Source: a virus
Lineage: Duplodnaviria > Caudoviricetes
Length of the DNA stretch: 33,165 nt
Direction: 5' to 3' (one strand)
Virus record (IMG/VR): IMGVR_UViG_3300017553_000007
Coordinates: 1 to 33,165 of that record
The first letter of the stretch is position 1, and every line of letters starts with the position of its first letter. Positions 1 through 33,165 of the stretch are shown here, piece by piece. The notes beneath the pieces were generated by a model, which saw only the letters and a program-made list of their open reading frames with translations, searched no databases and was not told where the DNA came from. The position numbers were made by a program, and so were the translations under genes.

Positions 1-1
1 G

Positions 2-97
2 CAGGAGAAGATGGCCCAGTGCAACAAGGACGCCGCGGCCAAGGCGCTGAAGGGCGATGAGCGCAAGACGTTCATGAGTGGGTGCCTGAAGAAATAG
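2..97 (+). CDS. psiF: 3' end of host PsiF-family protein (truncated by window edge)
   Basis: Frame 2 reads QEKMAQCNKDAAAKALKGDERKTFMSGCLKK*, matching the PsiF repeat pattern (Q-KM--CN--A----LKG--RK-FMS-CL). Confidence 0.8.
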   Translation, partial: QEKMAQCNKDAAAKALKGDERKTFMSGCLKK

Positions 98-131
98 CGG
101 GGGCGGGGCGCAGGTGTGGCCGGTGAACCCG

Positions 132-199
132 ATCGCGGACAAGGTCCGCTCCTACGCCCGTGCTTCCCTGTAACCGTAGGAGCGGACTCCGTCCGCGAT
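132..199. repeat. Inverted REP doublet (GTAG family)
   Basis: ATCGCGGACAAGGTCCGCTCCTAC (132-155) and GTAGGAGCGGACTCCGTCCGCGAT (176-199) are inverted copies, each with a GTAG foot and a GCGGAC...GTCCGC palindrome. Confidence 0.8.
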
Positions 200-228
200 T
201 CGGCGGATAACGCCGTACGCCAAGCCCA

Positions 229-349
229 CCGTAGGGCGTATAACCGTTCGCGGTTATCCGCCGACACACCCAAGCCCCCAGCCAACGCCCAGGTCAGCCC
301 CGGAGCCGCCGGGCGCCAAGGCCAAACGGCGGATAACGCGGAGCGTTAT
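229..349. repeat. Second GTAG REP doublet; distal copy is split by the prophage
   Basis: CCGTAGGGCGTATAACCGTTCGCGGTTATCCGCCG (229-263). The inverted partner begins at 327-349 (CGGCGGATAACGCGGAGCGTTAT) and is completed at 33048-33058 (TCGCCCTACGG). Confidence 0.8.
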
Positions 350-519
350 TGTGAGCTAGTGGGAGTATTGGCACAGGACCGGAGGAAGCCGGAAGAGCCC
401 GGAAGTGGCCGGAGAGCCCCGGATGGCGCGGGCCTTGGGAGAACAGCTGGATGAAGTAGTGCCAAAGCTGTGAAATTCGACTAGAGCGAAATTTGACGGG
501 GGTAATTGGCACTACCCCC
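350..519. promoter_or_regulatory. Left end (attL) with putative transposase-binding sites
   Basis: TTGGCA at 368-373 (nt 19-24 from the end), TGCCAA at 460-465 (inverted), TTGGCA at 506-511; same core as the right-end sites. Confidence 0.7.
379..423 (+). repeat. Five CCGGA pentamers at exact 10-bp phase
   Basis: CCGGA starts at 379, 389, 399, 409 and 419. Confidence 0.8.
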
Positions 520-537
520 TGCGCCCCGGAACCAGCC

Positions 538-1272
538 CTAAATCAGCCAGCCCCCAGCCCACACGGCACGGCCGACAATCTGCAGCTCATTGAGCCGAGC
601 CTTTGGGACCACCATGACCTGGTAGGCCTTGTTCTCGCTTATGACATGAACGGAGCCGTCGAACTGGCGTTGGAGCCTTTTGGCATACAGGTGGTCATCA
701 AGCAGGATGACGTAGACGCCTTCCCCCTCAAGGGTATTGCGGCTTTCGTCGATCATCACGGTGTCGTCGTCTTCTATCAGCCCCAGCATCGAATCACCAT
801 CATTTCGGAGGCAGGACAACGTTTCCGGGTTGAGCCCTTTCTTTCGAAGGCTGTAGCGCGTGAACGCCAGGTGCGCCAGCACGCGCGCGCGTTCGTTCCA
901 AGCTCCGTGCCCTGAACTGCAACGAGCGTCATAGAGAGGGATATACGCGTAAATATCCTCCGGAGCCTTGTCCTTAGCCGCTTTGGGCTGAGGGGTGGTG
1001 AACTTCTCACCTTCTCCCGTCATCAGCCAAAGCAAGTTTACTTCGCAGCTTCTGGCGAGACTGATCAGAACCCGGCGTGTTGGCTCCCCTCCCTTCAGGT
1101 AGCGCTGCAGACCTCCCTGGGAGATTCCAGCAGCACGCGCTAAAGCAGTTACGCTCCCCGCCATAGAAGCCATCTCTCGCAGTCTCTCAATGAAGGCGCT
1201 GTCGCTTTCAGCTTCCCCCTCGGAACTTGAAAGCAGCTGATCTTCGGCGTTTTCAACTTTCAACTTTTGCAA
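538..1272 (-). CDS. Prophage repressor: XRE-type HTH plus S24 peptidase (CI/LexA-like); start uncertain
   Basis: HTH (VTALARAAGISQGGLQRYLKGGEPT), S24 motifs GDSM and AKRL, C-terminal IVGRAVW; divergent from ner at the left end. Confidence 0.9.
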   Translation of the reverse strand: MQKLKVENAEDQLLSSSEGEAESDSAFIERLREMASMAGSVTALARAAGISQGGLQRYLKGGEPTRRVLISLARSCEVNLLWLMTGEGEKFTTPQPKAAKDKAPEDIYAYIPLYDARCSSGHGAWNERARVLAHLAFTRYSLRKKGLNPETLSCLRNDGDSMLGLIEDDDTVMIDESRNTLEGEGVYVILLDDHLYAKRLQRQFDGSVHVISENKAYQVMVVPKARLNELQIVGRAVWAGGWLI

Positions 1273-1282
1273 CCCATTGATT
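1270..1282 (-). promoter_or_regulatory. Putative IHF site
   Basis: Minus strand AATCAATGGGTTG matches WATCAANNNNTTR exactly, with an adjacent AT-rich tract; position equivalent to the Mu operator IHF site. Confidence 0.65.
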
Positions 1283-1320
1283 TATAAGCAATAAATTCTA
1301 TAGAGGTCGCTATGGCATCG

Positions 1321-1377
1321 GATAGAAGTTGAAAATTCGCTATAGCACTTGAATTTCAACTTCTATCGCACTATGTT
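1321..1377 (+). promoter_or_regulatory. Operator palindrome overlapping the early promoter
   Basis: 14-bp perfect arms GATAGAAGTTGAAA (1321-1334) and TTTCAACTTCTATC (1354-1367); -35 TTGAAT (1349-1354), 17-nt spacer, -10 TATGTT (1372-1377). Confidence 0.65.
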
Positions 1378-1436
1378 TATCCGCAACAGGCTGTTAGACG
1401 GCCCTAAAAAACCACCCGCCAAGATGGTTGTTGCTG

Positions 1437-1763
1437 ATGAACCTAGCAGACATGCCACATGACCCCGCCCAGCGCTGGGAGTGGATCAAGTACCAACTGC
1501 GCCTTCGGGAGTGCTCGACCGCCAAGCTGGCACGCCAGCTTGGCGTTACGGACCGGGCAATCCGGGCCGTCAAGACGACGCCGTACCCCCGCATGGAGCG
1601 CGCCATTGCCGAAGCCCTCGGCGTCAAGACACAGGAGCTATGGCCCGAACGCTGGGACAGCGAAGGCAATCCCAAACGGCAGCGGCCCAACCGCGCAGAA
1701 AGCCGTGCCAAGGATAGCCGTTACTCTCCTGTTCCGCACCGTAAAACCGGCACGGAGGCTTGA
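1437..1763 (+). CDS. ner: Ner-like (Nlp/SfsB family) DNA-binding regulator
   Basis: IKYQLRLRECSTAKLARQLGV...PYPRMERAIAEALGVKTQELWPERW is the Ner pattern; first early gene; ATG 1437 preferred over TTG 1428. Confidence 0.85.
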   Translation: MNLADMPHDPAQRWEWIKYQLRLRECSTAKLARQLGVTDRAIRAVKTTPYPRMERAIAEALGVKTQELWPERWDSEGNPKRQRPNRAESRAKDSRYSPVPHRKTGTEA

Positions 1764-1765
1764 AC

Positions 1766-2209
1766 ATGCGTCACGGAAAAGACGACCGCACCCTGAATAT
1801 TGAGTTCGATGTTCCCCAGCCCGTAGCTGTCAGCTCTTGCGACTTCCGGGTGCAGGTCAGCGAAATCGTTAGCGAGATTCTGGACGGTGCAAAGCTGGCA
1901 GGCCTGCAGCGCTGCGACATCGCCGCACAAATGTCCCGCGCCTCCGGCGAGGACATCAGCAAGCACATGCTCGACGCGTGGTCGTCCCCGGCCCGCGTTG
2001 ACCACAACCTGCCGTTCTATAGAGCTGCGCTACTGGAACAGGTCTGCGGCACCCATCGCCTGACTGACCTTCTCGTTGAAATCCGAGGCGGCCGAGTCGC
2101 CTACGGCCGCGACGCGCTGCTGGCCGAGTTGGGCCGGCAAGAGCGCATCCGCGAGGAAGCGACTCGAAAGGCACGCGAACTGCGGCGCCATCTGGGGGGT
2201 GGGGCATGA
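1766..2209 (+). CDS. Phage hypothetical protein (possible DNA-binding)
   Basis: GGAGG at 1754-1758 before ATG 1766; ATGA-coupled to the next gene. Confidence 0.7.
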   Translation: MRHGKDDRTLNIEFDVPQPVAVSSCDFRVQVSEIVSEILDGAKLAGLQRCDIAAQMSRASGEDISKHMLDAWSSPARVDHNLPFYRAALLEQVCGTHRLTDLLVEIRGGRVAYGRDALLAELGRQERIREEATRKARELRRHLGGGA

Positions 2210-2445
2210 GGCCGTCGCACTTGAAGCCAGGTACTTGGCTGCTGATTCGCGAAGCCTTTGGCACCGGTGAGTATCGCGCCCGCTTCGAGGGCCGTACTCC
2301 TGCCCAAGGCAAGGGGCGTCCGGCTGTCAACCGCCTGTTTAACCCTGAATGGATCGGCTTGTCCGGCGCAGATGATCACGGCATCGCAACCATTAGCGAC
2401 TACGAACTAGCCCGGCGCGGACGCCTGCTGGGAGATCGCCCATGA
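2206..2445 (+). CDS. Hypothetical protein
   Basis: ATGA overlaps at both ends within the early operon. Confidence 0.65.
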   Translation: MRPSHLKPGTWLLIREAFGTGEYRARFEGRTPAQGKGRPAVNRLFNPEWIGLSGADDHGIATISDYELARRGRLLGDRP

Positions 2446-2636
2446 ATCGTATTCCTCAGGCGCTGCTCGACGATCTGCGCAACGCGACCGAATACCACAA
2501 CTACGTCCAACAGTGCCCGCCTGTTGCGGCGTTGAAAGACGACAAGACCGCCAGCGAATGGCTGCTTACTGCAGCGCTCAACCTCGGCGCAGCCCTGATC
2601 GAAGCCCACTCTGCCGGCGAGGTGCCCCATGCGTAA
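2442..2636 (+). CDS. Hypothetical protein
   Basis: GGAG SD; coupled to the upstream gene and overlapping the transposase start. Confidence 0.6.
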   Translation: MNRIPQALLDDLRNATEYHNYVQQCPPVAALKDDKTASEWLLTAALNLGAALIEAHSAGEVPHA

Positions 2637-4680
2637 GTGGTTTACTGCGCAAGAGCTGGCAGGCTTACCGGGCCTTCCTGGAACCGTTCAAGGTGTAAAT
2701 CACCGTGCAAGGCGAGAGGGTTGGGAGGCTCAGTTGCGTCTTGCTCAAGGAGGCGGACGCGAGTTCTCCTTCGCCGTCCTCCCTGCCGAAACCCAGGCCG
2801 CCCTGCTGGCCCGCCTGGTGCAGCAGGAAGAGCCGCAGCAGGCTCCGCAACCCACTGCCCCGCACGCGCTCATTACGCCTAAGCGTGACGGCATTTCCGC
2901 GTCACGCTTGAACGATGATCAGCGCGAGGTCATGACCGCGCGTATCGCCATCATTCGCGAGATCGAGCGCATGAGCCAGATGGTCAGCCAGCAGCGGGCC
3001 ATCCTGACGCTTGTCGGCCTGGCCCGTGACAGCAAGCTCAGCCCCTACCTGGCCGGCCAGGTGGAGCGCGCAAACGACCGCAAGACGCCCGACCGCACCT
3101 TGAGCGAGCGCACACTCAAGCGCTGGCTGGCGGACTACCGCAAGCACGGCGAGATTGCGTTGGCCCCCGTGCGGCGCAAGCCCAACATGAGCATTCCGAG
3201 CTGGGCGCCGGTCTTCCTCAAGCACTACCAGCGCCCGCAGAAGCCGAGCGTTGAAGCGGCTTATGCAGCGTTCGCCGCCGAGAACCCCGGCTGCCCGAGC
3301 ATTCATGCCGTGCGCCGCTTCCTCGCCAAGTTGAGCCCGGAGGCTCGCGAGCAGGGCCGCATGGGCAGCCGCGAGCTGAAAGCGCTACAGCCCTTCAAGC
3401 GCCGTCAGGCCCATCAGCTGTGGCCCAACGACGTGTGGGTGGCGGACGGCCACACGTTCGACGCGGAAATCATCAACCCGCTGACGGGGCAAATCTTCCG
3501 CCCGGAAATCACCCTGGTCATCGACTGGGCAACCCGCCGGATCACGGGCTTTTCCGTCAACCTGGCCGAGTCGACGCTGGCGACACTCGACACGCTGCGC
3601 GACGGTGTCAGCCGCTGCGGCATGTACAAGGTGCTGTACGTCGACAACGGCGGCGGCTTCGATAACGCCGACGTCTACGAGGTCAACGACCGCTTGGGTG
3701 GCGAAATCACGCACTCCCTACCGTACAACTCCCAGGCGCGGGGCGTTATCGAGCGGGCGCACCGGACCATCCTGGTGCGACTGGCGAAGGACTTCGACAG
3801 CTACATGGGCGCGGACATGGACAATGAAGCCGCTACCCGTGTCCATCGCCTGTCCCGCAAGCAACTGGCAGAAGGCATCACCCCCACTCAGATTCCCGAG
3901 TTCGGCACCTTCTTCGCCAAGCTGCAGGATGCCCTGGACGCCTACAACCACGCTCCGCACCGCGGGCTTCGGAAGGTCCGCGACATCGCCACCGGCCTGA
4001 TGCGACACCAATCGCCCATGGAGGCCTGGAAGTCCGCTATCGCCGAAGGCTGGGAGCCTCTGCAGGCATCGGCCGACATCGTTGCCAGCGTGACGCGACC
4101 GCAGGTCGTCCGCACCACCAACCGGGGCGAGGTCCGCTTCAGCGGCAACATCTACTTCTTGGACGCCCTGCGTGACATCCACGGCGAACAGGTCCGCGTT
4201 GCCTACGACTTCCGCGACGCCAGCCGGGTGTGGGTTTACGACATGGACGGCGAGCTTATCGGGGAGGCTCTGCTCGATGGCAACGCCACTCCGGCGATGC
4301 CGGCGTCCCTGCTGGAGAAGGCAGCCGACAAGCGCGAGCGCGGCCAACTGGCGCGCCTGGTGAAGAAGGCCAAGACGCTGACCGGCCAGGACGTGGAAAT
4401 CCGCGTGCTGCCGCAAGGACAGCCCAGCGCCGAGCTGGCACCGGAACAACTGGCCGATGCGCGCCAGGTGGCCGCCCGGCTGGCAGCCGCGGAACCGGTC
4501 TTCACGCTGCCCGACGACCGCATGTCCCGCTACCACCTGTGGAACCGCCTTGCCGCCCGCCGCGATGCAGGCGAGCCCCTGACCGCTGCCGAATCCCAAT
4601 GGCTGGAGAGTTACGCCAAGCACCCGGACCTGGCGTCCGTGCGCCGCGTCTTCGAGTTCGCCGCCACCGCTACCGCTTAA
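2629..4680 (+). CDS. MuA-like DDE transposase
   Basis: N-terminal Mu-type HTH (WFTAQELAGLPGLPGT); DDE motifs VWVADGH, LYVDNG, RGVIER; Mu C-terminal barrel (VRVAYDFRDASRVWVYD). Confidence 0.95.
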   Translation: MRKWFTAQELAGLPGLPGTVQGVNHRARREGWEAQLRLAQGGGREFSFAVLPAETQAALLARLVQQEEPQQAPQPTAPHALITPKRDGISASRLNDDQREVMTARIAIIREIERMSQMVSQQRAILTLVGLARDSKLSPYLAGQVERANDRKTPDRTLSERTLKRWLADYRKHGEIALAPVRRKPNMSIPSWAPVFLKHYQRPQKPSVEAAYAAFAAENPGCPSIHAVRRFLAKLSPEAREQGRMGSRELKALQPFKRRQAHQLWPNDVWVADGHTFDAEIINPLTGQIFRPEITLVIDWATRRITGFSVNLAESTLATLDTLRDGVSRCGMYKVLYVDNGGGFDNADVYEVNDRLGGEITHSLPYNSQARGVIERAHRTILVRLAKDFDSYMGADMDNEAATRVHRLSRKQLAEGITPTQIPEFGTFFAKLQDALDAYNHAPHRGLRKVRDIATGLMRHQSPMEAWKSAIAEGWEPLQASADIVASVTRPQVVRTTNRGEVRFSGNIYFLDALRDIHGEQVRVAYDFRDASRVWVYDMDGELIGEALLDGNATPAMPASLLEKAADKRERGQLARLVKKAKTLTGQDVEIRVLPQGQPSAELAPEQLADARQVAARLAAAEPVFTLPDDRMSRYHLWNRLAARRDAGEPLTAAESQWLESYAKHPDLASVRRVFEFAATATA

Positions 4681-4718
4681 CAAACGGGCCGCCGGAGAGC
4701 GGCCAAAGGAGTGAAGCA

Positions 4719-5438
4719 ATGAGTAAGTCCATGATTGCCCCTCTGACCAACGTCGGCCTGCTGTCCAGCGCCATCGACCGCGCAATGCAGCGTCCGCTGG
4801 GCCTGCCCGGCCTGGTCGTCATGTACGGGGCCTCCGGCCTGGGCAAGTCGGTAAGCGCCGCCTTCGCCGCCAACATGCACCGCGCCTACTACGTCGAGTG
4901 CCGCGATACCTGGTCGAAAAAGGCCTTCCTGCTCGCAATCCTCCGTGAGATGGGCCTGGCCCCCAGCCGCACCCTGAGCGAGATGGTCGACCAGGTCGCC
5001 GAGCAACTGTCGCGCTCGGGCCGCCCGCTGCTGGTGGATGACGCCCAGTACCTGCTGGACAAGGCTGTCGCGAACGTCATCACCGATATCTACAACGCCA
5101 GCCAAGGCACCATCGTGCTGATCGGTGAAGAGCGCGTTCCCGGCAGCCTGGCAAAGCTGGAGCGCCTGCACAACCGCGTCCTGGAATGGGTGCCAGCACA
5201 GCCGGCCACCCTGGACGACCTGCGCACGTTGGCCAGCGCCACCTATCCAAGCCTGGAAATCGAGGACGAGCTGCTGGACGACCTGCGTCAGAAGACTCGC
5301 GGCTGCCTGCGCCGTGCCGCTGTGAACCTCTACCGCATCAGCACCGAGGCCCAGGCCCATGGCGTCAGCCGCTTCGGCATGGCCCATTGGGGGAAACGCC
5401 CCTGGTTCACCGGGGAAGCCCCGGCGCGGAGGGCTTGA
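4719..5438 (+). CDS. MuB-like AAA+ transposition ATPase
   Basis: Walker A GASGLGKS, Walker B LLVDDAQYL; AAGGAG SD before ATG 4719; follows the transposase. Confidence 0.9.
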   Translation: MSKSMIAPLTNVGLLSSAIDRAMQRPLGLPGLVVMYGASGLGKSVSAAFAANMHRAYYVECRDTWSKKAFLLAILREMGLAPSRTLSEMVDQVAEQLSRSGRPLLVDDAQYLLDKAVANVITDIYNASQGTIVLIGEERVPGSLAKLERLHNRVLEWVPAQPATLDDLRTLASATYPSLEIEDELLDDLRQKTRGCLRRAAVNLYRISTEAQAHGVSRFGMAHWGKRPWFTGEAPARRA

Positions 5439-5440
5439 GC

Positions 5441-6238
5441 ATGGCCCGCAAGCCCGTACACCTGGCAATGGTCGGCGGCAAGGCCCCCAGGCAGCACATG
5501 TGGGAGGCCATTCGCTCTCTGTCCCGCGATCCGAAGGCCCTGACCACCTACAACGTCGCACGGCTCTCCGGCCAGGACGACGAGGCCGTGCATAGCTACC
5601 TGCGCGACCTGGCCACGGCCGGCATCGTCCAGCGCCTGGAGGTGCTGAGCAAACGCAACTACCGGTGGAAGCTGGAGACGGACGAGGGTGCCGAGGCCCC
5701 GCGCGTCAACAAGCGCGGCGAGCGCGTGCCGCCGCCGGCTGTGGAAAGCATCTGGCGCACGCTGCGCATCCTGGGCGAGATGAGCGCCGCCGAGGCGGCA
5801 GAGCACGCCAGCGTCAACGGCGTGACCATGACCGAACAGGCGGCCCGCATCTACCTGCAGGGGCTGACCCTCGCCGGCTACGTCACCCGTACCGACGGGA
5901 CCCCAGGCAAGCCCGCCCGCTATCACCTGGTTCGCCAGCGCTACACCGGCCCGCAGCACCCGGTCTATCAGCGCAGCACTTTCGAGCAGGTCTACGACCC
6001 GAACCTGGACCAGGTGGTGTGGAGCAAGGGCGACGGGGAAAGCTCGGAGCTGGCCGGCCTCCGACTTGAAAAGGCCCGTCTGGAGCGGTTGCTGATCGAC
6101 CTGTGCGCGGCCAGCCGACCGGTAAGCACGTTAGCGGACCGCATGATTGCCCAGTTCCACCGGGATGACAGTGAGCGGTCAGAGGGCATCGCGGCCCTGC
6201 GCACGTTCTATGACCTGGTGCGCGAGGTGCGCGCATGA
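5441..6238 (+). CDS. Hypothetical protein, probably tandem winged-helix
   Basis: GGAGG SD; two similar segments (MWEAIR..YLRDLATAGIV and IWRTLR..YLQGLTLAGYV); typical position after MuB. Confidence 0.7.
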   Translation: MARKPVHLAMVGGKAPRQHMWEAIRSLSRDPKALTTYNVARLSGQDDEAVHSYLRDLATAGIVQRLEVLSKRNYRWKLETDEGAEAPRVNKRGERVPPPAVESIWRTLRILGEMSAAEAAEHASVNGVTMTEQAARIYLQGLTLAGYVTRTDGTPGKPARYHLVRQRYTGPQHPVYQRSTFEQVYDPNLDQVVWSKGDGESSELAGLRLEKARLERLLIDLCAASRPVSTLADRMIAQFHRDDSERSEGIAALRTFYDLVREVRA

Positions 6239-6618
6239 CTCGCGTCGACCTGTCCGCCTGGGGCGAGCAGCCCCCGGCCTGGGTGGTCCTGCTTGCCGCC
6301 GAGGTTCAGCAAACCAATCGCACCCGAGCCGGCGAGCGCATCGGCATGAGCCGCTCGGCCGTCAGCCTTGTGCTCTCCAACCGCTACCCGTCGCCGTCCA
6401 CCGCTGCCGTCGAGCGCCGCGTAGTCGAGGCCCTCGGCGCCCTGGACTGCCCAGCACTCGACGCACGCATCAGCGTCGTCGAGTGCCAAGAGTTCCGCGA
6501 AATGCGGGCCCCGACTCACAACCCACACGCCATGCAGCGCTGGCGCGCATGCCAGCACTGCCCCTTGAACCCCAACTGCGCGAAAGCCCTGGAGGCGAGC
6601 GATGCAACCCAGCACTAA
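6235..6618 (+). CDS. HTH plus Cys-cluster putative regulator
   Basis: TRAGERIGMSRSAVSLVLSNRY HTH; C..C..CQHCP C-terminus; ATGA coupling. Confidence 0.7.
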   Translation: MTRVDLSAWGEQPPAWVVLLAAEVQQTNRTRAGERIGMSRSAVSLVLSNRYPSPSTAAVERRVVEALGALDCPALDARISVVECQEFREMRAPTHNPHAMQRWRACQHCPLNPNCAKALEASDATQH

Positions 6619-6931
6619 CGCTCCACTGAAAGTCCTCACCCCGCAGTTTGCCGAGCGCCTGCGGACCTTCAACGAAGCCAGCCGCACGTTGCAGCGCATG
6701 GGCATCCGCCTGCACCGCATCGAGCCGGCCGTGAACCGCCTGACCATCGCGCCGGAGGATGGTCGCCGCCTCGTCCAGCTGCGCATGGTGGCCGGCTTCC
6801 AACGCCAAGCCTCTGCTGGCAGCACGCGCTACATCGCGCAGTTCCAGGGCGTCGAGTTGGTCTGGTCAGAGCCCATCAGCTATCGCGACTTCGCCCGCCC
6901 CACCAGCCCCATCGACCTGACTTTCCATTGA
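6602..6931 (+). CDS. Hypothetical protein
   Basis: GGAGG SD; in operon. Confidence 0.7.
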   Translation: MQPSTNAPLKVLTPQFAERLRTFNEASRTLQRMGIRLHRIEPAVNRLTIAPEDGRRLVQLRMVAGFQRQASAGSTRYIAQFQGVELVWSEPISYRDFARPTSPIDLTFH

Positions 6932-6948
6932 CCAACAGGAGCAACCCC

Positions 6949-7566
6949 ATGAACGCAACTGCAATTCCTGCCGGCTACCGGTACGACGCCCAGCGCCGTC
7001 TGGTGCATGAAGACATGATCAAGCCCATCGACCAGGCCCGCGACAAGCTGGTGCTGGAGCTGGTCGACAAGGCCCAGGCCCTGAGCAAGCAACTGGCCGA
7101 GTTCAAAATGAGCGCCTTCGGCGACGTCGCCGCCTTCGTTGACATGTCCGTCGAAGAGTACGGCGTCAAGCGCCGTGGCACGAAAGGCAACGTGTCGCTG
7201 TTGAGCTTTGACGGCCGCTACATGATCAAGAAGGCCGTGCAGGAGTCCATCCAGTTCGACGAGCGCCTGCTCGCTGCGCGTGCGCTGATCGACGAGTGCC
7301 TGCTCGAATGGACCGAGGGCGCCCGCCCTGAGGTGGTTGCTCTGATCAATGACGCCTTCCGCACCGACACCAAGGGCGAAATCCGCACCGCCCGCGTGCT
7401 CGCGCTGCGGCGGCTGAACATCACCGACGAGCGCTGGCAAAAGGCGATGCAAGCCATTGGCGAGGCCTGCCAGGTTGCCGGCTCCAAGGACTACATCCGT
7501 GTCTATGAGCGAGTCGGCGACACGGACCAGTGGAAGGCCATCCCGCTCGACATCGCGGGGGTGTAA
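6949..7566 (+). CDS. DUF3164-like protein
   Basis: IKPIDQARD..KGNVSLLSFDGRY..FDERL..W.KAM.AI..YIRVYER..IPLDIA pattern; AGGAG SD before ATG 6949. Confidence 0.8.
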   Translation: MNATAIPAGYRYDAQRRLVHEDMIKPIDQARDKLVLELVDKAQALSKQLAEFKMSAFGDVAAFVDMSVEEYGVKRRGTKGNVSLLSFDGRYMIKKAVQESIQFDERLLAARALIDECLLEWTEGARPEVVALINDAFRTDTKGEIRTARVLALRRLNITDERWQKAMQAIGEACQVAGSKDYIRVYERVGDTDQWKAIPLDIAGV

Positions 7567-7568
7567 CC

Positions 7569-7874
7569 ATGGCCGCTCGCAAGCAACAGCTCTGCGTCGT
7601 CACCCTGGGATATGAGCGATTCCTGCTGCCTCAAGGTGACGCCCTCAAGATGATCGACATCATGAGCCGCGCTGCCAAGGTGGATATCGACTACACCACC
7701 AGCGGAGGCCTCAAGTACCTCGTCCGCGAGACGCCTGACGCAGAGCTGACGGTGGTACGCCCTGGTCAGTTGGTCATGCCTCAGGCCGAAGCGGTCCCGG
7801 CTGCACCTCGCGCCCGGCGGAAGTCTACGCCCCAGCTGGAGCACAACCCCATCCGACTGCTGGGGGACTTCTGA
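7569..7874 (+). CDS. Hypothetical protein
   Basis: ATG 2 nt after the previous stop; in operon. Confidence 0.65.
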   Translation: MAARKQQLCVVTLGYERFLLPQGDALKMIDIMSRAAKVDIDYTTSGGLKYLVRETPDAELTVVRPGQLVMPQAEAVPAAPRARRKSTPQLEHNPIRLLGDF

Positions 7875-7876
7875 TC

Positions 7877-8161
7877 ATGGCGAAAATCTTTGCAGTCTGC
7901 CGCATCGACGGCCTGATCGAGCTGCGCGAGGGGCGCCCCGGCGAGGGCTATTTCGCCCTCGCTATAGGCGAGCTGGCGAGCGTGCAACAGGCAATCCTCG
8001 CTACCGCCGAGCCACAGGTGACGGAGGGCGGAACGGTGGTTCGCCGCGTGCCGGGCGTGAGCTCCGAGGCCAGCGCCCGCGAGAACCTGGGCGCCATCGC
8101 TCGCTACATCCAAACCCTGGGCCAGCAGGATCGGCCTGCCTTCCGAGCGCTGGGGGTGTGA
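7877..8161 (+). CDS. Hypothetical early protein
   Basis: GGGGGA SD; tight operon packing. Confidence 0.7.
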   Translation: MAKIFAVCRIDGLIELREGRPGEGYFALAIGELASVQQAILATAEPQVTEGGTVVRRVPGVSSEASARENLGAIARYIQTLGQQDRPAFRALGV

Positions 8162-8162
8162 C

Positions 8163-8606
8163 ATGCGCGGAACCCTAGTCGTATTCCAAGACAACGACCA
8201 GGACTTCCTGGTCTGGCAGTTGGACCAGGACGGTGTCGTCACGCGGAGCTGGCCGTTTCAGACCGACGTGTGGGCCGGCACCAAGGTCCTCAACGTGGCA
8301 TCGCTCAAGCATGACGGCGTGGTGAAAGCCGCACGCAATGGCCGCCCCTGGGAGTGCCGTCATGAGGTGGTCGCAGTCCACCCGATTCGGCCGGTTGACG
8401 TGTCGGTCAAGTGGGACGGTATCGCGGGTTACGTGACCAGCACGGTTCGAGGCCAGCGGGCGTCCTGCACCCATGACGCGGTGGCTCCGGTGCAGCGCCT
8501 GGCCGAGAAGGTTTTCCCCAGCTTGCAGTGCCGCATCGAGCGCCTGGAGTGCCAGCCAGTCGGCAGGCTCCACAGCCTATGGCGAATCACCCCGGAGGGC
8601 CTCTGA
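8163..8606 (+). CDS. Hypothetical protein
   Basis: 147-aa ORF tightly packed in operon. Confidence 0.7.
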   Translation: MRGTLVVFQDNDQDFLVWQLDQDGVVTRSWPFQTDVWAGTKVLNVASLKHDGVVKAARNGRPWECRHEVVAVHPIRPVDVSVKWDGIAGYVTSTVRGQRASCTHDAVAPVQRLAEKVFPSLQCRIERLECQPVGRLHSLWRITPEGL

Positions 8607-8608
8607 CT

Positions 8609-8860
8609 ATGAGCAAGTTCACCATCACCATCGAAGACGAGAACGGTTGCCTGAGCGTCACCATGGCCGGCGACGGCAAGCCGGAAGGGTTTGCGGGACT
8701 GACCGCCGTGGCGCTTATGAGGCTCGCCCAGGACGTAGTGCCAAAGGCCGTCAAGCGCGCTGCCATGAATAGCGACTGCCAGTGCGAGAAGTGCAAGGCC
8801 GCGCGCGCCGAGGTGCAGACCGAGGCATCAGCCCCCAACGGAAAACCGACAATCCACTGA
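8609..8860 (+). CDS. Hypothetical protein with CxCxxC motif
   Basis: GGAGG SD before ATG 8609; DCQCEKC; its stop abuts the ribozyme. Confidence 0.7.
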   Translation: MSKFTITIEDENGCLSVTMAGDGKPEGFAGLTAVALMRLAQDVVPKAVKRAAMNSDCQCEKCKAARAEVQTEASAPNGKPTIH

Positions 8861-8926
8861 GCGAAACCGCCCCGGCCTGACCGGGGACGGTCTGCCCAGC
8901 GTGGTGGCTGGGTACTGACGAGCAGC
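8854..8926 (+). ncRNA. Type II hammerhead ribozyme
   Basis: GAAA (8863-8866), stem III (8866-8875/8881-8891), GUC cleavage triplet (8890-8892), 8-bp stem I (8893-8900/8907-8914), CUGACGA core (8915-8921), short stem II (GC 8861-8862/GC 8922-8923); loop I GUGG can pair with CCAC (8854-8857). Confidence 0.9.
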
Positions 8927-8936
8927 CGAGGAACCT

Positions 8937-9611
8937 ATGGAACACAGCAAGGCCCTGGACAAAATCAAGAAACTGCTGCGCCTGGCCGGTAGCAGCAACC
9001 CACACGAAGCGGCGAACGCCATGCGCCAGGCGCGGGCGATGATGGAGAAGTTCGGTATCGGCGAGGGGGATGTCGCCCTCTCCGAGGTCACCGAACACGG
9101 CGCTGGGAGCGGCTCCAAAGTGAAGCCTGCCCAGTGGGAAGCGAACCTCTCCGTCACCGTGGCGAAGGCATACTCCTGCCGCACGCTCTTCCGAGGCGGC
9201 GTCGGCCAGTGGCGTTTCGTTGGCGAGATGGCCGAGGTAGCTGGCTACACCATGACCATTCTGCTGCGCCAGGTTCGCCAGGCGCGCCGTGAGTACATCG
9301 CCACTGTGCTGAAGCGCTGCAAGCCGGCGACCAAGACCAAGCGCGGCGACTTGTTCTGCGAGGCCTGGGTTTGGGCGGTGCGTCAGCAGGTAAACCAGTT
9401 TGCCGGGGCTGAGGCTCCGTCGCAGGCTGCCGAAGCCTACATGCTCAAGCACTACCCCAACCTAGTGCAGGGCAAGGCCATTGATCGCACCAGCAAGAAA
9501 GGTCCGCTCGGTGCGCGCGACATGCTCGATGCAGCCAAGGGTATCGAGGCGGCGGACGGCGTCCAGCTCAACCACGGCGTCGGTGGATCGGCGCCCCTGG
9601 CCCTGACCTGA
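8937..9611 (+). CDS. DUF2786-domain protein
   Basis: N-terminal LDKIKKLLRLAGSSNPHEAANAMRQARAMMEKFGI; GAGGA SD. Confidence 0.85.
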   Translation: MEHSKALDKIKKLLRLAGSSNPHEAANAMRQARAMMEKFGIGEGDVALSEVTEHGAGSGSKVKPAQWEANLSVTVAKAYSCRTLFRGGVGQWRFVGEMAEVAGYTMTILLRQVRQARREYIATVLKRCKPATKTKRGDLFCEAWVWAVRQQVNQFAGAEAPSQAAEAYMLKHYPNLVQGKAIDRTSKKGPLGARDMLDAAKGIEAADGVQLNHGVGGSAPLALT

Positions 9612-9620
9612 GGTAGCGCC

Positions 9621-9899
9621 ATGACCAAGCCCCGCACCGACAAAGTCCGCAAGCAGGACGCCAACCGCCAGCAGCAACTGCGCAACCGCAGGGGGGCGCA
9701 CAAGCAGGCCGTGGGCGCAGAGAAACTCAAGCTCGAAATCTACGCAGGAACCCGCGCCGACATCGACACAATGTGCCAGGTCGGCGGCTTCGAAGAGGAA
9801 GCCGAGGCCATCACCCTTGGCCTACGCTACCTGGCCGGCATGGCGCGCAGCCATCCCGAGGCGTTCCGCAGCGCCATGGACCCGAGGAACCCGGTATGA
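9621..9899 (+). CDS. Hypothetical protein
   Basis: GAGGT SD; in operon. Confidence 0.7.
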   Translation: MTKPRTDKVRKQDANRQQQLRNRRGAHKQAVGAEKLKLEIYAGTRADIDTMCQVGGFEEEAEAITLGLRYLAGMARSHPEAFRSAMDPRNPV

Positions 9900-10150
9900 C
9901 TCCCGAGACCATCAACGTCGCCGGCATCCCGGCGGCGGCCAACGAAGAGATCGACAAGCCCCGTTTCCAGACCACCCTGGATGGCGTGGAGCAGCGCTGC
10001 AGCAAGTGCGACGAATACTGGCCGTATGACGCGGAGTTCTTCTTCAAAGGTAGCAACGGCAAGCTCTACACCTACTGCAAGGCCTGCTACTACGAAATGC
10101 CGTCCATGCAGAAGCGCCTCGCAGCACGCGGAAAACGGAGGTCGGTATGA
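9896..10150 (+). CDS. Small Zn-finger protein
   Basis: CSKC...CKAC; ATGA coupling at both ends; GAGGA SD. Confidence 0.65.
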   Translation: MTPETINVAGIPAAANEEIDKPRFQTTLDGVEQRCSKCDEYWPYDAEFFFKGSNGKLYTYCKACYYEMPSMQKRLAARGKRRSV

Positions 10151-10551
10151 GCAGCAAGGGCCGCCAACTGATCCAGATCGCCCGCCGCCAGTTGGGCATG
10201 GACGACGACACATACCGCGCACTGCTCGGCCGCGTGGCCGGCGTGCGGTCCTCTACTGCACTCTCACCGCGCCAGGTCGGCCTGGTGCTGGCCGAGCTGG
10301 AGCGCCTGGGCTGGCAGTCTGTTCGGAAGCCGGCCGGCCGCGCCGCGCCGAAGGCGGCACCGGATCGCCAGGCCCTGGTTGGCAAGATCGAGGCGTTCCT
10401 GGCCGAGGCCGGGCGCCCCTGGAGCTACGCAGACGCCATGGCCCTGCGGATGTTCCAGGTGGAACGTGTGGAGTGGCTGGACGCCGGCCAGCTGGGCCGC
10501 CTGGTCGCCGCCCTGGCGTATGACGCGAAGCGTCACGGGCGGCGCGTATGA
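10147..10551 (+). CDS. gemA: GemA (Mu gp16/DUF1018)-like regulator
   Basis: IQIARRQLGMDDDTYRALL..GVRSS..L; directly upstream of the Mor-family gene. Confidence 0.88.
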   Translation: MSSKGRQLIQIARRQLGMDDDTYRALLGRVAGVRSSTALSPRQVGLVLAELERLGWQSVRKPAGRAAPKAAPDRQALVGKIEAFLAEAGRPWSYADAMALRMFQVERVEWLDAGQLGRLVAALAYDAKRHGRRV

Positions 10552-10988
10552 GCATGAACCTGGAGCAGGTGCGGGACCAACTGCCCGCCCAGGTGCTGGA
10601 GATCGCCGACGTGGTGGGTATGCCCGCCGCCCTGCGCCTGGTCACGGAGCTGGGCGGGACAACCTGGGAGTTCGCCAAGGGCGCTAACCGCAACGGGCAA
10701 ATCCGGGTGGCGGCGCTGGCGGACATCGTCGGCGATGACGCGGCGCAGTTGCTGACCTCCCGTCTTGGGGGCGACGTGGTCTATATCCCGCGCTGCGACG
10801 TGGCGCTGCGCCGGTTGCGTGACCTTGAGATTCATCGCCAGTTCGAGCAGGCGGTGCGCGAAGGCGTGAGCGCGCGGGTGGTGGTTGCGGAACTGGCCAG
10901 AACTTATAAGCTCTCCGACCGTCGTATCTGGATCATCCTCAACCAGGTGCTGCCAGACCCCACCGCACCTGGCGACCTCTTCGACTAG
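10548..10988 (+). CDS. mor: Mor/C-family transcription activator
   Basis: LGGDVVYIPRC..RDLEI..LARTYKLSDRRIWIIL. Confidence 0.88.
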   Translation: MSMNLEQVRDQLPAQVLEIADVVGMPAALRLVTELGGTTWEFAKGANRNGQIRVAALADIVGDDAAQLLTSRLGGDVVYIPRCDVALRRLRDLEIHRQFEQAVREGVSARVVVAELARTYKLSDRRIWIILNQVLPDPTAPGDLFD

Positions 10989-11014
10989 CCCCGCCCTCGC
11001 GGGGCTTTGTCTTT
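10987..11014 (+). terminator. Intrinsic terminator ending the early/middle operon
   Basis: AGCCCCGC-CCTC-GCGGGGCT followed by TTGTCTTT. Confidence 0.8.
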
Positions 11015-11015
11015 C

Positions 11016-11070
11016 TGCTGAACCCCTTCCTCTAAAACGCCGCCCGTCGCCTTAGCACTATGGCGGCATG
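11016..11070 (+). promoter_or_regulatory. Putative late promoter 1 (Mor/C-dependent)
   Basis: TGCTGAACCCCTTCCTCTAA ... ACTATGGCGGCATGAAC; both blocks are repeated at 18393-18451. Confidence 0.7.
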
Positions 11071-11412
11071 AACGCACAGCCGATCTACCACGCCCCCACC
11101 AGCCCGCGCGAGTATGCCGCGCTGGTACTGGCCGAGCCCAATCTGGAGCGCCGCCGGGACCTGATGGCCAGGTGCCCCGAGCACTGGCGCGAGCTGGTGA
11201 GCGAACACGTCAAAACCGGCTACTCGAGAATCCAGTCCTACCGCGCTTTCATCAGCGGCCGCCGCCAGTCGATGGCGGCAGGCCCCCAGCCAGCGCCGCG
11301 CAGGGAAGACACCAGCTTCCGCATCAGCGACTTCAAGAAGTCCGCGCCCGAGAAGGGCAACCAGGAACTGGCCAAGCTCAAGGCCCTGGTGGGAGGCCGC
11401 GATGGGGATTAA
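11068..11412 (+). CDS. Soluble hypothetical protein, first late gene
   Basis: 114-aa ORF after the late promoter; no hydrophobic TM stretch. Confidence 0.7.
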   Translation: MNAQPIYHAPTSPREYAALVLAEPNLERRRDLMARCPEHWRELVSEHVKTGYSRIQSYRAFISGRRQSMAAGPQPAPRREDTSFRISDFKKSAPEKGNQELAKLKALVGGRDGD

Positions 11413-11905
11413 GGCGCGCGTCCTGGCGGCGGCCCTGCTGATCGCTACGCCTGTGGTCGGCCGCTTCGAAGGCCGCAACCTGCTGGCCTACCTCGACCCG
11501 GTGGGCATCCCCACCATCTGCGACGGCTGGACCCGTGGCGTCAGGCTCGGTGACCGGGCGACGCCGGCCGAGTGCGACGAGCGTACCCGCCAGGGCTTGG
11601 AGGAAGCGGCCCAGGTCTTCGAAGCCTGGGTGCCGCAGCAGGTCATCGACCGGCTGCCGGCCAGCACCGGCGCGGCCTTCCTGTCCTTCATCTACAACGT
11701 CGGCCCCGGCAAGCCGGGCGTGAAGGATGGCTTCGTTTGGCTTAAGAACGGCAACCACTCAACCATGCTGCGCGAGCTGCAGGCCGGGCGGATCGCCCAG
11801 GCCTGCGCCCAGCTCCCCAGCTGGACCAGTGCTGGCGGCCGGAAGCTCAACGGCCTGGTCAAGCGCCGCGCCGCCGAGCGAGCGCTGTGCGAGGTCGACC
11901 TATGA
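11402..11905 (+). CDS. SAR-type endolysin (GH24 lysozyme)
   Basis: Ala-rich N-terminal anchor, then E-x8-D-x5-T triad (FEGRNLLAYLDPVGIPT); GLVKRRAAE. Confidence 0.92.
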   Translation: MGIKARVLAAALLIATPVVGRFEGRNLLAYLDPVGIPTICDGWTRGVRLGDRATPAECDERTRQGLEEAAQVFEAWVPQQVIDRLPASTGAAFLSFIYNVGPGKPGVKDGFVWLKNGNHSTMLRELQAGRIAQACAQLPSWTSAGGRKLNGLVKRRAAERALCEVDL

Positions 11906-12531
11906 CCTGGCTCGACATCCTCAAGCGTCTGGCCGGCCCGGTGGCGGTCTTGTTTGTTCTGTTCCTGATCGTTGCCGGCCTGGAGGCGATGCAGGCCATG
12001 GCGCGGCAACAGGGCTACGACCAGGCCCAGGCCGAGGGCAAGGCCGCCCTGGAGCAGCTGCAGCGGCAGTACGCCGAGGCTGACACCCAGCGCGCCCGCC
12101 AGGCCGAGGCCGATGCCAAAGCCGCCGCGAATCGCCTGGCATCGGAGAAGGCCAGGGCCGACAAGCTCGCCGACGAGCTGGCCGAGCAGCAGCGCCAACA
12201 CCGCAAGACCACTGACCACCTCGCTGGGGAGATAGCACGTGTCAACGACCTCTACCGGGATGCGCTCGATGCGCCGCCTAAGCCTGTGCCTGCTTGCCTG
12301 CTTACTCGCGGCTGGGTGCGAGTCTACGACGAAGCAACCGGCGCCCGTGTGCCAGCCGATCCAGCTGCCGCCGGAGCTGCTGCGCCGACCGGAGCCGGCA
12401 GCCCCGCTGACCAACTCCCCGCAGACGTCGACCAGCGCGCCGTCCTGGCCCACCACGTTCGCTATGCCGAGCAGTGCCGGAACACGGCCGCTCAGTTGGA
12501 CGCTCTGATCGACGCCGTGGAGGGCCATTGA
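11902..12531 (+). CDS. Rz-like inner-membrane spanin
   Basis: N-terminal TM, long Ala/Gln coiled coil, follows the endolysin with ATGA overlap. Confidence 0.78.
   Translation: MTWLDILKRLAGPVAVLFVLFLIVAGLEAMQAMARQQGYDQAQAEGKAALEQLQRQYAEADTQRARQAEADAKAAANRLASEKARADKLADELAEQQRQHRKTTDHLAGEIARVNDLYRDALDAPPKPVPACLLTRGWVRVYDEATGARVPADPAAAGAAAPTGAGSPADQLPADVDQRAVLAHHVRYAEQCRNTAAQLDALIDAVEGH
12260..12508 (+). CDS. Rz1-like outer-membrane lipoprotein spanin embedded in the +1 frame
   Basis: MRSMRRLSLCLLACLLAAG-C lipobox followed by a Pro-rich mature region; wholly inside the i-spanin gene. Confidence 0.75.
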   Translation: MRSMRRLSLCLLACLLAAGCESTTKQPAPVCQPIQLPPELLRRPEPAAPLTNSPQTSTSAPSWPTTFAMPSSAGTRPLSWTL

Positions 12532-12905
12532 TGGCAACCGATCTGATCGGCTGGGCAATTTCGCTGCTGTCCATCTTCGCCGCCGTCGTAACCGCGCTGG
12601 TCAAGCTGCTGCTCTGGCAGTTCGAGAAGCGCCTGTCCGAGCGTTTCACCAGCCAAGACGAGGCACGCAAGGAAGCCAGCAAGCACTGGGAAGAGAGCTT
12701 CGCCAAGGTCCTGGAGCGCCAGGACAAGGACGCACTGGCCCTGCAGCAGCTGGAGCGCGCCTTCTTGAACTTTAAAGCCGACCTGCCCTTGGAGTACGTC
12801 CGCCGCGAAGACTGGGCGCGTGGGCATTCGATCATCGAAGCCAAGCTCGACGGCCTGGCGCTCAGGTACGAAAACATCCTGCTCAAAGGAGCGCGCAATG
12901 ATTGA
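12531..12905 (+). CDS. Membrane-anchored coiled-coil protein in the Mu gp25 position
   Basis: N-terminal TM, coiled coil, LPLEYVRREDW; synteny after the spanins. Confidence 0.65.
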   Translation: MATDLIGWAISLLSIFAAVVTALVKLLLWQFEKRLSERFTSQDEARKEASKHWEESFAKVLERQDKDALALQQLERAFLNFKADLPLEYVRREDWARGHSIIEAKLDGLALRYENILLKGARND

Positions 12906-13209
12906 TCCCGCCAAAGCACGCCGGGAGTCTCTTCGCTGGTTCATCCTGCTGACTCTCAACACCTCCCGGCCCGTGGACCCGCACGAAACCGTGGTGCTCT
13001 CGACCATCCAGGGCATCTACCCGGACGCCACTGCGCTGGAGCTGCGCCGCGAGCTGGACTACCTGGCTGACCGCAGCCTGGTCACCCTGGAGAAGAAGCC
13101 CAGCGGCCAGTGGATTTGCGGCCTAACCCACTACGGCGTGGACGTTGCCGAGTACACCATTGAGTGTCACCCCGGTATCGCCCGGCCCGAGAAGTACTGG
13201 AGCGCCTGA
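12898..13209 (+). CDS. Mu gp26-like protein
   Basis: RWFILLTL..LRRELDYL..LTHYGVDVAE..PGIARP; upstream of terS. Confidence 0.7.
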   Translation: MIDPAKARRESLRWFILLTLNTSRPVDPHETVVLSTIQGIYPDATALELRRELDYLADRSLVTLEKKPSGQWICGLTHYGVDVAEYTIECHPGIARPEKYWSA

Positions 13210-13211
13210 CC

Positions 13212-13724
13212 ATGCCGCCGCGCTCCAAGGTTCAGCAGCTCCCGCCCGACGTGAAGGCCTGGCTCGACCAGGCCCTGGTGGAGTCCAACTTCTCCGGCTA
13301 TGAGGCGCTCTCGGCCGAGCTGGAAGCGCGCGGCTATAGCATCAAAAAGTCCGCGCTGCACGCCTACGGCCAGACCTTCGAGGACCGCCTGGCGGCGCTG
13401 CGCCAATCCAGCGAGCAGGCCAAGGCCGTGGTCACCGCGGCGCCCGACGACGAAGGCGCCGTCAACGAGGCCCTTATGCGCCTGGTCCAGGACCACCTGT
13501 TCAAGTTGCTGATGGCCTCCGAGGGCAAGCTGGACCTACCCAAGGTGGCCAAGGCGGTGGCCGAGCTGGGCCGCGCCTCCGTCGTCCAACTGAAGTGGAA
13601 GGCCGAGTTCAAGGAACGCGCCGAGTCGGCAGCCGCCAAGGTCGAGAAGATCATCCGCAAGGGCGGCTTGAGTGCCGAGGCGCGGGACGAGATTCGCCGG
13701 GAAATCCTCGGGATGGCCGGATGA
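13212..13724 (+). CDS. Terminase small subunit (Mu gp27/DUF3486-like)
   Basis: MPPRSKVQQLP..GYSIKKSALHAYG..GGLS..IRREILG. Confidence 0.82.
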   Translation: MPPRSKVQQLPPDVKAWLDQALVESNFSGYEALSAELEARGYSIKKSALHAYGQTFEDRLAALRQSSEQAKAVVTAAPDDEGAVNEALMRLVQDHLFKLLMASEGKLDLPKVAKAVAELGRASVVQLKWKAEFKERAESAAAKVEKIIRKGGLSAEARDEIRREILGMAG

Positions 13725-13825
13725 ACTACCTGATTGCGTTCCTGCTGGTATCTCTCCCCGCAACGAAGGGCGAGCTGTACGCCGCCGCCGTTGCTCTCTT
13801 CTTTGCCTGGGTGTTCCAGAAATGA
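13721..13825 (+). CDS. 34-aa hydrophobic mini-protein
   Basis: MNYLIAFLLVSLPATKGELYAAAVALFFAWVFQK; ATGA overlaps with both the terS stop and the terL start. Confidence 0.55.
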   Translation: MNYLIAFLLVSLPATKGELYAAAVALFFAWVFQK

Positions 13826-15405
13826 ATGCACTGAAGAAAGAACCGCCGCAGCAACGGTCGCCACTGGCCGACATCATTTCGGTCGGCCAGGTGGTCAACG
13901 CCCCTTCGGTTCTGCTCGGCTATCAGCAGCGCTGGACATCCATTCGTGCGCCGCTGAAGGTCGGCGAGAAGTCGCGCCGGATTGGCCTGACCTGGGCCGA
14001 GGCGGCGGATAACGTGCTGGTGGCTGCCAGTTCGACCAAGGCCGGCGGGATGAACGTCTATTACCTGGGCTACAACCAGGACATGACGGTCGAGTACATC
14101 CAGGCCTGTGCCATGTGGGCGCGTGCCTTCAACTACGCGGCCGGCGAGATCGAGGAAGGCATCTGGGAAGATGACGACCCCGACAAGCACATCAAGACCT
14201 TCACCATTACGTTCCCCAGCGGATACCGCATCGTCGCGCTGACCAGTCGGCCGTCAAACTTGCGGGGCCGCCAGGGCGTAGTGGTGATCGACGAGGCCGC
14301 CTTCCACCCGGACCTGGCCGAGCTGCTCAAGGCAGCCCTGGCGCTGCTGATCTGGGGTGGCGAGGTTCACGTCATCAGCACCCACAACGGCACGGACAAC
14401 CCGTTCAACGAGCTGATCGACGAGATTCGCTCGGGCAAGCGCAAGGGCGAGCTGTTCCGCTGCACCTTCAAGGAAGCCGTGGCGGATGGTCTGTACAAGC
14501 GCGTGTGCCTGCGCAAGGGAATTCCCTACGACGCGGCCAATGAAGCGGAGTGGGTGGCGGGCGTTTACGGCTTCTACGGCGACGCCGCCAACGAGGAACT
14601 GGATTGCATCCCCAGCCAGGGCGGTGGCACCTACCTGTCCCTGGCGCTGCTGGAGCAGCGCAGCCGGGCCGGCGTGCCGGTGCTGCGCCTGGCCTACCCG
14701 GTGGGCTACGTCACCACCGCTGAGCCGCTGCGACTGGCGGATAGCCTGGCTTGGTGCGAGCGCGAACTGGCGCCGCTTTTGGCACAGCTCCCCGCCAGCG
14801 CCTGGAGCTTCTACGGCATGGACTTCGCCCGCAGTGGCGACTTGTCGGTGATCGTGCCGCTGATCCAGGAACAGGATAGCCGCAAGCGGCCGCCCTTCCT
14901 GGTCGAGCTGCGCGGGGTGCCGTTCAAGCAGCAAGAGCAAATCCTGTTCTACATCGTCGACCGCCTGCCCGGCTTCATGGCAGGGGCTAACGATGCGCGC
15001 GGCAACGGCCAGCAACTGGCCGAGGCGGCGGCGATCAAGTACGGGCACAGCCGTATCAGCCAGGTGATGCTGACCGAGGGCTGGTATCGCGACAACATGC
15101 CCGGCCTCAAGGCCGACCTGGAGGACGGAACCCTCTACGACCTGCCCAGCGACCGCGACGTCATCGGCGACCTACGCGCGTTCAAGATGGTTAGGGGTGT
15201 GGCTCGCGTCCCCGACGTCCGCACCACTGAGAAGGAAGGCGGCCAGCGCCACGGTGACGCCGGCATCGCCATGGCCCTGGCGCGCTTCGCCAGCCGCATG
15301 GAGATCGAACAATACGGCTACGAGGCCGTTCGCCCCTCCAACTCCGACAAGTTCAACGACGACGACCAGGTGTCCCATGGCTGGGGCATCGGAGGTGTTC
15401 TGTAA
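13822..15405 (+). CDS. Terminase large subunit (Mu gp28-like)
   Basis: LLGYQQRW, EKSRRIGLTW, VVIDEAAF, ISTHNG, GMDFARSGD, HGD. Confidence 0.93.
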   Translation: MNALKKEPPQQRSPLADIISVGQVVNAPSVLLGYQQRWTSIRAPLKVGEKSRRIGLTWAEAADNVLVAASSTKAGGMNVYYLGYNQDMTVEYIQACAMWARAFNYAAGEIEEGIWEDDDPDKHIKTFTITFPSGYRIVALTSRPSNLRGRQGVVVIDEAAFHPDLAELLKAALALLIWGGEVHVISTHNGTDNPFNELIDEIRSGKRKGELFRCTFKEAVADGLYKRVCLRKGIPYDAANEAEWVAGVYGFYGDAANEELDCIPSQGGGTYLSLALLEQRSRAGVPVLRLAYPVGYVTTAEPLRLADSLAWCERELAPLLAQLPASAWSFYGMDFARSGDLSVIVPLIQEQDSRKRPPFLVELRGVPFKQQEQILFYIVDRLPGFMAGANDARGNGQQLAEAAAIKYGHSRISQVMLTEGWYRDNMPGLKADLEDGTLYDLPSDRDVIGDLRAFKMVRGVARVPDVRTTEKEGGQRHGDAGIAMALARFASRMEIEQYGYEAVRPSNSDKFNDDDQVSHGWGIGGVL

Positions 15406-16988
15406 TGGCTGAATCCCCGATCCTCGACGCCAGCGGCCGTCCCTTCCCGAAGGTCGACATCCTGCAGGAAGTCGTCCATGCAAGCGTCACGGGCGTCTAC
15501 CAGGCGTGGTCGACCGACACCGTGTCGACCTCGCTGGACCCGGCCCGGCTCCGCGCCATCCTCAACGCCGCCGCTACGGGCGATGCGCGCGAGTACCTGA
15601 CCCTCGCAGAGGAAATGGAGGAGAAGGACCCACACTACGCGGCCGTCCTGGGCACCCGTAAGCGTGCTGCTTCCGGCCTGCCTGTCGCCGTTGAGGCTGC
15701 AAGCGAGGCCCCACGCGACGAAGAGATCGCGGAGGCGGTACGCCAGCTGGTCAAGGCCCCGGCGTTCGGCGACATGCTGGACGATCTGCTGGATGCCATC
15801 GGCAAAGGGTATAGCGTTGTTGAACCCCTGTGGGAGTACCGCGACGGGAAGCTCTGGCCAAAGAGCTACGAGCACCGCGACCCGCGCTGGTTCCAGTTCG
15901 ACCGCGTGACGGGCAAGCGCCTGCAACTGCTCGATGCTACGGGCCAGGGCACTGAGCTGCCGCCCAATCGGCTGATCGTCCATACGCCTCGGCTCAAATC
16001 TGGCTTGCCCATCCGGGGTGGTGTGGCGCGCCTTGTTGCCGTGTCCTACATGTGCAAGTCCTACTCCCTGAAGGACTGGATGAGATACTCCGAACTGTTC
16101 GGTATGCCGCTGCGGATCGGCCGATACGGTCCCAACGCGAAGCCTGACGACATCGCAGTACTCCGGCGCGCCGTGGCGCAGCTCGCAGCCGACGCGGCGG
16201 CCATCCTCCCGGAAGGGATGAAGATCGATTTCGAAGAGATCGCCAACGCAGCTGGTGGCGCCGAGCTGTTCGAGCGGTTGGCCGAGTGGCTCGACAAGCA
16301 AGTCTCCAAGGCCGTCCTGGGCCAAACCATGACCACCGACGATGGATCGAGCCAGAGCCAGGCAAACGTCCACAACGAGGTGCGCAAGGACATCCTCAAG
16401 GCCGATGCTAAGCAACTGGCCACAACCATCAACCGCGACCTGGTGCACGCCTTCGTAGACCTGAACTTCGGCCCGCAGACGGCGTACCCGGAGGTTGTGC
16501 TCCAGGTCACGGAGCCGGAAGACCTCAAGGCGTTGGCCGATGCCTTGGGACCGTTCATTGACCGAGGGCTGCAGGTCGAGGCGTCAGCAATCCTCGGCAA
16601 GTTCGGCCTACCTGCGCCTGCGGACGGTGCGCTGCTGCTGCGACCGGTCGGTGGCGCGCTGCCGCCGGCCTTGAACCATGAACAGCATGCCTGCCAGTGC
16701 CACGCGTGCAACGTCGAGCGGAGGCAGCGCAAGGCGCTCAACGCCGAGCAGCAGCACCGCGACGAGCTGGACAAGCTGGCCGACGACGACCTAGGCGACT
16801 GGGAGCCGCTGATGCGGCCCGTGCTCGATCCCCTACAGGCGCTGGCCGACAAAGCCGGCAGCTTCGACGAGTTCAAGGCCGGCCTGGCTGGGCTGCTCAA
16901 TGAGATGGACCCAAGCGAGCTGATCGAGAAGCTGGCCCTCGCGAGCTTCAAGGCGCGCGGACTGGGTGACGTGAGGGATGAGCTGTGA
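15405..16988 (+). CDS. Portal protein (Mu gp29/DUF935-like)
   Basis: EEMEEKDPH..ELFGMPLRIGRY..SKAVLGQTMTT..VHNEVRKDI. Confidence 0.92.
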   Translation: MAESPILDASGRPFPKVDILQEVVHASVTGVYQAWSTDTVSTSLDPARLRAILNAAATGDAREYLTLAEEMEEKDPHYAAVLGTRKRAASGLPVAVEAASEAPRDEEIAEAVRQLVKAPAFGDMLDDLLDAIGKGYSVVEPLWEYRDGKLWPKSYEHRDPRWFQFDRVTGKRLQLLDATGQGTELPPNRLIVHTPRLKSGLPIRGGVARLVAVSYMCKSYSLKDWMRYSELFGMPLRIGRYGPNAKPDDIAVLRRAVAQLAADAAAILPEGMKIDFEEIANAAGGAELFERLAEWLDKQVSKAVLGQTMTTDDGSSQSQANVHNEVRKDILKADAKQLATTINRDLVHAFVDLNFGPQTAYPEVVLQVTEPEDLKALADALGPFIDRGLQVEASAILGKFGLPAPADGALLLRPVGGALPPALNHEQHACQCHACNVERRQRKALNAEQQHRDELDKLADDDLGDWEPLMRPVLDPLQALADKAGSFDEFKAGLAGLLNEMDPSELIEKLALASFKARGLGDVRDEL

Positions 16989-17812
16989 CGCCCGAACAGT
17001 CCCAAGTGCCGGTGCCAAAGGACGCGCTGGACTGGTTCCGCGCCAAGCGCATGAAGCCCGGCTTCGACTACCGCGACGTCTGGCAGGAAGAGCACGCCAC
17101 CATCTGGACGGTGGCCAAGGCTATGCGCCTGGACATCCTGGAAGCGATCCGCTCGGCGGTAGACGAGATGATCGAGGCCGGTCAGGACTTCGGCACCTTT
17201 AAGCGCGAGCTGCAGCCGCTCCTGGTCAAGCTGGGCTGGTGGGGCGTATCGAACATGACCGACCCGCTGACCGGCGAAAAGCGCGACGTGCAGCTGGGCA
17301 GCCCGCGCCGGCTGCGCACCATCTACGACATCAACCTGCGCACAGCGAACGCGGCGGGCCAGTGGCAGCGCATCGAGCGCACGAAGAAGACGCACCCGTA
17401 CCTGCTCTATCAGCTCGGCCCTTCCCAGCACCACCGGCCCCAGCACCAGGCTTGGGCCGGCATCCTGCTGCCGGCTGACCATCCGTTCTGGAAAACGCAC
17501 TTCCCGCCGAACGGCTGGGGCTGCAAGTGCTGGGTGCGCCAGGTCTCGAAGCGCGAGGCCGCGCGCCTGCTGGCAACCGGCAAGTACCTGGACCGGGCGC
17601 CCACCCAGGAAGAGATGGAGTACATCAACCGCCGCACCGGCCAGGTGCTGCGCGTGCCGGTGGGGATCGATCCGGGCTGGGCCTACAACCCCGGCGCCGT
17701 GTCCCGCCTGGAGCAGGCGCAGCAGCTCCTGGTGGACAAGGAAAAGGCGTCCAAGGTGCTGGCGGAAGCGAAAGGCCCCGGAAATGCCCCTGGCGACGGC
17801 GAACGCAACTGA
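16985..17812 (+). CDS. Mu gpF-like head morphogenesis protein
   Basis: RRLRTIYDINLRTA..HRPQH..DHPFWKTHFPPNGWGCKC..GIDPGWAYNPG. Confidence 0.9.
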   Translation: MTPEQSQVPVPKDALDWFRAKRMKPGFDYRDVWQEEHATIWTVAKAMRLDILEAIRSAVDEMIEAGQDFGTFKRELQPLLVKLGWWGVSNMTDPLTGEKRDVQLGSPRRLRTIYDINLRTANAAGQWQRIERTKKTHPYLLYQLGPSQHHRPQHQAWAGILLPADHPFWKTHFPPNGWGCKCWVRQVSKREAARLLATGKYLDRAPTQEEMEYINRRTGQVLRVPVGIDPGWAYNPGAVSRLEQAQQLLVDKEKASKVLAEAKGPGNAPGDGERN

Positions 17813-17895
17813 GGCTAGGCGACGGGTGCAGGTAAGTGGCGTTTGCGCGTCCTGCGCAAATCTAACGGCGGTCTAACGGTATGACGAGGACGAGT

Positions 17896-18390
17896 ATGCA
17901 GATGGAACGATAGGAAGATCAGGAAAAGCCCCAGGTCGAGCGCTTCGGCGGGATCTTGCGGGCGGACACTTCGGGCGAGCAGTGTGCCAAGTATATCCTG
18001 GCCAGCGAGTATGACCGCCTGGCCGCTGAAGCGGAGACCTTCCGCATCAGTTCCGACATCAAGCAGGCGAACCTGGAGCTTGAGCAAGAGCGCTACCGGT
18101 ACGCCCTGATGCGTATAAAGGAGATGGACCTGCTGTTCGCCCGGTTCATCCTGGCCATGCGCTCGGCCGTCATCGAGATGGACCACGGCGCCGGAGCGGA
18201 AGCGGCCATGACCTGGATCGTCAACAGCCTGGCCGGTCCCGGCGAGCTGCCGCCGGACGACGAGGCCGACGCACAAGGCTACTTCGACCGGGAGATCGCC
18301 GTGGTGGATAAGTCCCTGGCCGAGGTGTTTGCCTTCTTCAAGGCGAATCGCCTGCCGCCTGGCTGGGGATCGGCTCGCACTCATTGCTGA
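17896..18390 (+). pseudogene. Accessory gene with an in-frame amber at codon 6 (or a CDS from TTG 17956)
   Basis: GAGGA SD (17886-17890), ATG 17896, MQMER, TAG (17911-17913), then EDQEKPQVERFGGILRAD... continuing in frame to 18390. Confidence 0.55.
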
Positions 18391-18392
18391 CT

Positions 18393-18448
18393 TGCTGAAC
18401 CCCTTCCTCTAATCCCGCCCCCCTCATGCCGCCGACTATGGCGGCATG
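18393..18448 (+). promoter_or_regulatory. Putative late promoter 2
   Basis: Identical TGCTGAACCCCTTCCTCTAA box, and ACTATGGCGGCATG at near-identical spacing to promoter 1. Confidence 0.7.
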
Positions 18449-19459
18449 AACAAACAAGCCCCCCAGCTCCACCGCGAAGTCTCCACCGCACTCTGCTTCG
18501 AGCTAAGCGCCGAGGTTCCCGAGTGGGTGGAGGTGCTCCCGCCTGGTCCCACCGTGACCGGCCGTGACGGCCGGCAGTGGACCTACGACCCGCACCAGGT
18601 CATCGCCGCCACCACGGACCACGCCGCAGGGGCTGACCTGCCGTTCGACTACTTGCACGCCACCGAGCTGAAGGCCCCGCTTGGGGAGGAAGCTCCGGCC
18701 GCCGGCTGGGCGCGTGAGTACCGCATCAACGAGCGCGGCGCCCTGGAGGCGCGCGTGGAGTGGACGGCAGCGGCCCGCAACGCCATCCAGGCGCGTGAGT
18801 ACCGCTATGTCAGCCCGGTGTTCATGTACACCAGGGCGGGCCGCATCGAGCGCTTCAGCAGCTTCGGCCTGGTGACCAAGCCCAACCTTTCCATCAAGGC
18901 CCTCAACTCCGAGCAGGCCGCCGCCTTTCAACCACCAGAGGTAAACGCAATGGACCTCGCTGCAATCCTGGCGGCCCTTGGCCTGCCTGACACCGCCACG
19001 GCAGAGGACGCCGTGGCCGCCATCAACAAGCTGTCGCAGGACAAGAAAGACCTGCAGACCGCCGCCAACAGCGAGAAGGTGCCGTCGCTGGACAAGTACG
19101 TCCCGCGCCAGGACTTCAGCGCAATGGAACGCCGCGCCCTGAATGCCGAGCAGCTGCTGGCGCAGCAGAAAAAGGATGACCTGGAGAAGGCCATCAACTC
19201 CGAGATCGAGGCCGCCCTCAAGGCCGGCAAGATCGTGCCTGCAACCAAGGAGTTCTACCTGGCAGCTTGCCGCGAGGACGGCGGCCTGGAGCGCTTCCGC
19301 GACTTCGTGAAGGCGGCGCCGCCCGTGACCGATCCGGTAGTGCCGGACGGCGAGTACAAGGGCGGCCAGAAGGCGCTCAACGCGGAAGAGCAGGCGGCCG
19401 CCAAGGCCTTCGGCTGGACCGAAGAGCAGTACATCAAGAACACCGAGGGGGTTAAGTAA
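18446..19459 (+). CDS. Prohead protease I with C-terminal scaffold (Mu gp32/gp33-like)
   Basis: GRDGR, PFDYLH, APAAGW, VEWT..EYRYVSPVF; likely internal in-frame start ATG 18950 with GAGGT SD. Confidence 0.9.
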   Translation: MNKQAPQLHREVSTALCFELSAEVPEWVEVLPPGPTVTGRDGRQWTYDPHQVIAATTDHAAGADLPFDYLHATELKAPLGEEAPAAGWAREYRINERGALEARVEWTAAARNAIQAREYRYVSPVFMYTRAGRIERFSSFGLVTKPNLSIKALNSEQAAAFQPPEVNAMDLAAILAALGLPDTATAEDAVAAINKLSQDKKDLQTAANSEKVPSLDKYVPRQDFSAMERRALNAEQLLAQQKKDDLEKAINSEIEAALKAGKIVPATKEFYLAACREDGGLERFRDFVKAAPPVTDPVVPDGEYKGGQKALNAEEQAAAKAFGWTEEQYIKNTEGVK

Positions 19460-19461
19460 CT

Positions 19462-20379
19462 ATGGCTACTACCGTCACGCCGGCCGTCCTGGCCGCGCTG
19501 TTCAAGGGCTACCGCGCCGAGTACCAGAAAGCGCTGAGCGACTACCAGGCCAAGGCTCAGTGGCAGCGGATTGCCACGCTGGTTCCTAGCGTCAGCGCGT
19601 CGAACCTGTATGCCTGGCTGGGCCAGTTCCCCATGCTGCGCGAATGGATCGGTGCGCGCGTCATCAAGGCCATGGCCGCCAAAGGCTACGAGATCGAGAA
19701 CAAGACCTTCGAGGCCACGGTGAGCATCCTGCGCACCGCGGTCGAAGACGATCAGGCCGGCGTCTACCTGCCGATGTTCAACGAGATGGGGCGAGCTGCC
19801 GCCTATCACCCGGACTCGCTGGTATTCGGTGCTCTGAAGAACGGTATGGCGTCCGAGTGCTTCGATGGTCAGAACTTCTTCGATGCCGAACACCCTGTGT
19901 TCTCGGAAGTCGATGGCACCGGCACTGACACCGCTGTCAGCAACATCGACATTCCGTCTTCCAGCGCCGGGCCTACCTGGTATCTGCTGGATGTCAGCCG
20001 AGCGCTCAAGCCCTTCATCCTGCAGGAGCGCACCAAGCCGGAGCTGACCAGCAAGACCAACCCCGACAACAGCGACCACGTCTTCGAACACGACGAGTAC
20101 CTGCACGGCGTGCGTTACCGCTGCAACGCCGGGTATGGCTTCTGGCAGATGGCATTCGCCAGCCAGCAAGACCTGGATGGCGAGTTCTACGGCAAGGCGC
20201 GTGCGGCGATGCAGGGCTTCAAGGCGGACGGCGGCCGCCCGCTGAACATCACCCCGAACCTGCTGGTGGTGCCGCCGCAACTGGAGGCGGCTGCCCGCGA
20301 GCTGCTGATCAAGGATGCGAACAGCGGCAACCCCTGGGCCGGCACCGCCGAGCTGTTCGTATGCAACGAGCTGGCCTAA
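19462..20379 (+). CDS. Major capsid protein (Mu gpT-like)
   Basis: YAWLGQFPMLREWIG..CFDGQNFFDAEHPV..WYLLD..KPFILQER..GYGFWQMA. Confidence 0.93.
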   Translation: MATTVTPAVLAALFKGYRAEYQKALSDYQAKAQWQRIATLVPSVSASNLYAWLGQFPMLREWIGARVIKAMAAKGYEIENKTFEATVSILRTAVEDDQAGVYLPMFNEMGRAAAYHPDSLVFGALKNGMASECFDGQNFFDAEHPVFSEVDGTGTDTAVSNIDIPSSSAGPTWYLLDVSRALKPFILQERTKPELTSKTNPDNSDHVFEHDEYLHGVRYRCNAGYGFWQMAFASQQDLDGEFYGKARAAMQGFKADGGRPLNITPNLLVVPPQLEAAARELLIKDANSGNPWAGTAELFVCNELA

Positions 20380-20391
20380 GAGGGCGCCGCA

Positions 20392-20841
20392 ATGATCGTG
20401 CGTATCAAGGCAAGTCGGCGCGTCTACCGCCGCCTCGGCGTTGTGTTCGGCAAGCAAGCCCAGGACTTCGCGGCCGACCGCTTCACCGAGGCCGAGCTGG
20501 AGACGCTCCAGGGCGACCCGGTGCTGACCGTCTCGCTGGTCGATGGCGAGCTGCCGGCTGGTGCCGGCCAGGCTGGTGGCGAGGGACAGCCCCCGGCTGG
20601 TGGCTCTGCTTCGGCTGAGTCTCCCGCCGCGCCTTCTACCCAGGCCGCCAAGGCGGCTCCGGTGAAGGCTGCACCCAAGGGCAAGGGCGGCGCCAAGCCT
20701 GGCCCGCGTGGTGGCAAGGGCCCGGCCAAGGCGGCAGGGAAGTCCGCCGCACCGGCTGACAAGGACGAGCAGCCGGCCGGTGACAGTGCCAATCCTCCCG
20801 CGAAGGATGCGGAAGGCGGCACCGGGGCCGGGCAGGAGTAA
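20392..20841 (+). CDS. Mu gp35/HI1506-like protein with low-complexity tail
   Basis: YRRLGVVF..FTEAELETLQGDPVLTV followed by an Ala/Gly/Pro/Lys-rich tail; follows the capsid gene. Confidence 0.7.
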   Translation: MIVRIKASRRVYRRLGVVFGKQAQDFAADRFTEAELETLQGDPVLTVSLVDGELPAGAGQAGGEGQPPAGGSASAESPAAPSTQAAKAAPVKAAPKGKGGAKPGPRGGKGPAKAAGKSAAPADKDEQPAGDSANPPAKDAEGGTGAGQE

Positions 20842-20846
20842 CCGCC

Positions 20847-21257
20847 ATGCCCTACGCCACCCGCGAGGAAATGGTTGAGCGCTGGGGCATGGACGCCCTC
20901 CTGGTCGTGGCGGATCGCGACCAGGACGGCGTGCTCGATGACGCGGTGGTCGACAAGGCGCTGGTGGATGCCAGCGCCGAAATCGACTCCTACGTGGGCG
21001 TCCTGAACCGCCTGCCGCTGCCGGAGCTTCCGGCCGCCCTGGTGCAACCCTGCTGCGACATCGCCATGTATCGGCTGTCGCCGGACGGCACCAGCAGCAC
21101 GGAAGAGAAGCGCAAGCGCTACGAAGACGCGGTGAAGTACCTGGTGCGCGTGTCCGAGGGGAAAGCCTCCCTCGGCCTGGCGACACCGCCTGACCAGGAA
21201 AGCAGCGGCTTTGCTTTCTTCGAATCGGAACCCAAGCGGTTCGGGAAGCTGCTGTGA
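20847..21257 (+). CDS. Head-tail adaptor (Mu gp36/DUF1320-like)
   Basis: MPYAT..ALVDASAEIDSY..CCDIAMYRL..RYEDAVKYL..GKASLG. Confidence 0.88.
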   Translation: MPYATREEMVERWGMDALLVVADRDQDGVLDDAVVDKALVDASAEIDSYVGVLNRLPLPELPAALVQPCCDIAMYRLSPDGTSSTEEKRKRYEDAVKYLVRVSEGKASLGLATPPDQESSGFAFFESEPKRFGKLL

Positions 21258-21697
21258 GTGGGGCCGCCATCAACGTCAACCTGCTCCAGGACCCGCGCCT
21301 GGTCCGGCGATTGGACCGCCTGGCCGAGCTGGACCTGGGGCCGCTTCTGGAGGGCATCGGCGCCGAGGTAGAGAGTCAGACGCGCCGCCGCATCCAGGTC
21401 GACAAGATGAGCCCGGCAAACGAGCCATGGCCGGAGTGGTCCGCCGACTACGCCGAGACGCGGCACAGCGGCCAGAGCCTGCTGCAGGGCGCCGGGCATC
21501 TGCTGGATAGCCTGACCTACCAGGTCATGGGGGACAGCGTGCTGGTGGGCAGTCCGTTGGTCTACGCCGCCACCCACCAGTTCGGCGACGAAAAGCGCGG
21601 CATTCCCCAGCGGGAATTCCTGGGCCTGGAAGGCGACGACCTGGAGGACGTAATCGGAATGATCGAGGACTACCTGGAGGACCTCGCAGATGAATGA
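21254..21697 (+). CDS. Virion morphogenesis / tail completion protein (Mu gpG-like)
   Basis: LQGAGHLLDSL..VGSPLVYAATHQFG..IPQREFLGL. Confidence 0.85.
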   Translation: MSGAAINVNLLQDPRLVRRLDRLAELDLGPLLEGIGAEVESQTRRRIQVDKMSPANEPWPEWSADYAETRHSGQSLLQGAGHLLDSLTYQVMGDSVLVGSPLVYAATHQFGDEKRGIPQREFLGLEGDDLEDVIGMIEDYLEDLADE

Positions 21698-22157
21698 GTT
21701 GACCGCCGACCAGGTGCTGGCCGGCATCGAGGCCTGGGCCGTGCTCGCCTTCGCAGCGGCAGGGCTCAAGGTCGAGACCGCGCTGCACGGCGGACGCTTC
21801 ACCCCGGCCGAGCTGGAGCGCTACGCCACCCGCACGATGGCCTGCCGAATCGCCCTGGAGGGCCTGCGCTTCGAAACCAACGGCCGGGGCCAGTTGGAGG
21901 CTACCGCTCACGTCGTGGTAGTCGCGCTGGCTGGCGACCTGGGCAAGGCCGGGAGTCGTGCCAACAACGTGCTGACGGTCACGGCAGCACTCCAGGCGGC
22001 ACTCCCTGGTAGCCGCTGCGGCCTGGAGCTGATGGACAGCATCAACGCGAAGGACATGCGCGCGGCGAACCTGTACCACGCCGAGCTGGAGAAGCGAAAC
22101 ACCGCAGCCTGGGTGCTGACATGGCCGGTGAAGTTCCAACACCCCCGAGTCCGATAG
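21690..22157 (+). CDS. Putative tail terminator (Mu gp37 position)
   Basis: HGGRF motif; synteny between neck and tail tube. Confidence 0.6.
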   Translation: MNELTADQVLAGIEAWAVLAFAAAGLKVETALHGGRFTPAELERYATRTMACRIALEGLRFETNGRGQLEATAHVVVVALAGDLGKAGSRANNVLTVTAALQAALPGSRCGLELMDSINAKDMRAANLYHAELEKRNTAAWVLTWPVKFQHPRVR

Positions 22158-22165
22158 GAGGACAC

Positions 22166-22357
22166 ATGAAGACCAATCAGGCCCCCGTCTCGGGGGAAAC
22201 CGTACCGGCCGGCGTGAAGGTGAAAATCACCAGCGCCAACGGCCACCGCCATGCCGGCACCAAACACCCTCAGGGCACGGTTATCACCGTGACCGAGGGC
22301 GACGCCAAGCTGATCGTCGACACCTTCAAGGTCGGCGAACGTGTGAAGGGGGAATAA
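22166..22357 (+). CDS. Small virion-associated hypothetical protein
   Basis: AGGAGG SD before ATG 22166; HRHAG motif. Confidence 0.65.
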   Translation: MKTNQAPVSGETVPAGVKVKITSANGHRHAGTKHPQGTVITVTEGDAKLIVDTFKVGERVKGE

Positions 22358-22360
22358 CCC

Positions 22361-23098
22361 ATGTCGCAACCCGAAGTATTCAAGGGCATTGGTATCGTCT
22401 CCATGCAGAAGCTGGGGGTGGAGAACGCACCGATGCGCGATGCTGGAGACGTCGAGCAACTCAAGATCGCGCACCGCACCAACTCGATCACCTGGAAGCA
22501 ACATCGCCGCCCCGGCGGCGGCAACCTGTCTAAGCTCGACACCCCCGAAGGCATCGACCTTACCGTGCAGATGCAGGAGTGGACCGACGAGAACCTGGCG
22601 ATGTCCCTGCAGGGCACGGTCGTCGAGCTGGAGCCGGAGACCGTCACTGGCGAGGCGGTCGTCCTGACTCCGGGTAGCCTGGTCGTGACCGACTTCCCCG
22701 GCCCGGTGGGCCTGGTCATCACCAAGACTCAGGGCAGCACGCCTGTGCCGCTGACCGAGGTTGAGACGTCGGCGGCAGGCTTCCGGGTGAAAGCGGACAG
22801 TACCGCCATCACCGAGCCGACTCCGGCGACCATCGCCTACACCAGCACCAAGGCGGTTCGCATCGAGCCCCTGGTTGAAGCCGGCGCCGAGTACAAGGTG
22901 GTGTTCGACGGCCTCAACGAAGCCCCTGGCGGTCGGCCGGTGGTGGTCACCATCTGGCGCTGGAAGGCGCCGCCGGCTGAAGAGCTGGCGCTGATCGACG
23001 CCGAGAACCCCGGCAAGCTGCTGTCGAAGGGTGAAATCCTGGCCGACCCCAGCCGCCCGGCCAACGAGTCGCCGTTCTACCGCATCGACAGGCTGTAA
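22361..23098 (+). CDS. Major tail tube protein (putative)
   Basis: 245 aa, beta-rich, upstream of chaperone and tape measure; no sheath gene present. Confidence 0.72.
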   Translation: MSQPEVFKGIGIVSMQKLGVENAPMRDAGDVEQLKIAHRTNSITWKQHRRPGGGNLSKLDTPEGIDLTVQMQEWTDENLAMSLQGTVVELEPETVTGEAVVLTPGSLVVTDFPGPVGLVITKTQGSTPVPLTEVETSAAGFRVKADSTAITEPTPATIAYTSTKAVRIEPLVEAGAEYKVVFDGLNEAPGGRPVVVTIWRWKAPPAEELALIDAENPGKLLSKGEILADPSRPANESPFYRIDRL

Positions 23099-23110
23099 TC
23101 CGCCCACCCT

Positions 23111-23132
23111 GCCGGCCCCGCCAGGGGCCGGC
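23111..23132 (+). terminator. GC-rich hairpin after the tail tube gene (weak terminator or stabiliser)
   Basis: GCCGGCCCC-GCCA-GGGGCCGGC; poor U-tract. Confidence 0.4.
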
Positions 23133-23149
23133 TCTCGGAGATATCGAAC

Positions 23150-23500
23150 ATGAGCATGGCTCTGAAACAGACACTCGACTTCGACGGCCTGCGCGTCCAG
23201 GTGCGCGAGCTTACGGTGGGCGAGATTCGCCAACTGCTCAAGACCATGGCCGATGGCAGCGGTGGCGACCTGGTCGACGACATGCTGCTGGAAGAGATCG
23301 GTCTGGCCGAGCTGCAGCTGATGACCAACCTGGAGCCCGAGCAGTTGGACGACCTCGCACCGAGCCAGCTGCGCCAGGTGTACGAAGCCTGCCGCGAGGT
23401 GAACAAGGATTTTTTCGACCTGCGCGCTCGCGTCGAGCAGGTGGGGCAGCGAATCCTGGCGAAGCTCTCCGGCAGCTCGAACGAAACGCCAGCGCCCTGA
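23150..23500 (+). CDS. Tail assembly chaperone (G-like)
   Basis: VRELTVGEIR..CREVNKDFF; between tube and tape measure. Confidence 0.78.
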   Translation: MSMALKQTLDFDGLRVQVRELTVGEIRQLLKTMADGSGGDLVDDMLLEEIGLAELQLMTNLEPEQLDDLAPSQLRQVYEACREVNKDFFDLRARVEQVGQRILAKLSGSSNETPAP

Positions 23501-23610
23501 TCCGCCACGGGCACACTGGCCTCTGGAGCTACCCCTGGGGCACCTGGCAGGCGGCGCACGCCGAGGCAATCGAAGCCGCCGAGCGAGCAGCAAAGGGCAG
23601 TAGCCCATAA
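23410..23610 (+). other. -1 programmed frameshift and GT-like extension
   Basis: T TTT TTC at 23410-23416 in correct phase; the -1 frame is open to TAA 23608-23610 (..LIRHGHTGLWSYPWGTW..). Confidence 0.7.
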
Positions 23611-23614
23611 CGAC

Positions 23615-23648
23615 GAAGCCCCGCGCAATGCGGGGCTTCTGCTTTCTG
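23615..23648 (+). terminator. Intrinsic terminator
   Basis: GAAGCCCCGC-GCAAT-GCGGGGCTTC followed by TGCTTTCT. Confidence 0.7.
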
Positions 23649-23661
23649 CTGAACCGCTTCC
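23646..23661 (+). promoter_or_regulatory. Third, degenerate late-promoter box upstream of the tape measure gene
   Basis: CTGCTGAACCGCTTCC, one mismatch to 11015-11030, again directly behind a terminator. Confidence 0.5.
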
Positions 23662-23714
23662 ACTGTGGCATGGAGCAGGTGCAGGGCAACCTAGCATTGC
23701 CCGTCTGCAGTCGG

Positions 23715-23861
23715 CTATTGGCGCTTTCTGCCAGCACCGGACAGAACAAACATCCAGAGCACGATGGCTGCAAGACCGGTGATGAACACCATTGCAGCAG
23801 CAGCTTTTGGCGCCACAAGAGCTAGCAGGCCATTGGCGATCACCAGGTGATAGAACTTCAT
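23715..23861 (-). CDS. 48-aa antisense membrane protein (moron)
   Basis: MKFYHLVIANGLLALVAPKAAAAMVFITGLAAIVLWMFVLSGAGRKRQ*; fills the otherwise empty gap. Confidence 0.55.
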   Translation of the reverse strand: MKFYHLVIANGLLALVAPKAAAAMVFITGLAAIVLWMFVLSGAGRKRQ

Positions 23862-26800
23862 GACAGACGTCCGCCTCTCAGTTTCCGTAGATGCCCAGCA
23901 AGGACGCGCTGAACTGCAGAATTTCCGGGCCGGTTACACGGCGCTGGTCGATCAGCTGCGGCGCCCGCTCGGACAAATCGCGTCCCTGCGCGATCTGCAG
24001 TCCAGCCTAGTCGAGAACGACAAGCAACTCAATGCGGTGCGTGACCGCGTGCGCGAGCTGGCTAACGAGCTGATCAGCGCGGAGAAGCCGACCAAGGCCC
24101 AGCAGTTGGCCTATCGGGCTGCCACGTCAGAGGCCAAATCGTTGGAGCAGGCCATCATCGGGCAGAAGGTCCAGCTTGCCCAACTGTCGGCCTCGCTGAA
24201 GAGTGCCGGCGTCGACACCAACTACCTGAGCAACGAGCAGAAGCGCCTTGCGGCGGACTTGGCACAGGCTAGTGCTGCGGCCGACCAGCAGGCCCGCGTT
24301 GCAGGTGCCCGTGCTGCACTCGGCATCCGTCCCCACCGGGAGATTCGCAACGAGGTGGCGCTGCTTCAGCAGCAGTACGCCACCCTGCAGCGTGTCGGTG
24401 GGCTATCCGCTGCAGAGTTAGCCCAAGCCCAGGTGCGCCTGCGTGAGCGCACCGCCGAGCTGCTGGAAGGCACCAACGGCTGGGCTAAGTCTTTGGGGCA
24501 GGTTCACGTCCAGGCCGGTGTCGCGCTTGCCAGCGTCGGCGCCCTGGCCTATGGCGGCGGCCAGCTGCTGAGCTTCTACGCCCGCTTCGCGCAAGAGATG
24601 GCGGCGGTTGACAGCATCACAAACATGACCAGGCCGCAGCTCCAGGCAATGTCCCGCGACGTCCGCGAGCTGGCGGTGGCCATGGGCCGAGACGCTGCCC
24701 AATCGGCCGAGGCGCTCAACGACATCCTGTCGTCCGGCGTCTCCGAGGACAACGGCCTAGCGGTCCTGGCACTGTCGACAAAAGCTGCCATTGCCGGCCT
24801 GACCGAGACCAAGACCGCCGCTGCTGGCGGCCTGGCAGTGGTCAACGCCTACGGCGAGAGCATCCAGAACCTGGAGCTTCGCTATGACCAGATGTTCCTT
24901 GCGGTACGCGACGGCGTGACCACGTTCCCCGAGCTTGCGCAATACCTGGGCGACGTGCTGCCCAGCGCCAAGGCTGCTGGCGTGGGGTTCGACGAGGTGG
25001 CCGCCGCCATCGCCCGCATGACTATCGCCGGCATCCGCACCCCGCAGGCCGTCACCGCACTGAAGGGCGCAATCAACGCGCTAGCCGCACCGACGCCCGA
25101 CGCGCAGAAGAAGATGGACGAGCTGGGCATCACCTGGAAGGGCCTCACTGCCACCCTGGAGGACATCGCGTCCCGGAAGCTGGGGCTCGATGCCATGCGC
25201 CAGCTGATTCCGGACGTCGAGGCGCGCACCGCCGTACTGAGCCTGACGCAGTACATCAAGGAAATGCGGGCCGAGGTGACGGCTATGGGCGAGGCCGGCG
25301 GTGCTATGGAGGCGGCCTATCAGAAAATGTCCAACACGCCCCAGGCGGAGATGGACCGATTCAACGCGGCACTCGCAGAGACGAAGCTGCAGTTGGGTGA
25401 GGCGGCAACGGCGTTCCTACCTATCATCGAATTCGGTGGCGAGGTCCTGCAGTTATTCAACAGCCTGCCCGGCCCAATTAGAACCTCACTTGCAGTGATG
25501 ACGGCCACAGCCGTGACTGCGGTTGCGCTGGCTTCTGCCGTCAATTCACTACGCAATCCATTCGCGCTGTTCCTCGGCCACCTCCGCGCCACTCCCGGCG
25601 CCGCTGCTGCTACCTCCACCGGCCTGGGCCGAATCGGTACAAGCGCAGCCAGCCTGATTCCCACTCTGCGCAACCTGGCAACCGTTGCCAACCTGGCCAA
25701 GGGCTCCCTGGCCCTGGGCGTCATAGGGTGGACCGGCAGCAACCTGCTGGAGCTGTACGACCTCTATGAGCAGAACCAGGAACTGACCAAGAGCCAGCGC
25801 GACTACGAGCAGGCGCTCAACGACACCATCGCCACCACGGCTAAGTACGGCGATGTCGTGATCCAGCCTGCCGAGGCGCTGGCCCGGATGAATGACGAAG
25901 AGCGCAAGGCCTATGCCGAGAGCCTGCGCCTGGCGCAGCAGCACTACCAGAAGCAATCCGAGCTGCTGAGCCGGCGGGCGTATGAGCGCGATCCCTCATC
26001 CAACCAGGTCGACCCCGACGCCCTGGCCGCCGCGAAGCGCGCAGGCGACTACCGCCGCGCCCTGGAACAGATGGAGCATGACCAGGCTGCGGCGGCCGAG
26101 GCCCTGGAGGCCGCGGAGCAACGCCACAACGCCAACATGGACAAGATCAGGGCCGACAACCTGAAGAAAATCCAGGTCCAGCTGGCGGCTGAAATGCGGC
26201 TCTACGCCGACGCCAACAAGCGCCTTGCGGCCGCGAAGAAGCAACGCGAGGCGGTCGCCAAGGAATTCTCGGACCTGTCCAAGGACATGCGCGCCGCGCC
26301 CAGCCAGGGCGCCGCCTCACTGTCCGACGTCTACGACCTGCAGGCCGGCGCCCGCCAGTCGCTGGCGCGCGGCCGCAACGACGACGCCCTGCGCCAGGCC
26401 CGCGAGGCGGCCAAGGTGCTGCGCGAGCTGAAGGACGCGGGCGAGAACGGCTACGGCATGGCCGGCATCGCCGACAACCTGGGCAAGATCGCCAACGAGG
26501 CGGCGAAGAACGTCGAGGGCGACGAGAATGTCAAGCTCGCCCTGGTGAAGGCCGAGATGGACGACCTGCTGGCCAAGGCCGAGGCGCTCAAGCGCGTGAA
26601 TATCGAGTTCACGGGCGACGAGAAGAGCATGGAGCAGCTGGAGCAGCAGGCGCTGGCCCTGGCCGAGCGTCTGAAAAAATACATGGTCATCCCGGTCAAC
26701 TACGTTGGCGTGGACCCGAACGTCGCCAGCAGCGAAAAGGCGGCCGGCAAGGTCATCGACGGCGCCGACGGCAGCGTCAATCGCGCGGCCGGGGGCTGGG

Positions 26801-27129
26801 TGGACGGCCCCGGCAGCTTCACCTCAGACAGCATCCGGCTGAACGCCTCGCGCGGCGAGTTCGTCATGCAGGCCCGTGCCGCCCAGCGTCTGGGCGCGAT
26901 GAACCTGGAGCACATGAACCGCACGGGCGAGCTGCCCGGCCGGGCCGAACTGGTGCCGCACATCCCCAGCATCCCGGCGTTGGAGCGTAGCGGCGAGCGT
27001 CAGCCGCTCAACCTGGAAATGCCGTGGGGCGGTTCATACGCCCTGGAGGGCTCGCCGGCCGAGGTCTCGCGGTTCGACCAGGACCTGCGCAAGGCCCGCA
27101 TCAAGTTCGGAGGGACCGGCCGTGGATAA
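23860..27129 (+). CDS. Tail tape measure protein (TP901-type core)
   Basis: 1089 aa, Ala-rich helical; AVRDGVTTFPELAQYLGDVLP core; C-terminal AAGGWVDGPG..SDSI..SRGEFV. Confidence 0.92.
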   Translation: MTDVRLSVSVDAQQGRAELQNFRAGYTALVDQLRRPLGQIASLRDLQSSLVENDKQLNAVRDRVRELANELISAEKPTKAQQLAYRAATSEAKSLEQAIIGQKVQLAQLSASLKSAGVDTNYLSNEQKRLAADLAQASAAADQQARVAGARAALGIRPHREIRNEVALLQQQYATLQRVGGLSAAELAQAQVRLRERTAELLEGTNGWAKSLGQVHVQAGVALASVGALAYGGGQLLSFYARFAQEMAAVDSITNMTRPQLQAMSRDVRELAVAMGRDAAQSAEALNDILSSGVSEDNGLAVLALSTKAAIAGLTETKTAAAGGLAVVNAYGESIQNLELRYDQMFLAVRDGVTTFPELAQYLGDVLPSAKAAGVGFDEVAAAIARMTIAGIRTPQAVTALKGAINALAAPTPDAQKKMDELGITWKGLTATLEDIASRKLGLDAMRQLIPDVEARTAVLSLTQYIKEMRAEVTAMGEAGGAMEAAYQKMSNTPQAEMDRFNAALAETKLQLGEAATAFLPIIEFGGEVLQLFNSLPGPIRTSLAVMTATAVTAVALASAVNSLRNPFALFLGHLRATPGAAAATSTGLGRIGTSAASLIPTLRNLATVANLAKGSLALGVIGWTGSNLLELYDLYEQNQELTKSQRDYEQALNDTIATTAKYGDVVIQPAEALARMNDEERKAYAESLRLAQQHYQKQSELLSRRAYERDPSSNQVDPDALAAAKRAGDYRRALEQMEHDQAAAAEALEAAEQRHNANMDKIRADNLKKIQVQLAAEMRLYADANKRLAAAKKQREAVAKEFSDLSKDMRAAPSQGAASLSDVYDLQAGARQSLARGRNDDALRQAREAAKVLRELKDAGENGYGMAGIADNLGKIANEAAKNVEGDENVKLALVKAEMDDLLAKAEALKRVNIEFTGDEKSMEQLEQQALALAERLKKYMVIPVNYVGVDPNVASSEKAAGKVIDGADGSVNRAAGGWVDGPGSFTSDSIRLNASRGEFVMQARAAQRLGAMNLEHMNRTGELPGRAELVPHIPSIPALERSGERQPLNLEMPWGGSYALEGSPAEVSRFDQDLRKARIKFGGTGRG

Positions 27130-27649
27130 CACCCCAACGCCTCTGGTCCTGGGCGGCCTGTCCATCATGCAGCATGCCGGCGCCGGCCCGATCCGCCAGC
27201 GCTATGAGCCCATCGGCGGCAGCACCTCGCTGCGCCTGAACGGTGGGACCGGGATCAAGATGACGAACTGGTCCAGGACGTCCACGACCGCCAGCGGCTC
27301 CGGCAACCTCGACCCCGGTCTGTTCGCCCTCGATGTCAGCCAGCCCCTGGAGCTGCTGTGCGTTGCGCCTCGCGCCATGATTGGCACAACCCGGCAATTC
27401 GCGCTGCCCCCTGCCGCCCAGCGCCGGCCCGACGTGGCGCCTTGGGGCTGGGCATACGCTGGCGGCCGCTGGCTGGACACGCTCGTCGACATGAACGGCG
27501 ACAGCGCCGAGCTGCAGGTGGTCGCCGGAGCCAGCGCTTACCGCGTCTTCTGGCTGCCGCGCCTGGTGGTCTTCACGTCTGGGCTGTCATACGAGTTCGA
27601 CGAGGCCAGCGGGCTCTACGACTGGTCGCTGAGCGCGGAGGAAATCTGA
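27122..27649 (+). CDS. Putative distal tail protein
   Basis: 175 aa immediately after the tape measure gene; ends WSLSAEEI. Confidence 0.65.
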   Translation: MDNTPTPLVLGGLSIMQHAGAGPIRQRYEPIGGSTSLRLNGGTGIKMTNWSRTSTTASGSGNLDPGLFALDVSQPLELLCVAPRAMIGTTRQFALPPAAQRRPDVAPWGWAYAGGRWLDTLVDMNGDSAELQVVAGASAYRVFWLPRLVVFTSGLSYEFDEASGLYDWSLSAEEI

Positions 27650-29406
27650 TGTTCGGCGCACCGTTCAACTCGGTCACGTTCAACGGGGCGCTGGTGCTTG
27701 GTCAGGCTCCGGGCGAGCCCGTTGTTGTACAGCCGCCGGAGCCGCCAGGCCTGGGCGTGCCGGCCTCCGGTTACGCATTCCGCTGGTGGGTGTCGGTGCT
27801 GATCGGCGGCGAACAGGTTGCCGCGAACCTGACCGGCCGCATGCAGATTGACCGCGAGGAAGGCGCTGCCGGCGTCGCCACCTTCTCCCTGTACTACCCG
27901 CCCGGCGAATCGGTCCCGACCGACCTGGGCGGCGATGCGGTGGTCGTTGACTTCCTGAGCGAGACCGGCGGCGCCACCACCTCGGCCCGCCGCTATACCG
28001 GCGTTGCGGTAGAACCGCGCTGGGATGCGGTCAATCGAGTGATGGAGATCACCTGCAGCGACAAGCTGCAGCAGCGCATCGAGCAGATGCAGATTGCCGA
28101 GATTGACGCCCTGATTGGCGGCGCCTGGTCGTCCGACGTCTTCGAGCCTATCGAAGGTCGCAGCCGCTTCGACTATGCGACCGAGCGGCTGAGCACCGTG
28201 TCGGCGGCGCTGGACATCGGCGTCGATGGCCAGATGCGCGTGACCAGCTGGTACGCCAAACCGGCGCCGGACTTCATCTTCGCCGAGGGCAGCGCGCTCT
28301 ATCAGAGCGTGAGCGTCGAGCTGGCCCAGGCGCAGAGCGCGACCAACCGCGTTGAGCTGAGCGTCGACTACCGCTACAGCCGCCTGTGGGAGCGCCACGA
28401 CAGCTATTCGTGGGAGCACCCAGGCACGGGTGGGCTTGGGGGCATTGGTGGCTTCTGCCACTGGCGGCCGGACTCGTCCGACCTGCCTGACGTGGACATG
28501 GTCGAACAGGCAACGTCCAGCGCGGGCATGACTCTGCTGGACGGGGCTGTATACAACAAGCTGCCCCCTACCAGTGGCGACCCCTGCGGCACGGGCCAAG
28601 GATGGCGGAACGATTATCCGAACCTGCTTCTGGCTGCGACATGGACCGGTGGCCGGCGATGGGTGCAGCCGATCACTGAGCGCTACTCGGTCCTGGTCGG
28701 CACGCTGGTCGGCCTGGAAGGCGCGAGCGAGGTCCAAGTCATCGCGCGGCAGAGCGCCGCCTTCGAGATCGAGGACAAGCGCAGCGAGACCTGGGAGAGC
28801 GACGAAGTCAAAACGGGCACGCCCGGCGCGGAAGACCTGGTCGACGATGCCCGCCGGAGTGCTGCCTTCAACTGCACCTTGCAGCGGGCTGCCGTCACGG
28901 TCATTGGCGCGCATCGCGGCACCACGGTCAGTTGGCAGGTGCCCACCCCGATGGGGATCGGCTGCGACCTGGTGCATACCTTGGAGCTGCGCGACCAGGT
29001 CAAGGCGCGCGGCAAGTGCCGGCGCATCGTCGATGAGTACGACTTCAGCGCCGGGACCGCCATCACCACGCTGTCCATTGCCGTGATGCGCGGCGGTGGC
29101 ACCTCCGACGCGCTGTCGCCGCCGGCCAAGCCGGACGTCGACGTCGCCGAGGTCGACTTCACACACGACCCACTGCCTACCCAGCTTGGCATGCGCAACG
29201 AAAGCCCGATCTACAACGACGAGCTGGATGGCTTCGCGGGTAACTACGACAACCGTGACGACGACATCAACCCGAACCTGGAAGAGTTCCCGCGCCGGAT
29301 GACGATCACCGCGCCGGAGATCGAGGCCGGCCTGCGCGACGAGCGCGAAGTCCCCGTTGCAGCCACCTACCAGGTCGGCATCCCCGACGACTTGCTGGAG
29401 CTTTGA
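27649..29406 (+). CDS. Putative tail hub / tip protein
   Basis: ATG 27649 overlaps the previous stop; acidic, beta-rich 585 aa. Confidence 0.7.
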   Translation: MFGAPFNSVTFNGALVLGQAPGEPVVVQPPEPPGLGVPASGYAFRWWVSVLIGGEQVAANLTGRMQIDREEGAAGVATFSLYYPPGESVPTDLGGDAVVVDFLSETGGATTSARRYTGVAVEPRWDAVNRVMEITCSDKLQQRIEQMQIAEIDALIGGAWSSDVFEPIEGRSRFDYATERLSTVSAALDIGVDGQMRVTSWYAKPAPDFIFAEGSALYQSVSVELAQAQSATNRVELSVDYRYSRLWERHDSYSWEHPGTGGLGGIGGFCHWRPDSSDLPDVDMVEQATSSAGMTLLDGAVYNKLPPTSGDPCGTGQGWRNDYPNLLLAATWTGGRRWVQPITERYSVLVGTLVGLEGASEVQVIARQSAAFEIEDKRSETWESDEVKTGTPGAEDLVDDARRSAAFNCTLQRAAVTVIGAHRGTTVSWQVPTPMGIGCDLVHTLELRDQVKARGKCRRIVDEYDFSAGTAITTLSIAVMRGGGTSDALSPPAKPDVDVAEVDFTHDPLPTQLGMRNESPIYNDELDGFAGNYDNRDDDINPNLEEFPRRMTITAPEIEAGLRDEREVPVAATYQVGIPDDLLEL

Positions 29407-29409
29407 CAC

Positions 29410-29751
29410 ATGGCAGCCAACACCAGCCGGAGCGCGTCGATTGTCGAGGACCTGCGGGCCCTGACCGGCGGCAACAACGCGCAGAACAAGCAACTGAAGG
29501 CGCTGGAACCCCGAGGCGCGCTTGCTGCGCAGCGTGGCCGCGCGGACTACCAGGAACCCGAGGCAGCCAACACGGGCGGCGGGATCGCCAGCCCCCTGGT
29601 CGAGACCAGCCGCGAGTATTGGGACACCCGACACGTCTTCAGCTCTGACGGCCTCTACGTGATGGAGATCAAGCCGGTGAAGTACCTGAACATGGACGAC
29701 GCCAACAGCGCTCCGGTGCAGTTCCAGTTCAAGGAGCCCGCCGATGATTGA
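29410..29751 (+). CDS. Tail-associated hypothetical protein
   Basis: 113 aa in operon; GGGIASPL motif. Confidence 0.65.
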   Translation: MAANTSRSASIVEDLRALTGGNNAQNKQLKALEPRGALAAQRGRADYQEPEAANTGGGIASPLVETSREYWDTRHVFSSDGLYVMEIKPVKYLNMDDANSAPVQFQFKEPADD

Positions 29752-31411
29752 GCGCCTGGCACGGATTGGGGCATGGGGCTGCCCCTGGCACGGGAAAATC
29801 CTCAACGACACGCTCACGCTACCGAACGGCCAGGTGCGGAGTGGTTATGGCGTCACCACGGGCCGGTCCTGGCGTCTGTCTGTACCTGGTGTCACTCCGG
29901 TCGTCCGCTCTCCCGCCGAGGCGGCGGACGATGCTTTGAGGGGGTGGCAGTGGCGTAGCGACGTCATTGTCAGCCCACTCGGGGGGCGAGTCCTACTGCA
30001 CGGCCAGGGATTGGCGAGTGATTGTGAATGGCTGTACGCGGTTGCCCCTGGGCAGGTGTGGAAGGTCCAAGTGCCGGCGTTCGAGATAAGCGGAGGCGAG
30101 TTGGCCCAGCCGCTCACCCTGACGCGTTTCGGCGAACTGCGTGAGAAGAAGGCCAAGGAGAGCTGGCAGCCGCAGCAGGTCGAGGTGCCTGTCGAGCTGG
30201 TCGGGATTAGTGGGGCCGACGCCTGGATAGCGGATGCCAACGTGCTGTGGGACGTGGACGAGAACGGCGGGCGAGCGATCTTCATTGCGGGCTTTTGGGA
30301 TTTGCCAAGGGCCGGTGCGGGTGCGGTGCTGCTACGCATTACCGGTTCTGGCCAGCCGGGTGACGAGTTCCAGGCTCGGCTTGAAGTGCTCAGCGCCCCG
30401 GATGCCGGCGACTACAACGCGGTCGACAACTGGGGGCCAGTACGGAAGGTCTGGGCGGCACAAACAACGATCAGCGAGCGTTGGGAGCCCAGCGAGTCGG
30501 CGTGTCCGAAAGACTTCGTGCGGTCCATCGACGCCTACAACATCGCGCTGCTGCCGGTAGGCGAGGGCTCTCCCGTCAACGAGTTCGGGTACTGGGAAGG
30601 CCAGCGCTCCTGCCGCATCCGCTATCCGCTGCTGTTCTGGTTCAAGCCCAACGGCGACATCGAAAAAGTAGAGGTCGAGGTTGCGTATACCCTCGATGAG
30701 CAAAACTCGCACACCGGCAGCGCCACCCCGATAACGCCGGCTGAGTCCCGGCAGCACTACGAACCGAACCAGTCCGGTACGGCGTGTGAACTCGTATCAA
30801 CCGGCTCGACGGATGGGCTATACGACTGGCATACGCTCATCACCAATACCTACGACGAGGACTACCGAATCTCGCTGCTGGTCGATGGCAACGTGATCGA
30901 CAGTGCGTCGATCCACTATCACGTCGAGCGGCGTAACGAGGGGGCGGGCCAGGCCAGTGGCGTGTCGCAGGTGCCATACGAGGGGCATTCCACGTATCGC
31001 CTGGAGCTGAACGGCGAGACATGGGACACCGAGTCATCCGAGGCGACTGGCCAGTTGCTTGGCTTCAAGCCGTTCGGCATCAGGATCGCGCCGCATATGT
31101 TGTTTGAATTGCCGTTTGATCCCAACGACCGGACTGGCAATACCCGCAGTCTGCTGAGCTTCGCATTGCGCAGCTTCGACGGTTCGCGCGGCCTCAGTGC
31201 GCGGCCGTGGCCCTATTCCAATCATTTGCTCTGCCTGCTGACCACTGGCGCGGGTAATGGCAATCAGCAGCTCTATGGCCCCAGTGCGCACCCCGGCGGC
31301 GTTGACGCGCGAACCTTCCTGGTATCCGGCGGGCAGCCTCGCTACGGCAGCTGGAACCCGGTCACAGGCGAGGTGGCTGCCGGCGAGCAGGTGCCCGTCA
31401 ATTTCGCTTAG
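29744..31411 (+). CDS. Putative tail tip / receptor-binding protein
   Basis: 555 aa; WGCPWHG N-terminus; AAGGAG SD; less biased codon usage than the core genes (by eye). Confidence 0.6.
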   Translation: MIERLARIGAWGCPWHGKILNDTLTLPNGQVRSGYGVTTGRSWRLSVPGVTPVVRSPAEAADDALRGWQWRSDVIVSPLGGRVLLHGQGLASDCEWLYAVAPGQVWKVQVPAFEISGGELAQPLTLTRFGELREKKAKESWQPQQVEVPVELVGISGADAWIADANVLWDVDENGGRAIFIAGFWDLPRAGAGAVLLRITGSGQPGDEFQARLEVLSAPDAGDYNAVDNWGPVRKVWAAQTTISERWEPSESACPKDFVRSIDAYNIALLPVGEGSPVNEFGYWEGQRSCRIRYPLLFWFKPNGDIEKVEVEVAYTLDEQNSHTGSATPITPAESRQHYEPNQSGTACELVSTGSTDGLYDWHTLITNTYDEDYRISLLVDGNVIDSASIHYHVERRNEGAGQASGVSQVPYEGHSTYRLELNGETWDTESSEATGQLLGFKPFGIRIAPHMLFELPFDPNDRTGNTRSLLSFALRSFDGSRGLSARPWPYSNHLLCLLTTGAGNGNQQLYGPSAHPGGVDARTFLVSGGQPRYGSWNPVTGEVAAGEQVPVNFA

Positions 31412-31419
31412 GTGATCCC

Positions 31420-31983
31420 ATGCAGAGATTCGTCAACGACTACTTCATCCAACTGACTGGCCCGCTCGGGCCAGGCGGGGCCTCGCTACCCATCTCGGCA
31501 GCGGATGCGGCCCGGCTGCCGATGGGCGCAAGTGACTTCTATCTGCTCACCCTGACGGACTCGCTCGACATCCGGGAACGCACTCGGGTGGAGATCGTCA
31601 AGGCGACGGCGGCCTCTGGCGGCGGAATCACACTGGTGCGGCAGCAGGAGAGCACCCAGGCCGGCAGTTTCGTGGCCGGCGACTGGGTGCTCTGCGGCCC
31701 TACAGCTGGAACTATCGCGGCTCTGATGGCCAAGGCTGGCCAGGTCGACACGCTCAACGCCCAGGTGCTGGACCTGCAGCAACGTGTCGCGGCCCTGGAA
31801 GGCGGCGAGCCAGAGCCGCCTGGAGACGGCCTGCTGGTCGACGCGGATGGCAACTACTTGACCGATGAGCAAGGCAATCACCTGGAGGGCGGAGCCCCGG
31901 AACCGCCCGACGACGGCTTGCTGGTCGATACCAGTGGCAACTACTTAACCGATGAACAAGGGAATCACCTGAAGGGGGTATGA
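31420..31983 (+). CDS. Tail fibre-associated protein with duplicated 29-aa C-terminal motif
   Basis: EIVKAT..LVRQQEST N-domain, short coiled coil, two copies of EPP-DGLLVD--GNYLTDEQGNHL-G. Confidence 0.65.
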   Translation: MQRFVNDYFIQLTGPLGPGGASLPISAADAARLPMGASDFYLLTLTDSLDIRERTRVEIVKATAASGGGITLVRQQESTQAGSFVAGDWVLCGPTAGTIAALMAKAGQVDTLNAQVLDLQQRVAALEGGEPEPPGDGLLVDADGNYLTDEQGNHLEGGAPEPPDDGLLVDTSGNYLTDEQGNHLKGV

Positions 31984-31984
31984 C

Positions 31985-32881
31985 ATGGCAAACGTACAGC
32001 ACATTGTTACCGGGGCCGGCGCTCCGGCCAGCGCGCCGCCAGCAGTAGGCGCTCACTACATCGACACGACCAACAAGCGGACATACGTCTCGACGGGCAC
32101 GGCGGCTGCCTCGGACTGGGGGCAGCCGCTGCAGACTGGAGCACTGCCCATTGTCACCGGCACTACCGCCCCGAACAGCGCGCCGCCGGCCATTGGCGCG
32201 CATTACGTGAACACCGCGGCTAAGCGGACGTATATCGCTGTCGGCACCGCCTCCTCGGCGGATTGGGTGCCCCTGGTCACGGGCTCCGCTGCGGTGGTGG
32301 TAACCGGGAACGGCGCTCCCGATAGCCCACCTCCATCAATCGGTGCTCTGTACGTGGATGCTGTCACCACGACCGTCCGGGTGGCTACGGGAACGGCATC
32401 AGAGGATGACTGGGGCGACCCGGTGTTCAGGGGTAGCCCCGAAGGCGGCGGCGGTGGTGACGTCAACGGTATCGTCTATACGACGGAATCCAACCTTGAT
32501 CCGGATTCCGACGGCGTGACGTTCTCGATTCCATCGGATCAGCGCATCGTCGAAATCGAGATGCCGAACGCGGACGATACGGGGAGCAACCAGGGAACTC
32601 TGAAGCTCGCCCCGATCCCGGTTTCCGAGGATGACCACGAACTGCTGGTGATCGTCCGGCGCGCCCGAGATGAGAACGCTGCGGAGCTGGTGCTGCCGGC
32701 CATGGTCGAAACCGACGCTCTCAGCGATGTGTACTACACGGTCATTCCGCAAACGCTGGGCGGCACGGCGGGCACGCTGTTCGACTTCGAGTGGACCATT
32801 CCGATTCCCATCGGCTTCAGTGCGTTCCGTGTGTATCGGCGGTTCGGCCGCGCCTACTTCATCGCCACCCTGGCGCAGTAG
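31985..32881 (+). CDS. Putative tail fibre / adhesin with three N-terminal repeats
   Basis: Three copies of (I/V)VTG--AP-S-PP--GA-Y--------V--GTA---DW, then a Gly linker and a distinct C-terminal domain. Confidence 0.65.
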   Translation: MANVQHIVTGAGAPASAPPAVGAHYIDTTNKRTYVSTGTAAASDWGQPLQTGALPIVTGTTAPNSAPPAIGAHYVNTAAKRTYIAVGTASSADWVPLVTGSAAVVVTGNGAPDSPPPSIGALYVDAVTTTVRVATGTASEDDWGDPVFRGSPEGGGGGDVNGIVYTTESNLDPDSDGVTFSIPSDQRIVEIEMPNADDTGSNQGTLKLAPIPVSEDDHELLVIVRRARDENAAELVLPAMVETDALSDVYYTVIPQTLGGTAGTLFDFEWTIPIPIGFSAFRVYRRFGRAYFIATLAQ

Positions 32882-32903
32882 CGCGGTTGCCCTTTGGGCT
32901 GCT

Positions 32904-32925
32904 GGCCGGGGTACTTACCCCGGCC
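32904..32925. terminator. Hairpin after the last gene
   Basis: GGCCGGGGT-ACTT-ACCCCGGCC; no U-tract. Confidence 0.4.
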
Positions 32926-32944
32926 GCGCTGCTGGGCTGGTAAG

Positions 32945-33042
32945 CAGTGTGCCAAATGTCCCGCCGAATTTGAGTCGCCTCAAGGCGAATGGGCTATGCC
33001 AAGAGTCCCGCAAGGCAGTGCCAAATCCGTCGCGCGCTTACA
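32945..33042. promoter_or_regulatory. Right end (attR) with three putative transposase-binding sites
   Basis: TGCCAA at 32950, 32997 and 33019; the outermost lies 19-24 nt from the CA end, mirroring the left end; the outer two are 22 bp apart. Confidence 0.75.
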
Positions 33043-33165
33043 GTTATTCGCCCTACGGATTTCCAGAGAAACATCCAAGCGCACCGGAATGCCCCTTCAG
33101 AAGGCCGAGCGAAACCCGCGCTCAGGAGGTCATGCGACATGGATGTCGCGAGAGCCCCGATGGGC

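What the first reader, a model, noticed from the sequence alone, without database searches (positions are those of the whole stretch)
8854..8926. Type II hammerhead ribozyme fills the only sizeable intergenic gap in the accessory early region
Seen: the full hammerhead core in type II permutation. It has GC-GAAA (8861-8866), a 10-bp stem III with one bulged A, GUC at 8890-8892, an 8-bp stem I with loop GUGGUG, and CUGACGA-GC (8915-8923). Stem II is only about 2 bp, but loop I GUGG is complementary to CCAC (8854-8857). That CCAC lies in the last codons of the upstream gene, just before its UGA. Known: hammerheads need loop I/stem II tertiary contacts for fast cleavage, and type II examples are reported from bacterial and phage sequences, with unclear roles. 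Inference: cleavage after C8892 would split the early transcript and release a 5'-OH RNA starting with a hairpin, carrying DUF2786, two small genes, gemA and mor. A ribosome terminating at 8858-8860 would block the pseudoknot. This suggests translation-coupled RNA processing that sets the level of the late activator.
Basis: partly seen in the sequence, partly recalled or inferred. Interest (0 to 1): 0.9.

Follow-up and report, generated by a model that had tools for sequence, protein, structure and literature searches.

The report
Known hammerhead ribozyme in Mu-like phage
This is a genuine copy of a well-known self-cutting RNA (a type II hammerhead ribozyme), found at the same place in many Mu-like Pseudomonas phages, where it likely cuts the long early message just ahead of the last early genes; the proposed on/off control by a ribosome finishing the upstream gene is not supported, so the find is ordinary.

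Summary
It is not new. It matches 119 Pseudomonas phage records (D3112, MP22, DMS3, JBD24) and is already annotated in LESphi4. Hammerheads near Mu-like phage genes are in print, and this scan has noted them on other DNA.

The proposed pseudoknot partner is wrong. In 72 relatives loop I pairs with the 3' tail (8925-8928; 98.6% paired, compensatory changes), as published for type II. Pairing with upstream CCAC is at shuffle level (59.7% vs 59.5%). CCAC is better read as Ile-His codons of a Lon-degron-like C-terminus. The 'ribosome blocks CCAC' switch therefore loses its basis.

Most likely role (inferred, no RNA data): constitutive cutting that frees the distal early mRNA (DUF2786 to gemA-mor) with a 5'-OH structured leader, like a natural RiboJ. 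The ribozyme also sits at a gene-swap junction. Mu itself shows no such ribozyme in its first 13 kb.

The parts
8609..8860 (+). Upstream small early gene (83 aa, no Pfam), C-terminus ...KPTIH, stop UGA abutting the ribozyme
   Evidence: weak phrog_3652 match for the longer ORF 8528-8860; the start at 8609 is my choice
8854..8857 (+). CCAC: last base of the Ile codon plus the His codon; not the conserved pseudoknot partner
8859..8931 (+). Type II hammerhead ribozyme, Rfam RF02276
   Evidence: 68.3 bits, model positions 1-66 of 66
8861..8866 (+). Stem II strand (G11.2, C11.1) and core G12-A13-A14-A15.1
   Evidence: sequence, Rfam alignment
8866..8891 (+). Stem III hairpin, 10 bp with bulged A8887; predicted to close the 3' end of the upstream product
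8892..8893 (+). Predicted cleavage site, after C17 of GUC
   Evidence: position inferred from the family consensus; not observed in RNA
8893..8914 (+). Stem I hairpin, 8 bp, loop GUGGUG 8901-8906; predicted to start the downstream product
   Evidence: 6 of 8 pairs with changes on both sides, 98.6% paired
8915..8923 (+). Core C3-U4-G5-A6-C7-G8-A9 and stem II strand G10.1-C10.2
8925..8928 (+). 3' tail GCCG, pseudoknot partner of loop UGGU 8902-8905 (two G-C pairs, two U-G wobbles in this copy)
   Evidence: PMC3088659
8928..8932 (+). Shine-Dalgarno-like GAGGA of the DUF2786 gene, sharing G8928 with the pseudoknot
   Evidence: sequence
8937..9611 (+). DUF2786 + DUF7168 gene, accessory in this phage group
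   Evidence: present in JBD24, absent at this place in DMS3, MP22, LESphi4
9621..10150 (+). Two small genes of unknown function (9621-9899, about 9896-10150)
10147..10988 (+). gemA (10147-10551) and Mor-family activator (10548-10988)
   Evidence: Pfam PF06252, PF08765
10987..11016 (+). Terminator-like hairpin with T-rich tail right after mor; likely 3' end of the released RNA
   Evidence: such sites number 3 against 2.9 expected by chance, so only its position supports it

Best explanation
This is a complete type II hammerhead ribozyme whose loop I pairs with its 3' tail, and it likely cuts the phage early transcript constitutively after C8892, which would free an mRNA for DUF2786, two small genes, gemA and mor that starts with a 5'-OH, structured leader. 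Shown: sequence, family membership, covariation of stem I and of the tail pseudoknot, conserved position upstream of gemA/mor. Inferred: after the cut only the 2-bp stem II and the core hold the halves together, so the cut should be effectively one-way. The upstream RNA would end in the stem III hairpin with a 2',3'-cyclic phosphate. The downstream RNA would keep stem I and the whole pseudoknot directly ahead of its ribosome-binding site. The effect would be to uncouple the decay and translation of the distal early genes from the transposition genes and to give whatever gene sits in this variable slot the same leader, as the engineered RiboJ insulator does. Any effect on Mor level would be a fixed setting, not a switch.
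For: Rfam 68.3 bits. Stem I: 6 of 8 pairs change on both sides. Loop/tail: 98.6% of 288 cells paired, 8 cells changed on both sides, 0 of 500 shuffles reach either value; slid registers 1-75%. Perreault 2011 describes this pseudoknot, shows it is needed for speed, reports that it forms without the other strand, and proposes processing of long phage transcripts. Context: gemA/mor downstream in 27 of 38 loci and DUF3164 upstream in 30 of 38, against 1 of 40 and 0 of 40 for other type II hammerheads from the same scan. 119 Pseudomonas records match the ribozyme, 122 match the Mor protein (duplicates included). Flanking genes differ between relatives while the ribozyme stays. RiboJ raises mRNA about twofold and protein two- to tenfold (PMC6206723 passages). 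No variant base in the core.
Against: No cleavage assay and no RNA 5'-end data. Both outer pseudoknot pairs are wobbles in this copy. With 80 nt of upstream sequence ViennaRNA predicts stem I disrupted in the window (P about 0) and in 18 of 73 relatives, although shuffled leaders do the same in 26% of trials. In isolation loop+leader (-5.4 kcal/mol) scores better than loop+tail (-3.4). Only one pseudoknot pair shows two-sided change, and the sequences are related. No Rfam ribozyme in Mu 1-13000 or in 3 of 5 other Mu-like phages scanned, so it is not needed for the Mu life cycle. Protection by 5'-OH and hairpins is recalled knowledge, not tested here.
Confidence: 0.6

Rival explanations
1. One reading: loop I pairs with upstream CCAC to activate the ribozyme, and a ribosome terminating on UGA 8858-8860 hides CCAC and blocks cleavage, which sets the Mor level.
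For: CCAC/GUGG is four Watson-Crick pairs, -5.4 kcal/mol with flanks. The upstream stop ends within one base of the ribozyme start in 43 of 74 (longest-ORF heuristic).
Against: Loop/leader 59.7% paired vs 59.5% shuffled, 215 of 500 shuffles as high. Exact CCAC in 7 of 74. When the loop changes, the tail follows and the leader does not. In 10 loci with a hammerhead right after DUF2786 the stop abuts in all 10 but CCAC is present in 2. The published geometry uses the tail.
Confidence: 0.03
2. Translation coupling by other routes: a ribosome at the abutting stop codon would unwind stem II and GAAA, a 30S subunit on the GAGGA site would melt the tail pseudoknot, or ribosomes on the upstream gene would clear inhibitory pairing; cleavage would then track translation.
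For: Stop at offset 0 in 29 of 74. The ribosome-binding site shares G8928 with the pseudoknot; tail G forms GAGG in 15 of 22 cases. DMS3-type copies have AUG only 8 nt after stem II. Predicted upstream invasion of stem I in several close relatives. Ribosome footprint sizes are recalled.
Against: Tight packing is the rule in this operon. 31 of 74 have the stop elsewhere, and start distances range from 5 to 55 nt. Upstream misfolding is no commoner than with shuffled leaders, and the invading helices differ between relatives. Real upstream codons pair more weakly than synonymous recodings (mean percentile 0.65 over 43; window 0.99; 3 of 43 at or below 0.1).
Confidence: 0.12
3. The main selected value is as a gene-cassette junction: the 70-nt ribozyme is the most conserved local sequence, recombination between copies would add, swap or drop accessory genes, and each incoming gene would arrive with a ready-made leader.
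For: JBD24 and DMS3 are 98% alike up to the ribozyme tail, then JBD24 carries DUF2786 and likeness resumes after it; LESphi4 breaks from both at the tail; L144 becomes 99% like the window at 8854 with a different upstream gene. 8 of 38 loci carry more than one copy. DUF2786 is flanked by two copies in L023 and L140. Cazares 2014 saw no common flanking target and called the mechanism mysterious.
Against: Mosaic joints fall at gene ends anyway: L143 breaks at 8609, a gene start without a ribozyme. The window and JBD24 have no second copy after DUF2786. A recombination anchor does not need an intact catalytic core and pseudoknot, which are kept. More likely a by-product than the cause.
Confidence: 0.15
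4. Cleavage would destabilise rather than protect, lowering expression of one side, as in glmS-type decay.
For: glmS precedent and the open state of the question (PMC6765202 section 13).
Against: Both products are predicted to keep a terminal hairpin. glmS decay relies on a 5'-3' exonuclease of Gram-positive hosts (recalled).
Confidence: 0.1

Closest known systems
Type II hammerhead ribozymes with a loop I / 3'-tail pseudoknot (Rfam RF02276; Perreault et al. 2011, PMC3088659)
   Same: Full core, type II permutation, 2-bp stem II, loop UGG and tail AGCC as in the Rfam consensus, prophage setting
   Different: Longer stem III (10 bp with a bulge); outer pseudoknot pairs are both wobbles; single copy here, not a flanking pair
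Hammerhead annotated in Pseudomonas phage LESphi4 (OQ594957.1, P41_nc1) and unannotated copies in D3112, MP22, DMS3, JBD24
   Same: Same position between the Gam-like/accessory genes and gemA-mor; 84-88% identical; same abutting stop and xxH C-terminus upstream
   Different: The gene after the ribozyme differs (DUF2786 here and in JBD24; other small genes in DMS3, MP22, LESphi4); the window phage is more distant (Mor about 46% identical)
Self-cleaving ribozymes enriched near Mu-like phage genes (stated in PMC10085705)
   Same: Exactly this genomic setting; the paper says the biological reason is unknown
   Different: Nothing of kind; this report adds the position of one subfamily between DUF3164 and gemA/mor
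RiboJ synthetic insulator (PMC6206723)
   Same: Works like it: ribozyme cut followed by a hairpin ahead of a ribosome-binding site, standardising the 5' end
   Different: RiboJ is engineered from an sTRSV ribozyme plus an added hairpin; here the hairpin and pseudoknot are the ribozyme's own; not a member
PK hammerhead of Zhan et al. 2024 (PMC11300833, PDB 8YDC)
   Same: Hammerhead core with a pseudoknot
   Different: There the pseudoknot replaces helix II in a pistol-like fold; here a true 2-bp stem II exists and the pseudoknot is with loop I

Membership tests
Hammerhead type II (RF02276) | Covariance-model score above the gathering cut-off | tested here: met
   68.3 vs 37 bits, model 1-66 of 66
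Hammerhead type II (RF02276) | Core CUGANGA, GAAA and NUH triplet without variant bases | tested here: met
   CUGACGA 8915-8921, GAAA 8863-8866, GUC 8890-8892
Hammerhead type II (RF02276) | Stems I and III closed by loops, stem II open and short | tested here: met
   invariance of stem II in A2 is built into my search pattern
Hammerhead type II (RF02276) | Pseudoknot between loop I and the 3' tail after stem II | tested here: met
   98.6% paired, 8 two-sided changes at one pair; 69 of 74 keep all four pairs
Hammerhead type II (RF02276) | Mg2+-dependent self-cleavage after C17 | not testable with these tools
   no assay; the runs laid were contigs only
   59.7% vs 59.5% shuffled; 13 of 74 keep all four pairs
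Clustered hammerheads flanking prophage genes (Perreault 2011) | Two or more copies bracketing a gene or block | tested here: not met
   one copy in the window; met in relatives such as L023, L140
PK (pistol-like) hammerhead | Pseudoknot helix in place of helix II | tested here: not met
   stem II is formed by 8861-8862 with 8922-8923; paper passages
Lon C-terminal His degron x-L/I-L/I/V-H (PMC11986505), for the upstream protein | Terminal His preceded by two aliphatic residues | tested here: inconclusive
   PTIH has terminal His and Ile but Thr at the L/I position; the paper's table includes FTVH and VTLH; degradation not tested

The most novel reading that the evidence does not exclude
In Mu-like phages this hammerhead subfamily is a natural plug-in insulator: it marks a cassette slot ahead of gemA-mor, serves as the crossover site through which accessory genes are gained and lost, and gives each incoming gene and the late activator a standard pseudoknot-capped 5'-OH leader whose overlap with the ribosome-binding site ties cleavage to translation. 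Because DMS3, MP22 and JBD phages carry it and are genetically tractable, a one-base core mutant would directly test what phage ribozymes do in vivo.
Probability: 0.15. Interest if true: 0.6.

Novelty: already known. Interest (0 to 1): 0.2.

Why it matters
As a discovery it matters little: family, pseudoknot, prophage setting and the transcript-processing idea date from 2011, and a related phage record already carries the annotation. What has some value is practical. The role of bacterial and phage self-cleaving ribozymes is described as largely open (PMC6765202, PMC10085705). This copy shows that common laboratory phages of Pseudomonas aeruginosa (D3112, DMS3, MP22, JBD24) carry one at a fixed place ahead of gemA-mor, so the open question can be tested with a single point mutant. 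The ribozyme may also explain one of the accessory-gene slots whose origin Cazares 2014 left unexplained.

Tried and rejected
Loop I/CCAC pseudoknot: rejected. CCAC as an anti-ribozyme element in any register: four or more Watson-Crick pairs to the loop occur in 15 of 74 leaders and in 15 of 74 control stretches further upstream. Selected upstream misfolding relieved by translation: the window folds that way in silico, but 18 of 73 real vs 26% shuffled, non-conserved helices, and weaker-than-recoded pairing argue against it (the recoding used the window's codon usage for GC-rich loci and may overstate the null). A second or decayed ribozyme in the window: none found. An internal sigma-70 promoter on the + strand in 7000-11500: none by consensus scan. 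Expression: no RNA holder listed; four runs laid were contigs with scattered pieces and cannot show a cut site. Literature: searches for hammerhead with D3112/LES/Mu-like terms listed no paper on this ribozyme in Pseudomonas Mu-like phages; no in vivo phage ribozyme mutant study appeared in the 15 listed of 129. D3112, DMS3 and three RefSeq accessions were not found in the Perreault supplements, but the dataset file is cut, so this shows no absence. Weinberg 2015 is not held; its Mu-like association is cited through PMC10085705. Rows dropped: 16 of 154 pattern matches as duplicates or one overlapping parse (138 kept); 64 of 138 outside the subfamily definition; L044 and L062 left out of alignment A2 for off-register loops; L024 and L058 as duplicate views.

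Full report
Setting. The window is a Mu/D3112-like transposable phage: repressor 538-1272 on the minus strand, transposase 2629-4680, transposition protein, small early genes, GemA, a Mor-family activator, lysis, head and tail genes. Its assembly is this one contig. The closest named DUF2786 relatives lie in Pseudomonas, Ectopseudomonas and Stutzerimonas genomes.

Observation. Rfam RF02276 Hammerhead_II matches 8859-8931 at 68.3 bits (cut-off 37) and is the only Rfam hit in the window; a looser scan of 1200-12000 shows no second ribozyme. Stems I and III appear in the minimum-energy fold with z -2.56. The 76-nt gap is the only one over 9 nt between 1459 and 10988 for the ORFs I used.

How common it is. 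A 111-nt query matches 137 phage records, 119 of them Pseudomonas, including D3112, MP22, DMS3, JBD24 and LESphi4; the Mor protein matches 122 Pseudomonas records. Both counts include GenBank/RefSeq duplicates. The LESphi4 record already annotates the element as 'Hammerhead ribozyme (type II), RF02276'. A pattern scan of viral contigs returned 133 loci from 7 of 64 parts of the collection, about 1200 estimated in all. Parsing gave 154 matches, 138 distinct, of which 74 share the window's layout (22-nt stem I segment, tail beginning with A). The pattern fixed the core, stem II and the first pairs of stems I and III, but left loop I, the rest of the tail and the leader free.

The pseudoknot. Perreault et al. 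2011 (PMC3088659; sections 6 and 7 read, other passages seen, supplements searched) define the type II pseudoknot as loop I with the 3' tail after stem II, show by deletion and compensatory mutation that it is needed for speed, and report that it forms without the other strand. In alignment A2 (72 sequences) loop 8902-8905 against tail 8925-8928 is paired in 98.6% of 288 cells, with 8 cells changed on both sides at one pair (G-C to A-U or C-G), and no shuffle of 500 reaches either value. All four pairs hold in 69 of 74 for the tail and 13 of 74 for the leader. The sequences are related, so the shuffle counts are not probabilities, but the contrast is plain. If that pairing formed it would compete with the activating pseudoknot, the opposite of the proposed role.

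Why CCAC recurs. The upstream protein ends PTIH. Among 43 loci whose upstream stop ends within one base of the ribozyme (longest-ORF heuristic), 23 end in His, 19 of them after Leu, Ile or Val, and only 12 of the 23 keep the four pairs. These His ends fall in 6 of 21 protein clusters. A C-terminal x-L/I-L/I/V-H motif is a Lon degron, found in about 3.9% of Yersinia ORFs (PMC11986505, passages). I infer that CCAC is mainly protein-level sequence; degradation is untested. Real upstream codons pair, if anything, more weakly with the ribozyme than synonymous recodings.

Translation coupling. The stop abuts the ribozyme in 29 of 74, also where CCAC is absent (10 of 10 loci with a copy right after DUF2786 abut, 2 have CCAC). 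A terminating ribosome would unwind stem II and GAAA whatever CCAC does (footprint recalled), and the downstream ribosome-binding site shares G8928 with the pseudoknot. Coupling is therefore physically possible by other routes. But nearly all genes in this operon abut, 31 of 74 have the stop elsewhere, and start distances vary from 5 to 55 nt. Folding with 80 nt of upstream RNA disrupts stem I in the window and in 18 of 73 relatives, no more than with shuffled leaders (26%), through helices that differ between relatives. I rate regulated coupling at about 0.15 in all its forms.

Genomic position. Of 38 subfamily loci selected by RNA sequence alone and held with up to 2.5 kb flanks, 27 have gemA or mor, always downstream, and 30 have DUF3164 upstream; other type II hammerheads from the same scan score 1 of 40 and 0 of 40. 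The genes next to the ribozyme vary. JBD24, DMS3 and LESphi4 are 96-98% alike up to the ribozyme tail and diverge there; L144 joins the window's sequence at 8854; L143 breaks at a gene start instead. Eight of 38 loci hold more than one copy, and DUF2786 is bracketed by two in L023 and L140. Cazares 2014 (PMC4378225; section 11 read, passages seen) found no common flanking target for accessory genes in this phage group and does not mention a ribozyme. No Rfam ribozyme was found in Mu 1-13000 or within 7 kb of mor in Klebsiella ST405-OXA48phi1.1, Mannheimia 3927AP2 or Pseudomonas VW-6B; KS10 has one and RS138 two near their mor genes. It is thus common but dispensable among Mu-like phages.

Likely working. 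Inferred steps: the early transcript passes the ribozyme, which folds with the tail pseudoknot and cuts after C8892. The halves share only a 2-bp stem and the core, so they part. The upstream RNA ends in stem III with a cyclic phosphate; the downstream RNA starts with a 5'-OH stem I and pseudoknot, then the ribosome-binding site, and runs to the terminator-like hairpin after mor. This would separate the fate of the distal early genes from that of the transposition genes and standardise the leader of a variable slot, as RiboJ does in engineered constructs (PMC6206723, passages). Processing of polycistronic phage RNA into pieces of different stability is the standing proposal in the field and remains unproven (PMC3088659; PMC6765202 section 13 read). 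No RNA evidence could be obtained here.

Known and new. The association of hammerheads with Mu-like phage genes is in print, with the reason unknown (PMC10085705, passage). PMC11300833 (passages) describes a different, pistol-like pseudoknot form. Earlier notes of this scan report the same element in other Mu-like prophages, 21 findings in at least 16 genomes, and judge it ordinary; they are unchecked notes and are not counted as support. My searches listed no paper that studies this ribozyme in D3112-like phages, but subscription papers and the cut Perreault dataset were not seen. Verdict: already known; observation right, regulatory model not supported; interest 0.2, kept above the floor because the element sits in tractable laboratory phages and makes an open question testable.

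Noticed in passing
window 8849-8860; L001, L023, L027, L040, L060, L111, L132: Proteins whose genes end at this ribozyme often finish in [LIV]-His (23 of 43 end in His, in 6 of 21 clusters), resembling the Lon C-terminal His degron; two other early genes of the window (6235-6618, 6602-6931) also end in His.
   Followed up: partly
L001:3069-3091 (DMS3), L002 (MP22), L021, L050: In these copies AUG follows stem II by only 8-9 nt with no purine-rich site in the tail, so the ribosome-binding site would have to lie in the catalytic core itself (predicted pairing weak, -1.9 kcal/mol).
   Followed up: partly
window 9600-9625 vs L132, L140: Relatives carry a second hammerhead between DUF2786 and the next small gene; the window has only a 9-nt spacer there, suggesting loss of that copy.
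   Followed up: partly
L143:3924, L149:3925: Close relatives with C11.1 changed to U, turning the first stem II pair into a G-U wobble.
   Followed up: no
L166:7005-7072 (Burkholderia phage KS10): Hammerhead right after the HU gene with one extra U between A9 and stem II.
   Followed up: no
L164:5267-5333 and 5950-6016 (Ralstonia phage RS138): Two identical hammerheads 683 nt apart bracket two small genes.
   Followed up: no
L054: Four subfamily hammerheads within about 2.5 kb, each followed by a near-identical ribosome-binding leader, in a contig without gemA/mor nearby.
   Followed up: no
window 17813-18445: Gap between the head morphogenesis gene and the protease gene, where D3112-like phages keep anti-CRISPR genes (recalled; PMC4378225 RGP G); the ORFs here have no Pfam match and only unknown-function PHROG matches.
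   Followed up: no
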